Of a DNA stretch of 64,000 bases, positions 1 to 64,000 are shown one piece after another; position 1 is the first letter of the stretch; each line of letters opens with the position of its first letter. The notes below the pieces were generated by a model. It saw only the letters and a list, made by a program, of their open reading frames with translations. It ran no database searches and was not told the DNA's origin. The translations under genes and the position numbers were made by a program. Location of the stretch: positions 62,232 through 126,231 of the forward strand of contig JAZKEQ010000001.1 of assembly GCA_040386935.1 (NCBI GenBank), given 5' to 3'. Source of the stretch: Bacteroidota bacterium. GTDB lineage: Bacteria > Bacteroidota > Bacteroidia > NS11-12g > UBA955.

Positions 1-3000
1 TATACCATTGACATAGTGTGTGCTTACTGATTTCACCAATTCCTGACTGAAGGTAATTTTACCATCAACCATCTCAATATCGCTATACACAAAATCACCT
101 TCTTTTTTTGAACCGTAATTAATAAAATGGCTGCTCCAAAAAATTGTATGCTTAAGTGGATCAGCCTCTATTTGCTGTATTTTTTCATCTACTTTAGAAG
201 AATGTAGCACTAGTCGAGTCAAGGCCTTCATTAATTTAAAATAATTATCAGACCCCATCCCAATTACAGCATCGTCAATTTCATCGACCAATACTTGCAC
301 TAATGGCAAGCCATTGACTTTTACAAACTCCAATGAATCAAGCATTTGATCAATCTGATTATCAGGTGTTGAATTAATCAACTTTACTGCAACTGTCTCC
401 TCTCCACTACCCCGAATATGCATTATCTCATTGATACCGTTAGAGGCCAACAATCGCAATGCCTTAACCCTAATATCCAATAACAACTGATTATAAACAC
501 CATCATTCATTGTAATGAGAACATCAAAAACTTTTTCAGGATCATTGATTTTATTGAACACTTTTTCCTGCTGTGCTATTGACAACATGGACAACCGCAA
601 ATAATTCTCAAAACTCCACAACCCGTCTACTTTCAACGGTTCATCAAGATTGACCGAATAGGGCTTGTAATACTTTGGAAACTTTTTTAACAGCGCATCA
701 TATGTGGCAACATTATAATATTTATACTCCTCACCGAGATCATTAATCAATCTAACGATTCGCCTGCAATTTCCTTCATTGGATTTATAGTTAATATTTA
801 TTTGTGATTTTTGCCACCACTTCCTAGCATCTTCAGTAAGATTTTCTTCATCAAAATATTCATAACATTCATCTTTCAATTGAATACTTTTTAACATCTC
901 CTTATTAATGAGAGTTAGCGTAGAGATAATGACTCTATTGGGTGAATGAATATACTTGTAATTCCCTTTACAGATTTCAAGCAAACAGGATTCCTTCTCA
1001 ATTCCTGCATAAATAGTATGTATCCCTGCTTTACTATTCCTATAGACAAAAGAATCAATCAGCAAAAAATTATCATCCCCTTTATAAAATCCGGAAAAAT
1101 TTTGCTTGCCATACACTGATGAATTATAACTAACCCCCTTATAAATAAAGCTTGTAACAACACCTATACTATTCTTAGATGTATTCGACAGTATTTCATT
1201 TTTCCCGCCAGTATAAGCCATACTAAAATATATTGCCCCAATAGAATCTGAATGAAGTGTAATTAGGCCTCCATCAGGTTGCACAAATTTCAAATACCCG
1301 CTATCAGCAATCCCCAAATCTGCTAGGGTTCGTCTTTTATTTTTTATTATTTTTCCCTCTATCGCTTTCTGAGTTATTGATGTTTTTAAATTATTAAGAA
1401 ATTTAGGATCGTGAATGGCCATCCATTGCTTGTAGTTCAATAAACTTTGAGGAACATTGTAATCCATTAAATTTTGTGTTCGTCCTGCCCGACTAATATC
1501 CTCACCAAACGGATGCTCTAAATACAATTTTCCATGACCAAATTCATGTGCAAGCACCCTTGCCGACAATCCGGATGAATTATTCAAAAATAAAAATCCA
1601 AATTGCTCTCCAAATCTCATAAATCCATCAGTATTTTCTGATGATTGATTCAGTAAAAAGAAATATGAAGTATCACTTTCAGTCAGGTATCTATATTTTG
1701 CTTTATAGGCTGATATAAACTGAGTTAATTTGCTGTTGTAAGTATTACTGAGCAATGATGCCTCTGCATTAATTGTTTCCTCATCTTGGCTATAACCCGA
1801 AACTTCCAAGTTTGTCCCTTGAACAACTGACGGCAAAACACCATAGGCTCCATAAATACCCTTTAGCTGAGCCATTATATCTAATCCATCTACTTGTATT
1901 CCTACACCATTAACAGGAATTAACTTTACAACAGGCTTCTTTGCATCAACATTGATTAAATTTATCTTACCAAGAATCCATCTTTTAGGTGTTCCTTTAC
2001 CATCAACACTATATTTAGCGACAGCCCAAATTGCATCTGCATAAAGATGCAGTCTTCCTTTAGCAGTTATACTAAAATTCATCCCATCCCTTAAAAATGG
2101 CAATCTTGTCCCATCACTTCTAATAAAAAAAACACTGTCTAAAGGGCAACGAATTTTACTGCCCTGAACAAATTTTGCATTAACATTTATACTTTCCCCT
2201 GTAACAGCTAAATGCCAACCGACATTATAAGCAGTATCCAAACATTCAAGTTTATCATAGGTACTTCCATCTGTCAATTTAGATATATCAAAAGCATCGT
2301 ATCCATTGGATGGCTCATCATAAAAAAACAATTTAGCCATACCGGCAGGCAATTCAGTTGGCGAGATTTCACCGGTTATATCCACTTTAACCACAGGCTC
2401 TGTTTGAGGACCTTCGCTTTCAACAATGACACCTCCTTCACTTATATAAAATACTTTACCCTGTTTGTCTTCAACTTTATAATTTTTCCCTTTGACTAAA
2501 TTCTGCTTACCACCACTACCACTTATTATTATCTTACCTGTTTCCTCATCCAACACAATATTATCAATCACGCCATCATAAATAACTTGATTGTTTTTAT
2601 TCCAATTTTCTCCAAAAAAAGAACGCCAATTTTTTGCAAGACTTTGAACGCTTCGGTTGCTTAACTCCAAAGGGGCCTGCAATAAACTTATTTTCCCTGC
2701 AATCATTCTTTTATCTGAATTAATCCTTATGTTTTCAAATGTGCAAGGCAATGGAACAGGTCCTGAAAACGGCATTGTCACAAGTCCGGTCCCACTAAAT
2801 AGTCCATTACTTCCTGTGGATGCCAAAATTCTAACTTTGAAATCAGCTGCTTCAATGATTTCTCCGGCTTGTAAAAGAATAAGAGGATTGCTGTTGCTTA
2901 AGTTAATTTCAGGCAAAGCATTCCCGCATTTCCCAGTCCAATCATTGTAAGCACTCGTTCCATCTGATGTTTTAAAAGTTACTAAATCAGTTGATTCACT

Positions 3001-4089
3001 TTCATTATAGCTACAAGTTGCAGTTACTTTAACTTCGTAAACTTCATTAGGTGTTAGCTGAGTGAGTAAACAAGCATTTGAAAAAACGACATCTGTTTTA
3101 AACATCTTTTCACTCTTTTTTTTGTAATACACCATATAACTCCTTGCGTTTGTCATTTCATTCCAAACAACCGAAGCGGATGTCCCTCCTGTATCTTTTA
3201 TCTCTATCTCTGATGGCGATGCACATTGACTTCCATAGGTAAAAGACACTATTTGACTATATCCATTATTTTCGAAAACATCTTTCCCGTCTACATCAAT
3301 TGCCTGAATTTGGAGTGCATAACTCCTCCCTTCAATTAAAGAGGGATCACCAGGTCCAAATACAAACACTGTTTGAGAAACTACCGTTTCAAAAAATGGC
3401 AATAATGTGCTTTGCATAACTTCATTAGGATTGCGATTATTGGCCGACATCTCAACTAGTCTGATTTTATACCTCACTTTATCTATTAGTTGAGGTGTTA
3501 TTGTATGTCTTGGCGTAAAATGAATTTGCAAAAATTGGGGTTGCTGAACAGCTATAAAACTCTTGTCAAATGGGAGATTTACAATTGGTGGCAAGTGCTT
3601 AAACAATCCGGCTGATGCAAACCCATTGTTACTGACTTGAACATTGCGATAAGGATTAATCGCTTTAAAACTAAACTGATAAAATCCTTCAGGCAGATTA
3701 CTTCCACCCGCTAAATATTGACTTTTTGAAATTCCTGTAAAATTAAGATTGGCCGTATTAAAGAGTTCCGAAAGATCAACGCCTGACAACAATAAAGGGA
3801 CACCTGCCGTTAAGAAATATGAAGTAGGCCTGAAATTTTCTGCTGTTTCAATCACAATTCCCTGTCCTTCTATGCGCATATGAAGATAGACTTCTACTTG
3901 AGGAGTTGTAAAATCTTTATTGAGCAAATTGATACTCAAACGACCTGCATCCAGCGCATACTCAGGCAAGTTTAGCGTATTGGGTGGATTAAGACTTATT
4001 GCTATTTGTACAGGGTAATTTTGAGCAATGCTTTTTCCAGTTATTAAAAAATACATTGCTAATAAAAAATATGATTTAAACACTTTCAT
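1..4089 (-). CDS. Large secreted multidomain protein, first 1363 codons only (3' end lies beyond window start); FN3-like module and metzincin-like HExxH zinc-protease motif
   Basis: Absent from the ORF track because there is no stop inside the window. ATG at 4089-4087. I hand-translated this frame at 4089-4021, 3240-3121, 2220-2161, 1560-1501 and 60-1 and saw no stops. No other minus-strand ORF >=60 aa is listed for 1-4094. N-terminus MKVFKSYFLLAMYFLITGKSIAQ looks like a signal peptide. 3240-3121 encodes ...SPSEIEIKDTGGTSASVVWNEMTNARSYMVYYK (FN3-like). 1560-1501 encodes RVLAHEFGHGKLYLEHPFGE, followed shortly by NLMDY (Met-turn-like). Confidence 0.85.
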   Translation of the reverse strand, partial: MKVFKSYFLLAMYFLITGKSIAQNYPVQIAISLNPPNTLNLPEYALDAGRLSINLLNKDFTTPQVEVYLHMRIEGQGIVIETAENFRPTSYFLTAGVPLLLSGVDLSELFNTANLNFTGISKSQYLAGGSNLPEGFYQFSFKAINPYRNVQVSNNGFASAGLFKHLPPIVNLPFDKSFIAVQQPQFLQIHFTPRHTITPQLIDKVRYKIRLVEMSANNRNPNEVMQSTLLPFFETVVSQTVFVFGPGDPSLIEGRSYALQIQAIDVDGKDVFENNGYSQIVSFTYGSQCASPSEIEIKDTGGTSASVVWNEMTNARSYMVYYKKKSEKMFKTDVVFSNACLLTQLTPNEVYEVKVTATCSYNESESTDLVTFKTSDGTSAYNDWTGKCGNALPEINLSNSNPLILLQAGEIIEAADFKVRILASTGSNGLFSGTGLVTMPFSGPVPLPCTFENIRINSDKRMIAGKISLLQAPLELSNRSVQSLAKNWRSFFGENWNKNNQVIYDGVIDNIVLDEETGKIIISGSGGKQNLVKGKNYKVEDKQGKVFYISEGGVIVESEGPQTEPVVKVDITGEISPTELPAGMAKLFFYDEPSNGYDAFDISKLTDGSTYDKLECLDTAYNVGWHLAVTGESINVNAKFVQGSKIRCPLDSVFFIRSDGTRLPFLRDGMNFSITAKGRLHLYADAIWAVAKYSVDGKGTPKRWILGKINLINVDAKKPVVKLIPVNGVGIQVDGLDIMAQLKGIYGAYGVLPSVVQGTNLEVSGYSQDEETINAEASLLSNTYNSKLTQFISAYKAKYRYLTESDTSYFFLLNQSSENTDGFMRFGEQFGFLFLNNSSGLSARVLAHEFGHGKLYLEHPFGEDISRAGRTQNLMDYNVPQSLLNYKQWMAIHDPKFLNNLKTSITQKAIEGKIIKNKRRTLADLGIADSGYLKFVQPDGGLITLHSDSIGAIYFSMAYTGGKNEILSNTSKNSIGVVTSFIYKGVSYNSSVYGKQNFSGFYKGDDNFLLIDSFVYRNSKAGIHTIYAGIEKESCLLEICKGNYKYIHSPNRVIISTLTLINKEMLKSIQLKDECYEYFDEENLTEDARKWWQKSQININYKSNEGNCRRIVRLINDLGEEYKYYNVATYDALLKKFPKYYKPYSVNLDEPLKVDGLWSFENYLRLSMLSIAQQEKVFNKINDPEKVFDVLITMNDGVYNQLLLDIRVKALRLLASNGINEIMHIRGSGEETVAVKLINSTPDNQIDQMLDSLEFVKVNGLPLVQVLVDEIDDAVIGMGSDNYFKLMKALTRLVLHSSKVDEKIQQIEADPLKHTIFWSSHFINYGSKKEGDFVYSDIEMVDGKITFSQELVKSVSTHYVNGI

Positions 4090-4094
4090 ATTAT

Positions 4095-5843
4095 CTAAAT
4101 TTTTCTTCTTTTAATTGTAAATAAATCTACACTTACAGCATAGTTCAACATAAACGTAATTTCATTGAAAAGCATACTTGATTCATATGGGTTTGTAGTG
4201 GGAGAATCTTTCCTATTTAACAATAAAAAAGACACAGAAAAGCTATGAACCTTCTTTACTGTATATGCCGCTAAAATTCTCAAATTAAACACACCTCCAG
4301 CATGCGCCCCTTTAATGAAGCTACCCGTGTAATTAAAAGCCACTGAAGGCCTTAAACGCTTCTTAAACATTGGCTTACCAAAACAGAGGACCGGTGAAAT
4401 ACTCAACACTTTAATATCATTGATTGTTGATTGATTACCATTCATAGACAATATAAACATCTCCCCACTTTTTTTCCTTTGATAACTATAACCTAAATTA
4501 CCATTATAAAAAGTATTGCTATTAATCAAAACTTCATTTCTCAGATCACTTGAGGTTTGTACTGTTATCATAGCTAAAATACTTGCTGTTGACAAACTAT
4601 CAGAATGTAATATCACATTTATATTACCCATTAAATTCCTTGAAACTTGTCTGAATTTTAAAGTATCAAGCATCATGTAGGGATTATTTTGATTTTGAAA
4701 ATCATTGACCGGACGGGTATTGGTATAGCTCAGAAAATTTGAATAATTAGCTGTGAATGTTATGCCTTTTTTAAGTAAGCAGTTGATGCTTGTATTCGTC
4801 ACAAGTCGCCCCATGGTATTAAGTTTTGTTTTTTGCAAATTATCTCTTTGTTTGCCAATGGTGCTATTGAGATTTACTTTTTGCTTAAAGACTTTAGCAG
4901 AAAATGTTGCAGTTATATTTTCCAAATCACTTGTAAAATAATACGCTCCAAGTGTCTTATAGAATGGATCAATTCGTTCATACCCCAGCTGCAAACCATA
5001 GTTGTTTATTTTATAAGACAATGAAGATTTAAATGCTTTATAAATTCCTGTAGAAGTATTAGCATCAAAAAAACGGGGCATTCTATCATTGACTAATTGA
5101 TTATTCTTATTTTCATTAAAAATTGATACTGATGCTTCACCATTAAACTCTAATTTTTTTTTAAATGTTTTTTGATAGTTCAAACTCCCACAATGATTTT
5201 GCTTAGGCTGGAGAGGATAAGGCATATCCATTACGTTTAATGACCTCACATCATCAGATGCCGTGAATAAAACCATATTAATTGCACCAATAGATTGATC
5301 CTTATATCCAATCTTGCACCCTCCTCCCATTCGCTGAAATGCCGGCAATATATTCTGACTAATGAGTTCAGGGGTATTGGGAATTTTCTTTTGTAAGCGT
5401 CCATAAAAAGCATTAAATGACAACTTCCCCGGTGTCAGTTCAAGTGCACCCCCATTGAACAAATGACCATTAACAGTATAACCTGAATAATTACATGAAA
5501 TAGTACCTGCATGTACTGTTATCCATTTATAGCTAGGGTGAATAGATGTTTGATTATAGGTAGGTTGAGTGAGTTGACTACCCAAATTAGAATATGTAAA
5601 GTTAAAAGGTGCATTGATTACCCCTAATATCTGAAATTGAAGATTTCCTGAAAAAAGATATGAATAAGGTTGCCGAGATGGATTTTTGCCTGTGGCATAA
5701 TTAAAAACCTGATTAATAGAGACACCTCCCGCCCCCTTCAACAAATCACTTTTAAGCATGGCGTCAACATTTTGAGACAATGCTGAAGCAGGACCGATTA
5801 ACACAAAAAATAGTACAAATTTTAGTTTGTAGTTTTTAGTCAT
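4095..5843 (-). CDS. Putative outer-membrane beta-barrel protein (no family recognised)
   Basis: 582-aa ORF. N-terminus MTKNYKLKFVLFFVLIGPASALSQ is signal-like. Y/F/N/G/S/T-rich alternating composition is typical of OM barrels. Its stop lies 5 nt upstream of the ATG of the large gene at 4089, which suggests an operon. Confidence 0.75.
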   Translation of the reverse strand: MTKNYKLKFVLFFVLIGPASALSQNVDAMLKSDLLKGAGGVSINQVFNYATGKNPSRQPYSYLFSGNLQFQILGVINAPFNFTYSNLGSQLTQPTYNQTSIHPSYKWITVHAGTISCNYSGYTVNGHLFNGGALELTPGKLSFNAFYGRLQKKIPNTPELISQNILPAFQRMGGGCKIGYKDQSIGAINMVLFTASDDVRSLNVMDMPYPLQPKQNHCGSLNYQKTFKKKLEFNGEASVSIFNENKNNQLVNDRMPRFFDANTSTGIYKAFKSSLSYKINNYGLQLGYERIDPFYKTLGAYYFTSDLENITATFSAKVFKQKVNLNSTIGKQRDNLQKTKLNTMGRLVTNTSINCLLKKGITFTANYSNFLSYTNTRPVNDFQNQNNPYMMLDTLKFRQVSRNLMGNINVILHSDSLSTASILAMITVQTSSDLRNEVLINSNTFYNGNLGYSYQRKKSGEMFILSMNGNQSTINDIKVLSISPVLCFGKPMFKKRLRPSVAFNYTGSFIKGAHAGGVFNLRILAAYTVKKVHSFSVSFLLLNRKDSPTTNPYESSMLFNEITFMLNYAVSVDLFTIKRRKI

Positions 5844-6143
5844 AGTTTATTACGAATTAAAAGATAATAGCCCTGACTCAAAAACTTGATTTTGGTTTCA
5901 CTCTTATTTTTATCAAATAATTATTGCTATTTTTTTAAGAGAAAAATACTAGTTCATTATTCGCAATAAAAATATTACCCCAAACTAAAACTGTTTAACA
6001 GCAACATATTTCACAATTTAATTTAAATTTAGAGAACCTTATTTTCTTAAAATAAATCACCCCTAAATTTTCCATATATCAACAGCTTAAAACAACAAAT
6101 TGTGAATATTTATTTTCGCAAATTCCATGAAATCAATTCTCAT

Positions 6144-6171
6144 AAAATAAAACATTCCATTGTTTTATTTT
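6144..6171. promoter_or_regulatory. Perfect 11-bp inverted repeat, candidate operator of the TA module
   Basis: aaaataaaaca-N6-tgttttatttt, 43-70 nt upstream of the HTH-antitoxin ATG at 6214. The operator role is inference only. Confidence 0.25.
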
Positions 6172-6182
6172 AAAACAATCTG

Positions 6183-6190
6183 TATTTTTG
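6183..6190 (+). promoter_or_regulatory. Bacteroidota-type -7 box (TAnnTTTG)
   Basis: tatttttg, 24 nt upstream of the ATG at 6214. Confidence 0.35.
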
Positions 6191-6213
6191 TATTCAGCTA
6201 AAAACAACCAACC

Positions 6214-7002
6214 ATGCATACTCCTATTACACAACAGCAAGCCGGGCTGCGCATAAGCGAGCTTAGGAAACTAAAAGGCCTGTCGCAACAGGAACTGGCA
6301 GATAAAATAAATATGTCGCGCCCTTCGCTGGCGCAACTGGAGCTAGGCAACAGGAGCATTGATATTTTTGAACTGGAACAACTGGCCATGGTATTGGGTT
6401 TTTCAATCGATCGTTTTATGTCGGCCGAATTTAGCCCCGAAACTGTACCCAGTGAGAAAACAAAACAAAAAAAACAAAGTGAGCGCATAGCGGTGCCTAC
6501 CCTACAGATAGCCAAACTTAAAAATGTGCTGCTGTACATATTAGAAAAATGTGCGGGCAAACCCAATGTGGGCGAAACTGTGCTGTACAAGTTGCTGTAC
6601 TTTGCCGATTTTAATTACTACGAGCAATATGAGGAACACCTTACTGGTGCCAAATATCGCAAGCTACCCTACGGCCCTGTACCGGCTAAGCTTGATACGA
6701 TAATAGCACAAATGGCTGCTGATGGTGAGCTGCAAAGGGTGAAAACAAAGTACCACGGACATACACAAACCCGCTACCTGCCGCTGCAAAGGGCTAACCT
6801 AATGGAACTAAAAGCCAGCGAGAAGGAAACACTGGACAGGGTGATAGAACAAATGGGTGATTGGTCGGCAACAGCTATTAGTGATTACTCGCATAAGGAC
6901 ATGCCCTGGCTGGCTTCGAAAGAGGGTGAGGATATTAATTACGAATTGGTGTTTTACAGAGACAGTCCTTTTTCAGTAAGAACCTATAGCGACAGTGAAT
7001 AA
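6214..7002 (+). CDS. XRE-family HTH fused to a DUF4065/Panacea-like (SocA-like) antitoxin domain
   Basis: 262 aa. LRISELRKLKGLSQQELADKINMSRPSLAQLELGNR is an XRE-type HTH. GETVLYKLLYFADFNYYEQYEEHLTGAKYRKLPYGPVP ... SDYSHKDMPW fits my memory of the Panacea/DUF4065 pattern (KLLYFAD..G..LTG..Y....GPVP ... SH.E.PW). Confidence 0.8.
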   Translation: MHTPITQQQAGLRISELRKLKGLSQQELADKINMSRPSLAQLELGNRSIDIFELEQLAMVLGFSIDRFMSAEFSPETVPSEKTKQKKQSERIAVPTLQIAKLKNVLLYILEKCAGKPNVGETVLYKLLYFADFNYYEQYEEHLTGAKYRKLPYGPVPAKLDTIIAQMAADGELQRVKTKYHGHTQTRYLPLQRANLMELKASEKETLDRVIEQMGDWSATAISDYSHKDMPWLASKEGEDINYELVFYRDSPFSVRTYSDSE

Positions 7003-7352
7003 TGGCGATGCGCTTTGACTCTTTAGCTGAATACGAAAGGGATTTAAAATCGCTTTTGAAAAAATACAGGACATTGCATGATGACCTGGAGATAGTAAAA
7101 AAGGTACTGAAGATAGCGCCTGATGAAAATCCCCCTCGCAGTTTTAGAATCAATAACCTGGGACTAACTACCTGTATTATAAAAGTAAAAAAGATAGCCT
7201 GCAAAGCGCTAAAAGGCAGTGGCGCAAACTCGGGCCTGCGACTGGTATACGCTTACTTTGAAGTGGAACAAAAAATTGTATTCATTGAACTGTATCACAA
7301 AAACGAAAAAGAGAATGAGGACAGGCAAAGAATACTGAAACACTTTGAGTAA
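7002..7352 (+). CDS. RelE/ParE-superfamily-like toxin (HigB/Gp49-like)
   Basis: 116 aa. Its ATG overlaps the upstream TAA (TAATG). The C-terminus GLRLVYAYFEVEQKIVFIELYHKNEKENED resembles the YR..Y......I.L..IY.K.E.E motif of RelE/ParE-type toxins. Confidence 0.65.
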   Translation: MAMRFDSLAEYERDLKSLLKKYRTLHDDLEIVKKVLKIAPDENPPRSFRINNLGLTTCIIKVKKIACKALKGSGANSGLRLVYAYFEVEQKIVFIELYHKNEKENEDRQRILKHFE

Positions 7353-7379
7353 GTTAACAACAAACGGTAATGTGTGTAT

Positions 7380-8111
7380 TTACCACCAACTGACCTTGCT
7401 CTCCACCAGCTCCCAGCCATAATTTTCTGATTCATTATAGTACTTAATAAGACCCACGCCACTGGCCCAATAGTACACGGTGGTGGGGAATTGGGTATGT
7501 GTTGTTGTATCACTTTTATACCACAGGTAGTCTTTGTCGACCCTAAACTTGAGTACTTTATAATAGGTTTTGTTGTGCAAGGTATAAGCACTGTCGACTC
7601 CTAAATACGTGGTGGTGGAACCGGCATTGCTTACCGATTTGGCTATATTGGTAGGGCCGGCAAATGTTACAATGGATGTTTTATTAACATAAGCTATGCT
7701 TCTGGTTAAAATAAATTTATTGTCGAGTGAGGTGTTATTCGCAGGGTATGTATTGCTAACTTCTCCATAAGTTGATTTATTAAATGAACTCCGTGTAATC
7801 CTTTGAATGCATTCATACTCTATTTTCATCCATATATTTTTATCCATTCTAAAATCAACTATCATAAGGCGAGGATAATTATATTGCAAATAATGAGTAT
7901 CTAATTGGTTTGTTAGAGAATTTTGATAAACCCACCAACTTCCTGGCTTTTGATTCAAATATTTTTTTTCTTCTTCGATGGTGTACTTGCGTTTGCTGTC
8001 AAAATGATCAGACCCCTGGCCAATATCATTGCGATAGCATGATGTAGCAACTGTAATTAAAACGACTACAATTAGCAATAATTTAAACTCATATGATTTT
8101 GCCTTAATCAC
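7380..8111 (-). CDS. Hypothetical lipoprotein
   Basis: 243 aa. Signal peptide plus lipobox ...LITVATSC. Confidence 0.65.
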   Translation of the reverse strand: MIKAKSYEFKLLLIVVVLITVATSCYRNDIGQGSDHFDSKRKYTIEEEKKYLNQKPGSWWVYQNSLTNQLDTHYLQYNYPRLMIVDFRMDKNIWMKIEYECIQRITRSSFNKSTYGEVSNTYPANNTSLDNKFILTRSIAYVNKTSIVTFAGPTNIAKSVSNAGSTTTYLGVDSAYTLHNKTYYKVLKFRVDKDYLWYKSDTTTHTQFPTTVYYWASGVGLIKYYNESENYGWELVESKVSWW

Positions 8112-8197
8112 TATTATAATTACCCAAGTAAGAACGAATATAAGCAGTATTTATTATATTTAATCACTATGCAAAAAACAAAGCTTTAGGCAACCCC

Positions 8198-9211
8198 CTA
8201 CTCCACCCTATACACCCTATCCATTATCTGTCGAGCTACATGGGGGCGATAGTGCGATGATTCGTAGTAGTTGGTATAATTGGCTGTTATGCTATTGATA
8301 CCCGAAAAATTGTGAACCTGTGCGGCACCAAATATGATTTGCAATGTGGTAACATCAGCAGGGTGCATGGCCAACTGATCGTAAAGCGGGCTGATGATGA
8401 TATGATACTGTGTATGCTGTAGCTGAAATACTTGCGCTATGTGCTGTAACAATAAGCGGTGCTGCTGCTGAATAACCTGTGGGGCATATTGCTGTGTGGC
8501 GGGCCGCGTATAAAACTCGGCCATAAGCTGTGGGGTGTAATACTGCTGCTGTTGTATTTGCTGCTCGTAAGCCTGAAACTGCAACTCGTTAGTAATAGCA
8601 TGATAGGCTGTGGGGCGCTGGTCGATAAGGTTATTGGCCTGCATATAGGGTTTGGCCCGACCGCTTATTTTTAAATCGGCATAGGTGTATAAAAACTGTG
8701 GCGATACAAAGGCGCTGATGTGGGCCAGATGGAATGCGCCCCAGTTGCTACCACCGCTTAATACCGGTGAGGGCACAAACAGATGGCCGCTGCGTGGTGT
8801 TGTTTGCGATAGCAATACATGGTCGACTATGAGCAGTGCATGGCGCAGCGGCCTGCCTTGTTGGTGGATGTAATTAACTTTTTGATGGATGCCATACAGG
8901 GTTTCGGCCGAGGCATCGAAGTGAAAGCAGTGGGCGCTAGTGGGCAAATGCTGTTGCCAATCGGCTACGCGATAAAAAATGGAGCGTGAGTTGCCAAAAA
9001 TAAATGCATTGTACTGCTGTGTGCTGAAGTATTGATTGTAGGTACTGGCGCTGGCATGATCCTTATTAATACCTATGCGGGGCTGCATACCATCGGCATA
9101 GTAGGATGTGCATGGCCATATTACTTTGAATGGATCGGCAATGCAATAAATGAGTACAATGAGTATGAATGGTGCAGTGAATTTGAGCAGGGTGATGAAG
9201 AATTTTTTCAT
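8198..9211 (-). CDS. Hypothetical partner of the MBOAT protein (possibly DltD/AlgJ-like SGNH-type acyl-transfer protein)
   Basis: 337 aa with an N-terminal TM/signal. Lies 27 nt downstream of the MBOAT gene. IFGNSRS and ESSHYRP could be nucleophile-Ser and His blocks, but this is a weak inference. Confidence 0.7.
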   Translation of the reverse strand: MKKFFITLLKFTAPFILIVLIYCIADPFKVIWPCTSYYADGMQPRIGINKDHASASTYNQYFSTQQYNAFIFGNSRSIFYRVADWQQHLPTSAHCFHFDASAETLYGIHQKVNYIHQQGRPLRHALLIVDHVLLSQTTPRSGHLFVPSPVLSGGSNWGAFHLAHISAFVSPQFLYTYADLKISGRAKPYMQANNLIDQRPTAYHAITNELQFQAYEQQIQQQQYYTPQLMAEFYTRPATQQYAPQVIQQQHRLLLQHIAQVFQLQHTQYHIIISPLYDQLAMHPADVTTLQIIFGAAQVHNFSGINSITANYTNYYESSHYRPHVARQIMDRVYRVE

Positions 9212-9238
9212 GTTTTTAATAGTGTTGGTTTGATAAAA

Positions 9239-10681
9239 TTAAAACTGAAAATAAATGAACTGTTGTGGCGATGCACCAAAGTACAACAATGATAAAATGA
9301 GGATGTAATACAGGCTCCAGCGCACAGGGCGCCACCAATGTGTACCTGCTGCTGCCAGTGCATGGGGCTGATGGCGGGTGTGCCACTCGGCTGCTACAAA
9401 CAGTGCTACTAATAACAGTGTGAGCATGGCCGCTCCCCTGCCTTCAAATTGTGGAATGGTGAACAGTGATGATGAAAATATTTCTGAAAAATACTGCAGT
9501 GCATGGGGCATGCTGCTAGCCCTAAAAAACACCCAGGCAAGTGTGGTGAGTGTAAAGGTCAACAGTATGCTACCCAGGTGGCTGATGTTGGCAGGTGTGT
9601 TTGCTGCATCACTTTTTTGTTTTGAGGCCCACCATACAAAAGGGATAATAAAAAGGGCGTGCAGGGTTCCCCAAGCTATGAAGGTATAGTCTGCTCCATG
9701 CCATAGGCCGCTTAGTAGGAATACAATGCAAATGTTGCGAATGTGTTTTGCTTTGGTGCCGCGATTGCCGCCAAGGGGTATGTACACATAGTCGCGAAAC
9801 CAGGTGGAGAGGGAGATGTGCCAGCGCCTCCAAAACTCGACCATGGAGCGCGAGAAATAAGGTGTATTAAAATTGCGCATGAGCGAAAAGCCAAACAAGC
9901 GGGCTGTGCCTATGGCGATGTGTGAGTAGGCTGAAAAGTCGCCATAGATTTGAAATGAAAAAAAGAAGGCGCCTAGCAACAAGGTGCTGCCGCTGTACTG
10001 TGCTGAATTATTAAAAATCTGATTGGCATATATGGCGCAATTATCGGCTATTACTATTTTGGTGAACAGACCCCAGAGTATCTGCCGCATACCATCGGTG
10101 GCTGCTGTATAATCAAACTGTCGCTTGACATAAAACTGTGGCAGCAGGTGCGTGGCCCGCTCGATAGGACCGGCTACTAACTGCGGAAAGAAACTAACAA
10201 AGGCTGCAAAGGTGATGGGATTGCGGGTGGCAGTTAGCTGTTTGCGATACACATCGATGGTATAACTGAGCGACTGAAAGGTGTAAAAACTAATACCGAC
10301 TATTGGCAGTAATTTGATATGCAATGAATCAGCCGACATAGTAGCTCCAAAAAATGTGAAGGCTGTAACAAAACTATCGATAAAAAAATTACTGTATTTG
10401 AAAAATGCCAGAAAGCCGAGGTTAACCACTATGCTGAGTGTTAACAGCAGTTTGCGCGCTTTGATATTTTGCTGCTGTTGCAGTGCTACGCCTATGCCAT
10501 AATCCATAAGGGTGCAAAAGACTATGAGGGACAGAAAGCGCCAGTTCCACCAACCGTAAAACACATAGCTGGCGGCTACTATCAATGCATTTTGCAAGGC
10601 CAGATTTTTACCCACTACAAACCAATACAGTATGAATACTATTGGTAGAAATATGGCAAAGTCGATGGAGATAAAATGCAT
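9239..10681 (-). CDS. MBOAT-family membrane O-acyltransferase (AlgI/DltB-like)
   Basis: 480 aa, polytopic. SFYTFQSLSYTIDVYRK and WRRWHISLSTWFRDYVYIPLGGNR are the conserved AlgI/DltB blocks with the catalytic His. Confidence 0.9.
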   Translation of the reverse strand: MHFISIDFAIFLPIVFILYWFVVGKNLALQNALIVAASYVFYGWWNWRFLSLIVFCTLMDYGIGVALQQQQNIKARKLLLTLSIVVNLGFLAFFKYSNFFIDSFVTAFTFFGATMSADSLHIKLLPIVGISFYTFQSLSYTIDVYRKQLTATRNPITFAAFVSFFPQLVAGPIERATHLLPQFYVKRQFDYTAATDGMRQILWGLFTKIVIADNCAIYANQIFNNSAQYSGSTLLLGAFFFSFQIYGDFSAYSHIAIGTARLFGFSLMRNFNTPYFSRSMVEFWRRWHISLSTWFRDYVYIPLGGNRGTKAKHIRNICIVFLLSGLWHGADYTFIAWGTLHALFIIPFVWWASKQKSDAANTPANISHLGSILLTFTLTTLAWVFFRASSMPHALQYFSEIFSSSLFTIPQFEGRGAAMLTLLLVALFVAAEWHTRHQPHALAAAGTHWWRPVRWSLYYILILSLLYFGASPQQFIYFQF

Positions 10682-10941
10682 GAGGCGTATGTGTATTTAC
10701 TATTCTATTTTTTTATAAATGCGATAACGAGCAACTAAAACCGGAGAGAGAAAAACACGGATTATTTGAATCCACAATACGATAATGGAGGTGCGCAATA
10801 AGTAGCTATAACTGCGACACAAGCGCAATTAAATATAAGTTGGGCAGGTTTCCAAATCTGCCAATTAGAATAATAAGGAAGTTTAAAAAGTGAACAGTGC
10901 TTTTATAAAAAAAGCAATAGAAAAATGTGACGGGATTGGGC

Positions 10942-11130
10942 TTAGTCTTTTTTGCGACCCTGAAACTCGATGCTATCGATAACCGGAGGACCTTGTCCGC
11001 GCTTACCCCATCTGCGGGTATAAATGGTGATGAGGGCTGTGCGACCGGCCTTGTGCGGTCTTCTGGTTTTGGTAGCGGTGGCCTGGGAATCGGTAGCCAA
11101 GTGTGTTAGTTTTTTCAGTCGTTGCAGCAT
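10942..11130 (-). CDS. Small basic protein, paralog of 15182..15370 (unknown family)
   Basis: 62 codons, exactly the same length as its paralog. 19/62 residues are identical, including MxxxLKKL and LITIYTR. Synonymous differences at conserved codons support this reading frame. Confidence 0.5.
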   Translation of the reverse strand: MLQRLKKLTHLATDSQATATKTRRPHKAGRTALITIYTRRWGKRGQGPPVIDSIEFQGRKKD

Positions 11131-11308
11131 AAGTAGAACTAGTATTGCTCATAGGAACATGAACAATGTGTGTTTTCTAGGTGCAAATATACGGCTATTG
11201 ACGTTAAATTGGTGTAGCGCCAGGGTTTAGTTTGTGTTGTTTTTTCAACAGCTTGTGGATGATGAAGGCTGATAGATACAGTGTTGCCACTCAATCAAAA
11301 CAAGTAGC

Positions 11309-11716
11309 TCATTGTACTTTCTTTTCAACTCTTAATAACAATCCGGATACAATAGTTGTATAGCAATAAAACCAATTAAACTTCCATAGATTTTTATTAT
11401 CCAACAAATAGAATGTTACAAATAGCCCAAGTAGTACTGTGCCTATAACAATGCTTTTAATTCTTATTACTGAAACCTGACGCTTAATTAATGTAAAGTA
11501 AAGGACTAACACAATTATTCCCAATGGAATTGAATATAGCAACCCAAATAGAATAAATATAACATAAGTCGAAAGAAAATCCTTTAGACCTTCTATAAAC
11601 ATCACACGTTCTCCTTTTAACAATACACCTTCGAGCAGTAATAACAAGGGTGTTATCGTTAAAGTAGCCAGCCATAGCTTACCGGGATAGGATTTATTGT
11701 AAACGCTTTTGTTCAT
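11309..11716 (-). CDS. Small 4-TM membrane protein, tandem paralog 3 of 3
   Basis: MNKSVYNKSYPGKLWLATLTITPLLLL... I prefer the ATG at 11716 over the track's TTG at 11725, by alignment with the paralogs. Confidence 0.7.
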   Translation of the reverse strand: MNKSVYNKSYPGKLWLATLTITPLLLLLEGVLLKGERVMFIEGLKDFLSTYVIFILFGLLYSIPLGIIVLVLYFTLIKRQVSVIRIKSIVIGTVLLGLFVTFYLLDNKNLWKFNWFYCYTTIVSGLLLRVEKKVQ

Positions 11717-11721
11717 ATTTA

Positions 11722-12132
11722 TCAATTCTGATTTCGGGGACTCACTCTTAATAATAATCCGGCAACAATAGCAGTGAAGGAATATAAACTACTGAAGGTC
11801 CACTCAAACCCATTACTCATAATAAAGAATGTTACAAATATGCCAAGTACCACTGTACTGATTATAATACCTTTAATGATTAATGCCGACACTTCTCGTT
11901 CGATCAAGATAAAGTAAAGCACTATTACCACTATACCTACAGGTATAGAGCACATGATTTCAAAAGCAAGTACCAGACAATAAATACCAAGCAAACTCCC
12001 CAAACTACCTATCTCTTTACCATTTAACAATATACTTTCTACTAATAACAACAAGGGTGTTAGTGTTAAAGTTGCCAGCCATAGTTTGCCGGGATAGGCT
12101 TTATTGTAGATTTTAAAGTCGTTCATATTCAT
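11722..12132 (-). CDS. Small 4-TM membrane protein, tandem paralog 2 of 3
   Basis: M(NM)NDFKIYNKAYPGKLWLATLTLTPLLLL... The ATG at 12132 overlaps the upstream TGA (TGATG). ATG 12126 is an alternative start. Confidence 0.7.
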   Translation of the reverse strand: MNMNDFKIYNKAYPGKLWLATLTLTPLLLLVESILLNGKEIGSLGSLLGIYCLVLAFEIMCSIPVGIVVIVLYFILIEREVSALIIKGIIISTVVLGIFVTFFIMSNGFEWTFSSLYSFTAIVAGLLLRVSPRNQN

Positions 12133-12548
12133 CAATCTTGATTACGGGGACTGACTTTCAACAACAATCCAACGACAATGACAACACCTGAATACAAACT
12201 ACTGAAATACCATTCAAAAGTATTTGACATGAGATAAAATGTTATAAATATTCCCAATACTATTATACTGATCATTATTATTTTAACGACTTTGATAGTT
12301 ATTCCTAAATCAATCAAAATCCAATACAGCCCCAATGCTCCCACACATACAGGCAATGAAAATGGCATACTGATTAAAACAAAAAAGCTATAAACTTCAA
12401 AAAAGCCACCAAAGTCATGAAAATTTAATGCGCTGGCGGCATGTGTCAGCATATTTTGACCAATAAACAATAATGGGGTTATCACAAGAGTAAGTATCCA
12501 TAGCTTGGCTGCATAAAAATTATTGTAAACTTTAAAGTCGTTCATCAT
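12132..12548 (-). CDS. Small 4-TM membrane protein, tandem paralog 1 of 3
   Basis: MMNDFKVYNNFYAAKLWILTLVITPLLF... The ATG at 12548 overlaps the GNAT stop (TAATG). The track's 11-codon extension to 12581 would overlap the GNAT gene. Confidence 0.7.
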   Translation of the reverse strand: MMNDFKVYNNFYAAKLWILTLVITPLLFIGQNMLTHAASALNFHDFGGFFEVYSFFVLISMPFSLPVCVGALGLYWILIDLGITIKVVKIIMISIIVLGIFITFYLMSNTFEWYFSSLYSGVVIVVGLLLKVSPRNQD

Positions 12549-13063
12549 TAACTCTTGTCTAAATGCAAAGTGTACAACCAATATTTTTTACCGAATCGCA
12601 ATGGCAATTCGCTGAACACTGTAAAGCCTAAACTTTCGTAAATATGTCGGGCGGCATGCATCATTTCGGATGTGTGAAGGGCGATGATTTGTTCGTTAGT
12701 TGCCCTGGCGTAATCAACGCACTGCACCGTAAGCGCCCTTGCGATGCCCAACCCCTGATAGTCGGGGTGCACACTCACCATGCGGATATAACTCCACTCA
12801 TCGGGGAACACGTCCCAGGCATTGCCATGGGGAACATAAAACGACATACCTACAATAGTATCATTATGCTCGCACACAAAACAACGCGACTGTGCAACTA
12901 AGGCTTTGAACTTAGTATCATCATTCAATCCTGTTGACATCTTGGCCCAATCTTCTGCTCCCAATTCAGGTGCATATTGACTGAATGCTCTAACGCCCAA
13001 TTGTTTCAGTGCATCGTAATCACCGGGAACACTGAGTCGATATGTGAGTATTGGAGATGCCAT
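12548..13063 (-). CDS. GNAT-family N-acetyltransferase
   Basis: 171 aa. VSVHPDYQGLGIARAL is the Q/RxxGxG/A acetyl-CoA motif. Confidence 0.85.
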   Translation of the reverse strand: MASPILTYRLSVPGDYDALKQLGVRAFSQYAPELGAEDWAKMSTGLNDDTKFKALVAQSRCFVCEHNDTIVGMSFYVPHGNAWDVFPDEWSYIRMVSVHPDYQGLGIARALTVQCVDYARATNEQIIALHTSEMMHAARHIYESLGFTVFSELPLRFGKKYWLYTLHLDKS

Positions 13064-13076
13064 AATACTGTTAAAA

Positions 13077-13577
13077 TTATTTAAGCTGTTTTAAAAAATA
13101 TTGATGTGAATGAATGACTACTGCTGCATTGGTTAGTTCTTCGCAATTCAATTCTTTGGCGGATACATAGATGGTATCTTGTTTTAACTCATAAGTATTG
13201 AATCCAATTTTACTGAGGCCTGTGATACCACCATAGCCAACAGTACAACGCCCTTTTTCATAAACGATTAGTTCAATGTATCCGGGTGCTTCAGCTCTGT
13301 AAATACTGCCTATAGGCTTACCTAAAAAAATGCTTTCCGACCAATTGTTCAACATCATACTTACACATAACACACCTGAAGCAACACCCAATGACAAGGC
13401 CAACCACTGCTTACCTTTTACACAAATGTAAATAGCGGCTATAAAAACAGTGAACAAAACAAAATACAACAAGCTCAAAAATTGTATGGGCACATACTGC
13501 TGTAAAAACACTTCTGTAATTAAGACAAGTGCTATAATCGAAAAAACGATTGTTGCTATTCTTCCATTTGGTGTCAT
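13077..13577 (-). CDS. Hypothetical membrane protein
   Basis: 166 aa. Three N-terminal hydrophobic helices followed by a soluble tail. Confidence 0.6.
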   Translation of the reverse strand: MTPNGRIATIVFSIIALVLITEVFLQQYVPIQFLSLLYFVLFTVFIAAIYICVKGKQWLALSLGVASGVLCVSMMLNNWSESIFLGKPIGSIYRAEAPGYIELIVYEKGRCTVGYGGITGLSKIGFNTYELKQDTIYVSAKELNCEELTNAAVVIHSHQYFLKQLK

Positions 13578-14173
13578 TCAATAGTAGAATTATTTCTGTG
13601 TTTTCTCTTTTTTTCTTTGCTGAACATTTCCAAAAATTTTTGGGTTGGATGCGGAACCATCATTCTAAAGGTTTCCCATTCAGCAACTTCACCTCCTCCT
13701 GCTTGTTGAGGCAAACTGCTTGTATATTTTTGAATTATTCGATCTAAGGGAAATATCAAGGGTTCTCTATAAAGATCCCAGTGCGTAATTTTCAAACTGT
13801 CATTCTTAAACTTTATAACAACTGCATAATACCTTGTCAAACCACAGTGACTAAAATCTGATTCATCAATCATTGTATCTTTTTTGCTTATCATCTTTAC
13901 AATTAAGCTATCAATTCTTTTAAAAACTGAATCAGGCAAAATACCATAATTGACTCTTCTCCCCTTATCAGACATTACAAAAAAAGATTTATTGGAATCT
14001 AAAGCAAAACTATATTGCCCCATTCCACCTTCCATATCGAACCCCCCAAATGTAACTTCAAAATTTGTAAATCCGGGTTTATATACTTCCTTTACTTTAG
14101 CTTTTGGTGTGCAACTGAATAAAAAGCAACACAAAGTAATAAGCGCTATTTTTACTGTTACATGTATCGGCAT
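13574..14173 (-). CDS. Hypothetical lipoprotein
   Basis: 199 aa with lipobox CCFLFSC. 4-nt overlap with the downstream gene. Confidence 0.6.
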   Translation of the reverse strand: MPIHVTVKIALITLCCFLFSCTPKAKVKEVYKPGFTNFEVTFGGFDMEGGMGQYSFALDSNKSFFVMSDKGRRVNYGILPDSVFKRIDSLIVKMISKKDTMIDESDFSHCGLTRYYAVVIKFKNDSLKITHWDLYREPLIFPLDRIIQKYTSSLPQQAGGGEVAEWETFRMMVPHPTQKFLEMFSKEKKRKHRNNSTIE

Positions 14174-14442
14174 TATTTCACAAAAGCATTTTTTCTCAAT
14201 AACAATAAAACTATTCCTACGAAATTAATGCTCAAACCACCTATCAACAATTGAATATTTGTTTTGATATCGCGTTCGCGCTCTGTTAGAGTAGCAAAAA
14301 TCTCATCACTTTCAGCTGTTCTATACCATTGTTCATCAACAGACACCTTGAGGTCGATGTATTGCCCCAAAACCAGCCATATATAAACCGGTACAGATAA
14401 TACGAGAATGACCAGAATTGCATAATAGATTGTTTTATTCAT
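14173..14442 (-). CDS. Hypothetical 2-TM membrane protein
   Basis: 89 aa with hydrophobic N- and C-termini. 1-nt overlap with the next gene. Confidence 0.55.
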   Translation of the reverse strand: MNKTIYYAILVILVLSVPVYIWLVLGQYIDLKVSVDEQWYRTAESDEIFATLTERERDIKTNIQLLIGGLSINFVGIVLLLLRKNAFVK

Positions 14443-14452
14443 AGTGTGGTTT

Positions 14453-14932
14453 TTATTTATCTCTTCCTATAAAGCGCTGTTTACCTAACAAAAATTGTAT
14501 GGCACGGTTTATATTTTTTTCGAGTGAGGCTTCCGTTTTCATAAAGCTGATGTAACGGAGTATTTCTTTTTGACGCGATGGCGGCAATGCATCAAAGGCC
14601 GCTTTAGCTTCAGCATTTTCATTCAATGCTTTTTGTAAACGGGGGTGCATGGGCACAATGCGCGGCACGGCATCGTATTCAACCACAACATCGGCCATAT
14701 CGCCAACATCAATACCGGCTGCTTTGCGCATGGGCATATTGAGATACAAGCGCCATTTGCCGCTGTATTTAACCAAATTCTGTTCGTAAGGATGTCCGTT
14801 GAGTGTGCCTTTAATCTGAATAGCCCCTTTGTCTTTACCTGCCTGTTTGAAAATTTCGTTCAATACTTTAGCGGGCAACAACACATAGGGATTGACGCCT
14901 ATGATGAAAATTTTTGCGCTAAAGGATGGCAT
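14453..14932 (-). CDS. DUF1905 + YdeI/OmpD-associated family protein
   Basis: KGTLNGHPYEQNLVKYSGKWRLYLNMPMRKAAGIDVGDMADVVVE is DUF1905-like. PRLQKALNENAEAKAAFDALPPSRQKEILRYISFMKTEASLEKNINRAI is YdeI-like. I start at ATG 14932 (MPSFSAKIFI...); the track's upstream extension has no protein-like character. Confidence 0.8.
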   Translation of the reverse strand: MPSFSAKIFIIGVNPYVLLPAKVLNEIFKQAGKDKGAIQIKGTLNGHPYEQNLVKYSGKWRLYLNMPMRKAAGIDVGDMADVVVEYDAVPRIVPMHPRLQKALNENAEAKAAFDALPPSRQKEILRYISFMKTEASLEKNINRAIQFLLGKQRFIGRDK

Positions 14933-15181
14933 AACAGGTGGTAAAATATGACTGCTGAAATTTAGGGAATAAAAAACATTCGACCTACAGCTTTCGATAT
15001 ATGGCAAAAAATAAGGGAGGAGGGTAAGCCAACTACCCCGGACTGAAGCGGTACCCCGAAGCAGTGAAGGCATGTTCGGCTGAGAGGAAACATGGGCGAT
15101 TAGCATGAGCCACTGTTCTGATACAGCCGACTGACTGAACTGCGAGGCGTACAGCGAAAGGCCGGATAAGGTTCAAAAAAA
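14933..15181 (-). other. GC-rich structured spacer; candidate cis-regulatory RNA or ncRNA (class unknown, strand uncertain)
   Basis: 249-nt non-coding gap. 15041-15100 is 34/60 G+C in an AT-rich background. Nested complementarity: CATGTT 15071-76 / AACATG 15089-94, and TCGGCTG 15076-82 / CAGCCGA 15124-30, a pseudoknot-like arrangement. Confidence 0.3.
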
Positions 15182-15370
15182 TTACAACATTGTTTTATGC
15201 CCAATCTCAATCCTCTCAATAAAAAAGGAGCCTTGTTTGTGTTTCCTTTTTTTGCGGGTATAGATGGTGATGAGGGGCTGCTGCGCTTTTCTGGGAGTGT
15301 GATTATTGATATCCAAGCCATGTGGTCGACTTAGAAAAAAGGTTCCCAGTTTTTTTAATTGCTTAATCAT
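15182..15370 (-). CDS. Small basic protein, paralog of 10942..11130 (unknown family)
   Basis: 62 codons. MIKQLKKL...PLITIYTRKKRKHKQG...IERIEI. See the paralog entry at 10942..11130. Confidence 0.5.
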   Translation of the reverse strand: MIKQLKKLGTFFLSRPHGLDINNHTPRKAQQPLITIYTRKKRKHKQGSFFIERIEIGHKTML

Positions 15371-15850
15371 AACCAGTGGATGCTTATGCCGGGGACTCCG
15401 GTATAAATCATTGCGTTTTTTAGTTTACGCCATAGCAACACCGCGTTTTGGAATAGTAATGTGTTTTTCATAGTTTTAGTTTTATTATTTGGTCGTTTGT
15501 TGGGGCCATTCGCTAGTACTTCGCTTGGCTCCCAATATTGTTTCGTACGCCTTTGGATTATCCCTGTACCAAAACCTTGCCATATCTTCACCAAACAAAA
15601 TATTGCTGAAGTGAAATGCTTTTAAAATATTTCGAAACGGGGTAAAAACAAACATGGTTTTGAGTACTTAATCGGATTCGAAATTAGCTGTATGCAATGG
15701 ATGTGGCAATGGTTAAAACACCCATTTTAAAAGGTGTTTTTCCGGACCCCCACCGTGAAAACACGCAGCAGGGTTTTTAAAACTTTCAATCATCTCATTA
15801 TCTACAACTTAACTATTTTTTATATTTCCAAATAATACATATTATTTCCT

Positions 15851-15894
15851 TAAAAAAAGAAAAAGGCTCCGGCTTTTACGCTTCCGGAACCTTT
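15851..15894 (-). terminator. Rho-independent terminator of the T9SS-cargo operon
   Basis: Minus strand reads GGTTCCGG-aagcgtaaaa-GCCGGAGCC followed by TTTTTCTTTTTTT, about 30 nt after the stop at 15923. Confidence 0.6.
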
Positions 15895-15922
15895 TATAAA
15901 AACAAACACGATGCTTTCTTAT

Positions 15923-18307
15923 TTATTCAATGATGATTTTTACAGATTCGCCTGTACTGCTCACCACAATATACAATCCGGGTGACCAGGTACTGCAATC
16001 TAAAACAGACTGAGAAAATGCCGCTACATCAGTTTGACCAACCTGCTGACCCGCTACATTGTAAATTGTAATCGACTGTTTATTGCCTATCAGATTATCA
16101 ATTGAGAATTGATGATTCGCAGGATTGGGATACACGGACATAAACATGCTGCGCTTATAAAACACATCATCATCCACCTTACTTACTCTTCGCACTACTG
16201 CATAATTTGTAACAATGGGTTCATTGTAATCGAAATAAATGTAGGCCTTATTGCGAATACTATCGCCTTCTCTTAAGTCGCCCCTCACACCAACATCAAG
16301 CGATATAAATCCTTTGCTTTTTTCTTCATTCACAGATTTAGGCAACAGATTGATATCATCAAACACCCATGTAATGATATTGTTATTTCGCTGAGAGATG
16401 GTACAATTATGACTGGCACCCAGCATTTGAAATTCATAGACAGGCATTTTCATATTGAGTGTATCTACTACTGTTACTCTGCGAGCCACATCATTGCCTT
16501 CGTTTTGAAAATGTATAACATAATTAATACGCTTAATACTGCTTGTAATTTTACCTTCGGGCCAGCAGCGCTTCTCATTAGGATCGCGGCTATAGGCGAG
16601 TACATGGTTAAATTCACAATAATTATCAGTTGTATCTTCATTAACAGTTGGCACAATTGACACATAATGTTTAACAACATCACCAATTTTAAACTTTGTA
16701 AGGGGATAAATTCCTTCAATGACAATTTGCGGTTTATAGCTAAGACTATAGGGGTTAATATTGGTAATGTTAAAAGTTAACACATTACCACTGATGGATG
16801 TATAGGCAGGTGTTGATTTTAAGAAAACAAAATCGCTCTGAAGTGTTACTTTTACTGTTGCTGAACCTGTATTAAAATTACAATCCCGATTGTAAATATT
16901 CACATATAATTTGGCCGTATCCAATATTCTCCAGCTCAATGCACCGAACATTTTTACCTGAAAATTAACATCCTTAAGTGAAGTTCTTTGCAAGGGTATA
17001 AAAACAGTATCGCGTGATATCGATGAATGAAATGCTTTAGAACGCATGGTGCCTGGAAATGGTGTTTTATAACAGGTATCCCCTATCATTTCTCCGGTGA
17101 ATCTAAATCCTATATTCTCATTATCGAGTGGATATTGTATGCCAATACCATTCGCATCAGTTATTTGATTGTAATAATTTTCATAGGTGTAATAACTTTG
17201 AGATGGTTTATCACCGGTATTCCACACGTAATTTTTATTGATATCTCTGAAAACTTTAACCACTACTGTATCTATGGCTACAGGTTTTATTGAATCAACA
17301 TCGAACTCAACAATATTGCCATAATTGACACCTTCCAAAATAACGCCATGGCTTCCGAAATAGTACAACTTTTGATTATTGACTCTTAAAAAGGATACAT
17401 CATTCGTATCCAAATACGTTTCATTTTGAAGGAAAGGATCCCTGGTCATACTGCCACCAAGACCATTGAGCAAAGACAATCGCCCGTTAAAGTCGGTACA
17501 TATCGCAATATTATCGACACCCTGATAAGTGTATCTATAATCTGAAGTAGTGCCACCTACTATTTTTCTGTTTTGAAACACATGAACAGAGTCGCCATCA
17601 ATTGCTGCATATATTTTATTATTAGCAACTGTAAGCGATTTATAAGTACTTGAAGACAAAGGGTTATTAAACTGATAGTAAGTGCTCCAATTATTGGGAG
17701 CAGTATGTGAGACAATTTTATCGTTTATGGCAAAATACAGTGTATCATTCAATATATCGGCAGAAATGGGACCGCGTTGAGTGAGGTATGAAGAGGGAAT
17801 TCCTGCTGTCGTAATACTGGTACCATCAAATACAGCAAAATTAGAAATACTTTGTCCTCCTATGGAATCAAAATCGCCATACAAATACATTTTCCTTTTA
17901 TATACAATAGAACCCAACCTGAACCAATATCCTGTAGTTTGCATTATGGCTGCCGTATCCCATTTTGAACCATTGAAACCCATTAATTGTACTCGTGAAC
18001 CGGATGGCACTGTCATATAAAATTTCTGGTTTAAAAACTGACAGGTCATGCGATTGATTCCCCAATTGTTAATGAAGCCTGATATTGTTGCATAAACGGA
18101 CCACTTCTCTGTTGAGATATTCCATCTATTGACATTTAAATATGTACCATTACTCTCAACTGTTACTGCGTAAACATTGCCCAAGGAATCAGCACAGGCG
18201 CAGTGCACAGTACCATCCAAGCCTTTACCCATGGGTTTAACAACCTGGCCAAACACAGGCAAGGCGGCCATTATACAGATTAACACAATTATTTTTTTCA
18301 TACACAC
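15923..18307 (-). CDS. T9SS type-A-sorted secreted protein (propeller-like N-terminal region, DUF11-like repeat domain), paralog B
   Basis: 794 aa with a signal peptide. DPNEKRCWPEGK...INYVIHFQNEGNDVARRVTVVDTL. C-terminus VYPNPANHQFSI...GLYIVVSS...KIIIE is a Por/T9SS sorting domain. Confidence 0.85.
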   Translation of the reverse strand: MCMKKIIVLICIMAALPVFGQVVKPMGKGLDGTVHCACADSLGNVYAVTVESNGTYLNVNRWNISTEKWSVYATISGFINNWGINRMTCQFLNQKFYMTVPSGSRVQLMGFNGSKWDTAAIMQTTGYWFRLGSIVYKRKMYLYGDFDSIGGQSISNFAVFDGTSITTAGIPSSYLTQRGPISADILNDTLYFAINDKIVSHTAPNNWSTYYQFNNPLSSSTYKSLTVANNKIYAAIDGDSVHVFQNRKIVGGTTSDYRYTYQGVDNIAICTDFNGRLSLLNGLGGSMTRDPFLQNETYLDTNDVSFLRVNNQKLYYFGSHGVILEGVNYGNIVEFDVDSIKPVAIDTVVVKVFRDINKNYVWNTGDKPSQSYYTYENYYNQITDANGIGIQYPLDNENIGFRFTGEMIGDTCYKTPFPGTMRSKAFHSSISRDTVFIPLQRTSLKDVNFQVKMFGALSWRILDTAKLYVNIYNRDCNFNTGSATVKVTLQSDFVFLKSTPAYTSISGNVLTFNITNINPYSLSYKPQIVIEGIYPLTKFKIGDVVKHYVSIVPTVNEDTTDNYCEFNHVLAYSRDPNEKRCWPEGKITSSIKRINYVIHFQNEGNDVARRVTVVDTLNMKMPVYEFQMLGASHNCTISQRNNNIITWVFDDINLLPKSVNEEKSKGFISLDVGVRGDLREGDSIRNKAYIYFDYNEPIVTNYAVVRRVSKVDDDVFYKRSMFMSVYPNPANHQFSIDNLIGNKQSITIYNVAGQQVGQTDVAAFSQSVLDCSTWSPGLYIVVSSTGESVKIIIE

Positions 18308-18315
18308 TTTTAATT

Positions 18316-20691
18316 TTATTCTACCATTAATTTAATGATTTCACCACTGCTGCTCACACCCAAATACAATCCCGGTGCCCATCCTGAGCAATCAACATTT
18401 ATTTGTTGCCCATTTAATATTTTCAAGTTTGATATTATACGACCGTTGATATCGTATAAGAACATTGACTGTTCAGTCGGTCCGTTATTTTCTATCACAA
18501 AATTATCATTAGCCGGATTTGGATAGAGCTTAATAAATACTTGTTTGTTTTGAATAATCAATCCATTTCCGGGATTTTCTTTAATTCTTTCTACTTTTGC
18601 ATAATCAGTAATAACAGGATCGTTGTAATCAAAATAGATACTGGCCCTGTTGCGTATGCTGTCGCCTATTCTCAATTCAGACCTTACACTTGCATCAAAT
18701 GAAATTTGCCCTTTGCTGCCTGCTTCGTCCAAAGCTTTAGGCTTAAGGTTAATATTATCAAATACCCAGGTTACCACATTACCCCTGCATGATACTGTAT
18801 AGTTAGGGTGTGTACTTCCCACCATTTGATAATCGTAAACAGGCATTTTATGATCCATGGTATCAACTATGGTGACTCTTCTGGCATCGTCATTTCCTTC
18901 GTTTTGAAAATCTATATAGAAACGAATTTTTTTAACCTCCGCTGTTACTTTTCCCTGAGGCCAGCTGTTTTTGCAATTGGGATCGTAACTGTATACCAAG
19001 TGCTGTACAATAGAATCTGTATTATCAGTCGTATCATCTGCAAACGTTGAAGTCATTCGTACAGTATGTTTTACTTTACTGCCTACGGTGTACTTCGTAT
19101 TTGGATAGTAGCCGTTTATTTTTATCTTACTCAATTCACCATTACCCTTAATGGTGGCTAAGAAATAGGTAAGCACATTGCCACTAAAAGTTGTGTAAGC
19201 CGGAGAAGTGGATACAAATACAAAATCCTTATCAAGGGCTACTTTTACTGTAGCTGTGGCGTTGGAATTGTCGCAAACATCATTTCTTACTGAAATATCA
19301 AATGCGACTGTATCCAGCAAGCGTGCATTGAATCTCGAAAAGGCCTTAATCGTAATATTCCGGTTGGTGTTTGATGTTCTTTTCAAAGGAAAATAAATCA
19401 ATTCACTGGTCTTCGATGAATTAAAAACCGTTGATGCAACTGCTCCCTGGAATGGCGACATGTAACAACTATCAAAACTAGATTCTTTTATAAAAGTCAA
19501 TTTCATATCCTCATTGTCGAGGGGATAAAACACAAGATTACCTTGCAAATCGGAGTTATAATCCAACCGACCATTTACTCTAATGATACTTTGAGATTGG
19601 GCATCACCGGTATCTAATGTCAAGTTTTTATTGACATCCCTGAAAATCTTTACATTAATGGTATCTTGCCCAGGAACAGGCATTGAATCGAGGTCTAATT
19701 CTACAATATTATTGTAATCATCACCTCCAAACTTAACCCCTTGGCTTCCGTAATAATACAACTTATTATTTACGTCCATCAATGTATAATTCATTGAATC
19801 GGTATAAGTTTCATTTTGCAATAAAGGCGTTTGACTTATGTTTTTTTCGATTTGACTTATTCGCCCTCTGTCACTTAACCTTAGCACCCTTCCCTTATAT
19901 GCATGTACAAAATTATTACTGCCATTAGTTAGGATTACAGAATCTATCATTTTCCTGTTTTTAAATCGATAAAGTATATTCGATGTTGTTGTTGCAATGA
20001 TTGTATCATTTTTTATTGTTAAAGAGTAAAAGACATTGAACTTATTTTTAACACTATCGTGCACACCCCAAATATTGGGATATTTATGAAACAGTATTTT
20101 ATTTTGATAAGTGATGTACAAAGTATCTCTAAGCGTATCCAAATAATTAGGAATAAAGGATGTCAGTTTTTGATAGGAGTTGGGAAAATTTGCATTTACA
20201 ATATTACTACCATTATACACCATCACGTTATTGGCGCCAGCACTAGACAACGAATCGAATTCACCTACAAAATATAACCTGTTTTTAAATGTGCCCACAT
20301 TCATCATACGTACAGAACTATTTCTTTTAAAGAATGTAATTGTATCCCACTTGCTTCCCGTATATTTAAGCAACATGATAGAATTGATGTGGGGTATCGT
20401 CATATAAAAATTTCCAAATAAAATCTGACAGGAAGTTGACCTCACGTAAGAGAGATTACTATACAAGGCCTTTCCATACCTTAGATATACTGCCCATTTT
20501 TTTGTAGATACAGTCCATTTATTGACAATAAAACTATCGGATGGCACTTTGGTAACTGCGTAAATATTGCCAATTGAATCAGTACAGGTGCACAGCACTT
20601 TCCCTTTCAGTCCATCGCCCATGCGTTTTAATCCTTGTGCATGCATTCCAAGTGCTGTAAAAAGCAGTAAGAGTGTAAAAATTTGTCTCAT
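18316..20691 (-). CDS. T9SS type-A-sorted secreted protein, paralog A
   Basis: 791 aa, colinear with the 15923..18307 product. Shared blocks: FQNEGND.ARRVT.VDT, GDSIRN.A.IYFDYN.P, LYPNPAN...GLYLGVSS...KLMVE. Confidence 0.85.
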   Translation of the reverse strand: MRQIFTLLLLFTALGMHAQGLKRMGDGLKGKVLCTCTDSIGNIYAVTKVPSDSFIVNKWTVSTKKWAVYLRYGKALYSNLSYVRSTSCQILFGNFYMTIPHINSIMLLKYTGSKWDTITFFKRNSSVRMMNVGTFKNRLYFVGEFDSLSSAGANNVMVYNGSNIVNANFPNSYQKLTSFIPNYLDTLRDTLYITYQNKILFHKYPNIWGVHDSVKNKFNVFYSLTIKNDTIIATTTSNILYRFKNRKMIDSVILTNGSNNFVHAYKGRVLRLSDRGRISQIEKNISQTPLLQNETYTDSMNYTLMDVNNKLYYYGSQGVKFGGDDYNNIVELDLDSMPVPGQDTINVKIFRDVNKNLTLDTGDAQSQSIIRVNGRLDYNSDLQGNLVFYPLDNEDMKLTFIKESSFDSCYMSPFQGAVASTVFNSSKTSELIYFPLKRTSNTNRNITIKAFSRFNARLLDTVAFDISVRNDVCDNSNATATVKVALDKDFVFVSTSPAYTTFSGNVLTYFLATIKGNGELSKIKINGYYPNTKYTVGSKVKHTVRMTSTFADDTTDNTDSIVQHLVYSYDPNCKNSWPQGKVTAEVKKIRFYIDFQNEGNDDARRVTIVDTMDHKMPVYDYQMVGSTHPNYTVSCRGNVVTWVFDNINLKPKALDEAGSKGQISFDASVRSELRIGDSIRNRASIYFDYNDPVITDYAKVERIKENPGNGLIIQNKQVFIKLYPNPANDNFVIENNGPTEQSMFLYDINGRIISNLKILNGQQINVDCSGWAPGLYLGVSSSGEIIKLMVE

Positions 20692-20709
20692 CGTGTTGTT
20701 TGTTTGTTT

Positions 20710-22203
20710 TTAAAATTTGTACTTGAGTATCATGTTATAGTTGTAGGTGTTGAATTTGCCTGACATGCTACCATACCGCGTATTGTAATGGTAAACATTT
20801 TGCTGCCACTGCATTTCCAAACCCAGCCAAAGTGGTTTATATATATTGTAACTGTATTGCATTCCTGCTATCCATCCAATATTAATCTTTTTATTGACAA
20901 TGTCTTTTAATGGTTTTATTTCCGCATCATTCAAGGAAAATGTATTGCCTTCAACGCCTATTATTTTACTGATATTAGCACCTAATGATGGCATTAAGTC
21001 GTGCTTTGGATGAAGCGAAAAAGTATAACCGAATCTAAGCGGTATATTTACATATTTTGTCTTAAGTGTGCTTTTGTTAGTGAATATAATTGGATTGTTT
21101 GTATCATGAACAGGGATATAAAAAGCAATCGACCCATCGATATTATGCCATGGCACTTCATTATATTTATAATTAATATTTTCTATTGAACTGAACTCGC
21201 GGTATTGCAAGCCCGAATTAAAAATTAGACTGAGTTTTGTAGATGGGTACCATTCAAATCCTAAATTTAAAAAGAAAGACTGATTGTTACTATTACTTTG
21301 CTCAAATAGCATCCTTGAGTCTTTATGCATATTGGCAGGTTTTTTAAATTTGCTTATTTCCCCTTTATCTGTTGAAATACCTGAAGCCAAAGTAAATGCA
21401 AATTTCTTGCGCACGGTCAAATCATCCTCTTTTTTCTTCTTGCCATTTGTCTTTTTTGAACTGTCTTTAGGTGTTGTTTTATTCAACCCATTATCAGCAA
21501 TTATATTTTTTATAGCTGAATCTTTTGCTGGCGCTTTTATTTCTTCTGTATTGCCTTTATCTGCAATTGGATTGGTGCTTTTGGTATCGGAATCTTGGGT
21601 AGTATTTTTTTCTGTTGTTCTGTCAGAAATATTGTCTACCGGTTTTTCATTTGTTTTGATTGTTTCTTTTTGGGCCTTCTCTGTATTAGGTGTAGTAGCT
21701 ATATCAACAGTAGCAGGTTTAGCTGCAGGTTGCGTGTTGGTTTTAGTTGCAGATGGCTGAGTTGCTTTTTGTATAGGAGAAGTGTTATTAGCCATACTGG
21801 TATTAGGCTTTTTATCTGTCTCAGGTTGTGAATTATCTTTTGAATTTGCTGTATTAGTAGTAGATGCCGAAGTATTGGCAGGTGTTTTAGTGATGGTGTC
21901 AATTTTCTGGGTAGGGCTTATAGCAGTAGCATTACCTGAATTGGGAGTTTCAGACAATGGGGTTTCGTCAGCGGCAATTACAACCGGTTGTTGTTGATTA
22001 CCGCTATTAAAGTAATAGCCTAACATAAAGGCTAAACATATCATGCCTATTACACCTAAGGTATAAAACCACGGTATAAATCTGCGTCTCGGCTTCTCAT
22101 CAAGAGCCGCATTCAGCCTCTCCCATTGGGCTTCATGCAGTGGCTCGTGATGTTCTTCAAAAGCCTTTTTCAGGGAATTTTGAAGTTTATCGTTCTTGTT
22201 CAT
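20710..22203 (-). CDS. Anti-sigma-like membrane protein with a T/N/K-rich linker and a C-terminal OM beta-barrel-like domain
   Basis: 497 aa. Short N-terminal domain, one TM (FIPWFYTLGVIGMICLAFMLGYYF), about 200 aa of low complexity, then a barrel-like C-terminus ending ...ILKYKF. Overlaps the sigma gene by 17 nt. Confidence 0.75.
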   Translation of the reverse strand: MNKNDKLQNSLKKAFEEHHEPLHEAQWERLNAALDEKPRRRFIPWFYTLGVIGMICLAFMLGYYFNSGNQQQPVVIAADETPLSETPNSGNATAISPTQKIDTITKTPANTSASTTNTANSKDNSQPETDKKPNTSMANNTSPIQKATQPSATKTNTQPAAKPATVDIATTPNTEKAQKETIKTNEKPVDNISDRTTEKNTTQDSDTKSTNPIADKGNTEEIKAPAKDSAIKNIIADNGLNKTTPKDSSKKTNGKKKKEDDLTVRKKFAFTLASGISTDKGEISKFKKPANMHKDSRMLFEQSNSNNQSFFLNLGFEWYPSTKLSLIFNSGLQYREFSSIENINYKYNEVPWHNIDGSIAFYIPVHDTNNPIIFTNKSTLKTKYVNIPLRFGYTFSLHPKHDLMPSLGANISKIIGVEGNTFSLNDAEIKPLKDIVNKKINIGWIAGMQYSYNIYKPLWLGLEMQWQQNVYHYNTRYGSMSGKFNTYNYNMILKYKF

Positions 22204-22738
22204 TTTTATTTAGCTTTAATTTCACTAATTCGGTTAAATGTCGTTTTGCTCTGCTATATTGCGACCTGCTGGCTTCTTCACTGATGTTTAACTGGAGGGC
22301 AATTTCACGGTGACTCATATCATCCAACAGATACATATTGATGATGATTTGTTGATTCAGGGGCAATTGCTTCAGAATTTGCATGGCCACTTTCGCATCC
22401 ATATCAATTTCTACCTCTACTTCAGTGTCTGTAATTTCTAAAGCGGTGTCTGAGATATGCTCTACCATCAATGCATTTTTTCGTTTCCTTAAAAAATCCA
22501 ATGCGGTATTCACCCCTACTCTGTTCACCCATGTTTTCAGACTGCTCTCGCCCTTAAATTTTTTGATATTTTCATATACCTTCATCATGGTATCGTGAAA
22601 AATCTCCTCAGCATCTTCGCGGTTGCCGGAATAACGGATACAAGTGACCATTAATCTTGGGCCATACTCAGCATACAAAGCCTTTTGTGCATTGCGAATA
22701 CCCTTGATACAGCCATCTATAATGTCCTTTTCTTTCAA
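22187..22738 (-). CDS. ECF-type RNA polymerase sigma-70 family factor
   Basis: 183 aa. Region 2: REDAEEIFHDTMMKVYENIKKF...TWVNRVGVNTALDFLRKRK. Region 4: MYLLDDMSHREIALQLNISEEASRSQYSRAKRHL. Confidence 0.9.
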   Translation of the reverse strand: MKEKDIIDGCIKGIRNAQKALYAEYGPRLMVTCIRYSGNREDAEEIFHDTMMKVYENIKKFKGESSLKTWVNRVGVNTALDFLRKRKNALMVEHISDTALEITDTEVEVEIDMDAKVAMQILKQLPLNQQIIINMYLLDDMSHREIALQLNISEEASRSQYSRAKRHLTELVKLKLNKNEQER

Positions 22739-22808
22739 ATCAGCAGGTGATTTTAAAACTATAGACGCAAAATATTATAAATATGTGACATGGTGGGGAA
22801 AATATTTA

Positions 22809-22838
22809 GGGAGGGGGTTGTTGGGGGATTTGTTGGGG
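22809..22838 (+). other. G-quadruplex-type G-tract motif
   Basis: GGG-a-GGGGG-ttgtt-GGGGG-atttgtt-GGGG, with a further GGGG at 22795-98. Lies in the sigma-factor upstream region. Confidence 0.4.
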
Positions 22839-22873
22839 ACTGAAAACCTGGCGGTTTTCAGAGGGATGGGAGA

Positions 22874-23144
22874 CATCCGCTGAAGCGGATGAATTTATTA
22901 GATCCTTGGGATTATCCGCCTAAAGGCGGATAATAATTTAGACTTAAAAAGTTAGTCTAGGCCTTTGGATTATCCGCCTAAAGGCGGATGATCCAAAGGG
23001 GGGCGTCTACAAGCCAAATACAAATGCGGTGCTACGCACGCGCATTTTTTATTGCACCTTTAAAAAAATCAAATGGGATTTGATTTTTTTTTCGGGGCAA
23101 TAAAAAAGCCGTCCGCTAAGGCGGACGGCTTTGTATTTGGCTTG
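22874..23144. repeat. Cluster of stem-loops downstream of tRNA-Arg, including three ATCCGC(C)-loop-(G)GCGGAT hairpins and a 15-bp bracketing inverted repeat
   Basis: Hairpins at 22874-91, 22911-34, 22939-59, 22962-99, 23023-46 and 23066-86. Inverted repeat caagccaaatacaaa 23010-24 / tttgtatttggcttg 23130-44. Confidence 0.7.
23102..23132 (-). terminator. Rho-independent terminator after tRNA-Arg
   Basis: Minus strand reads AAAGCCGTCCGC-ctta-GCGGACGGCTTTTTT, starting 13 nt after the tRNA 3' end. Confidence 0.7.
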
Positions 23145-23218
23145 TGATCCCAACAGGATTCGAACCTGTGACCTACAGATTAGAAATCTGTTGCTCTATC
23201 CAGCTGAGCTATAGGACC
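23145..23218 (-). tRNA. tRNA-Arg (anticodon TCT)
   Basis: GGTCCTATAGCTCAGCTGGATAGAGCAACAGATTTCTAATCTGTAGGTCACAGGTTCGAATCCTGTTGGGATCA. Cloverleaf folds, anticodon loop TTTCTAA, T-loop GGTTCGAATCC. Confidence 0.93.
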
Positions 23219-23234
23219 ATTTTCCTAGTAAATC

Positions 23235-23266
23235 AAAAAATCCGCATTTGCGGATTTCTTTTTTTG
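23235..23266 (-). terminator. Hairpin between tRNA-Pro and tRNA-Arg (terminator or processing signal)
   Basis: aaaaaATCCGCatttGCGGATttcttttttt, symmetric with an A-run on one side and a T-run on the other. Confidence 0.45.
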
Positions 23267-23340
23267 TCGGGGTGGCAGGATTTGAACCTACGACCTTCTG
23301 CTCCCAAAGCAGACGCGATACCGGGCTACGCTACACCCCG
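23267..23340 (-). tRNA. tRNA-Pro (anticodon TGG)
   Basis: CGGGGTGTAGCGTAGCCCGGTATCGCGTCTGCTTTGGGAGCAGAAGGTCGTAGGTTCAAATCCTGCCACCCCGA. Anticodon loop TTTGGGA. Confidence 0.93.
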
Positions 23341-23373
23341 AAAAAAAATTGCTCCTTTTCAAGAACCGGGTTG

Positions 23374-23381
23374 CAAAAGTA
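23374..23381 (-). promoter_or_regulatory. -7 box TACTTTTG upstream of tRNA-Pro
   Basis: The minus strand reads TACTTTTGCAA. The same 11-mer precedes tRNA-Ser. Confidence 0.45.
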
Positions 23382-23426
23382 AGATTTATTTTTACTTTTA
23401 CAAAACCTTTTTTAAGGAATTTTAAA

Positions 23427-23966
23427 TTATCCTACTTCGTTTTGAAATAAACTGAGTACCAATCCCCCATAATGTGGCTGCATCCCCTCCTCCACTACTA
23501 ATTGCTGCTGACCGATGTACTCAAAACCGCAGTCGATGTAATACTGTCTCAGGTTGATATTATTTCCCCAGGTATCCATTCTCAAATATTTTTTCCCTAT
23601 TGCTCTTGCATGATTTTCAGCCCAATGCTTAATAAATTTCATCATCCCCTTTCCCTTGTCCTCAGGATTTATGGCAATTCTGTGCAAATAAACAGCAGGT
23701 TCGGCATCTCGTTCCACACCCCATATCACAGGATCGTTGTACAAAACAGACAACACCGCAACAATTCTATTGCCCTCCATAATTTTCCAATGTTGCTTGT
23801 TATTAATTTCATTGAGTATCATCGCCCGGCTGAATTGTGGCCAAAGTTCATACCCTTTTTTCTTTTGATAATTAATCGCTTCATCAAACAAATAAAAGAT
23901 AGTATCCATGTCGTCTTCGCTGCTGTTAATAACATTATACATGGGTATTGTACCGCTGTCGTTCAT
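23427..23966 (-). CDS. GNAT-family N-acetyltransferase
   Basis: HRIAINPEDKGKGMMKFIKHWAENHA is a GNAT motif-A-like block. I prefer the start at MNDSG (23966) over the hydrophobic 27-aa extension in the track. Confidence 0.75.
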   Translation of the reverse strand: MNDSGTIPMYNVINSSEDDMDTIFYLFDEAINYQKKKGYELWPQFSRAMILNEINNKQHWKIMEGNRIVAVLSVLYNDPVIWGVERDAEPAVYLHRIAINPEDKGKGMMKFIKHWAENHARAIGKKYLRMDTWGNNINLRQYYIDCGFEYIGQQQLVVEEGMQPHYGGLVLSLFQNEVG

Positions 23967-24102
23967 GGTGTAAAAATAAACATTAACACCATTATACAAA
24001 AAAACACCATCTAACCAAAGACCAATAACATTTACAGGCAAAAACACACAAGTTGATTTTTAACTTAAATCTACTACATTTGAAAAATCTGGATTTAAGT
24101 TT

Positions 24103-25008
24103 ATGAAGAAAATATTAATTATAACGGGAATTATATTTTATACGACATCTTTACATTGCCAAAAGAAAATAAAATTCAAAGAAATACCTGAACAAAAAGA
24201 CACTTTACTGGTCTATTTCAGTCACGATCGAACAATTAATGCCTCCTATTTCAAAGTCATCCGAACAGTCATTAATCCTCTTTCACCATGTTTATTGATT
24301 AATACTGAAAAGGAGATGAGGGCAAAAATGAAATCAAAAATTTCCTATTATTTTTTTGGTATAAGTGAAACTAAATTTACTTCATATACCACAACACATA
24401 TCGGTGGCCAGAAAATGACGACTGAGGAATCCTTATCCAATTACCACCTTACTTATTTTCAAAAATATGATTCATGCAAATTTTTTAATATAAAAAGCAA
24501 ATTAATCTTTTTGAAGGACAACAAATTTTCAAGAGTTGATGCAAAGAATTTTTATAACCTCGACAGCTTTTCTCCACAAATAAGTCCTGTTCACATTGCG
24601 GCATTTTTGAGGTGCACAGAAAAAATGCCAACATTTCATGATTTTTTTTCTGATATCGGGAAAATAGGTTCAGACACCTTGTTTTTCCCGGAAATCGTTT
24701 ACAACAGATACAGACCTTCAGCCTATGGTGTATTAAAAAACAAAAAAAGCCGCAACCCTACCAAGTATTATGAGCACAATAAATTTTTGGTTGAGTCTAA
24801 TGAAGACTTAACTGAGCTATTTCTTAATCGGTACAAAAAAAGAAAGTCGATGTATCTCTACGATTGTATCAGAGAGCAAACCTTTATTTACTACATTATC
24901 ATAGATGTTGTAAAAGGGGTATACTTATACATAGATGTCGACAAACTAGGTTATAATCAATCGAAATGGCATTTTAGAAGAATGGCTAAAAGAATCAGCA
25001 ACGGTTAA
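24103..25008 (+). CDS. Hypothetical secreted protein
   Basis: 301 aa. N-terminus MKKILIITGIIFYTTSLHCQ is signal-like. No family recognised; very AT-rich. Confidence 0.6.
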   Translation: MKKILIITGIIFYTTSLHCQKKIKFKEIPEQKDTLLVYFSHDRTINASYFKVIRTVINPLSPCLLINTEKEMRAKMKSKISYYFFGISETKFTSYTTTHIGGQKMTTEESLSNYHLTYFQKYDSCKFFNIKSKLIFLKDNKFSRVDAKNFYNLDSFSPQISPVHIAAFLRCTEKMPTFHDFFSDIGKIGSDTLFFPEIVYNRYRPSAYGVLKNKKSRNPTKYYEHNKFLVESNEDLTELFLNRYKKRKSMYLYDCIREQTFIYYIIIDVVKGVYLYIDVDKLGYNQSKWHFRRMAKRISNG

Positions 25009-25151
25009 TTTTATATTTTTTAAGGAATTGTTATCTAATGAGGATAATATTTCCATTCTCTCCCCAATATTACCTCATAGGCTTTCTGTCTAGGTGGAGG
25101 AAGTTCCATGGTTTATGTTGTCTTTGAAAGTGAGGTTTTATTTTTTCCTAT

Positions 25152-25358
25152 CACCATTCGTCAGGCCGAATGGTGGTAGGGGATTGTCTTCCAAATGAAG
25201 ATTGTCTTAACCCACAAGGGTTATCCGCCTGGGGGCGGATGAACCCTTGTGGGGGAGGCTACAAAGCTATTTATACAATCCGCTTTGGGCGGATTGTATT
25301 TTTATTTCATCCGGTCACACGCTCAAATGCTGCGCATTTGGCGTGTTTCGGATGAAAT
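25152..25358. repeat. Cluster of four strong stem-loops downstream of tRNA-Ser, two with the ATCCGCC/GGCGGAT core
   Basis: Hairpins at 25152-75, 25211-53 (cccacaagggtTATCCGCCtgggGGCGGATgaacccttgtggg), 25274-98 (tacAATCCGCtttggGCGGATTgta) and 25304-58 (three-segment long hairpin). Confidence 0.7.
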
Positions 25359-25390
25359 AAAAAAGCCCATCTGCTTGCGCAGATGGGCTT
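25359..25390 (-). terminator. Rho-independent terminator after tRNA-Ser
   Basis: Minus strand reads AAGCCCATCTGC-gcaa-GCAGATGGGCTTTTTT. Confidence 0.75.
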
Positions 25391-25402
25391 AAATATCTTT
25401 GG

Positions 25403-25489
25403 CGGTGAGGGAGGGATTCGAACCCTCGGTACAGTTTCCCGTACGACAGTTTAGCAAACTGTTACTTTCGGCCACTCAGTCACCTCACC
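25403..25489 (-). tRNA. tRNA-Ser (anticodon GCT), class II with long variable arm
   Basis: GGTGAGGTGACTGAGTGGCCGAAAGTAACAGTTTGCTAAACTGTCGTACGGGAAACTGTACCGAGGGTTCGAATCCCTCCCTCACCG. A genomically encoded CCA follows at 25402-25400. Confidence 0.93.
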
Positions 25490-25504
25490 AAAAATTTGGG
25501 ATTG

Positions 25505-25512
25505 CAAAAGTA
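25505..25512 (-). promoter_or_regulatory. -7 box TACTTTTG upstream of tRNA-Ser
   Basis: The minus strand reads TACTTTTGCAA, 16 nt upstream of the tRNA 5' end. Confidence 0.45.
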
Positions 25513-25634
25513 CACTTTTTATAAAAAAAACAAAAAGTATTTTTATTTATAAATCTAATTGGTATTTTTTGGTAGGCTATATTTTATTTTTACCGTAATA
25601 TTGAATTTTATTTTTTGTCGTATATATACCGTAG

Positions 25635-28286
25635 ATGAATTACAAGGATTGTTTAAAGTTTAGAGATATCAAAACCTATGGCAGCACAGAATGGCTGGCC
25701 AATAATGCAAAAAAATACCGCTCTGTTTTCGATGAACAGGAAGCTTCGTATGTTTATTGCGAATTCTCCTTCTTCAATAAAAAATTTGATGAAGAAAACT
25801 GGGATCTTAAGTTAAGACTCAAATGCCTCAACGAGTTAGATGAGGAAATTTGTGAGCTTAATTGCGACCGCCCTATCGATAAAAGAGACAATATTGTCTT
25901 TGTTAGAGAAGGCTGGGGCGTAAAAACACCAAGCACCTATTGGAAAACAGGCGCCTATCGCTGGGAAGCTTGGATAGATGATGAGCTCATCGGTTCAAAA
26001 AGTTTTTATATTGAACGCCAAGGCCTTGTGCGCAATGGCATCAACCCATATTATAAAGTTGAAGCAGTAAAATTATATGAAGGACCTGATGCCAACATGG
26101 TACAAGGTGAACGCAAATATTTCGTTGGCTTCAATGCCCTGAGTACCCGTTATATCTGGATTGAAATCAACGCCAAAAACCTGGTACGCAAAAGCACCGA
26201 CTGGGCTTGTGAAATGACTTTTAATTACAAAACTTCTTCAGGTCACCTGAAAGGTTCTGCATCAAAATTATTTTTTGTTAAGCCCGATGAAGATTTCTTC
26301 ACCACCACTGTAGGTTGGGGCAGCGATATGCTCGGCACCTGGGGTCGTGGCCGCTATTACATTGAAGTGGTATTCATGGATGAATTAGTTGCTAGTGTCC
26401 CTTTTGAAGTAGGTGATGATTACATCGATGCGGTTGAAGAAGACTTTATTCCATTGGTACAAACCGGCTTCTATTTCGATGCCGACTTCGATATATTGGA
26501 CGATGACATGGAAGGTGAAATCTCTGAAAAATCAGATCCCAAAATGCCTGCAATTCCGGATTCATACGAAAATGTAATGAAGGATTTGGACAGCATGGTA
26601 GGACTCGACTCTATTAAAGAGAAAGTAAAAGAATATACCAACTACCTTAAATTCTTAGCGCTTCGCAAAGAAAAAGGATTGGCAGATGATGAACACATCA
26701 ACCTGCACGCTGTATTTAAAGGCAATCCGGGAACAGGTAAAACTACCGTTGCTCGTATGCTGGGTCGTATCTACAAAGAATTGGGTCTATTGAAAAAAGG
26801 TCATGTTCACGAAGTTGACAGAGGAGATTTGGTTGCTGAATTTATCGGTCAGACAGCACCAAAAACTAAAGAAGCCATTAAAAAAGCAAAAGACGGTATT
26901 CTTTTTATTGACGAAGCTTACTCATTAGCACGCAAAGACGATGACAGCAAAGACTTTGGAAAAGAAGCCATAGAAATACTATTAAAAGAGTTAAGTGATG
27001 CCAATGATATCGCCATTATCGTTGCAGGTTATCCTGCTGAAATGGATGTGTTCATGGAATCAAATCCGGGCTTGAAATCAAGGTTCACCATGACTTATGA
27101 TTTCCCTGATTACGTTCCACAGGAACTGGCACAAATTGCTATTTACTCATCTGAAAAACGAGGTGTAAAATTCAGCAAAGACGCTTCTGAAACACTCTAC
27201 AAACAATTGGTATCTGCTTACCGCGACAGAGATAAATTCTTTGGTAATGCCCGTATGGTGAACTCTATGATCGATGAATTAAAAATGAATCTCGGTCTAA
27301 GGGTGATGAAAGCAAAAGACCCCAACAAACTCACCATTGACAGTTTGAGTTTAATTGAAAAAGAAGATGTAGAAAAAACATTTAAAGAACATAAAGGCAA
27401 ACTGGCAGACATTCCTATTGATGAGGAATTGCTGAAAGAATCAACCACCAAACTCAAACGCTTAACAGGATTAAACTCCGTTAAACACGATATTGATGAA
27501 TTGATTAAATTGGTGCGTTTCTATAAAGAGTCAGGAAAAAATCCAAGAGAAATTTTCTCATTACACTCTGTATTTTTAGGTAATCCGGGAACAGGTAAAA
27601 CAACTGTTGCCAGAATTCTTGCACAGATATACAAGGCATTGGGCATCTTAGAGCGCGGTCATTTAGTGGAATGCGACCGTCAATCGATGGTGGGTGGTTA
27701 TATCGGTCAGACTGCCATTAAAACAGCTGAGATAATTGAAAAAGCCATGGGCGGTGTGTTATTCATTGATGAAGCTTATGCTTTAACTGAAGGTGGTGGT
27801 AACGACTATGGCAGAGAAGCAGTTGAAGCTTTATTGAAACGGATGGAAGACAACCGCGGTAAATTCATTGTAATTGCTGCCGGTTATACCCAAAACATGG
27901 AGCGTTTCCTTGAAGCCAACCCGGGTTTAAAATCGAGGTTCGACCGCACATTCACTTTTGAAGATTTCAAACCGGATGATTTATTTGAAATAGCACTGCA
28001 ACAACTCAGCGACCACAATATTACACCTGATGCAGAAGCAAGCGAGCATCTGAAAACGTACATCGGTTACATGTATCAGAAACGTGATAAGTTCTTTGGA
28101 AACGGTAGAGCTGTGCGCAAGGTGATAGAAGAAGCAGTAAAAAATCAACATTTACGACTCAGTGAATTGCCAAAAACCAAACGTACACCAAAAGTTGTCA
28201 GTACATTGACCATTGCAGATGTTTCTGAATTCAAAGCAGACAATATCCCAACTCAAAGAACAGGTATAGGTTTTAAAACAAACTGA
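25635..28286 (+). CDS. Tandem CbbX/SpoVK-type AAA+ ATPase with a duplicated N-terminal domain
   Basis: 883 aa. Two modules, each with GNPGTGKTTVAR (Walker A) and (I/V)LFIDEAY(S/A)L (Walker B). The N-terminal 260 aa is an internal duplication: KKY..F...Y..E....W ... GWG....W..G.Y..E....DEL..S..F. Confidence 0.9.
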   Translation: MNYKDCLKFRDIKTYGSTEWLANNAKKYRSVFDEQEASYVYCEFSFFNKKFDEENWDLKLRLKCLNELDEEICELNCDRPIDKRDNIVFVREGWGVKTPSTYWKTGAYRWEAWIDDELIGSKSFYIERQGLVRNGINPYYKVEAVKLYEGPDANMVQGERKYFVGFNALSTRYIWIEINAKNLVRKSTDWACEMTFNYKTSSGHLKGSASKLFFVKPDEDFFTTTVGWGSDMLGTWGRGRYYIEVVFMDELVASVPFEVGDDYIDAVEEDFIPLVQTGFYFDADFDILDDDMEGEISEKSDPKMPAIPDSYENVMKDLDSMVGLDSIKEKVKEYTNYLKFLALRKEKGLADDEHINLHAVFKGNPGTGKTTVARMLGRIYKELGLLKKGHVHEVDRGDLVAEFIGQTAPKTKEAIKKAKDGILFIDEAYSLARKDDDSKDFGKEAIEILLKELSDANDIAIIVAGYPAEMDVFMESNPGLKSRFTMTYDFPDYVPQELAQIAIYSSEKRGVKFSKDASETLYKQLVSAYRDRDKFFGNARMVNSMIDELKMNLGLRVMKAKDPNKLTIDSLSLIEKEDVEKTFKEHKGKLADIPIDEELLKESTTKLKRLTGLNSVKHDIDELIKLVRFYKESGKNPREIFSLHSVFLGNPGTGKTTVARILAQIYKALGILERGHLVECDRQSMVGGYIGQTAIKTAEIIEKAMGGVLFIDEAYALTEGGGNDYGREAVEALLKRMEDNRGKFIVIAAGYTQNMERFLEANPGLKSRFDRTFTFEDFKPDDLFEIALQQLSDHNITPDAEASEHLKTYIGYMYQKRDKFFGNGRAVRKVIEEAVKNQHLRLSELPKTKRTPKVVSTLTIADVSEFKADNIPTQRTGIGFKTN

Positions 28287-29422
28287 TGCTACCAACAGAT
28301 TTATCCTTATTATCCATTATCCTTCTAGCAGCTTTAATAATGGTTGCTATTGTGCAGTTGGTTTACCATTTCAAGGTGTTTGGCCGTTTGCTAAAAAAAG
28401 TGGGTAAGTCGGAACTGCCTCAAAAATGGCAAAGTGTAAGCGTTATTGTATGTGCACAAAGTGAATACGAGAATCTTCAAAAACTTGTACCAGCAATACT
28501 GAATCAACAATACCCCGACTTTGAATTAGTAATAGTAGATGATGCCAGTTGGGATCACACCACTAATTACCTCGAAGAACTTCAGTTAACAGAACCACGC
28601 GTAAAAGCGGTATTTGTGACTGAGGATATGAAGAAAAACAGCAAGGGTAAAAAACTGGCATTAACACTTGGCGTGAAAGCCGCCAAACACGAAATATTAT
28701 TATTGACCGATGCCGACTGTATGCCTAATTCAGAGCATTGGATTACTGAAATGGTATTGCCTTATCACGAAAATCCCAACACAGAGATTGTACTGGGCTA
28801 CTCCCCTTTCATTAAGCGCCATGCCTGGACTAACTTAGTAGCTCAAATGGAAAATTTATTGACCGCTATTTCCTATCTGGGCTATGCCATCAATAGCAAT
28901 CCATACATGGGCGTAGGCAGAAATTTGAGTTATAAAAAATCATTGTTCTTCAGAGTGAAGGGTTTTGCCAGTCACCACCACATAGCTTCAGGTGATGATG
29001 ATTTGTTTGTACAGGATGCAGCCAACAGTACCAATACAGCTATTTGTGTAAACCCTAAAGCATTTGTTAATACCACAGCAAAGAAAACTTTTAAAGAGTG
29101 GTTTCAGCAGAAAAAACGCCATAATTATGTAGGTAAATACTACAAAAAAAGTCACCAGTTTCAACTGGCCTTTTTTGCATTTATACACGCTTTGTTTTGG
29201 GCCACTATGACTGTTAATATTATATTCCCTGAAACCAGATGGTGGAGTTTGATTTTCTTATTGGTTTTTTGGCTGATAAAAATTCCTTTTATATTCAAAG
29301 TATTCAAGAAATTAAAACGTTCTAATTACGCATTATGGCTACCTTTCTTTGATGTATTTTATCTGTTCTATAATATAGTATTCGGGACCATCACTTTATT
29401 CGGCAGACAGAAAAAATGGTAG
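28286..29422 (+). CDS. Family-2 glycosyltransferase, membrane-anchored
   Basis: 378 aa. VIVCAQSEYENL..., IVDDASWDHT, LLTDADCMP (DxD-type) and C-terminal TM helices. Its ATG overlaps the upstream TGA. Confidence 0.85.
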   Translation: MLPTDLSLLSIILLAALIMVAIVQLVYHFKVFGRLLKKVGKSELPQKWQSVSVIVCAQSEYENLQKLVPAILNQQYPDFELVIVDDASWDHTTNYLEELQLTEPRVKAVFVTEDMKKNSKGKKLALTLGVKAAKHEILLLTDADCMPNSEHWITEMVLPYHENPNTEIVLGYSPFIKRHAWTNLVAQMENLLTAISYLGYAINSNPYMGVGRNLSYKKSLFFRVKGFASHHHIASGDDDLFVQDAANSTNTAICVNPKAFVNTTAKKTFKEWFQQKKRHNYVGKYYKKSHQFQLAFFAFIHALFWATMTVNIIFPETRWWSLIFLLVFWLIKIPFIFKVFKKLKRSNYALWLPFFDVFYLFYNIVFGTITLFGRQKKW

Positions 29423-30039
29423 ACCACGAACTCATCTTCAGTTACTTCCCCAATCTGTCTGAATTGCAACAAAATCAGATCAAGCAATTATACCCTGTAT
29501 ATAAGGAGTGGAATGACAAGATCAATGTCGTGTCCCGAAAAGACATAGATGAGTTATACATCAGACACGTATTGCATTCGTTGGCGATTGCTAAACTAGC
29601 AGATTTCAGTCAGGTGCATACCGTATTGGATATCGGTACAGGAGGGGGCTTCCCCGGCATTCCATTGGCCATATTATATCCTGACATTGAATTTCATTTG
29701 GTAGATTCTATAGGCAAAAAAATAGCAGTTGTTGAAGGTGTTGTTGAAGCGCTTGAATTAAAGAATGTAAAAGCCGAGCAAGCCAGAGCAGAACAAATAA
29801 GAGGTAAATACGATGTTGTAACCTGTAGAGCGGTGACACAACTGGTAGATTTTTTTGGATGGATTGCAAAAAATTTAAAGCCTGATAGTGAAGTCTTGTG
29901 TTTAAAAGGTGGCGACCTGTCTGATGAAATTTCAGTGTTCAAGTCACAATATAAAAGCAAGAAAGTAAAAGAGATTCTTTTGAGCCCTGCTTTCAATCTT
30001 CCTTTTTTTGAAACAAAAAAACTGCTCATCATTCGATGA
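29416..30039 (+). CDS. rsmG: 16S rRNA (guanine527-N7)-methyltransferase
   Basis: 207 aa. VLDIGTGGGFPGIPLAI SAM motif and GidB-like layout. Confidence 0.88.
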   Translation: MVDHELIFSYFPNLSELQQNQIKQLYPVYKEWNDKINVVSRKDIDELYIRHVLHSLAIAKLADFSQVHTVLDIGTGGGFPGIPLAILYPDIEFHLVDSIGKKIAVVEGVVEALELKNVKAEQARAEQIRGKYDVVTCRAVTQLVDFFGWIAKNLKPDSEVLCLKGGDLSDEISVFKSQYKSKKVKEILLSPAFNLPFFETKKLLIIR

Positions 30040-30126
30040 CAAAGCGCTATATCGCTGGTATTTAAAAAAAAATTTGTCATTTTACGTTAAAAATGGGTTA
30101 TTTGCACCAACCAAAAATTTAAAATC

Positions 30127-30363
30127 ATGTCAGAAGTAGCAGCAAAAGTAAAATCAATCATCGTTGATAAGTTAGGCGTTGAAGAAAGCGAAGTAACTCC
30201 GGAAGCAAGTTTCACAAACGATTTAGGTGCAGATTCATTAGATACAGTTGAATTGATTATGGAATTCGAAAAAGAATTCAATATTGCCATTCCTGATGAA
30301 CAAGCTGAAAAAATCGGAACTGTAGGTGATGCAATTACTTACATCGAAAACAACTCTAAGTAA
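30127..30363 (+). CDS. acpP: Acyl carrier protein
   Basis: 78 aa. [17 protein letters not shown] phosphopantetheine-attachment site. Confidence 0.97.
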
Positions 30364-30390
30364 TTTATTTAATATCCTCAAACCATTTAC

Positions 30391-31644
30391 ATGCAATTAA
30401 AACGTGTAGTAGTTACAGGATTAGGTGCTCTTACACCGCTAGGCAATAATCTCCAGGATTACTGGAAAAACTTGGCTAATGGTGTAAGCGGTGCCGACAT
30501 GATTACGTTGTTCGATACCACCAAGTTTAAAACAAAATTTGCTTGCGAGGTAAAGAACTTTAATCCTGAAGACTTTATGGACCGCAAAGAGGCCAGAAAA
30601 ATGGACCGCTTTGCTCAATTTGCTTTTGTTACCACAGAAGAAGCCATCAAGGATTCCGGTATCGATTTAGAAAAAATTGATAAAACGAGAATTGGTGTCA
30701 TCTGGGGATCCGGTATTGGCGGTTTAACCTCCTTTTTCCAGGAAAGTGCTGAATATGCACGTGGAGACGGTACGCCTCGTTTCTCACCTTTCTTTATCAC
30801 TAAAATGATCTCCGATATTGCCGGTGGATTAGTCAGTATCAAATACGGATTTGGCGGACCTAATTACACCACAGTATCAGCATGTGCATCAAGTAATAAT
30901 GCATTGATTGATGCCTACACCATGATACAATTGGGTAAAAGCCCTATGATTATCACCGGTGGCTCAGAAGCTTGTGTGAACGAACCTGCCATGGGCGGTT
31001 TCTGCAACATGAAAGCGCTGAGCGAAAGAAATGATTCTCCTCAAACAGCTTCACGTCCATTCGATAAAGACAGAGATGGATTTGTACTCGGTGAAGGCTC
31101 TGCCGCACTGGTACTCGAAGAATATGAACATGCGAAAGCAAGAGGGGCAAAAATCTATTGTGAAGTAGTTGGTACCGGTATGAGTGCCGATGCTTATCAC
31201 ATGACAGCCCCACACCCTGAAGGATTAGGTGTTATCAATGTACTTAACTGGGCATTGGAAGACGCTAACCTAACCCCTGCAGATGTAGATTATATTAACG
31301 TTCACGGCACTTCCACACCGTTGGGAGATGTTGCAGAATTGAAAGCTATACAAGCAGTATTCGGTGAGCAGGCTTATAACCTGAACATCAGTTCAACAAA
31401 ATCAATGACCGGTCACTTATTGGGTGGAGCAGGTGCGATTGAAGCAGTAGCTTCTATCATGGCCATGCAACACAATTTAGTACCGCCTACCATCAATCAC
31501 TTTACAGATGATGAAAACATTGACAATAAACTGAACTTAACTTTCAATAAAGCACAGCAAAAACAAATTAATGTCGCCATCAGTAATACTTTTGGTTTTG
31601 GCGGACACAATGCCTCTGTTATTTTTAAAAGATTAACAGACTAA
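30391..31644 (+). CDS. fabF: 3-oxoacyl-ACP synthase II
   Basis: 417 aa. VSACASSNNAL (active-site Cys), HGTSTPLGD, SNTFGFGGHNASVIF. Confidence 0.95.
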   Translation: MQLKRVVVTGLGALTPLGNNLQDYWKNLANGVSGADMITLFDTTKFKTKFACEVKNFNPEDFMDRKEARKMDRFAQFAFVTTEEAIKDSGIDLEKIDKTRIGVIWGSGIGGLTSFFQESAEYARGDGTPRFSPFFITKMISDIAGGLVSIKYGFGGPNYTTVSACASSNNALIDAYTMIQLGKSPMIITGGSEACVNEPAMGGFCNMKALSERNDSPQTASRPFDKDRDGFVLGEGSAALVLEEYEHAKARGAKIYCEVVGTGMSADAYHMTAPHPEGLGVINVLNWALEDANLTPADVDYINVHGTSTPLGDVAELKAIQAVFGEQAYNLNISSTKSMTGHLLGGAGAIEAVASIMAMQHNLVPPTINHFTDDENIDNKLNLTFNKAQQKQINVAISNTFGFGGHNASVIFKRLTD

Positions 31645-31678
31645 TTTAATCCATCAACCACATTAAGGGTTTTACAAT

Positions 31679-32407
31679 GTGCTAAAGCGTATTTTCTTTA
31701 CTAAGTTTTCCTCTAAAAAAGTACTTTATCAGAAGTTATACAATGTCCTTGGATTTTTTCCTGACAAGATATCGCTTTATGAAATTGCTTTAACCCATCA
31801 CTCCTACAAACACAATCATCAGAGGGCTGACAAGATCAACAACAATGAGCGTTTAGAGTTTTTAGGTGATGCCGTTTTAGGTTTCATCATTGCTGAAAAA
31901 TTATACAACTTATTCCCCTACAACAACGAAGGCTTTCTGACCGAAATGCGATCGAAAGTAGTGAGCCGTCAGAAGTTGAATTACCTCGGAAAAAAAATGG
32001 GTTTGCAACAACTCATACAGTTTGATAAGGTATTGGCCAATAACCAAACTTTTATGGATACCATTTGCGGCAACGCGCTGGAAGCCATTGTTGGCGCCAT
32101 TTATGTCGATAAGGGTTTTAATTTTACACGTACTTTTATTCTCAATAAAATAGTGGGTTTACACATCGATATCAAAGCATTGGTAGAAGATGAAATCAGC
32201 TATAAAGCCAAATTGGTAAAGTGGGGACAAAAGGAACGCAAAAAAGTTGAATTCGTTATCAAGGATATGAGCATTTTAAACAAGCGTAAATTCTTTGAAA
32301 TTGCCATCATGATAGATGGTGAAGAAAAAATAGTATCACGCAATCACTCTAAAAAAATTGCGGAAGAACAAGCCAGTGAAAAGGCTTGTGCGCTGTTGTT
32401 TATTTGA
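31679..32407 (+). CDS. rnc: Ribonuclease III
   Basis: 242 aa with a GTG start. NERLEFLGDAVLG signature and a C-terminal dsRBD (AKKIAEEQASEKA). Confidence 0.92.
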   Translation: MLKRIFFTKFSSKKVLYQKLYNVLGFFPDKISLYEIALTHHSYKHNHQRADKINNNERLEFLGDAVLGFIIAEKLYNLFPYNNEGFLTEMRSKVVSRQKLNYLGKKMGLQQLIQFDKVLANNQTFMDTICGNALEAIVGAIYVDKGFNFTRTFILNKIVGLHIDIKALVEDEISYKAKLVKWGQKERKKVEFVIKDMSILNKRKFFEIAIMIDGEEKIVSRNHSKKIAEEQASEKACALLFI

Positions 32408-32496
32408 ATAAACTCTCCCTACCATTAGCACTTGATATGCTAAATCATGATAGTTATCTCAATTATTTTTCTTATTATTGACTTTAATTACTTATC

Positions 32497-33909
32497 ATGA
32501 AAATAATTGCTTTTATATATTTTGTTTTAACATTTACATCTCTTTCAGCTCAAAGCAGCTTCTATAAATCTGTTTATCTAAAAGATCAGGCTAAATATAA
32601 TTATCAAACTGGAAGTCAAGGAAATAAAGTCATTTTTTTTAACAATAGATTGTATTCTATCTGCAGTTCCTTGTCATATAATTCCCTTAGTAAATACTAT
32701 ACAAATTATCTTCATTTCATAAAATTTGATTCAAATGGTGACACACTATTAAGCAAACTCATCTATAGCGATTCAATTAATACACTTTACAATATCACAT
32801 TCAGTGCAACCCAAAACCACTTAATAGTATCATTTTCGAAACAGAAGGATTTTGTCTACACTTCTAAAGTGGGTTATCATGCCATTGAGTTGGATACAAC
32901 AGGCAAAATCATCAATTCCTCTGTTTTGAATATAACAATTGATTCAACTACATATATTACAACCTCTAAACTATTCACCTTAAATAGCAATAAATATGTA
33001 ATTGTGTCCCAAAATAGAAAAAACCAAGATTCTGCTAATGCATATTTAGCAAGACTAGTAAATGGAGCGGTAAGTGATACAGTAGTGAAGTTTACTGACA
33101 CAATTTGTCATCATCAATTAATTAATATTTATCAGATAAATAACAATCGTTTTCTTTTAATAGAACGGCAAAAAAAAAGAGGCTCTGCAATTCCTGCCTT
33201 AGGCAAAACTCTTTTACACCTATACGATTCAAACTTTAACCTATTAAAGATTATATCATACAATGATTTTTCTGCACAATATGATATAACTATAGATACT
33301 GATACCGTATTGATTTTAGGTGCAAATTATTCTCTAACACAACAATCCAATGACTATATTATTTATACGCTGAAAAAAATAACTATTGCGGGTGATTCAC
33401 TTTCATCGTGGACTTCGAAAAAATACACAAAAGATACGGTTGGTACTAATCCTAAAATCATTTTAAACAAAGGTGGCCTTTATATCGGCAGTACAAAATT
33501 CTTATTCAAGTTTGAAAATCAATCATTGAATATCATAAGAAAAATGTCACCGTATAACCCCTTAGATTATTGTTTTGTTAATGATACAATGATAGGGTTT
33601 ACAGGCGGGGTGAATAAAATATCGAATATTGGCATCATAACAACCGATGGCAAATTTTCAGGGATAAAAACTGTCCTAAAAAACAATCTCTCTATAGCTA
33701 TTTATCCTAACCCTTCAGCGAAAGGTTTATTGAATTTTAAACCTACTTTAAATGAAGCTGTTAGAATAGATATCTTTAATACGTTAGGAGAATCAGTATT
33801 TTCAACTACAGACACTTTAGATCACACAATTACAACCAACTTACCTAAGGGTTTATATTTTATCAAAATTTCAGGTGCTGTTGGTTCATTTAAATGGCTG
33901 ATTGAATAA
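32497..33909 (+). CDS. T9SS type-A-sorted secreted protein
   Basis: 470 aa with a signal peptide. C-terminus IYPNPSAKGLLNF...GLYFIKISG...KWLIE. Confidence 0.8.
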   Translation: MKIIAFIYFVLTFTSLSAQSSFYKSVYLKDQAKYNYQTGSQGNKVIFFNNRLYSICSSLSYNSLSKYYTNYLHFIKFDSNGDTLLSKLIYSDSINTLYNITFSATQNHLIVSFSKQKDFVYTSKVGYHAIELDTTGKIINSSVLNITIDSTTYITTSKLFTLNSNKYVIVSQNRKNQDSANAYLARLVNGAVSDTVVKFTDTICHHQLINIYQINNNRFLLIERQKKRGSAIPALGKTLLHLYDSNFNLLKIISYNDFSAQYDITIDTDTVLILGANYSLTQQSNDYIIYTLKKITIAGDSLSSWTSKKYTKDTVGTNPKIILNKGGLYIGSTKFLFKFENQSLNIIRKMSPYNPLDYCFVNDTMIGFTGGVNKISNIGIITTDGKFSGIKTVLKNNLSIAIYPNPSAKGLLNFKPTLNEAVRIDIFNTLGESVFSTTDTLDHTITTNLPKGLYFIKISGAVGSFKWLIE

Positions 33910-33916
33910 ACAAGCT

Positions 33917-34948
33917 CTATTTCAACCTCGCAATATCAATCTCCCTATCCAAAGGTGTTTGATTAAACACATGATCCAATAACAGTTTGCCGTAATACGG
34001 AGAAAGCGCTACCCCTTTTGCACCCAATCCATTGAACACAAAACAATTGTTGTGTGGTGTTACTTTTCCCATCACCGGTCTGCGGTCGTTGCTGGCCGGT
34101 CGCACCCCAGCTACATGGTCCAATACTTCGTATTCGCCTTTATAAAAAAACGACCATTTGTGCAATATTTCTGCCTTGCCCTGTTCTGTTGGCACATTGT
34201 CTAATGGGTCCCATGTAAATGTAGAACCTATGCGAAAACAACCATTGCCCTGAGGCAACATGAACACACCCTGCTGTGGAATATAATCCACGTCAATGGG
34301 CGTTTTCACCAACAGTATTTCTCCTTTGGCCGGATTCAGAATTTTAGGCTTGATAAAAGGATTATTTACCACACCATTGCCTTCACAAAAAATAACATGT
34401 CGGGCTTTGATGTCGCGGTATTGTACATGATTGTTGAGAAAGGATAATTCACTGTAAATAAACGGCTCTTCTTTCAATGCATTTTGTGTTTTTAAATACT
34501 GTTTAGTAGCAGCTATGAATAAGGCACTTTGCACCCAACCTGAATGGCGAATGGTGATGTAACCATGGGGTGAAATAAAATGTTCGAGTGGTGTATGATT
34601 CACCTCTACCCATCCACCAAATGGCTGGTCAGCCGCTCGTGAACTCCAGTCGTTGAGTTCTGCCTGCGACTGTAAAATATAGCGTATCGGCTGTTGCTTG
34701 AGAAATCCTGCATTTAAAAACACCTCTGCTTCTGAATAATAATCTGTGATACCGGGATAAATTAAATGGGCATTGTAGGCTGTTTTTTGGTGCTTTGGCA
34801 ATATGGGATTGTATATACCACCGGCTACTAATGATGAGGTATTCGGGCCTTCCAAATCTATCATCATCAACGACTTACCCATTCGGGCCAATTGGTAAGA
34901 TAAATTACAACCCGCCAGTCCACCACCGACAATTAAACAATCAAGCAT
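33917..34948 (-). CDS. FAD-dependent oxidoreductase (DAO family)
   Basis: 343 aa. N-terminus DCLIVGGGLAGC is a Rossmann dinucleotide-binding fold. Confidence 0.8.
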   Translation of the reverse strand: MLDCLIVGGGLAGCNLSYQLARMGKSLMMIDLEGPNTSSLVAGGIYNPILPKHQKTAYNAHLIYPGITDYYSEAEVFLNAGFLKQQPIRYILQSQAELNDWSSRAADQPFGGWVEVNHTPLEHFISPHGYITIRHSGWVQSALFIAATKQYLKTQNALKEEPFIYSELSFLNNHVQYRDIKARHVIFCEGNGVVNNPFIKPKILNPAKGEILLVKTPIDVDYIPQQGVFMLPQGNGCFRIGSTFTWDPLDNVPTEQGKAEILHKWSFFYKGEYEVLDHVAGVRPASNDRRPVMGKVTPHNNCFVFNGLGAKGVALSPYYGKLLLDHVFNQTPLDREIDIARLK

Positions 34949-35110
34949 TCGAAATCATTGTATAGTGGCGCAAAGTAACAGCTTAATGGGCATTATTTTT
35001 TCTCAATTTTTATATAGGCATTTATACCTTTTATGATTATGCTATATTATTAATATTCAATATTTTATGTAAATAAACATGGATTTATTTGCAAAATAGT
35101 ATTAAAATAC

Positions 35111-35118
35111 TATTTTTG
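35111..35118 (+). promoter_or_regulatory. -7 box TATTTTTG inside an 11-bp inverted repeat
   Basis: aaaatagtatt-aa-aatactatttt at about 35091-35117, 18 nt upstream of the ATG at 35136. Confidence 0.3.
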
Positions 35119-35135
35119 TTTAAAATTAAACTAGA

Positions 35136-36521
35136 ATGAACTCCCGCAGACAATTCATCAAGAATATCGCGCTTGCCCTTCCAGCCATCTCATTGGCGGA
35201 GTTCATGTTTACCTCCTGTAATCCTGTTGTAAATGCCCCTCACATTAAACGCGTTGGCATCATCGGTGCCGGTGTAGCCGGTCTGAATGCCGCATTATTG
35301 CTGAAACAAACCAAGAAATGCACCGTTGAAATTTTAGAAGCAAGCGACTGGGTAGGCGGTAGAATTTTATCATTGACCAATACCAATTTTTCATCCAATA
35401 ACAATATTGAATTAGGCGCTGATGTAGCCATTGGGTCCGATAACAATGCATGGTTAACCATCATTGAGCCATATCATCCACAAAGAGTTGAAACAGCTAC
35501 CTCTAAAGCCTATATCATTGATGAAAAAATAAAAAAAGAGGAAGAAATGATTCAGGATGCGGATTTCCGCAAAATGAACTCAGCTCTTAACTCTACTTAT
35601 GCTTATGCCAGCAGCGATGTATCGCTCGAGCAGTTCATGGAAAACAGCGATGTACCCGAAAGAGTTAAATCCATTTACCAATCCAATATTGAAACTTTCC
35701 TTGGTGGCAGCTTCGACAGAGTATCCATTTTAATGGCCAATGCCGAAGGTTTAAAATCAAACAAAAAAGATCAGTACCGCTTGCAGAACGACAACTTCTC
35801 TGATATACTGCACAATCACTATGCCCCTGTTCTTCCTTTGGTTCGCAACAATACACCTGTTACAGAAATCAACTATGCTCAGGATGTTATCCGCGTAAAA
35901 GATGGTAATGGTGTTATTCATGAATACGACAAACTGATTATTACTGTACCGCTTTCAATATTGAAAGACAATGATATTTCATTCACCCCTTCTCTCCCAG
36001 CTTCAAAAACAGATGCCATGGATATGCTGGGAATGGATGATGGTGTGAGAATTATTTTGAAAGTAAACAAAGCATTTTGGCCGGCTAATAGCAGTATGCT
36101 ATACAGCAATGGCGATGCCGGTGTTTTCACTATCTCACAAGATCAAGACAATCCTGATAATTATATTTTATCATCGCTTGTAAAAGGCAAGACTGCAGAA
36201 GAACTCAACAATAAAAGCGAAGCCAATATTGTTTCTGACATTCAAAAAGATTTCACAAAGGTCTTCGGCAAATCAGCCGGTGATGCCATCGTTGATTCAA
36301 AAATTATTTTCTGGTCGCAGTTGCCTTACATCAAAGGCACATACTCTTACCACAAAGTAAATGGCTCAATGAACAACAGAAAAACATTGGCCGCACCTAT
36401 CAACGATAAAATTTTCTTTGCAGGTGAAGCCACCAATTACAGCGGCAATAGCGGTTCAATTCACGGAGCCATTGAAACATCTGTAAGAGCAGCCAATGAA
36501 GTTATCAGCGCATTAGTATGA
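35136..36521 (+). CDS. Flavin-containing amine oxidase, Tat-signal-like N-terminus
   Basis: 461 aa. MNSRRQFIKNIALALPA, VGIIGAGVAGLNAA, FFAGEATN. Confidence 0.85.
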   Translation: MNSRRQFIKNIALALPAISLAEFMFTSCNPVVNAPHIKRVGIIGAGVAGLNAALLLKQTKKCTVEILEASDWVGGRILSLTNTNFSSNNNIELGADVAIGSDNNAWLTIIEPYHPQRVETATSKAYIIDEKIKKEEEMIQDADFRKMNSALNSTYAYASSDVSLEQFMENSDVPERVKSIYQSNIETFLGGSFDRVSILMANAEGLKSNKKDQYRLQNDNFSDILHNHYAPVLPLVRNNTPVTEINYAQDVIRVKDGNGVIHEYDKLIITVPLSILKDNDISFTPSLPASKTDAMDMLGMDDGVRIILKVNKAFWPANSSMLYSNGDAGVFTISQDQDNPDNYILSSLVKGKTAEELNNKSEANIVSDIQKDFTKVFGKSAGDAIVDSKIIFWSQLPYIKGTYSYHKVNGSMNNRKTLAAPINDKIFFAGEATNYSGNSGSIHGAIETSVRAANEVISALV

Positions 36522-36994
36522 GAATAGTTCAATTCATATTAGTCGTTATACTTTTTTCAAGTTGCCATTTAAATGTGAATTCTCCCCCTGAAACAGTAGC
36601 AACTCCGGCAGCTCCTGCACCAGTTGATTATAAAGAAATAGAAGCCATCATGACGGCTCAGACCGATGAGTGGAACAAAGGCAATGTCGATGGTTTTATG
36701 AAAGGCTATTGGAATTCACCTGAATTAAAATTCATTACAAAAAGAGGTGTTACCCTCAGTTACGATTCAATGGCCAATGGCTATAAACGCAACTATAACA
36801 CACCTGAAAAAATGGGTCAATTAACCTTTACCAATCTTGTTTATACGACCCTTGATGCTGATAATCAGATAGTCCATTGTTCAGGCAGATGGAATGTCAG
36901 TTCGCCTACCGAGAAACCACAATCAGGGGTCTTCTCATTGATTTTCAGAAAAATTGACAATCAATGGAAAATTATTATTGACCACACCTGGTAA
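36518..36994 (+). CDS. SnoaL/DUF4440-like (NTF2-fold) lipoprotein
   Basis: 158 aa with lipobox LFSSC. ATGA overlap with the upstream gene. ...SGVFSLIFRKIDNQWKIIIDHTW. Confidence 0.7.
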   Translation: MRIVQFILVVILFSSCHLNVNSPPETVATPAAPAPVDYKEIEAIMTAQTDEWNKGNVDGFMKGYWNSPELKFITKRGVTLSYDSMANGYKRNYNTPEKMGQLTFTNLVYTTLDADNQIVHCSGRWNVSSPTEKPQSGVFSLIFRKIDNQWKIIIDHTW

Positions 36995-37012
36995 ATGTTC
37001 TAATATTGAACG

Positions 37013-38431
37013 TTGAAAAATTTTTTAATTCTTCTTTTCATTAATCTCCTCTTGCATTTACCTTTCATGCATTTGCCGCCCTGTGGCACCCATGTTTGGC
37101 GACAGTGTAATACATTGGCCATGTCGCGCAATTTTGCTGAAGAGGACATGAATATTTTACATCCTCGCATCGACCGTAGAAATGAAACCAGTGGTATTAC
37201 CGGCTCACATTTTCCGCTATTTGAATGGTTGCTGGCTTTGGCATCAAAACCATTTGGCCATCATTTTCTTCTCAACCGACTGTTCAGTCTATTGGTTTCA
37301 ACAATGGCGCTGTTTGCCTTTTATCAGTTGTTAACACTATTTGCTTTTTCAAAGAAATGGGCCCTTGCAGGATCGCTCTTGCTATTATCAATTCCTGAAA
37401 TGTATTACCAAAGCATCAATGCATTGCCGGATATATTGGCCTTGGGTTGTGCCTTGTTCGGCATGGTCTATGGCATTCGCTTTTCTCGGGAAATCAGTAT
37501 GCGCAATTTTTTCTTGTTTTTTTTATTCAGCGTAATTGCCGGACTGGTTAAATTTCAATTTCTGATACTCCCCTTTTCGTGCATTGTATGCTTTGATTTA
37601 AAGAATAAAAAAACACTTTATTTTTTGAGTATTTGTACAGCATCACTCAGCATTGTGTTGGCATGGTACTACTATGCCCTTAAACTCACGCGACTCAACA
37701 ATCTCAGAGAATACGGCTTATGGATTAAACCAATCACTATTCAGGAAAAACTAATGACCCTGGGCGATAATCTGATCATGGACCTCCCTGAAATTTTAAT
37801 GGGTTGGCCTTTGTTTATTGCAGCATTATTTATTGCACTACCTCAAATCAGAAAAGTAAAACTGACACTTACCACCAAACAAATACTGATGGCACTGGCT
37901 GCCTTTATTGTGTTTTACATTGTGGCCATTGAGCGGATGAGACAGCACAGTTATTACTTTATGCCGCTGTTGCCATTACTCATTATCATTGCATTGTTAT
38001 TTGCAAAAAAGAAAAATATTGCGACTCCAATTGTTTACGGCCTGCTATTATTGAACATGACCTGGGCCATGGTGCGCATCATCCCTTCGCGCTGGGTAGA
38101 AGGCAAGTTGCAAATCCCCGTTGAATTCAGCTCACCTGAATTATACAGTCAATTTGCCAAACACTTACCGGCTAACAGCAAATGCGTTGTAGGGCCCGAC
38201 ATATCGGGTTGCATCTATTTTTACTTCACCCACTCCAAAGGCTATTCTTTTGAAAAGGCAGGAGAATTGCTAACCATCAAGGACAACAGAATCGATATTG
38301 ACAATATGCGCTATGCCGGCATTCAGTACCTGATTATCAGAAATGGAGAATTGCTGAAACCCATGGAATGGCAACTGCGTCTGCAGAAAAAAGTAGCGGT
38401 CATAGGAGAATTTGAAATCTGGAAATTATAA
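37013..38431 (+). CDS. ArnT/PMT-like (GT39/GT83-type) membrane glycosyltransferase
   Basis: 472 aa, polytopic. TTG start as given in the track, so the start is uncertain. Confidence 0.65.
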   Translation: MKNFLILLFINLLLHLPFMHLPPCGTHVWRQCNTLAMSRNFAEEDMNILHPRIDRRNETSGITGSHFPLFEWLLALASKPFGHHFLLNRLFSLLVSTMALFAFYQLLTLFAFSKKWALAGSLLLLSIPEMYYQSINALPDILALGCALFGMVYGIRFSREISMRNFFLFFLFSVIAGLVKFQFLILPFSCIVCFDLKNKKTLYFLSICTASLSIVLAWYYYALKLTRLNNLREYGLWIKPITIQEKLMTLGDNLIMDLPEILMGWPLFIAALFIALPQIRKVKLTLTTKQILMALAAFIVFYIVAIERMRQHSYYFMPLLPLLIIIALLFAKKKNIATPIVYGLLLLNMTWAMVRIIPSRWVEGKLQIPVEFSSPELYSQFAKHLPANSKCVVGPDISGCIYFYFTHSKGYSFEKAGELLTIKDNRIDIDNMRYAGIQYLIIRNGELLKPMEWQLRLQKKVAVIGEFEIWKL

Positions 38432-38528
38432 TTTTCTAGTCATATTGATTTCCGGTGTGAAATAAGAATTCTATTTCATCCGGGATTAAATATTAAATTC
38501 GCAGTTAATATTTTTAATATCCGCAATT

Positions 38529-39434
38529 GTGTCCATACGTGTAGAACATCTCATCAAGACTTACGGCAAGCAGAATGCAGTCAATGACATTTCGTTTGCC
38601 ATTGAAACAGGAGAAATAGTCGGTTTTCTAGGGCCTAACGGTGCCGGCAAAACCACTACCATGAAAATGCTGACCTGCTTTATTCCACCTTCTAGCGGCA
38701 AGGCTTTTATCAATGGTTTAGATGTTGAAGAAAAATCAATAGAAGTAAGACGACAGATTGGTTATTTACCCGAACACAATCCCCTGTACACCGATATGTA
38801 TGTAAAAGAATACCTTCATTTCATCGCTTCGGTTTACAAAATTGGCAATATCAGCAAACGCGTTCAGGAAATGATAGAGATGACCGGCTTACAGGTGGAA
38901 CAAAAGAAAAAAATAGGACAACTTTCAAAAGGCTATAGACAAAGGGTGGGACTGGCGCAAGCCATGATACACAATCCTTCGGTATTGATACTCGATGAAC
39001 CTACCAGTGGACTGGACCCCAATCAAATTGTTGAAATCCGCAATCTGATTACCACTATTGGCAAAGACAAGACCGTTATGCTCTCTACCCACATTATGCA
39101 GGAAGTAGAAGCGATGTGCAACAGAGTAATGATTGTTAACAGAGGTAATATTGTTGCCAACGGCAAACCTGCAGAGTTAAAACAACAATTCTCTTCAGAT
39201 ATTATCTTAACTGTTAAATTTAACACCCCTTTGAGTCAGCAACAAAGAAAATTACTTGAACAACAAATCAGCATTGTTGCACACGAAGGCAATAGCTATA
39301 CCCTGAAAGGGAAAGATGAGGAAGGCATGAAAGCCATCGCATTTAATTTTGCTGTCGCCAATCAACTCATGCTATCAGAAATGAAAGTGGCCGAAAACAG
39401 CCTTGAAGATATTTTTAAAAACGTTACCAGATAA
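38529..39434 (+). CDS. gldA: Gliding-motility ABC transporter ATP-binding protein
   Basis: 301 aa with a GTG start. GPNGAGKTT, LSKGYRQRVGLA, LILDEPTSGLD. Followed by gldF and gldG. Confidence 0.85.
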   Translation: MSIRVEHLIKTYGKQNAVNDISFAIETGEIVGFLGPNGAGKTTTMKMLTCFIPPSSGKAFINGLDVEEKSIEVRRQIGYLPEHNPLYTDMYVKEYLHFIASVYKIGNISKRVQEMIEMTGLQVEQKKKIGQLSKGYRQRVGLAQAMIHNPSVLILDEPTSGLDPNQIVEIRNLITTIGKDKTVMLSTHIMQEVEAMCNRVMIVNRGNIVANGKPAELKQQFSSDIILTVKFNTPLSQQQRKLLEQQISIVAHEGNSYTLKGKDEEGMKAIAFNFAVANQLMLSEMKVAENSLEDIFKNVTR

Positions 39435-39452
39435 TTTTTTACAAGAGACAAC

Positions 39453-40181
39453 ATGTTCAGCATATTCAAAAAAGAAATCAGGAGTTTTTTAAGTTCGCTC
39501 ATCGCCATCATCGTTATTGTTGTGTTTCTGATCGCCAACGGTTTGTTCCTTTGGGTGTTTCACGAAACCAATATACTCGACAGCGGTTATGCCAATATCG
39601 ACCCACTGTTTGAAATGGCTCCCCTTATTTTTATTTTCCTGATTTCGGCCATTACCATGCGCTCGTTCAGCGAAGAAAAAAAGGCAGGCACATTCGAGAT
39701 ACTTACCACAAAACCAATTACAGATACTTCTATCCTGTTGGGTAAATATTTTGCAGGGTTGGTAATTGTAATATTTTCCATACTTCCTACCCTCATTTAT
39801 TATTACACTGTTTCTGAACTTGCAGTACCCAAAGGAAACATTGACACAGGCGCATTATGGGGCAGCTATCTGGGCCTTGTGCTTTTAAGTGCTGGGTATA
39901 TCTCCATCGGACTGTTTTCGAGCGTTATAACCGACAATCAGATTGTTTCATTTATTGTCAGTATGTTTTTGTGTTTCTTCTTTTATTCCACTTTCGATTA
40001 TCTGGGATCTTTTTCGTTTTTCAAGAACACAGAATTTTTCATTGAATGGTTTGGTATCAGCTACCATTACCGCAATATCAGCAAAGGCGTTGTAGACTCG
40101 CGCGACATTGTGTATTTCCTGAGTCTCATTGTTTTATTTTTATGGTTAACAAAAATTATTTTTAGCAGCAGAAAATGGTAA
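39453..40181 (+). CDS. gldF: Gliding-motility ABC-2 permease
   Basis: 242 aa, 6 TM, in the gldA-F-G gene order. Confidence 0.8.
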   Translation: MFSIFKKEIRSFLSSLIAIIVIVVFLIANGLFLWVFHETNILDSGYANIDPLFEMAPLIFIFLISAITMRSFSEEKKAGTFEILTTKPITDTSILLGKYFAGLVIVIFSILPTLIYYYTVSELAVPKGNIDTGALWGSYLGLVLLSAGYISIGLFSSVITDNQIVSFIVSMFLCFFFYSTFDYLGSFSFFKNTEFFIEWFGISYHYRNISKGVVDSRDIVYFLSLIVLFLWLTKIIFSSRKW

Positions 40182-41995
40182 AAGTGAAGAAAAAAATGAA
40201 AAGGGCTTACCGCCAGCAGTCACTTATTGAATTGCTGTTGTTATTGCTTGTGATCGTTATTGCCAACGTTTTGGCAACTAAATATTACGGCAAACTCGAC
40301 TTAACGAGTGAAAAAAGATTCACCCTCTCCAACACTTCGAGAGAACTTGCTGAAAAAGTAACTGACCGCATGTACTTCAAAGTATATCTGGAAGGCGATA
40401 ATTTATCGACAAAGTTCAAACGCCTGCGTTCATCAACCCTTGATATGCTCAGAGAATTTAGAGACATGAGCAAGAATAAAATTGATTTTGAATTTGTTAA
40501 TCTTTTAAAAGATAAAACAGATAAGGAACGCAGTGAGATTATCAAACAACTGAATGAAAAAGGGCTCAATTATTACAATGATATTGAGATGGGTTCGGAT
40601 CAACAAAAACGCAATTTGATCTTGCCATGTGCTGAAGTGAGTTATGGAACAGGCAAAGAATTCAATCTTAACCTGCTGACCACTGAAATGGGGAAGGCAG
40701 AAGAAACAGCCATCAATCACTCCATTGAAAATTTGGAATACGAAATTGCCAATGCCATCAGAAAATGTTTACAGGATAAGCCGCAAAAAATTGCAGTGCT
40801 TTATGGCCATGGCGAACCTGATGTTGCAAACATGGATGACTTGCTTGGCACATTGAGCGATAACTTTTCAATCGACCGTTTTTTCTTTAATCTGAGAGAT
40901 GAAAATTACCTCAGACAATTTATGGGCGATATTGCAAAAAGCAATAATCCTGATACACTGAAATACATTATCCTGAGCAAGAGTCTGGCACTGATGAGAC
41001 AATACGATGGTATCGTTATCGTCAAACCAACTGAGCCATTAGACAAAGATGAAGCCTATGTCATCGACCAATACATTATGCATGGCGGTAAATCTATTTG
41101 GATGGTGGATCCGCTGATGGCAGAGCAGGACAGTTTAAGGACAGTACCAAAAGTAACTTTCCCGGATTACAACAACGAAAATCTGCGCACCCTTCTGTTC
41201 AATTATGGTGTGCGTTTAAATTCCAATTTATTGCTCGACCTGAATTGCAATGATATTGTATTGAGCGACCCTAATCGTCAAGGGCGCATGGTGCCTTTCC
41301 CTTGGGTGTATTATCCTGTCTTTTCATTTAAAGGCAATAATCACCCCATCGTTAAAAATTTGGAAGTGATATGGGGCAGATTTAGCGGCACGCTTAAACC
41401 CATTGCCCGAAAAAATCTGAACGTTACCAATTTGCTGCTGAGCAGTGATAAAACAAAACTACAAGAAGCTCCGGCTTATGTTGATTTAAGCATCGTTGCC
41501 AATAATTACGACAGAAACTATCTGGCTACTTTTAAACAAGGCACTCAGGTAGCAGGTGTATTACTCGAAGGTGATTTTAAATCCAACTTCAGACGCCCTG
41601 ATAAAATTTATGATGTACCTGTAAAAGAAAGCTGTACCAACTCAATGATTGTTATTGCTGATGGCGATATTGGATTGAATGCCGTTAAACGCAGTACAGG
41701 CGAAGTATATCCTTTGGGTTTCGACCGCGAAACAGGCAGACAGTTTGCCAATAAAAAATTCCTGCTCAACTGCTTCGACTATCTGTTTGACAAAAGCGGA
41801 TTAATAGATGTGCGTACCAAGGAAATCAACTTGAGATTACTTGACAGAGCCCGCATTAATACCCCTGCTGACGAGGGTGAATGGATGAAGGAAAAAACCA
41901 AATGGCAATTGCTGAATACAGTAGTACCGGTAGCGACTATCATCTTATTCGGCATTTTGAATGCCTGGTACAGAAGACGCAAGTATGCCAGATAA
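40175..41995 (+). CDS. gldG: Gliding-motility ABC transporter accessory protein
   Basis: 606 aa with N- and C-terminal TM anchors. GKLDLTSEKRFTLS is a GldG-type start. 7-nt overlap with gldF. Confidence 0.8.
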   Translation: MVKVKKKMKRAYRQQSLIELLLLLLVIVIANVLATKYYGKLDLTSEKRFTLSNTSRELAEKVTDRMYFKVYLEGDNLSTKFKRLRSSTLDMLREFRDMSKNKIDFEFVNLLKDKTDKERSEIIKQLNEKGLNYYNDIEMGSDQQKRNLILPCAEVSYGTGKEFNLNLLTTEMGKAEETAINHSIENLEYEIANAIRKCLQDKPQKIAVLYGHGEPDVANMDDLLGTLSDNFSIDRFFFNLRDENYLRQFMGDIAKSNNPDTLKYIILSKSLALMRQYDGIVIVKPTEPLDKDEAYVIDQYIMHGGKSIWMVDPLMAEQDSLRTVPKVTFPDYNNENLRTLLFNYGVRLNSNLLLDLNCNDIVLSDPNRQGRMVPFPWVYYPVFSFKGNNHPIVKNLEVIWGRFSGTLKPIARKNLNVTNLLLSSDKTKLQEAPAYVDLSIVANNYDRNYLATFKQGTQVAGVLLEGDFKSNFRRPDKIYDVPVKESCTNSMIVIADGDIGLNAVKRSTGEVYPLGFDRETGRQFANKKFLLNCFDYLFDKSGLIDVRTKEINLRLLDRARINTPADEGEWMKEKTKWQLLNTVVPVATIILFGILNAWYRRRKYAR

Positions 41996-42016
41996 TATTC
42001 ATCTAACTACCTAATA

Positions 42017-42032
42017 TTGACTGAATAGTCGG
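42017..42032. promoter_or_regulatory. TTGACTGAATAGTCGG motif copy 1 (candidate TetR operator)
   Basis: GACT-N4-AGTC inverted-repeat core. 18-nt identical to the copy at 46576-46593. Confidence 0.45.
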
Positions 42033-42118
42033 TATTTTCATTTATCTTCACTTTTCTGCCGTTCAACGAATAACAAGCAAATTCATCCCCAATAATTGGA
42101 TGTTTCAAAAATCTATTT

Positions 42119-42126
42119 TAGTTTTG
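42119..42126 (+). promoter_or_regulatory. -7 box TAGTTTTG of the MBL/TetR operon
   Basis: Directly abuts operator-like copy 2. Confidence 0.35.
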
Positions 42127-42142
42127 TTGACTGTTTAGTCAG
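42127..42142. promoter_or_regulatory. TTGACTGTTTAGTCAG motif copy 2 (candidate TetR operator)
   Basis: TGACT-N4-AGTCA palindrome, 26 nt upstream of the ATG at 42168. Confidence 0.5.
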
Positions 42143-42167
42143 TCTAGTTACCACTACAAGCAAAACA

Positions 42168-43301
42168 ATGATAAAAATCATCTTATTAATATTCAAAACA
42201 TCCATGCTTACCTTACTCATCCTATTGGTTGCACTCACCATTGCCACCATAGCATTTATGCAACAAGCCAAATTCGGTCAGGCCGCAAATGGTGAACGCC
42301 TTAAACGCCTGCAAGCTTCACCCAATTACAAAAACGGATCGTTTCAAAACATCAGTCATACCCCCGACCTTACCGAAGGTGTGAGCTACTATGCAGTCAT
42401 CAAAGATTTTTTATTTGGCGATTACAAACGCAAACAACCCACCGATAATATCCCTTCTGTTAAAACAGATTTACTATCCCTCAACCCTCAGGAAGATGTA
42501 TTGGTGTGGTTCGGACATTCTTCTTATTTCATTCAAACATCAGGCAAAACAATATTGGTAGATCCTGTGTTCAGCGGTGCGGCCTCCCCTCTTTCATTTA
42601 CAACAAAAGCCTTTAAAGGAACTGATGGTTATAAACCTGAAGATTTTCCTGAAATAGACTACCTCTTTATTTCGCACGACCACTGGGACCACCTGGATTA
42701 TGAAACCATTATAAAGTTGAAATCTAAAATCAAACATGTGTACTGCGGTTTGGGTACGGGTGCTCACTTCGTACGCTGGGGTTTTGATACTGCCAAAATT
42801 ACTGAAATGGACTGGAACGACAGCGTGAATTTGAACAATGGTTTTGCTATACATGCTGTTACTGCCCGTCACTTCTCAGGTCGCGGATTCATTCGCAACA
42901 GAGCCTTGTGGACCTCCTTTGTTTTACAGACGCCTACATTGCGTTTGTTCTTAGGTGGCGACAGCGGTTACGATAAACACTTTGCAGATATAGGCAATAC
43001 ATACGGCCCGTTCGATTTGGCCATACTCGAAAACGGACAATACGACAAATCCTGGAAATACATCCACATGCAACCTTCTGAAGTATTACAAGCTGCCATT
43101 GATTTAAAAGCCAAGCAATTATTCCCTGTGCATTCATCCAAATTCAATTTAGGTAACCACGCTTGGGACGATCCATTAAAAACAATTACCGAATTAAATA
43201 AATCTATACATTTGCCATTGTTAACACCCATCATTGGCGAACAGGTGAATCTGAAAGACAGTACCCGTGTATACAACGAATGGTGGACAGGATTAAACTG
43301 A
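42168..43301 (+). CDS. MBL-fold metallo-hydrolase with N-terminal TM anchor
   Basis: ISHDHWDHLD (HxHxDH motif). I start at ATG 42168 (MIKIILLIF...) rather than the track's TTG at 42096, which would bury the operator and -7 box. Confidence 0.85.
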   Translation: MIKIILLIFKTSMLTLLILLVALTIATIAFMQQAKFGQAANGERLKRLQASPNYKNGSFQNISHTPDLTEGVSYYAVIKDFLFGDYKRKQPTDNIPSVKTDLLSLNPQEDVLVWFGHSSYFIQTSGKTILVDPVFSGAASPLSFTTKAFKGTDGYKPEDFPEIDYLFISHDHWDHLDYETIIKLKSKIKHVYCGLGTGAHFVRWGFDTAKITEMDWNDSVNLNNGFAIHAVTARHFSGRGFIRNRALWTSFVLQTPTLRLFLGGDSGYDKHFADIGNTYGPFDLAILENGQYDKSWKYIHMQPSEVLQAAIDLKAKQLFPVHSSKFNLGNHAWDDPLKTITELNKSIHLPLLTPIIGEQVNLKDSTRVYNEWWTGLN

Positions 43302-43870
43302 TGACAACTATGGACAAGAAAAAAAAATTACTTGATGCTGCGTTGAAACTATTTGTAGAGTATGGTTTTCACGGCACGCCAACCGGCACTATTGCTAAGG
43401 CTGCAGGTGTGGCCAATGGCACGCTTTTTCACTACTACCCTACTAAAGACGAACTGGTATTAGCGCTTTACATTGATCTTAAAAAACGCCTGAACAATTA
43501 CATCACAGAAAACACATCAACAGAAACAACATTAAAAGCAGTTTTAAAAGGTCAATATCTGTCAACACTCTATTGGGCATTAGAGAATAAAAACGAGTTC
43601 AAATTTATGGAGCAATTCAGTGCTTCACCTTATCTGAAACTCATCGCTTCTGAAGCCATGGAGAAACACCTGAAACCACTGTTTGCACTCTTGAAACAAG
43701 GCGTTAAAGACGGTCATATCAAAGCCCTTCCCATTGATTTTATTTTCACCATGATTACCAGTCATACCTTTGGTGTGCATCAGTATTTGACTTCTACTAA
43801 AATGAGTAAGGCGAAGCAACATCAGTTGATCAGCGATACTTTTGAGTTGCTTTGGAAAATGATTTCTTGA
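43301..43870 (+). CDS. TetR/AcrR-family transcriptional regulator
   Basis: KKKLLDAALKLFVEYGFHGTPTGTIAKAAGVANGTLFHYYPTKDEL is a TetR HTH. ATG 43301 overlaps the MBL stop (TGATG). Confidence 0.9.
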   Translation: MTTMDKKKKLLDAALKLFVEYGFHGTPTGTIAKAAGVANGTLFHYYPTKDELVLALYIDLKKRLNNYITENTSTETTLKAVLKGQYLSTLYWALENKNEFKFMEQFSASPYLKLIASEAMEKHLKPLFALLKQGVKDGHIKALPIDFIFTMITSHTFGVHQYLTSTKMSKAKQHQLISDTFELLWKMIS

Positions 43871-43873
43871 TGA

Positions 43874-43889
43874 TTGACTGTTTAGTCGG
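43874..43889. promoter_or_regulatory. TTGACTGTTTAGTCGG motif copy 3
   Basis: Lies 4 nt after the TetR stop. 21 nt (attgactgtttagtcggtttt) are identical to the reverse complement of 54714-54734. Confidence 0.4.
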
Positions 43890-44287
43890 TTTTAAGAAGA
43901 ACTTTTTTTTGATTTTATTTTTTTTTTTTTTGATTTTAAGATAGTCGTTCTGACAGGATGTTTTTTTTAAATCGTAAAATTCTACAATTGCTAAAATTAA
44001 CCCAACCATTACAGAAGCACGGTCATTCTGACGAATGTCAGAATCTCGCAAAATTGAACGAAAGCGAAACTCTTCATTCATTTTATCGCACAGTAAATAT
44101 TTTTTCTCTTTCCTTTTTACATTGCGAAAAAGTAACAAAAACGATAGCCTCAGGGTACTTTTAGATGGTTTAACGGTATGGAATCCTAACAAAATGTTTT
44201 CATTAAAACGCTATTTCCATTTCAGCAAAAACTAGTCATTATCTTATAACAACAAATTTTAAATCATTTTGAAAAAATGTTGTTATG

Positions 44288-44476
44288 AAAACGAATCTGC
44301 GGGTTGAGTCCACGAAAGGTGTGAAATTTCTCTTGGCCGGCCCGAGTGGAGGTTGGCTGCGCGATAGGCCATTGAAATTTCTCTTTCGTGGTGGGCTTTT
44401 ACTCGCTGTACTCGTGAGAACGCCTACGGCTAAGTTTGCTCCACTTTTTGCCCAAACAAAAAGTGGAAAAAACAAA
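44288..44476 (+). repeat. About 185-nt repeat element, copy A
   Basis: Identical to the reverse complement of 55483-55670 except for one substitution (44305) and a 1-nt A-run indel. Internal features: CCACGAAAG/CTTTCGTGG stem, two GAAATTTCTCT boxes, and an 11-bp hairpin TCCACTTTTTG/CAAAAAGTGGA. Confidence 0.85.
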
Positions 44477-44500
44477 TAATACCTTTCGTAATAAATATGT

Positions 44501-46843
44501 TTAAAAATTGATTCTGTAATTAAAATTGGGAAACAATCCCAATTGATACTGGGTCGTTATTTTACCACGCGTAACATCATACCCCTGAATAAAAATATTC
44601 TTCCTATTCGTAATATTCTGTATATCCACAAACCACTCTTGTGTAATACGCTTACCGCTTCTGCGATACGTTACTTTAAAGTCGAGGCGAAAATAAGGAT
44701 CAAATTGTTTCTCAAAAGTTTCTGCATCTATAGAGACTCTGCGTTTCTCTAATTGTGAACGGTTAAGGTCAATGGGTGTATAGCGCTTACCACCGGCCAA
44801 TGTTACTTTGGTATCGAATGCCAAAACACTCTTTTTACCAAAACTCATTTCTTTGCCGGCCAACACATTCAGTATGTAATGACTGTTATAAGCGGTGCTT
44901 CTTTCTATGCCGTTGCTGCCTTTGTATTTTGAATCGTAAAGCGACAAGGTATTCAGCATATAAAAACCCTTATTGAAACTTTTTTCGAGGGTAAATTCAA
45001 TGCCCTTGTTCTGCCCGGTGCCGTTATTTACTAAACTATCTGTATTGGGATTGTTAAAATCTGCCCCTTCGTTAATGGCTGAATAATACGAACTGTATGA
45101 AGTTACCGGCACATCGTATAGGTACTGATAATAAGCTTCTGTTTTCAAGCGCCACTTGCGACTCATGGCATAATCATAGGCAATGACAGAGTGAATACTT
45201 TTGGTAAAATCAAGTGAGTGATTGGTTTCATATTTTGTGCCATTCACTTCTGTTTTCAGATAATACATTTGCATAGATTGCATCTGACTGTGCAGACCTG
45301 TAGCGATGCTAATTTTTTTCTTTTTTGTTAACTGATGCGTCAAACCCAAACGCGGTTCCACCATCTGAGAATTGTTCAACAACAGGTGCTGATAATGCAA
45401 CCCTGTATTCAATGTTGTAGCTTCTGTAATTTTATACTGCCATGTTACAAACGATTGCACTAAATTGGTTTGACCTTTGTCATTTCTCAATGTATGAAAG
45501 CGGTTGTCGTAGTAAAGACTGTCGCGGAAATTGAAGCGAATGTTTTGGACATTGATACCCAAGGTATAAAAATGTCGGCTGCTGCGCTTGTAATTAAGCG
45601 TTGAAATTAATAGGTGCTTGGCCAATCCTGAATTGTCTCTGTACTCTGGTTTGCGACCGCCAGCCCAAACAGAATCCTGAACAGTTGATACACCTGAATA
45701 GGTGGACCCTATTACTGTTTTAAGAAACAATTGTTTGGTGAAATAGTGGGTATACGAAGCGCCCAGAACACCCATTCGGGTACTGTATTTCAAATCGCGG
45801 TTGCTGTTGGCGTACAGATTACTGCTGTCGTTGCTGTTTTCATCACTGAAATGAATATTGCTAAAACCGCCAATACCAAAGAAAGTCAGTTTATTTTTTT
45901 TCAGTGGAATATCTATTTTCAAACTCATATCCTGATAATATGGAATGGCTGTTCCAGTGCCGAAATTCAATCCCATTTTTTGTAAAATGGCCAGAGTTGA
46001 AAAGCGGTAATTCATCAGGTATGAGGCTTTGCTTTTCTTAGAAAACGGACCCTCGATACCGGCCTCAAAACCATTGAATCCTATTTGACCCATGAACTCA
46101 TTTTTTGTTTTATTACCACTGCGCATTTGCAAATCGAAAACCCCTGCAGTGGCATTACCATACATGGCTGGGAATGCACTGGTCATGAAATCTGATTTAG
46201 CCAATACATTGTTGTTCAATATACCCACAGGACCGCCACTGGCACCCATTGAGCCAAAGTGATTGGGATTGGGAATATCAATACCCTCCATGCGCCACAA
46301 CAAACCCTGGGGTGAGTTGCCGCGAATAATGATGTCATTGCGTGAATCGTTGTTGCCCACTACACCCGCAAAATTGCTGGCCATACGCGCAGGATCGTTG
46401 CGACTACCGGCATAGCGTCTGGTATCTTCTATATTAAAACTTTTGGCGCTCAGGGAAATATTGTCGTTGTTCACCCCGTTCTTTTTTGCACTTACGGCAA
46501 AGCCTTTTATCTCGGCTAATTTTTCTGATAGTTCAATCTCAAGCACAGTTTGTTTTCCGCTCACGTGTATCAAATTATTGACTGAATAGTCGGCATAGCC
46601 GATGCGACTTACTTTAACACTGATACGCCCTATCGCAACGTTTTGTATGAGAAAATACCCGTTACTGTCGCTTTTGGTTGTGGCCAACACGCGTTCGCCT
46701 TCCACTATTTCAATAATGGCATCGCCAATAGATTGCTGCGACTGTACATCCGTAATTCTTCCTTTTACGTCTTGCGTATAAGATTGTGCCGACAGTTGAA
46801 AACTGCCCAACAAGAGAAGGATTAATAAAATGAGTTGTTTCAT
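44501..46843 (-). CDS. TonB-dependent receptor with N-terminal carboxypeptidase-regulatory-like domain
   Basis: MKQLILLILLLLGSFQLSAQ signal. VKGRITDVQSQQSIGDAIIEI...SDSNGYFLIQNV. C-terminus ...FPNFNYRINF. I prefer the start at 46843 over 46867. Confidence 0.88.
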   Translation of the reverse strand: MKQLILLILLLLGSFQLSAQSYTQDVKGRITDVQSQQSIGDAIIEIVEGERVLATTKSDSNGYFLIQNVAIGRISVKVSRIGYADYSVNNLIHVSGKQTVLEIELSEKLAEIKGFAVSAKKNGVNNDNISLSAKSFNIEDTRRYAGSRNDPARMASNFAGVVGNNDSRNDIIIRGNSPQGLLWRMEGIDIPNPNHFGSMGASGGPVGILNNNVLAKSDFMTSAFPAMYGNATAGVFDLQMRSGNKTKNEFMGQIGFNGFEAGIEGPFSKKSKASYLMNYRFSTLAILQKMGLNFGTGTAIPYYQDMSLKIDIPLKKNKLTFFGIGGFSNIHFSDENSNDSSNLYANSNRDLKYSTRMGVLGASYTHYFTKQLFLKTVIGSTYSGVSTVQDSVWAGGRKPEYRDNSGLAKHLLISTLNYKRSSRHFYTLGINVQNIRFNFRDSLYYDNRFHTLRNDKGQTNLVQSFVTWQYKITEATTLNTGLHYQHLLLNNSQMVEPRLGLTHQLTKKKKISIATGLHSQMQSMQMYYLKTEVNGTKYETNHSLDFTKSIHSVIAYDYAMSRKWRLKTEAYYQYLYDVPVTSYSSYYSAINEGADFNNPNTDSLVNNGTGQNKGIEFTLEKSFNKGFYMLNTLSLYDSKYKGSNGIERSTAYNSHYILNVLAGKEMSFGKKSVLAFDTKVTLAGGKRYTPIDLNRSQLEKRRVSIDAETFEKQFDPYFRLDFKVTYRRSGKRITQEWFVDIQNITNRKNIFIQGYDVTRGKITTQYQLGLFPNFNYRINF
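46578..46593. promoter_or_regulatory. TTGACTGAATAGTCGG motif copy 4, inside the TonB-receptor CDS
   Basis: Exact 16-mer (18-mer with flanks) shared with 42017-42032. Encodes ADYSVNN on the minus strand. Confidence 0.3.
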
Positions 46844-46888
46844 GTCAGCAAAACTATGGTGGGTCAAAATAACAACAATTGACTTTTG

Positions 46889-47473
46889 TTAATTTATCGC
46901 CACGTTCATCGATTTTCTTATCCGACTAAGGCTTTCAGGTTTAATGCCTAGAAATGAGGCAATGTGTTGCAATTTGGTGAGCTGAAATAATTCAGGATTG
47001 TTTTGCAACAATTCGAGATAGCGCTCTGTGGCCGTTTTGGTCAGCAGGCTGATTTGCTTTTCCTCTTTGTATTGAAGGTAGCGTTCGGCATTGATGCGAC
47101 CAAGTCTTTCGCCTGTTGCAGAGCAACTGTAAGCTTCATTCAAATCGGCATACGAAATACTCAACAGGGTGAGATCATCAATGGCTTCGATGCTGAGATT
47201 GGAAGGTGTTTGAGAAATAAAGGAGCTGTAGCTGCTGCAGAAACCCGGTGCTGAACAAAACTCAACCGACACATCATCTCCTTCTGAAGTAATGGTAAAC
47301 AGTCGTACTGAACCGCTAACAATAAAGGATAAATAGTTTTCGGTATCGCCTTCGCTAATAACGATGCTGCCTTTGCGAAATCTCCGTTCAATGAGTTTAC
47401 TTTGAAAAAGCTCCCAATCACTATCAGAGAGTATTGCCTGTTGGTCGAAGTATGCGCGAACAAGGGCTTTCAT
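46889..47473 (-). CDS. Crp/Fnr-family transcriptional regulator
   Basis: 194 aa. cNMP-binding beta-roll (FRKGSIVISEGDTENYLSFIVSGSVRL) plus a C-terminal HTH (LQHIASFLGIKPESLSRIRK). Confidence 0.85.
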   Translation of the reverse strand: MKALVRAYFDQQAILSDSDWELFQSKLIERRFRKGSIVISEGDTENYLSFIVSGSVRLFTITSEGDDVSVEFCSAPGFCSSYSSFISQTPSNLSIEAIDDLTLLSISYADLNEAYSCSATGERLGRINAERYLQYKEEKQISLLTKTATERYLELLQNNPELFQLTKLQHIASFLGIKPESLSRIRKSMNVAIN

Positions 47474-47489
47474 TTGAGGCGTAGTTGTA

Positions 47490-48557
47490 TTAAGCGTTGC
47501 CCATGGCTCTCAAGTGTGCCACATGCGATGCAATGGCGTAGCGCGCTTTAGAATGCTCTAAGTAAGGGATATTGTATTCCTTACACACATTCTTCACGAT
47601 TTCGCTCAATGCAGGATAGTGAACGTGAGAGATATTTGGGAACAGGTGATGTTCTACTTGGAAATTCAAACCGCCTGTGAACCAACCCCAGAATTTGCTT
47701 TTAGTAGCAAAATTGGCAGTGGTTTTTAATTGGTGAACCGCCCATTCGTCTTCAACCTTACCTGTAACAGGATTGGTTTCAGGGAAATGAGTTTCTTCAA
47801 CCGTGTGAGCCAATTGGAACACCACACTCAATACGATACCGGCAAAGAAACCATAGGTTAAGAAACCTATTACCCATGCAGTAATACCAACAGTATAAAT
47901 AGGAATGGCCACGAACAATACAAGGTGCAAGGCTTTGAAACCCCAGAAAGTAAAGTGATCTGCCATGGTCATTTTTTTGATGGGCATATCGCCTACTTTT
48001 TTGGTAAAGTATTTTTTATAGTCGGTAAAGAATATCCAGTAGATGTATAACAAAGAGTAAGCAGCTAGGAAATAGATGTGCTGATACTTGTGTATTTTGT
48101 AGTGTTTTTGAGTTTCGCACAAACGCAGGAAAGGGCGGGCGTTGATGTCATCATCTACCCCATCGATATTGGTGAATGTATGGTGAACGATGTTGTGTTT
48201 CGTTTTCCACATAAACACATTGGCACCAAGGAAATTAAGGGAAAGGCCGGCCAGTTCATTCAGCCATTTTTTAGAGCTGAAACTGCCGTGTGCACCATCG
48301 TGCATAATATTGAAACCGATGGCAGAGGTAAGCGCGCCCAGTATAAGGCATTCGAAGAGGTTGAGAACAAGAAATTCAGATGTAAAAAAAACAAGGTGAA
48401 TGTAAACAAATAAAAAGCTGGCAACAAGGATAATGGCTTTAGAGTAAAGCTTGATATTGCCGGTCTTGGTTGTTTTTACTTTTTCAAAATATTCGTTCAC
48501 TCTATTTCTCAATTCAGAGTGAAAAGAATCAGTTGGATTTAAAAACTTAGGTACTAT
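47490..48557 (-). CDS. Membrane fatty-acid desaturase family protein
   Basis: His boxes HDGAHG, HNIVHH and QVEHHLFP. The start is probably MIVPKF (48557); the track begins at 48581. Confidence 0.88.
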   Translation of the reverse strand: MVPKFLNPTDSFHSELRNRVNEYFEKVKTTKTGNIKLYSKAIILVASFLFVYIHLVFFTSEFLVLNLFECLILGALTSAIGFNIMHDGAHGSFSSKKWLNELAGLSLNFLGANVFMWKTKHNIVHHTFTNIDGVDDDINARPFLRLCETQKHYKIHKYQHIYFLAAYSLLYIYWIFFTDYKKYFTKKVGDMPIKKMTMADHFTFWGFKALHLVLFVAIPIYTVGITAWVIGFLTYGFFAGIVLSVVFQLAHTVEETHFPETNPVTGKVEDEWAVHQLKTTANFATKSKFWGWFTGGLNFQVEHHLFPNISHVHYPALSEIVKNVCKEYNIPYLEHSKARYAIASHVAHLRAMGNA

Positions 48558-48706
48558 CATTAATTTAATAAATTGGTGCAAAAATAGGCTTAATTTTCGA
48601 TAATTTTACTCAATCCCTCCAAAGCGCTTATATACAGGACGAAAGAAGGCGAAAGAAAGATTTTAAATATTTTTGAAAATATTTTTTGTAATTTAAGAAA
48701 TATATC

Positions 48707-48714
48707 TATTTTTG
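48707..48714 (+). promoter_or_regulatory. -7 box TATTTTTG upstream of tRNA-Val
   Basis: 13 nt upstream of the tRNA 5' end. Confidence 0.45.
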
Positions 48715-48726
48715 CACTCCCTAATC

Positions 48727-49139
<413 letters not shown>

Positions 49140-49149
49140 ATAAAAACAC

Positions 49150-49180
49150 AAATCCGCCCTCAAGGCGGATTTTTTGTTTT
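49150..49180 (+). terminator. Rho-independent terminator (ATCCGCC-family hairpin)
   Basis: AAATCCGCC-ctcaa-GGCGGATTT followed by TTTGTTTTT. Confidence 0.7.
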
Positions 49181-49184
49181 TGTA

Positions 49185-49229
49185 GCCCTGTGTTGTTCCC
49201 GAAGCGCAGCAAGGGCGCTAACACAGGGC
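49185..49229. other. GC-rich nested stem-loop
   Basis: GCCCTGTGTT ... AACACAGGGC encloses AGCGC-agcaagg-GCGCT. Confidence 0.5.
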
Positions 49230-49359
49230 AGTAAGCGCCCAAAAATTCTCAAAAGCACCTTGTATCCCTTATATAAATAAATTACGTTACTTGGGGTTGG
49301 TTACTAATTTGTTTGCCACCTAGGTTGGGCAATATTGCTGGTGAAATTAAGTATCTATC

Positions 49360-52300
49360 CTATTTAATAATCTCTACTACCCCTTTATATTCATGTAATA
49401 CATTAAAAATGTCCCTGATTTCAGATTTGTAAACATAAATACCTGTCATGGATTTACTTGGCTCCCATTTTTCTTTAACATCATAAGAGTCAAATAATTT
49501 CTCACCCCAACGATTGTATATCTCAATGTGAAATTCTTTTACAAATTCATGTTGATTTTCGTTTATACCAAATCCATCATTTATATTATTACCATCAGGA
49601 CTAAACACATTTGGAAAATAAAAATCAATTTTATTCAGCACAGGTATAAGTTGTGACATTGTATCGAAACAAACATTGTAATTTGAAGCTATAAGTGTCA
49701 CTAATGAGTACTCAGGTTTCTGGAAATAATAATAAGTATTCTTTCTATGCAATGTATCCCCGTTACTAAACAGCCACAACCAATCTGTACTTTTTTGGGA
49801 TTGATTACTGAAATAATATTTCAAATTTCCATCTGTACTTAGATTTGCAAACTGAAAACTTGCAAGAGGCTTTTCAAAAATACCTATAACTGTACTATCG
49901 CTACCTGGGCATTGGGAATCGGAAAGATATCTTAAAGATATTTTCTTGCTTCCAATCATCTCAAAAAAGAGACTTACAATACTATCATTGGCAGGGATTA
50001 CTTTATTGTCAATCATCCATTGATAATTATTTATTTTAATACCACTGGCTTTGAAACTTACTTTTGTAGAATCCCCTAAACAATAACCTGAAGTTTCTAA
50101 TTGCCCACTTGGATTTTTAATTATATTTATATACTGAAAGACCGTATCCTTACAGCCCCCCTTAGATATTCCAGTTGCTTGAATTTTGTATTTGGCAGGC
50201 TGAGAATAGACATGATTTAAATTTTTAGAGCCGGTTATCACTTCAAAAAGCAAATCGCCCCAATTACAAATAATCGAATCTGCATTTAGAGAACTAACTT
50301 GTAAATTTGCATTATGGCCGTAAAAGCATTGCATAATGTCTGACAAAATAATATCTGTCTGTGGATTTGGATAGATAGATATGCTTTTGTTAAAACTGTC
50401 TTTACACCCAAATTGTGTTTTAGTTATACTTTTTAATATATACTCACCGCTTTGAGCATACCTATGTGGTACAGACACCCCACCTTTGCTCTTGTAGATT
50501 GTGCTATCCCCCATTAGCCATTCACAATCAGTTGTTCCAGTCGATGCACTTTTCACAATAATAAGATTATCGTTCAGACATTGACTGGTGTCATTTATTG
50601 AAAATAGCGCACTCTCAACTGGATAAACAGAAATAGCAGTATCTTCAGTTGTCTTACAACCATTTTTGTTAAAGGCTTCAATATAAATATAATGATTACC
50701 TGCAATATCAAATTTGATAAATAAGGAATCCCTTTCATTAAAAATCAGGCTATCTGAATTATTTCTAAAATACCAATAATTAGTACTATCAGTGTTGATA
50801 CTATTATTTACGACAAAGAAACTCGAACTTTTTACACATTGTATAGTGTCAGATAAGGAAATTCTGATCTCAGGCTTCTCCCATGCTTTTATTTTAAAAG
50901 TATCTGAACTTGAACAACCGTAGATACTTGTATCACTTATTACTGCTAAATAATCACCCTTCAAAAATTTAAATTTTTGCGTATTTAAAGTTGAATCAGA
51001 AAACAATCCATTGCTAAAATGAATGGTCCCCTTCTTCATGAAACGGGTAGTGTCTTTAAAATTAACAACTAATGGCTCACAACCTTGATATTCCTCAAAA
51101 TTGTTTTCAGTTTTTTTCGATGTATATCCGTTTATATCATACTGTATATTTGTATTAGGAAAATATTTTAGAAGTAATGAGTCTGAATAAACATTGAAAT
51201 TCGGACATGCCTCATTCCCAATTGTAGTTGTCCAAGAGGCTGAAACGGGATTATCTTTCCGAATATAATCAACATTCGTTTGTGATATTGCTGAGGCTGT
51301 TCCTGAAGAGAAATTTAACGTATCACCTTTACCATTTAACCAATTATAGAGTATTCTTGTCGTATTAATAAAACTGTCTTTGACATGAACTTGAGATTTC
51401 TCACAATAAGGTGTAACTGATTTTACGGATGAAATTTTCTTAGGGATTAATGCAGAAAAAATACTATCCCCTGTCTTACTATAGCTATTGCAATCCGGAT
51501 TCAACGCTTTAATATTGAAATAGTAATTTCCGGTTTGTTTATATGAATGCTTAATAGTATATACAGGCAGCAAAGGATAATTGTATTCTAAACTATCTCC
51601 ATCACCAAAATATATTGTTAAATGTCTGAAAGTTGTATCTACAAAGATTTTAAAAATACCAGTGTCTCTACAAGGATTATTTGTGAGCCCTGATGTAAAA
51701 TACAATTTATAATAGGGTTGATAGACCGTAGGAAATCCTGCTATATTAATATCTTTATCTGTTAAGACAACTTTAAAATCACAATAAACCCCTGTCAAAT
51801 TGGGTCTATTGACGCAACACAATTGACTATAGTATTGGTTAATCATTGTATAAATTTTCCCATCCGGCCCAATTTGCAACCCAATTGCATATTGATTATT
51901 CACAAAACGAGTTATCAATGATTTGCTAAGTGAATATCTGTTTATCTGGTATAATTCCCCCCGATTATCATTGGCATTATTAACTTTAATTGATCCAACT
52001 GACAATAAATATATCAATGAATCATTTGGAGATACTTCGGCAAAGTAATAGTTCGCATTAATAATATCTTTCCTATTGGATCTAAAAATATCATTAAATG
52101 TCATCAATACTGTTGGATTTTGTAGTCCACCGGTTTGATTGTTAAATTCATACATAAATACGCATCCTGCTTTTGTTGTAATTGAATCAATTCCTGTTGA
52201 AATAAGATGCTTGCCGTCATGTGTAAACTTAAAATGACTGTAATTTGCGGTACCTCCTCCGATACTTTTATAAATGCTTGTTGATAACAAATCTACTTTA

Positions 52301-52956
52301 TTGCTGAATACTCCACTACTTATAACTGGAGAGGGTATTATTCCTGTATCTTTTATCAAATATGCATGAGCTGTTGTATTGTTAACCCCATGAACTAGCC
52401 AAATATCATTCTTGTTTTGATGAAAAGTATAAGCTAAACAATTGTTCCCGGCACCAGAATCTAAAACTATATCTTTTTTTGTTACCTCACCAAGACCGTT
52501 ATCTCCCCATAAATCAATTATTGCATAATATGTTTTTTGACTATTTGAACAAACAACCTGATTGCATCCGCGTTGGTAAAAAAAATATATGTACCGCGTA
52601 TTGCCAGCCATTGGAATCAATGCGGCCATATATAATGAATTATCATAACCATATTTGTCAAAGGCTCCATTCTTAAGTAATTTATTGTTTTTATTCCATA
52701 AATAATTGCCGTTCCCGTAAATTATTAAGTTGCCATTACAATCACTATATGATGCACAGTTAAATGCAGCCGATGACAACTGATCAGTATCATTTGCAAT
52801 AGCTGTTTTTATAGTACTGGGAGGAACAGTATTGAAAGTGATTCCACTGTGCCACCCTAAGGCCCAATTATTATTATGTTGTCCTTGTAAAATAAAAACA
52901 TGTAAGCAGAAAATTAATATAATCTTCCGCTTAGATATTTTATAAAGAAAATACAC
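49360..52956 (-). CDS. Large PKD-repeat surface protein with T9SS type-B (gliding-motility-associated) C-terminal domain
   Basis: 1198 aa. C-terminus FPNVFSPDGNNINDGFGI...IEIYNRWGEKLF...GIYVYKSEIRD matches the type-B CTD pattern. Multiple Cys-containing Ig/PKD-like repeats. Confidence 0.85.
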   Translation of the reverse strand: MYFLYKISKRKIILIFCLHVFILQGQHNNNWALGWHSGITFNTVPPSTIKTAIANDTDQLSSAAFNCASYSDCNGNLIIYGNGNYLWNKNNKLLKNGAFDKYGYDNSLYMAALIPMAGNTRYIYFFYQRGCNQVVCSNSQKTYYAIIDLWGDNGLGEVTKKDIVLDSGAGNNCLAYTFHQNKNDIWLVHGVNNTTAHAYLIKDTGIIPSPVISSGVFSNKVDLLSTSIYKSIGGGTANYSHFKFTHDGKHLISTGIDSITTKAGCVFMYEFNNQTGGLQNPTVLMTFNDIFRSNRKDIINANYYFAEVSPNDSLIYLLSVGSIKVNNANDNRGELYQINRYSLSKSLITRFVNNQYAIGLQIGPDGKIYTMINQYYSQLCCVNRPNLTGVYCDFKVVLTDKDINIAGFPTVYQPYYKLYFTSGLTNNPCRDTGIFKIFVDTTFRHLTIYFGDGDSLEYNYPLLPVYTIKHSYKQTGNYYFNIKALNPDCNSYSKTGDSIFSALIPKKISSVKSVTPYCEKSQVHVKDSFINTTRILYNWLNGKGDTLNFSSGTASAISQTNVDYIRKDNPVSASWTTTIGNEACPNFNVYSDSLLLKYFPNTNIQYDINGYTSKKTENNFEEYQGCEPLVVNFKDTTRFMKKGTIHFSNGLFSDSTLNTQKFKFLKGDYLAVISDTSIYGCSSSDTFKIKAWEKPEIRISLSDTIQCVKSSSFFVVNNSINTDSTNYWYFRNNSDSLIFNERDSLFIKFDIAGNHYIYIEAFNKNGCKTTEDTAISVYPVESALFSINDTSQCLNDNLIIVKSASTGTTDCEWLMGDSTIYKSKGGVSVPHRYAQSGEYILKSITKTQFGCKDSFNKSISIYPNPQTDIILSDIMQCFYGHNANLQVSSLNADSIICNWGDLLFEVITGSKNLNHVYSQPAKYKIQATGISKGGCKDTVFQYINIIKNPSGQLETSGYCLGDSTKVSFKASGIKINNYQWMIDNKVIPANDSIVSLFFEMIGSKKISLRYLSDSQCPGSDSTVIGIFEKPLASFQFANLSTDGNLKYYFSNQSQKSTDWLWLFSNGDTLHRKNTYYYFQKPEYSLVTLIASNYNVCFDTMSQLIPVLNKIDFYFPNVFSPDGNNINDGFGINENQHEFVKEFHIEIYNRWGEKLFDSYDVKEKWEPSKSMTGIYVYKSEIRDIFNVLHEYKGVVEIIK

Positions 52957-52979
52957 TAGTTATTAATTTCAAAATTTAA

Positions 52980-53345
52980 CTACCACGCTGCGTCTTTATA
53001 CAAAATTGCTCCACCAGTTTCAGCTTTTTCACAGCTCATTTCATGATCCGTATTCCAATAAACTTTCCAATAGGTGGGCTCATCATCTTTTATCATTACT
53101 ATTTCCATAGTATCGGAATTATTTACCCATTTCCATGTACCATCTCCCCCATAAACACCACCAGCCTTAAAAGTATGCACTATTGAACCACCCTTATTAT
53201 ACCAGGTTTTAGGCGTCAATGTCGTTTTATTCAATGTTTTCGCAGGCGTTACCGGATCATCAGTTTTTGCTTTACAGGCAGAAAAACTCAAGATTAAAAC
53301 CGGCACCAATGCCAGAACCAGATTTTTTAAAATTGATTGATTCAT
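52980..53345 (-). CDS. Small lipoprotein
   Basis: 121 aa with lipobox LSFSAC. 23 nt upstream of the large T9SS-B gene. Confidence 0.65.
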   Translation of the reverse strand: MNQSILKNLVLALVPVLILSFSACKAKTDDPVTPAKTLNKTTLTPKTWYNKGGSIVHTFKAGGVYGGDGTWKWVNNSDTMEIVMIKDDEPTYWKVYWNTDHEMSCEKAETGGAILYKDAAW

Positions 53346-53361
53346 ATTATTTTTTCTTTTT

Positions 53362-53521
53362 TCAAATATATTAATAATTTTTATATAAGCAATTTTATTG
53401 CAGTCGTAGCCAAAGACCTTTCAAAACAATAATTTATATCAAATTCCACAAGACACATAAATACTTTTCTTTAGTTGTTTATATCAAATATATTAATAGT
53501 TCTACTCTTAATATATTAATA
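53362..53521. repeat. AT-only direct repeats: TCAAATATATTAATA x2 plus ATATATTAATA, and TTTATATCAAAT x2
   Basis: 15-mer at 53362-76 and 53484-98. Core again at 53511-21. 12-mer at 53433-44 and 53478-89. Confidence 0.75.
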
Positions 53522-53736
53522 CTGCAATCTTAAAGGGTGTTTTTCACCAACAACAAACTTTACACAATATTTTAAAAATTTATTGACACTCTTTGCATCA
53601 GTCATACAGTAGATACATGGCTATATTATTCCCGATGTTTCGGGATCAACAATTTCGAAAAAAGTGAAACGCTAAGCTATATATATCATAACTATATTGA
53701 CATTTAATCTAAAATGAAAATGCCAAATATTGGATT

Positions 53737-53946
53737 TTGTCGCCACTATATTTCATCTTATCGCCATTGTATAACATCTTGCCGCCAAGGCATTATACCT
53801 TATCGCCATTAGTATTTATCTTGTCGCCATAGTATTTCACCTTATCGCCACGCTTCTATATCTTGTCGCCACTGTTATATACCTTACCGCCATGGGATTA
53901 TATCTTGTCACCACTATATTCTATTTTATCGCTCAAATAGCCGCTT
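53737..53946 (+). repeat. Ten tandem 21-bp direct repeats (9-bp TTRTCGCCA core + 12-bp spacer; alternating TTG/TTA cores give a 42-bp period)
   Basis: Units begin at 53737, 53758, 53779, 53800, 53821, 53842, 53863, 53884, 53905 and 53926. All six frames contain stops. Confidence 0.9.
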
Positions 53947-54217
53947 AATACAGCAAAACAGGCACTATGGCCATATAGGTAGGTCATAAATAAGGCCACC
54001 CCGGCAATACAAGTATCCCAGATATTTTATTCATAGTCTCAATTCGTTGCTAACATGTTGATTCTCCCGAATATTCGGAATGCAATAAACCAATTTAATA
54101 TTCAAATGAACGATAAACATTCTGCTTTTATTGGTGAACTACTTGCTTGCTTAGCAAAAAGCACCAACAATAGAGGAAAAATAATTACATTCGGGGAATA
54201 AGTAGAAAACAACACAA

Positions 54218-54469
54218 ATGAATCAAAAAAAAAATAGAATTAACTATAGGATAAATATGTTATTTCGAGTGATTTACATTTTAGCATTTAATGCATATTC
54301 TTGGTATTGGCTTTATAAAATTATTTGGATTAATGAATCAACTTGGGAAGATTGGGCTAATTGGTTTTTTGTTACTTGTGGTGTTCATTTTTTTGTAATT
54401 GACTACTCAAAATTTTGGTCAAAGAATGTAAAATCAATCTCAGACATATTCAATCCTGATATTCAATAA
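54218..54469 (+). CDS. Hypothetical small 2-TM membrane protein
   Basis: 83 aa, W/F/Y-rich hydrophobic segments. No homolog recognised; weak call. Confidence 0.4.
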   Translation: MNQKKNRINYRINMLFRVIYILAFNAYSWYWLYKIIWINESTWEDWANWFFVTCGVHFFVIDYSKFWSKNVKSISDIFNPDIQ

Positions 54470-54565
54470 CAAAATAATTAACTTTCTGCCTATGTTATTA
54501 AGAGTTTAGGCAATGTACAGTTCAACAATAACCGACAATGGCTAATATCAACTTTAAATCCCCTA

Positions 54566-54706
54566 CCCCCGATAGCAGCGGCAGTGTGTAGCTATGCTGC
54601 CGTGGTGGTGGCCGCAGTAGCGGGGCGACCGGCAGGAAGCCCCCGATAATGCCAGCCAACACAGGCAAGCATACTGCACACTATAGCGGATAGCGGGATA
54701 AGGGCC
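54566..54706. other. GC-rich non-coding patch with TAGCGG-type short repeats
   Basis: cccccgata x2. gatagcagcgg / agtagcgggg / tatagcgga / gatagcggga. Stem CGGCAG-N12-CTGCCG. No ORF in any frame. Confidence 0.4.
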
Positions 54707-54717
54707 AATTAAAAAAA

Positions 54718-54733
54718 CCGACTAAACAGTCAA
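54718..54733. promoter_or_regulatory. CCGACTAAACAGTCAA, which is motif copy 5 in reverse orientation, upstream of the FMN reductase gene
   Basis: 62 nt upstream of the ATG at 54795 and 33 nt upstream of the -7 box. Confidence 0.45.
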
Positions 54734-54765
54734 TTTATTTATCTTTACTTCTGCCTGTATTTCGC

Positions 54766-54773
54766 TACATTTG
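54766..54773 (+). promoter_or_regulatory. -7 box TACATTTG
   Basis: 22 nt upstream of the ATG at 54795. Confidence 0.35.
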
Positions 54774-54794
54774 AAATCATATTCATAAACTATC

Positions 54795-55355
54795 ATGCCA
54801 CATATCGCCATAATTTCTGCCAGTGTTCGTATCGGTCGCCACAGCCACCGCGCAGCACTTTACTTTAAACAATACATTGAAGAACATCAACTGGCAACAG
54901 TAGAAATTCTGGATTTGAATGCTTATAACTTTCCAATATTTAACGAACGCCTGCGCCTACAACCGGCACCAGCTGCTAATGTGCTGGAATTTGCCGGGAA
55001 AATAAAAGCGGCCAATGGTGTCATTATTGTAACACCCGAATACAACGGTGGTTACCCTGCCAGTATAAAAAATGTGGTGGACCTGCTGTACGATGAATGG
55101 CATCGCAAACCCATTGCTATATCAACTGTTTCAGACGGTATGTTTGGCGGCACTCAGGTAATTACCTCATTGCAATTTTCGCTTTGGAAAATACGCGCAT
55201 GGACAGTGCCTGCCATGTTCCCTGTGCCTAAGGTGGGTGATATGTTCAATGAAGAAGGTGTTCCTGCTGATAAGACTGCAACAGATAAACGCGCTGCTAA
55301 TTTTATTGGTGAGTTGTTGTGGTGCATAGAAGCTGCACAACGTATGGCGAAGTAG
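54795..55355 (+). CDS. NADPH-dependent FMN reductase family protein
   Basis: 186 aa. MPHIAIISASVRIGRHSH... and IIVTPEYNGGYPASIKN are typical of this flavodoxin-like family. Confidence 0.85.
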   Translation: MPHIAIISASVRIGRHSHRAALYFKQYIEEHQLATVEILDLNAYNFPIFNERLRLQPAPAANVLEFAGKIKAANGVIIVTPEYNGGYPASIKNVVDLLYDEWHRKPIAISTVSDGMFGGTQVITSLQFSLWKIRAWTVPAMFPVPKVGDMFNEEGVPADKTATDKRAANFIGELLWCIEAAQRMAK

Positions 55356-55482
55356 ATGTATTATTTTGAAATAAGATTGCTTTAGGATTTTAGAACTCAA
55401 TTTTTGAAACTAGAATGCAAAAAAAATCAGAATAAAATTAATAATAAGTAAGCGCTGTATTTGATAATTTTATCAAAGTAAA

Positions 55483-55674
55483 TTGTTTTTCCACTTTTTG
55501 TTTGGGCAAAAAGTGGAGCAAACTTAGCCGTAGGCGTTCTCACGAGTACAGCGAGTAAAAGCCCACCACGAAAGAGAAATTTCAATGGCCTATCGCGCAG
55601 CCAACCTCCACTCGGGCCGGCCAAGAGAAATTTCACACCTTTCGTGGACTCATCCCGCAGATTCGTTTTCAAAA
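55483..55674 (-). repeat. About 185-nt repeat element, copy B (inverted relative to copy A)
   Basis: See copy A at 44288..44476. Confidence 0.85.
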
Positions 55675-55773
55675 TATAGGCACAACTAGGTTAGAAAATT
55701 TAATGTTTAAACATCATTTCTCTCTCCTATTGAAAGTGTTGATTTATAATATTTAAATCCAATTGACGACTGT

Positions 55774-57120
55774 TTACTCGAAGGTAAGGCTGTAATAATC
55801 TGACTTATTGAAGAACCGCATAATGAGCCAAATGGCCGCAAAGGTGAGACCGAAGATAAAGGCAAACCATATTCCCTGTATGCCCCACTCTAATTCAAAA
55901 CACAACCAGTAAGCACCCGGCACCATAATGACCCAATAAGAAACAAAGGCAATAATGCCTGTGATGCGCGTATCCTTTATACCTCGCAACACGCCAGCAG
56001 CAACCGCTTGGATGCCATCGCTCAACTGAAAAAATGCTGCCAGAAATAAGAGTTCTCGGGCCATATTGATGACTGCCACATCGTTGGTGTACATTTTGGG
56101 CAACTCGCCACTGAGCAACAAAAACATTAATGCGAATACACACTCAACTACCAAACTTAACAGAATGGCGGCAAAGCCTGCCTTGCGCACGCCCAGACGG
56201 TCGCGAGCACCATAAAAATTGCCCACCAATATATTGCCTCCGGTAGCAATGCCTGTAATGATCATATAGGTAACTGAAGCCAGATTAATCGCTATTTGAT
56301 GCGCTGCCAGATGCACTTCGCTGATCCATCCACACATGATGAGTGCCACTGTAAAAGCAGCCATTTCGAAAAAGAAGGTAAAGCCTATTGGCAATCCTGT
56401 GCGCAGTATGGCACGGTCGTAACTAATTTTCTCAATGACACGGGTTTTTAATTCCATGATGTAAGGATGGTACCAGGTCCAGCCCAACATGAGTATGGCC
56501 ATTACATAACGCGATATGGTGGTTGCCCATGCAGAACCGACAACACCCATTGGCGGGCATCCCCAGTTGCCGTATATCATCACCCAATTGAGCAATATGT
56601 TTAATCCTACACCTATAGCGGTAACAACCATTGATATCTGTGTTTTGCCCAGCCCGTCCATGGTTTGTTTGCCTGAGTTGTAAAACAACATAGCAGGTAC
56701 TGAGAAATTGACTACCCATAAGAAATCAGCACCCATGGCACTGACAGCTGCTGTTTGTTTGAACAGATCGAAATTGTATACAAAAAAAAGATTGACCCCA
56801 AATAATATGACACTCAATACCGCACTGATGCGGAGTGAAGAAATAAAAATGGGAATGCCTTGTTGTGGTCGTCCTTCACCATCGGCAATAGCCGTAAATG
56901 TACTAACCGCATACATGGCACCTACACCTATGAGCATGAATAAAAATGAAACAGCATTGCCTACACTGGCAGCTCCCATGGCATCTGTGCTCACTCTGCC
57001 CAACATTACCGTGTCAATAAGACCCATGAGTACCAGGCCTAATTGACCAATGGTAATAGGGTAAGCCAGTTTAGCGGTTTGTATGAACAGATTGCGATAT
57101 GTAGCGAGTTTTTTGAACAA
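55774..57120 (-). CDS. MATE-family efflux transporter
   Basis: 448 aa, 12 TM. N-terminus LAYPITIGQLGLVLMGLIDTVMLGR. Confidence 0.88.
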   Translation of the reverse strand: MFKKLATYRNLFIQTAKLAYPITIGQLGLVLMGLIDTVMLGRVSTDAMGAASVGNAVSFLFMLIGVGAMYAVSTFTAIADGEGRPQQGIPIFISSLRISAVLSVILFGVNLFFVYNFDLFKQTAAVSAMGADFLWVVNFSVPAMLFYNSGKQTMDGLGKTQISMVVTAIGVGLNILLNWVMIYGNWGCPPMGVVGSAWATTISRYVMAILMLGWTWYHPYIMELKTRVIEKISYDRAILRTGLPIGFTFFFEMAAFTVALIMCGWISEVHLAAHQIAINLASVTYMIITGIATGGNILVGNFYGARDRLGVRKAGFAAILLSLVVECVFALMFLLLSGELPKMYTNDVAVINMARELLFLAAFFQLSDGIQAVAAGVLRGIKDTRITGIIAFVSYWVIMVPGAYWLCFELEWGIQGIWFAFIFGLTFAAIWLIMRFFNKSDYYSLTFE

Positions 57121-57260
57121 AAGGATGCAAAAATAGGGGTAATCCCTTGAGAGTCCATATCAAGTTTATCTATTCATATCATAAAGTATGCTGATGAATG
57201 CGGCTAAATACTTCTTTTTATTTTTTGTAAAACAGTACTTTTTTGAGAAATTTTAAATTG

Positions 57261-57268
57261 TATATTTG
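57261..57268 (+). promoter_or_regulatory. -7 box TATATTTG
   Basis: 10 nt upstream of the small ORF ATG at 57278. Confidence 0.3.
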
Positions 57269-57277
57269 CAGCATATT

Positions 57278-57430
57278 ATGACTGAGAAAAAATCAAAATT
57301 CGGCTATTGGATGCTCTTTTTAGTATCATTGGTAATAATCACTTTGCTGACGATTTACCTACCTGAAGCTTTCTGGTTAGCACTACCTACTACGGTTGGT
57401 GGTTTTGCCATGGCAATGGACTGGATTTAA
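57278..57430 (+). CDS. Small (50-aa) 2-TM membrane protein, below the ORF-track cutoff
   Basis: MTEKKSKFGYWMLFLVSLVIITLLTIYLPEAFWLALPTTVGGFAMAMDWI. Followed by a strong terminator. Confidence 0.45.
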   Translation: MTEKKSKFGYWMLFLVSLVIITLLTIYLPEAFWLALPTTVGGFAMAMDWI

Positions 57431-57444
57431 ACCAATATTTTATT

Positions 57445-57496
57445 AAAAAGCCAATGTCACACTTCGTCAGGCTCAGTGTGACATTGGCTTTTTTTA
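57445..57496. terminator. Bidirectional rho-independent terminator
   Basis: AAAAAGCCAATGTCACACT-11 nt-AGTGTGACATTGGCTTTTTTT, between convergent genes. Confidence 0.8.
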
Positions 57497-57506
57497 TGCC
57501 TTAAAT

Positions 57507-57932
57507 TTACTTGTCAAGATTTTTTCGAAGGTGAAATCCCAACATGGTGTACCCGCGCCTGAACCAAAACTTCAGTCCTTTTTGATTGCCTATGTAGCAA
57601 TTCAGTTCTAAGGCCACACAACCTTCTTTTACAGCGTACTCCTCTATCCACTGCATCATCAATTCACCCAATTGTTTATTTCTGTATTCGGGTAATATCA
57701 CCACATTATCGGGCTCGATATGTTTGCCAATGTAATGCTTGCACAATATCCAGAATCCACAAATACCTACGAGTTGTTGCTCATCGCAAACACCTATGCA
57801 GTGATAGTTATACGCCTTCATATCATTGAGGCGCTGACTTAAAATGGCATCATCTGTTCCGGGATTTAACAACCTTAACAAGGGTATGATATCCCCCAGC
57901 TTTTCTTCAGGTATGATCTGAACACTGTACAT
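57507..57932 (-). CDS. GNAT-family N-acetyltransferase
   Basis: 141 aa. VVILPEYRNKQLGELMM motif A. Confidence 0.8.
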   Translation of the reverse strand: MYSVQIIPEEKLGDIIPLLRLLNPGTDDAILSQRLNDMKAYNYHCIGVCDEQQLVGICGFWILCKHYIGKHIEPDNVVILPEYRNKQLGELMMQWIEEYAVKEGCVALELNCYIGNQKGLKFWFRRGYTMLGFHLRKNLDK

Positions 57933-57966
57933 AAAAAAGAAAATTTTATATCAATTCAAACGGGTA

Positions 57967-58557
57967 CTAAAGCACTTTCAAGCCTTGCTTGATCAGGTCT
58001 TCAACACTCATTTGAATTTTGTTGTTGTTGGTTAATTTCAACAGCGCCTTCTCTGCCGCATTACGCTGAAATCCTAGTGCCTGTAAGGCCAGTAATGCTT
58101 CTTCAAACGTTTTATTGGCTTGCGATGGCATGGCGGCCATTTCGGCAGGTGTGCCCATGCGTCCCATTTTATCCTGCAGTTCGAGAATAATGCGTTGAGC
58201 TGTTTTAGGACCAACACCTTTCACTGCTTTCAACATGGCGATATTACCTGTGCTGATGGCACTGATAATTTCTGTAGGCGACTGACCACTCAATATCATG
58301 CGGGCGGTATTGGTACCTACCCCATTCACTGAAATCAATTGCTTGAATAACTGTCGCTCTATCTCATCAAAAAAACCGTAGATGTAATGACCATCTTCCT
58401 TGATAGCAAGGTAAGTCAATACACGCGCCTGTTTCAGGGTTTTTAATTTCTCGTAAGTATTGATACTGATTTGCAAGTGATAACCGATGCCATTGGCATT
58501 GATAACCACAAAAGCGGGATTGGCATGCTCTACTGTTCCTTCTATAAATTCGTACAT
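57967..58557 (-). CDS. ruvA: Holliday-junction DNA helicase subunit RuvA
   Basis: 196 aa. MYEFIEGTV...GIGY..., LISVNGVGTNTARMILS, VKGVGPKTAQRIILEL (HhH motifs). Confidence 0.93.
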   Translation of the reverse strand: MYEFIEGTVEHANPAFVVINANGIGYHLQISINTYEKLKTLKQARVLTYLAIKEDGHYIYGFFDEIERQLFKQLISVNGVGTNTARMILSGQSPTEIISAISTGNIAMLKAVKGVGPKTAQRIILELQDKMGRMGTPAEMAAMPSQANKTFEEALLALQALGFQRNAAEKALLKLTNNNKIQMSVEDLIKQGLKVL

Positions 58558-58564
58558 AGACGGA

Positions 58565-59653
58565 TTATATCAAAACTTTATCAGGTGTTCTGGCTGTTTG
58601 CAAAGGCATCATCCAGTTAAATTTATCAGGAATGCTATGTGTGCGAATATCGCTCAGTTTTGCCTTAACGGTATTGCCCAATAATTCGATTGAAGTATCC
58701 ATTTGATAACTATTGCCTTTGTAGGCAAATAATTCAATATTGGTAATAGTAGCAGCGGTTCCTGTTACAAACATTTCGCGCAACGCCCCTTGTTTGTGCC
58801 ACTCTATCAGTTCATTCACACTGATGTGTTTTTCAACTACTGTTTTACCCATGTCTTTCAATAATTCAATCACCGACTTACGTGTAATACCGGCCAGTAA
58901 AGAATCTGTCAATTCAGGTGTATAAACAGTATCGTTTGTAATTACAAATACATTGCTGGTACCTGTTTCTTCGAGGAAAGTATGGGTCTCGCCATCAGTC
59001 CACAATACCTGATCAAAACCGGCTTGTTGAGCCAGTTTAGTTGGATACATGGCTGCTGCATAGTTGCCGGCACATTTGGCAGCACCTACACCGCCTTTAG
59101 CGCCACGGGTATATTGCTCTTCAACTTTAACTTTTAAATGATGGTTGTAATAAGCATTCACCGGACAAGCATACACCATAAAGCTGTATGTTTCACTTTG
59201 TTTAACACCTAAAAAATCATCGGTTGCAAACATGAAAGGGCGAATGTAAAGTGAACTTCCTGGAATTGATGGAATCCAATCTTTATCTAAATCTACCAGG
59301 CAATGCAAGCCTTCCATGAATATATCTTCAGGTAATTGCGGCATGCACATTCTTTCAGCAGAACTGTTCAGACGATTTAAATTTTCTATGGGTCTAAAAA
59401 ATGACACTTTTCCCTCAGGTGTTTTAAACGCTTTCATCCCTTCAAATATGGCCTGACCGTAGTGCAAAGCCGATAAAGTTGGACTGAGGGGAATCTTGCC
59501 AAATGGCTCTATTCTAGGCTTCTGCCACTTCCCATCGATATAGTCGCAAATAAACATGTGATCGGTAAAAACTTTACCGAAAACTATATTTTGAGGGTCA
59601 AGTGAAGAAATTCTTGAATGTTCTACTTGATTTATTGTAATTTCGAGGCTCAT
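58565..59653 (-). CDS. ilvE: Branched-chain amino acid aminotransferase
   Basis: 362 aa. HYGQAIFEGMKAF, AKCAGNYAA, E.TGTSNVF, SLLAGITR. Confidence 0.9.
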   Translation of the reverse strand: MSLEITINQVEHSRISSLDPQNIVFGKVFTDHMFICDYIDGKWQKPRIEPFGKIPLSPTLSALHYGQAIFEGMKAFKTPEGKVSFFRPIENLNRLNSSAERMCMPQLPEDIFMEGLHCLVDLDKDWIPSIPGSSLYIRPFMFATDDFLGVKQSETYSFMVYACPVNAYYNHHLKVKVEEQYTRGAKGGVGAAKCAGNYAAAMYPTKLAQQAGFDQVLWTDGETHTFLEETGTSNVFVITNDTVYTPELTDSLLAGITRKSVIELLKDMGKTVVEKHISVNELIEWHKQGALREMFVTGTAATITNIELFAYKGNSYQMDTSIELLGNTVKAKLSDIRTHSIPDKFNWMMPLQTARTPDKVLI

Positions 59654-59678
59654 TTCGAATGCAAATAAACATATTTTA

Positions 59679-60179
59679 ATGGAGGAAAAGCTAATTATAC
59701 CCGAAAATTTTCCCGAACTTATAAACCTGTTTGTAGGTGATGAGTTTTATATGGTGAAGGAAATTGTGAATTACGACACCGTGAAGAGTGAGGGTGGCAA
59801 TAAATATCGCTTTCTCCACATCATGCGTCACGATGAAGCCGGATTAATTCCGGAAGCCCAACGCGATTTTTTCTTTAAAATGGTGAATGCCATTCGCACC
59901 GATAAAGTTTCGATGGATGCCGATGGTTTTGCAGTCATCAATATCACTGATTATCCGGGCCTGACATGGAAAAATATCGAAAAACTATTCAGCCCGAAAT
60001 GCTGTATTTTTTGGGGTGTTGATCCCATGGAAATGGAAATCGTCTGCCACAAATACAGCGGTGCCTTGCTCAATGAATGCAAAATTGTTTATGTCGATAA
60101 CATTGCCACCATCAGTACAAGCGATGAATTAAAACCACAACTGTGGCGATTAGTAAAACGTTTGTTTGGCATGCCTTAA
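59679..60179 (+). CDS. Hypothetical protein
   Basis: 166 aa. Compact spacing with rdgB. No family recognised. Confidence 0.6.
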   Translation: MEEKLIIPENFPELINLFVGDEFYMVKEIVNYDTVKSEGGNKYRFLHIMRHDEAGLIPEAQRDFFFKMVNAIRTDKVSMDADGFAVINITDYPGLTWKNIEKLFSPKCCIFWGVDPMEMEIVCHKYSGALLNECKIVYVDNIATISTSDELKPQLWRLVKRLFGMP

Positions 60180-60194
60180 TCATTCAAAAATTGT

Positions 60195-60770
60195 ATGGAT
60201 CTGATATTCGCAAGTCACAATCAAAATAAACTGGAAGAAATAAAAGCCATGTTGCCTGCAGGCATTACTCTGCGCAGCTTAAATGATATTGGTTTTAAAA
60301 CCGAGATAGAAGAAACCGGCAATACATTTAAAGCCAATGCTGCATTGAAAGCACAAGCGGTTTTCGATGCTACTGGATACGCTTGTTTTGCAGACGATAG
60401 CGGTTTAATGGTAGAAGCGTTACAAGGTGAGCCCGGTGTAAGAAGTGCCCGCTATGCAGGAGAACCTGTGAACAATACGGCCAATATTCAAAAAGTATTA
60501 CAGGGCATAGAGTCCCAGCCCAACAGAGCTGCCGCATTTGTTACTGTTATTTGTTTAAAAACAAAAGAAGGTGATTATTTTTTTGAAGGCAGAGTGAAGG
60601 GTCAGATTACCATGGCGCCTATTGGTCACAACGGATTTGGCTACGACCCTATTTTCAGACCCATGGGTGATAGTCGCACATTTGCCGAAATGTCTGCAGA
60701 CGAAAAAAATGCCATCAGTCATAGAAAAATGGCTTTAAAAAAAATGATAGAATTTTTAGCAGCCCGCTAA
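60195..60770 (+). CDS. rdgB: Non-canonical purine NTP pyrophosphatase (XTP/dITP diphosphatase)
   Basis: 191 aa. FASHNQNKLEE, ETG.TF..NA..KA, DDSGL.V.AL.G.PGV.SARYAG, GFGYDPIF, ISHR. Confidence 0.9.
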   Translation: MDLIFASHNQNKLEEIKAMLPAGITLRSLNDIGFKTEIEETGNTFKANAALKAQAVFDATGYACFADDSGLMVEALQGEPGVRSARYAGEPVNNTANIQKVLQGIESQPNRAAAFVTVICLKTKEGDYFFEGRVKGQITMAPIGHNGFGYDPIFRPMGDSRTFAEMSADEKNAISHRKMALKKMIEFLAAR

Positions 60771-60777
60771 TACAACA

Positions 60778-61971
60778 ATGGGAATAGAAACAATTCAAAT
60801 ACAGGATTACGACTACGAATTACCATTGACCCATATTGCTCAGCAAGCGCTTGAGCCAAGAGACAGTTCAAAATTATTGTACTATCAAAATGGCACAATT
60901 ACCGATGGTATTTTCAGAGACATTGCCAATTATTTACCTGCAGATGCTTCTTTGTTTTACAACGATGCAAAAGTCATTCCTGCACGTATTTTCTGTCAGA
61001 CAAAAAGCAGTGCGGGCATAGAAGTTTTTTTATTACAACCTGCCCTTGCCGATTATTTCACCACACTGAATGCCACATCTGCCTGTTATTGGGAATGCCT
61101 GATAGGCAACAAAAAAAAATGGAAACAGGATGAGGTTTTGATCATTCAATTTGAATACAAATCATCCCCTACAACTGTAGAATTACACTGGCACAACAGA
61201 GAAGAAAATATTGTACAACTTCAATGGTCGGCACAACTTAAAATGGTGGATATATTGGAATACATCGGTCACATGCCTTTGCCGCCATATATCAAACGCG
61301 ATGCAGATGATTTCGACAAACAGCGTTACCAAACAGTGTATTCAGCCAACAGCGGCTCAGTTGCAGCACCTACAGCCGGCTTGCATTTCACTGAATCAGT
61401 AATGGCCAATGTGCGCGCAAAAGGCATTGCATTGTCGGCATTAACACTGCATGTGAGTGCCGGTACTTTTTTACCTGTGAGTGCTGAAAAAGCAGTGGAC
61501 CACACCATGCACAAAGAATACTTTTCTATTTCTTTTGAACTGCTGCAATCGCTTAAAGCATCAAAAAAAACCATTGCTGTGGGCACTACAAGTGTAAGGG
61601 TGATGGAGAGTTTATACTGGTGTGCTGTTAAACTAAAAGCAGGAGATGCAGAGCCATTTATTATAGACAAACTAACACCTTATACAACCGATACAAAATT
61701 AACCGCTAGTGAGGCTTTGGAGATATTGGAACAATACATGATTGAAAGTGAATCAATCAATTTAGTCGGCAGCACGTCTATTATGATAATGCCCGGTTAT
61801 GATTTTAAATTTGTGAAAGGATTGGTCACTAATTTTCACCAACCAAAATCAACACTTATTTTATTAATTGCAGCTTTCATAGGACCGGAATGGCGCAACA
61901 TTTACCAACATGCGTTGGCTAACAATTATCGATTCTTAAGCTATGGCGACAGCTCTTTGTTGCTGAGATAG
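60778..61971 (+). CDS. queA: S-adenosylmethionine:tRNA ribosyltransferase-isomerase
   Basis: 397 aa. DYDYELPLTHIAQQALEPRDSSKLL, PLPPYIKR, YQTVYS...GSVAAPTAGLHFT, RFLSYGDSSLL. Confidence 0.9.
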   Translation: MGIETIQIQDYDYELPLTHIAQQALEPRDSSKLLYYQNGTITDGIFRDIANYLPADASLFYNDAKVIPARIFCQTKSSAGIEVFLLQPALADYFTTLNATSACYWECLIGNKKKWKQDEVLIIQFEYKSSPTTVELHWHNREENIVQLQWSAQLKMVDILEYIGHMPLPPYIKRDADDFDKQRYQTVYSANSGSVAAPTAGLHFTESVMANVRAKGIALSALTLHVSAGTFLPVSAEKAVDHTMHKEYFSISFELLQSLKASKKTIAVGTTSVRVMESLYWCAVKLKAGDAEPFIIDKLTPYTTDTKLTASEALEILEQYMIESESINLVGSTSIMIMPGYDFKFVKGLVTNFHQPKSTLILLIAAFIGPEWRNIYQHALANNYRFLSYGDSSLLLR

Positions 61972-61979
61972 TGATAGGT

Positions 61980-62525
61980 TTAATCCTCTATCTTGATATA
62001 AACATCTTCCTTCTTGTCGCACAAGAAACTGAGGTCTTTGTATTTTTCAAGAAATGCTTTCAATTCAGCAGAAGTGGCAAATTTTTCACTAATATTTTCT
62101 GACAAGGGTTGCAGTGTTACTTTGGTATAATCATCATTGTGCAACATTCGGTAAATATAGTATTCCTTTACAGCTACTTCTTTGCCTTTGTCATTCTTTT
62201 CTTTTTTCTCGGTCCAGTCTTCATTCACTTCATATACCTGAAGAAAATCAACCTCTCCTATTTTTGAAATAAACGCTTTGTATTTTCCGCCTTCATCATA
62301 TGAAGTTTCGCTAGCCTTTTTGTTAATTCGCATTACAAAATCACCTTCTTTTTTTATGACAAATTTATTGGCATTTTCATTGCTGGTTTCTATCTCCCAG
62401 GTAGAGATCAAACCTGAAGGTACATTAACAGACGGCTCGTCTATTGTTACGGTTGATTCGTAAGGACAGCCCATCAGAACAATACAGGCCATCAACAATC
62501 CAAAGGAATAAACTACTTTTTTCAT
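61980..62525 (-). CDS. Hypothetical lipoprotein
   Basis: MKKVVYSFGLLMACIVLMGC lipobox. I prefer the start at 62525 over the track's 62564. Confidence 0.6.
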   Translation of the reverse strand: MKKVVYSFGLLMACIVLMGCPYESTVTIDEPSVNVPSGLISTWEIETSNENANKFVIKKEGDFVMRINKKASETSYDEGGKYKAFISKIGEVDFLQVYEVNEDWTEKKEKNDKGKEVAVKEYYIYRMLHNDDYTKVTLQPLSENISEKFATSAELKAFLEKYKDLSFLCDKKEDVYIKIED

Positions 62526-62594
62526 ATGCTTATTTGGTACAACAAAGATGGAAAATAAATTCAATAATACAAGTGTAATGCAGGATTCACTTAT

Positions 62595-63122
62595 TTACTG
62601 TTTCACTCCTGTTTTAATGCCGTAGTTGGAATAAATGTTAATTTTCACTTCATTCGTAAGAGTTTCATCAGTTACAACCTTCAGTTTTACAGTGAATGTT
62701 TTTTGCCTGATATAATCTTTTAAATTTTCTGAAGTTGGCTGTAGTTCAAGCACGCTACCGATATCATCTGCTACATTGGTTTGTGATGCAATGAGTTTTT
62801 CATCCATACCATCAGCCTGAATGTACAGATAAACATCCTTTAGAAATGAGAATGATTTATTAGAGGGAGAAGTAATGGTTGTTTTCAGATTATTCAGATA
62901 CACACTTTTTATCAGAGATAAATTGCTGTTGCGTCCCTCAAATTCGGATTCAGAATTGGTTGTAACAGGTGGTGTAAAAACTTCAAAAGGCAAATTTACA
63001 GGTGCAGTAGGACTGATAGTCGCCTGGCTGTTATAGGACAAATCAAATGTTGTGGTTTTCCCGTCTTTACTACACGACAGACCTATCACACACAATAACA
63101 AGAAAAGAGAAAATTGCTTCAT
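62595..63122 (-). CDS. Hypothetical lipoprotein (paralog of 63166..63711)
   Basis: 175 aa with lipobox VIGLSC. Shared layout ...LKDYIRQKTFTVKLKV... versus ...LRDYLRKDNFQMVVKY... Confidence 0.6.
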   Translation of the reverse strand: MKQFSLFLLLCVIGLSCSKDGKTTTFDLSYNSQATISPTAPVNLPFEVFTPPVTTNSESEFEGRNSNLSLIKSVYLNNLKTTITSPSNKSFSFLKDVYLYIQADGMDEKLIASQTNVADDIGSVLELQPTSENLKDYIRQKTFTVKLKVVTDETLTNEVKINIYSNYGIKTGVKQ

Positions 63123-63165
63123 AGTTTTAGTCGAAGCAAATTTAAATAAAATTTTCAGTAATTAC

Positions 63166-63711
63166 TTAAAGCGGATCTGCTAAAATCTTGAATTTACCTG
63201 TGATATAAAATGGCAATTGATGAGGCATGGCCCTTTTTTTCCTGTATTTGACGACCATCTGAAAATTATCCTTACGCAAATAATCTCTCAACTCTGTGCC
63301 CAATACATCCAAATAAAGGACTTTAACCCTCGTATTGGGAATAGTAATTTTTTGTGCAACAAGCTCAGTACCCACATCCACATTTTTTATTGACAAATAA
63401 ATTTCTTTGATATCGTTGAAATTGCAATGATTAGCAGAATCGTAAAATGCATAATCAGCTGTTTGTATTCTCAATGATGTGAGATGTGCCGATTTAATGA
63501 GATTTTTATTGGTTAAATCGCTTTCTAAATCAATTGTGAATGATATCGTTTCCCTTACGATTAATGAGTCGACATTCAAAGTATCTATCTCCATGACTTC
63601 AGGAAAAAAAATCGGGTAGTCCAGCTCTATTTCCGATTTGGATTTATCTTTTTTACACGACAAAAACTGTGTCGCAATAAAAACAAACAGTATCCACTTG
63701 AAAGACTTCAT
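63166..63711 (-). CDS. Hypothetical lipoprotein (paralog of 62595..63122)
   Basis: 181 aa with lipobox TQFLSC. Confidence 0.6.
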   Translation of the reverse strand: MKSFKWILFVFIATQFLSCKKDKSKSEIELDYPIFFPEVMEIDTLNVDSLIVRETISFTIDLESDLTNKNLIKSAHLTSLRIQTADYAFYDSANHCNFNDIKEIYLSIKNVDVGTELVAQKITIPNTRVKVLYLDVLGTELRDYLRKDNFQMVVKYRKKRAMPHQLPFYITGKFKILADPL

Positions 63712-63742
63712 TTTTTCAAAGATAGCTAACTAAATTGTCATT

Positions 63743-64000
63743 TTATGGTAAATTTTTGAAGTCACCGTTCAAACTACCACTCACACTGTCCGACTTTGCC
63801 CCCGTGTAAGTTTTTTTGATATTGGTATTATTTTCAACCCTCAAAACACCCATCAAAGCAAAAATCAGGGCTTCTTTGTATTTCACCAATTGCGGATCAG
63901 GAATTTGAAAATCTGCATCGCTGTGGGTTCTGATGTAATCCATCAATGTAGCGTTAAAAGCCCCTCCGCCTGTTACCAGTACTTTTTTTCCGGTTGTCTG
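63743..64000 (-). CDS. anmK: Anhydro-N-acetylmuramic acid kinase, C-terminal part (5' end beyond window)
   Basis: The frame stays open to 64000: QTTGKKVLVTGGGAFNATLMDYIR...EALIFALMGVLRVENNTNIKKTYTGAK matches the AnmK C-terminal GGG..N..L block. The track's 'M' at 63946 is an internal TTG. Confidence 0.75.
   Translation of the reverse strand, partial: QTTGKKVLVTGGGAFNATLMDYIRTHSDADFQIPDPQLVKYKEALIFALMGVLRVENNTNIKKTYTGAKSDSVSGSLNGDFKNLP

What the first reader, a model, noticed from the sequence alone, without database searches (positions are those of the whole stretch)
53737..53946. Phased array of ten 21-bp direct repeats (9-bp TTRTCGCCA core + 12-bp spacer, 42-bp super-period) with no associated gene
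The unit cores are ttgtcgcca, ttatcgcca, ttgccgcca, ttatcgcca, ttgtcgcca, ttatcgcca, ttgtcgcca, ttaccgcca, ttgtcacca and ttatcgctc. Each is followed by a 12-nt AT-rich variable spacer, mostly ending in AYC. TTG.. and TTA.. cores alternate strictly, so the real period is 42 bp, repeated five times. All six frames hit stops within one or two units, so this is not a heptad-repeat coding region. A 21-bp period equals two helical turns, which places every core on one face of the DNA. That is the geometry of iterons, partition-site arrays or cooperative transcription-factor arrays. A 9-bp repeat plus 12-bp spacer is also the known LytTR response-regulator site geometry. The core matches the relaxed DnaA box TTWTNCACA at only 7/9, with mismatches in the CACA part. 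The array sits in the longest gene-free stretch of the window (53346-54217) with no rep, par or regulator gene beside it. I cannot match it to a described element.
Basis: partly seen in the sequence, partly recalled or inferred. Interest (0 to 1): 0.8.

Follow-up and report, generated by a model that had tools for sequence, protein, structure and literature searches.

The report
Orphan phased 21-bp repeat array
A real, non-coding run of ten evenly spaced 21-bp repeats with a conserved 9-12-bp core sits in a strain-variable stretch of a Chitinophagaceae chromosome; it looks like a row of docking sites for an unknown DNA-binding protein, but nothing similar was found elsewhere and no partner gene lies nearby, so it stays a modest curiosity.

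Summary
The array is real: ten head-to-tail 21-bp units at 53737-53946, with the cores exactly as listed, every spacer 12 nt, and G/A at core position 3 alternating strictly. The core is far better conserved than the spacer (pairwise identity 0.83 vs 0.47; Fisher p about 5e-5), and spacer indels are compensated so the 21-bp register never slips. This points to a constraint on nucleotides and on helical phase. It is not coding: stop counts equal shuffle expectation, and no frame has a usable start covering more than about a third of the array. It is not a replication origin: no DnaA boxes, no skew switch, and the segment is absent from a relative that is 91% identical. It is not a known RNA and is not stably folded. 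No rep, par, LytTR, transposase or integrase gene was found among the window ORFs scanned. Pattern scans of genome, metagenome and viral collections found no homologous array. The array lies in accessory DNA, 240 bp from a truncated relic of a defence operon (an 83-aa membrane gene whose relatives sit beside TIR and type IIG restriction genes). Best reading (about 0.4): a cooperative protein-binding direct-repeat array, five head-to-tail pairs on one DNA face, possibly inherited from a degraded mobile element. Interest is modest.

The parts
53737..53946 (+). The array: ten direct 21-bp units. Each unit is a 9-bp core TTRYCGCCA plus a 12-bp AT-rich spacer ending AYC. The conserved block is effectively AYC-TTRYCGCCA (12 nt). 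TTG and TTA cores alternate, giving five 42-bp pairs.
53905..53946 (+). Degenerate right-hand end of the array: unit 9 (TTGTCACCA) and unit 10 (TTATCGCTC, with an atypical GC-richer spacer AAATAGCCGCTT).
   Evidence: all core deviations other than the position 3/4 transitions fall in these two units
53346..53736 (.). Very AT-rich flank (GC 0.24-0.33) between the lipoprotein gene start and the array. It contains two copies of a promoter-like block with the Bacteroidetes -7 box TATATTTG on the minus strand (53363-53370 and 53485-53492). Context; not shown to belong to the array.
   Evidence: (D2)
53632..53652 (.). Left arm of an imperfect inverted repeat that brackets the array. It contains the hairpin TCCCGAtgttTCGGGA. 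Tentative; could be chance.
   Evidence: (I5, 71% complementary)
54058..54078 (.). Right arm of the same imperfect inverted repeat. It contains the palindrome CCGAATATTCGG. Tentative.
   Evidence: (I5)
54186..54482 (+). Neighbouring relic, not part of the array. It comprises the 83-aa two-TM gene (54218-54469) plus the last ~10 codons of a lost upstream gene, and is 89% identical at the nucleotide level to L309. Homologous modules sit between a type IIG RM or 287-aa gene and a PDC-S66/ThsB-like TIR gene.

Best explanation
The array is a cis-acting DNA element: a row of ten co-oriented binding sites for a sequence-specific DNA-binding protein.

Shown: a ~12-bp conserved block (AYC-TTRYCGCCA) recurs every 21.0 bp, which is two helical turns. 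The variable 9-bp stretches between blocks drift freely in sequence but not in length.

Inferred: all sites lie on one face of the helix, so bound protomers can touch each other and bind cooperatively. The strict TTG/TTA alternation, which persists although the spacers have lost any 42-bp signal, suggests the working unit is a head-to-tail pair of slightly different half-sites. That would mean five dimers forming a short nucleoprotein filament or wrap.

This is how iterons, type II/III plasmid centromeres and tandem response-regulator or BldC-type operators work. Because the array sits in strain-variable accessory DNA beside a truncated defence-operon fragment, and no cognate gene is nearby, it may be a relic carried in with a now-degraded mobile element (an iteron, centromere or operator array whose core conservation reflects past selection). 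Alternatively it is a distal operator for a regulator encoded elsewhere in the genome. The binding protein, the output and whether the array is still active are not known.
For: Core vs spacer: mismatches to the column consensus are 10/90 in the core against 43/120 in the spacer (Fisher p = 4.6e-5). For the 12-nt block against the 9 variable positions the counts are 16/120 vs 37/90 (p = 5.7e-6). Pairwise identity is 0.83 vs 0.47.

The GC-rich core survives in a genome of about 38% GC while the AT-rich spacers diverge.

Phase: nine of nine core-to-core distances are exactly 21 bp. Yet spacer alignments need indels (TRF reports 3-10% indels; for example units 4 and 5 carry TAGTATTT offset by 1 nt). 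Length is therefore conserved where sequence is not.

Alternation of G/A has P = 0.008, with no parity signal in the spacers.

Variation inside the core is almost all transitions, and the only other deviations are in the two end units.

Not coding: stops equal shuffle expectation, there are no covering start codons, and six-frame Pfam is empty. Codon third positions of the core are invariant in every frame.

Not a structured RNA: fold z-scores are +1.15 and +0.83, and there is no Rfam match in the array.

Precedent: Rep proteins bind iterons cooperatively, and shifting a site by half a turn abolishes cooperativity (PMC4980987). BldC and some response regulators oligomerise head-to-tail on variable numbers of direct repeats (PMC5859096). 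LytTR sites are 9-bp repeats 12 bp apart (PMC6193735).
Against: No binding protein is identified. No rep, par, LytTR, AraC, transposase or integrase gene was found among the window ORFs scanned; two ORFs of >=100 aa at 37-42 kb were not scanned.

No homologous array was found in 185k species genomes, JGI metagenomes or IMG/VR with strict core patterns. There is therefore no phylogenetic evidence of conservation.

The nearest relative (91% nt identity in the FMN reductase gene) has unrelated DNA upstream of window position 54682. Homologues of both flanking genes lack any such array.

No Bacteroidetes-type promoter box lies within or next to the array, so a regulatory output is not evident.

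The core window was chosen after looking at the data, which weakens the p-values by perhaps 100-fold.
Confidence: 0.4

Rival explanations
1. Functionless minisatellite. A 21/42-bp tandem duplication arose by slippage in junk accessory DNA and is simply decaying. The apparent core would then be a by-product of uneven mutation or of short-tract conversion, not of binding.
For: The array lies in strain-variable DNA next to a truncated operon relic. It has no homologues and no partner gene. The end units are more degenerate than the inner ones, as in ordinary tandem arrays. Relatives' intergenic regions carry other unrelated tandem repeats. The Logan assembly graph breaks at the array's edge.
Against: Uniform decay is rejected: core vs spacer p is about 5e-5 to 6e-6. 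An AT-biased genome should erode the GC-rich core first, but the opposite is seen. No two units are near-identical in the spacer (best is 9/12), so the array is old, yet eight consecutive cores fit TTRYCGCCA. The exact 21-bp register persists despite spacer indels.
Confidence: 0.2
2. LytTR-type (or AraC/OmpR-type) operator array. Five tandem pairs of 9-bp repeats with 12-bp spacers would be bound by a response-regulator dimer encoded elsewhere, controlling the divergent lipoprotein/T9SS-adhesin operon or the small downstream genes. This is a special case of the best explanation.
For: The geometry is exactly the 9 bp + 12 bp of described LytTR sites, where left and right repeats also differ slightly (PMC6193735 Tables 2-3). 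That matches the TTG/TTA alternation. From general knowledge, Bacteroidota genomes encode many LytTR regulators.
Against: Described sites are one pair placed 4-11 bp upstream of the -35 element. Here there are ten units, and the nearest Bacteroidetes -7 boxes are about 245 and 367 bp away on the minus strand, with none downstream on the + strand before 54766. The core bears no resemblance to the listed ACCNCTTAN-type repeats. No LytTR domain was found among the window ORFs scanned. Homologous operons elsewhere lack the array.
Confidence: 0.08
3. RNA-level element. The array is transcribed and acts as RNA: a protein sponge with ten repeated motifs, a type III antitoxin-like repeat RNA, or (on the + strand) a C-rich, G-poor, unstructured Rho-loading tract ahead of the 83-aa gene.
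For: The + strand is pyrimidine-rich and G-poor (T 80, C 57, A 47, G 26 of 210) and is no more folded than shuffles. A sigma-70-like TTGACA-16-TACAGT lies upstream at 53583-53610. A 42-nt super-unit repeated 5 times resembles the size of ToxI-type repeats (general knowledge).
Against: No Bacteroidetes-type promoter lies upstream on either strand. There is no Rfam match. No ToxN/AbiE-type toxin gene follows. Homologues of the 83-aa gene never have such an array upstream. Type III antitoxin repeats are near-identical, whereas these are only about 60-65% identical.
Confidence: 0.08
4. Decayed coding repeat: the remnant of a gene for a heptad-repeat protein. Candidate readings are + frame 3 (V/I)A(T/I)xx(Y/H)L, + frame 1 LSPxxxI, or - frame xYxGDK(I/V).
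For: The + frames carry only 1-2 stops across 70 codons. G/A and T/C variants are synonymous or conservative in some frames. Many unrelated genomes carry coding heptad repeats with the same TTRTCGCCA string, read as GDK/GDN on the opposite strand.
Against: Stop counts in all six frames equal the expectation from shuffled spacers. The open stretches have no start codon apart from short TTG/ATG ORFs of 32 aa or fewer. Third-codon positions of the core are invariant while first and second positions vary, the reverse of coding constraint. Six-frame Pfam is empty. A pseudogene would decay uniformly.
Confidence: 0.05
5. Chromosomal replication origin (a DnaA-box-like cluster), or an active iteron origin or centromere of a resident replicon.
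For: The two-turn phasing of co-oriented repeats next to a very AT-rich stretch (GC 0.24-0.29 at 53300-53700) resembles an iteron+DUE layout (PMC4980987). The TTATCGCCA cores match the DnaA box TTATCCACA at 7/9 (6/9 for TTGTCGCCA).
Against: No DnaA box with <=1 mismatch lies within 1.4 kb, and window-wide counts are below shuffle expectation. GC skew is negative on both sides, with no switch. The segment is not conserved in a relative with 91% nt identity. No rep, par or dnaA gene was found among the ORFs scanned, and the neighbours are ordinary chromosomal genes such as ruvA, queA, rsmG and tRNAs.
Confidence: 0.03

Closest known systems
Plasmid/phage iterons (P1 incC/incA, F ori2, R6K gamma, RK2 oriV, pPS10)
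   Same: Co-oriented direct repeats of 17-22 bp, each with a conserved sub-motif. Spacing matters for cooperativity: Rep binding is cooperative and is lost when two iterons are moved half a helical turn apart. An AT-rich region lies adjacent. (PMC4980987.)
   Different: Iterons lie next to their rep gene, with DnaA boxes, on a plasmid, phage or other mobile element. Here there is no rep gene, no DnaA box and a chromosomal setting. The origin arrays listed in that review have 2-7 iterons, not ten.
Centromeres of type II/III partition systems (R1 parC, pSK41 parC, pBtoxis tubC)
   Same: Tandem phased direct repeats on which a small DNA-binding protein polymerises into a helical or wrapped segrosome (general knowledge).
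   Different: Those arrays sit immediately upstream of parMR or tubRZ, and their units are near-identical. No partition gene is present here, and the spacers are only about 47% identical.
LytTR response-regulator operators (AgrA, HdrR/BrsR, ComE, PlnC)
   Same: A 9-bp direct repeat plus a 12-bp spacer, giving a 21-bp period. The two repeats of a pair are often slightly different. (PMC6193735.)
   Different: Those are one pair per promoter, 4-11 bp upstream of the -35 element, usually autoregulating an adjacent regulator gene. Here there are five pairs, no adjacent promoter or regulator, and an unrelated core sequence.
BldC-type and multi-repeat response-regulator operators
   Same: Head-to-tail oligomerisation on a variable number of direct repeats, with DNA distortion (PMC5859096).
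   Different: The BldC repeat unit is about 9 bp (AATTxxxxC) with 2-4 copies, not 21 bp with ten copies. No BldC-like gene was identified here.
Coding heptad (21-nt) repeats containing TTRTCGCCA (= GGCGAYAA, Gly-Asp-Lys/Asn on the other strand)
   Same: The same 9-mer at the same 21-nt period, found in many genomes by the pattern scans.
   Different: In those arrays the whole unit is conserved and the frame is open. Here only the core is conserved, and the matching minus frame has 3 stops.

Membership tests
Iteron-type replication origin | Array of co-oriented 17-22-bp repeats at roughly two-turn spacing | tested here: met
   Ten units at exactly 21 bp
Iteron-type replication origin | Cognate rep gene adjacent, and a plasmid, phage or mobile-element context | tested here: not met
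   Pfam scans of the window ORFs checked found no Rep, Par, integrase or transposase domain. Six-frame Pfam of 53346-54217 is empty. No plasmid or phage BLAST hit.
Iteron-type replication origin | DnaA boxes and an AT-rich unwinding element beside the repeats | tested here: inconclusive
   An AT-rich flank is present (GC 0.24-0.29), but there is no DnaA box with <=1 mismatch between 52287 and 59812.
Chromosomal oriC | Cluster of DnaA boxes (TTATNCACA), usually in both orientations | tested here: not met
   Cores match at 6-7 of 9 only and are all in one orientation. No box with <=1 mismatch lies nearby.
Chromosomal oriC | GC-skew switch, and conservation among relatives | tested here: not met
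   Skew stays negative on both sides. A relative with 91% nt identity has unrelated DNA upstream of 54682. A whole-genome skew was not available.
LytTR operator | Pair of 9-bp direct repeats separated by 12 (11-13) bp | tested here: met
   The geometry is exact for all nine intervals (definition from PMC6193735).
LytTR operator | Located a few bp upstream of the -35 of the regulated promoter | tested here: not met
   No TAnnTTTG box lies in or next to the array; the nearest are minus-strand boxes at 53492 and 53370 and a plus-strand box at 54766.
LytTR operator | LytTR regulator gene in the locus, and repeat sequence resembling known LytTR sites | tested here: not met
   No LytTR domain was found among the window ORFs scanned. 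The core TTRYCGCCA is unlike the ACCNCTTAN-type repeats. The rest of the genome could not be searched.
Type II/III partition centromere | Repeat array immediately upstream of parMR, tubRZ or a similar operon | tested here: not met
   No actin-like, tubulin-like or ParA-type ATPase, and no RHH gene, lies nearby.
Type III toxin-antitoxin (ToxIN-like) repeat RNA | Near-identical 34-45-nt tandem repeats, then a terminator and an endoribonuclease toxin gene | tested here: not met
   The units are only about 60-65% identical overall. No toxin gene follows and PADLOC finds nothing for the neighbours. No terminator lies after the array.
CRISPR / TIGR-type guide arrays | Conserved repeats with unrelated spacers, next to cas or tas genes | tested here: not met
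   The spacers are related to each other (47% identity, shared TAT/AYC positions). The repeat is 9-12 nt. No cas/tas-like gene was found among the ORFs scanned.
Protein-coding heptad repeat | Open frame with a start codon, fewer stops than chance, and third-position variability | tested here: not met
   Stops equal shuffle expectation in all six frames. No start codon covers the array. Third positions of the core are invariant.
Plain VNTR / minisatellite | Copy number varies among near-identical strains, and units decay uniformly | tested here: inconclusive
   Uniform decay is rejected. No near-identical second strain was available; the only other assembly is 100% identical.
MITE / BOX-like mosaic repeat | Multiple dispersed copies with terminal inverted repeats | tested here: inconclusive
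   A weak inverted repeat (71%) brackets the array (I5), but no second copy of the flanks exists in the 64-kb window. The rest of the genome was not available.
Known RNA family (Rfam) | Covariance-model match | tested here: not met
   No hit in the array at E <= 1. Folding energy is not below that of shuffles.

The most novel reading that the evidence does not exclude
The array is the still-active cis site of an undescribed system. An unknown protein, encoded elsewhere in this Chitinophagaceae genome or on a partner element, would polymerise as five head-to-tail dimers on one face of 210 bp of DNA. The role could be a chromosomal centromere- or iteron-like anchor for an accessory island, or a scaffold that regulates or senses for the adjacent defence-island remnant. 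That would be a new protein/site pair with no sequence relatives in current collections.
Probability: 0.1. Interest if true: 0.6.

Novelty: new member of a known kind. Interest (0 to 1): 0.3.

Why it matters
If a protein does bind this array, it would give a clean natural example of helical-phase-locked, head-to-tail cooperative binding in Bacteroidota. DNA-binding specificities, plasmid origins and centromeres are poorly charted in this phylum. It would also provide a 12-bp motif with which to find the protein's other targets. If the array is a relic, it shows that accessory 'graveyard' segments can preserve the binding-site architecture of lost mobile elements. As things stand it is a single orphan locus in one metagenome-derived genome with no partner gene, so its practical value is limited until a binding protein or a second occurrence is found.

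Tried and rejected
1. Loose core scans of genome contigs gave over 100 hits. Almost all were chance matches in GC-rich genomes or coding GDK/GDN heptad repeats, so they were uninformative.

2. Strict 3-unit scans of genome contigs and metagenome contigs, and 2- and 4-unit scans of viral contigs, found no homologous array.
   - L275 is a ~46-unit minisatellite with unit TTATCGCCACACTTCTGTTCC. It shares the 12-nt core, but the resemblance is within chance (8 of 11 unforced positions, over ~300 comparisons) and its flanks are uninformative.
   - L256 is a palindromic GCGACAAGTCGC array of a different kind.

3. Synteny through the 121-aa lipoprotein: the best homologues are only 50-64% identical and none has the array.

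4. Synteny through the FMN reductase: the 99%-identical protein (91% nt identity, L247) has unrelated upstream DNA, and Ferruginibacter lapsinanis has no array.

5. Synteny through the 83-aa gene: close homologues exist (up to 88%), but homology is confined to 54186-54482 and no array occurs upstream.

6. BLAST of 53346-54700 against plasmids and phages gave only spurious AT-rich Borrelia hits or nothing.

7. A literature search for the 9-mers returned only primer sequences.

8. NCBIfam, PHROGs and PADLOC searches on the small ORFs in and around the array found nothing meaningful. Six-frame Pfam of the whole intergenic region was empty.

9. tblastn of the neighbours' partner proteins (TIR, MmeI-type RM, 287-aa, Y1 transposase) against the window found only the last 10 codons of the 287-aa gene, at 54186-54215.

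10. RNA folding of both strands gave no signal.

11. I considered and dropped Fur, PhoB, Spo0A, sigma-54 and ECF promoter resemblances, Chi-site arrays (outside copies show no orientation bias), Tn7/Mu end arrays (no transposase and no inverted partner) and heptamer STRR-type repeats (no 7-bp substructure).
Full report
OBSERVATION. It consists of ten head-to-tail 21-bp units. Each has a 9-bp core: TTGTCGCCA, TTATCGCCA, TTGCCGCCA, TTATCGCCA, TTGTCGCCA, TTATCGCCA, TTGTCGCCA, TTACCGCCA, TTGTCACCA, TTATCGCTC. Each core is followed by a 12-bp AT-rich spacer that mostly ends in AYC. TRF finds the array with periods 21, 42, 63 and 84, and the repeat finder places seven 84-nt copies in exact 21-bp register. 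The degenerate core TTRYCGCCA occurs 15 times in 64 kb, against 2.0 +/- 1.5 in dinucleotide shuffles. Eight of these are in the array at exact 21-bp spacing. A second assembly of run SRR26324619 (Logan contigs L127 and L128) is 100% identical through the array, so the sequence is not one assembler's artefact. The Logan graph does break at the left edge of the array.

- The claim that all six frames hit stops within one or two units is wrong for the + strand. Frames +2 and +3 each have one stop in the array. Frame +1 has one internal stop (TAG in unit 5) plus the TAA in unit 10. Frame +3 reads an unbroken hydrophobic heptad for about eight units.
- This does not rescue a coding reading. Stop counts in all six frames equal what shuffled spacers give. 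The open stretches lack start codons, and the only ORFs are 32 aa or shorter. The codon third positions of the core are invariant while first and second positions vary. A six-frame Pfam scan of 53346-54217 is empty.
- The array is not entirely without a neighbouring gene (see CONTEXT).

INTERNAL ANATOMY.
- Per-column analysis shows that the conserved block is really about 12 nt: positions 19-21 (AYC) plus 1-9 (TTRYCGCCA). About nine variable positions lie between blocks.
- Mismatches to the column consensus are 10/90 in the core against 43/120 in the spacer (Fisher p = 4.6e-5). For the 12-nt block against the variable nine they are 16/120 vs 37/90 (p = 5.7e-6). Mean pairwise identity is 0.83 vs 0.47. 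After allowing roughly 100-fold for choosing the window post hoc, this remains significant.
- The conserved part is the GC-rich part, in a genome of about 38% GC. That is the opposite of what mutation pressure alone would leave.
- All nine core-to-core distances are exactly 21 bp, although spacers can only be aligned with indels (TRF reports 3-10% indels; units 4 and 5 carry the same TAGTATTT block offset by one base). Length is kept where sequence is not.
- G and A alternate strictly at core position 3 (P = 0.008), with a partial partner at position 20 (ATC before TTG, ACC before TTA). The spacers show no same-parity similarity (0.463 vs 0.477). The 42-bp super-period is therefore not just a fossil of a 42-bp duplication. 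It looks like a maintained pair of non-identical half-sites.
- Core variation is almost all transitions. The only other deviations are in the two right-hand end units.

WHAT IT IS NOT.
- Not a known RNA. There is no Rfam match in the array at E <= 1, and neither strand folds better than shuffles (z = +1.15 and +0.83).
- Not a replication origin on the available evidence. No DnaA box with <=1 mismatch occurs between 52287 and 59812, and the window-wide count is below shuffle expectation. GC skew stays negative on both sides. The segment is not conserved in a close relative.
- Not next to a promoter of the Bacteroidetes type. TAnnTTTG boxes lie at 53370 and 53492 on the minus strand (serving the lipoprotein/adhesin operon) and at 54766 on the plus strand (FMN reductase). 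None lies in or beside the array.
- Not part of a recognisable mobile element. Pfam scans of the window's large ORFs show ordinary chromosomal genes: ruvA, queA, rsmG, fabF, RNase III, tRNAs, T9SS cargo proteins, and ECF sigma, TetR and Crp-like regulators. No Rep, Par, LytTR, integrase or transposase domain was found; two ORFs of >=100 aa at 37-42 kb were not scanned. BLAST against plasmid and phage collections found nothing relevant.

CONTEXT.
- The host is a Chitinophagaceae bacterium. Its FMN reductase is 83% identical to that of Ferruginibacter lapsinanis.
- To the left, on the minus strand, lie a 121-aa lipoprotein gene (52980-53345) and a 1198-aa PKD/CHU_C T9SS protein.
- To the right, 272 bp downstream on the plus strand, lies an 83-aa two-TM ORF (54218-54469). 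It is a real, conserved gene with 34 homologues at up to 88% identity.
- In other genomes this small gene is embedded in defence-type operons. It follows a type IIG restriction-modification gene or a 287-aa membrane protein, often with overlapping stop and start codons. It precedes a PDC-S66/ThsB-like TIR protein.
- Nucleotide homology to those loci covers only window 54186-54482 (89% identity). That span is the small gene plus the last ten codons of the lost upstream gene. The window therefore holds a truncated relic of such an operon.
- The nearest relative found (L247, 91% nt identity in the FMN reductase gene) has unrelated DNA upstream of window position 54682. The array thus lies in strain-variable accessory DNA.

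COMPARATIVE SEARCH FOR THE ARRAY.
- Loose core patterns returned mostly chance hits and coding heptad repeats, in which TTRTCGCCA is read as Gly-Asp-Lys/Asn on the other strand.
- Strict patterns requiring two to four phased cores, with or without the preceding C, were run against 185k species genomes, JGI metagenomes and IMG/VR. They found only such coding repeats, a palindromic REP-like array (L256) and one long minisatellite of unknown, possibly eukaryotic, origin (L275).
- L275's resemblance to unit 6 of the window array is within chance.
- Homologues of the lipoprotein gene (best 63-64% identity) have no such array upstream.
- No second occurrence is known, so conservation across species could not be tested.

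INTERPRETATION.
- The internal evidence points to a constraint at the DNA level on a 12-bp motif and on helical phase. The signs are core much better conserved than spacer, the GC-rich core retained, exact two-turn register despite spacer indels, and maintained alternation.
- The best-supported mechanism is a row of co-oriented binding sites on one face of the helix, occupied cooperatively and probably as five head-to-tail dimers.
- This is how iterons work: Rep binding is cooperative and is lost when sites are moved half a turn (PMC4980987). It is also how plasmid centromeres of the ParR/TubR type work (general knowledge), and how BldC and some response regulators bind variable numbers of direct repeats (PMC5859096).
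- The 9+12 geometry is that of LytTR operators (PMC6193735). Those, however, are single pairs abutting a promoter and usually autoregulate an adjacent regulator gene. None of that holds here.
- The array sits in accessory DNA beside an operon relic, with no cognate gene. A fair share of this probability therefore goes to a relic: an iteron, centromere or operator array brought in with a mobile element that has since decayed, whose conservation pattern records past rather than present selection.
- I put about 0.4 on 'protein-binding direct-repeat array, active or relic'. The LytTR-specific version is listed separately at about 0.08.
- The remaining rivals are: functionless minisatellite about 0.2, RNA-level roles about 0.08, decayed coding repeat about 0.05, and origin about 0.03. 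The remainder is unassigned.

SHOWN VERSUS INFERRED.
- Shown: the array, its statistics, its non-coding status, the absence of origin and promoter signatures, the accessory context, and the absence of homologues in the collections searched.
- Inferred: that a protein binds it, the dimer-pair model, and the relic scenario.

VERDICT. This is a real and neatly organised orphan repeat array of a known general kind (a phased direct-repeat binding array). It has no identifiable family membership, partner gene or homologue, so interest is modest.

Noticed in passing
window 54186-54482: The 83-aa two-TM gene (54218-54469) plus the last ~10 codons of a missing upstream gene is 89% identical at the nucleotide level to L309. 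In other genomes this small gene sits between a type IIG RM or 287-aa membrane gene and a PDC-S66/ThsB-like TIR gene. The small TM protein may be an unrecognised component of that TIR defence module. Here it is a truncated relic without either partner.
   Followed up: partly
window 54561-54704 (+): Flavo-1-like RNA match at 38.5 bits (gathering score 42, E = 1.8e-5). It spans the full model but carries a large insertion (144 nt against a 76-nt model), in a locally GC-rich patch (GC 0.54).
   Followed up: no
window 55487-55540 (+) and 44420-44475 (-); also the end of L247: A ~55-nt hairpin-containing element (TTTTTCCACTTTTTGTTTGGGCAAAAAGTGGAGCAAACTTAGCCGTAGGCG) occurs twice in the window in opposite orientations, downstream of genes, and again in a related genome. 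It looks like a dispersed REP- or terminator-like repeat.
   Followed up: partly
window 54714-54734 and 43873-43893: An exact 21-nt inverted copy (AAACCGACTAAACAGTCAAT) lies just upstream of the FMN reductase promoter box and near the end of the TetR-family gene. It could be a shared operator or a small dispersed repeat.
   Followed up: no
window 53357-53379 and 53479-53501: A duplicated 23-nt block, each copy carrying a Bacteroidetes -7 box (TATATTTG, minus strand, at 53370 and 53492). This gives two candidate promoters for the lipoprotein/T9SS-adhesin operon.
   Followed up: partly
window 6214-7352 (+): An HTH_3 + SocA/Panacea-domain gene (262 aa) is followed, with overlapping stop and start, by a 116-aa ORF with no Pfam match. 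This is a candidate Panacea-type toxin-antitoxin pair.
   Followed up: no
L275 (Ga0268261_10098781) 950-1930: About 46 tandem units of TTATCGCCACACTTCTGTTCC, with occasional 20- or 22-nt units, share the window array's 12-nt core. They lie beside a second 20/21-nt array (CACTTCACCTCACATCACCA). The origin is unknown and possibly eukaryotic; the similarity to the window array is within chance.
   Followed up: partly
L256 (Blastocatellaceae MAG) 4290-4620: An intergenic array of GCGACAAGTCGC-type palindromes in both orientations at ~21-bp spacing, between an acyl-CoA-synthetase-like gene and the next gene. It is a REP/BIME-like element that happens to contain CTTGTCGCCA.
   Followed up: no
window 53632-53652 and 54058-54078: An imperfect inverted repeat (71% over 21 nt) brackets the array. 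Each arm contains its own small palindrome or hairpin (TCCCGAtgttTCGGGA; CCGAATATTCGG). This could mark the ends of a MITE-like unit or be chance; no other copy exists in the window.
   Followed up: partly
window 15923-20691 (-): Two tandem paralogous ~790-aa T9SS cargo genes (DUF7619 + Por_Secre_tail). The window carries at least five T9SS-sorted proteins in all.
   Followed up: no
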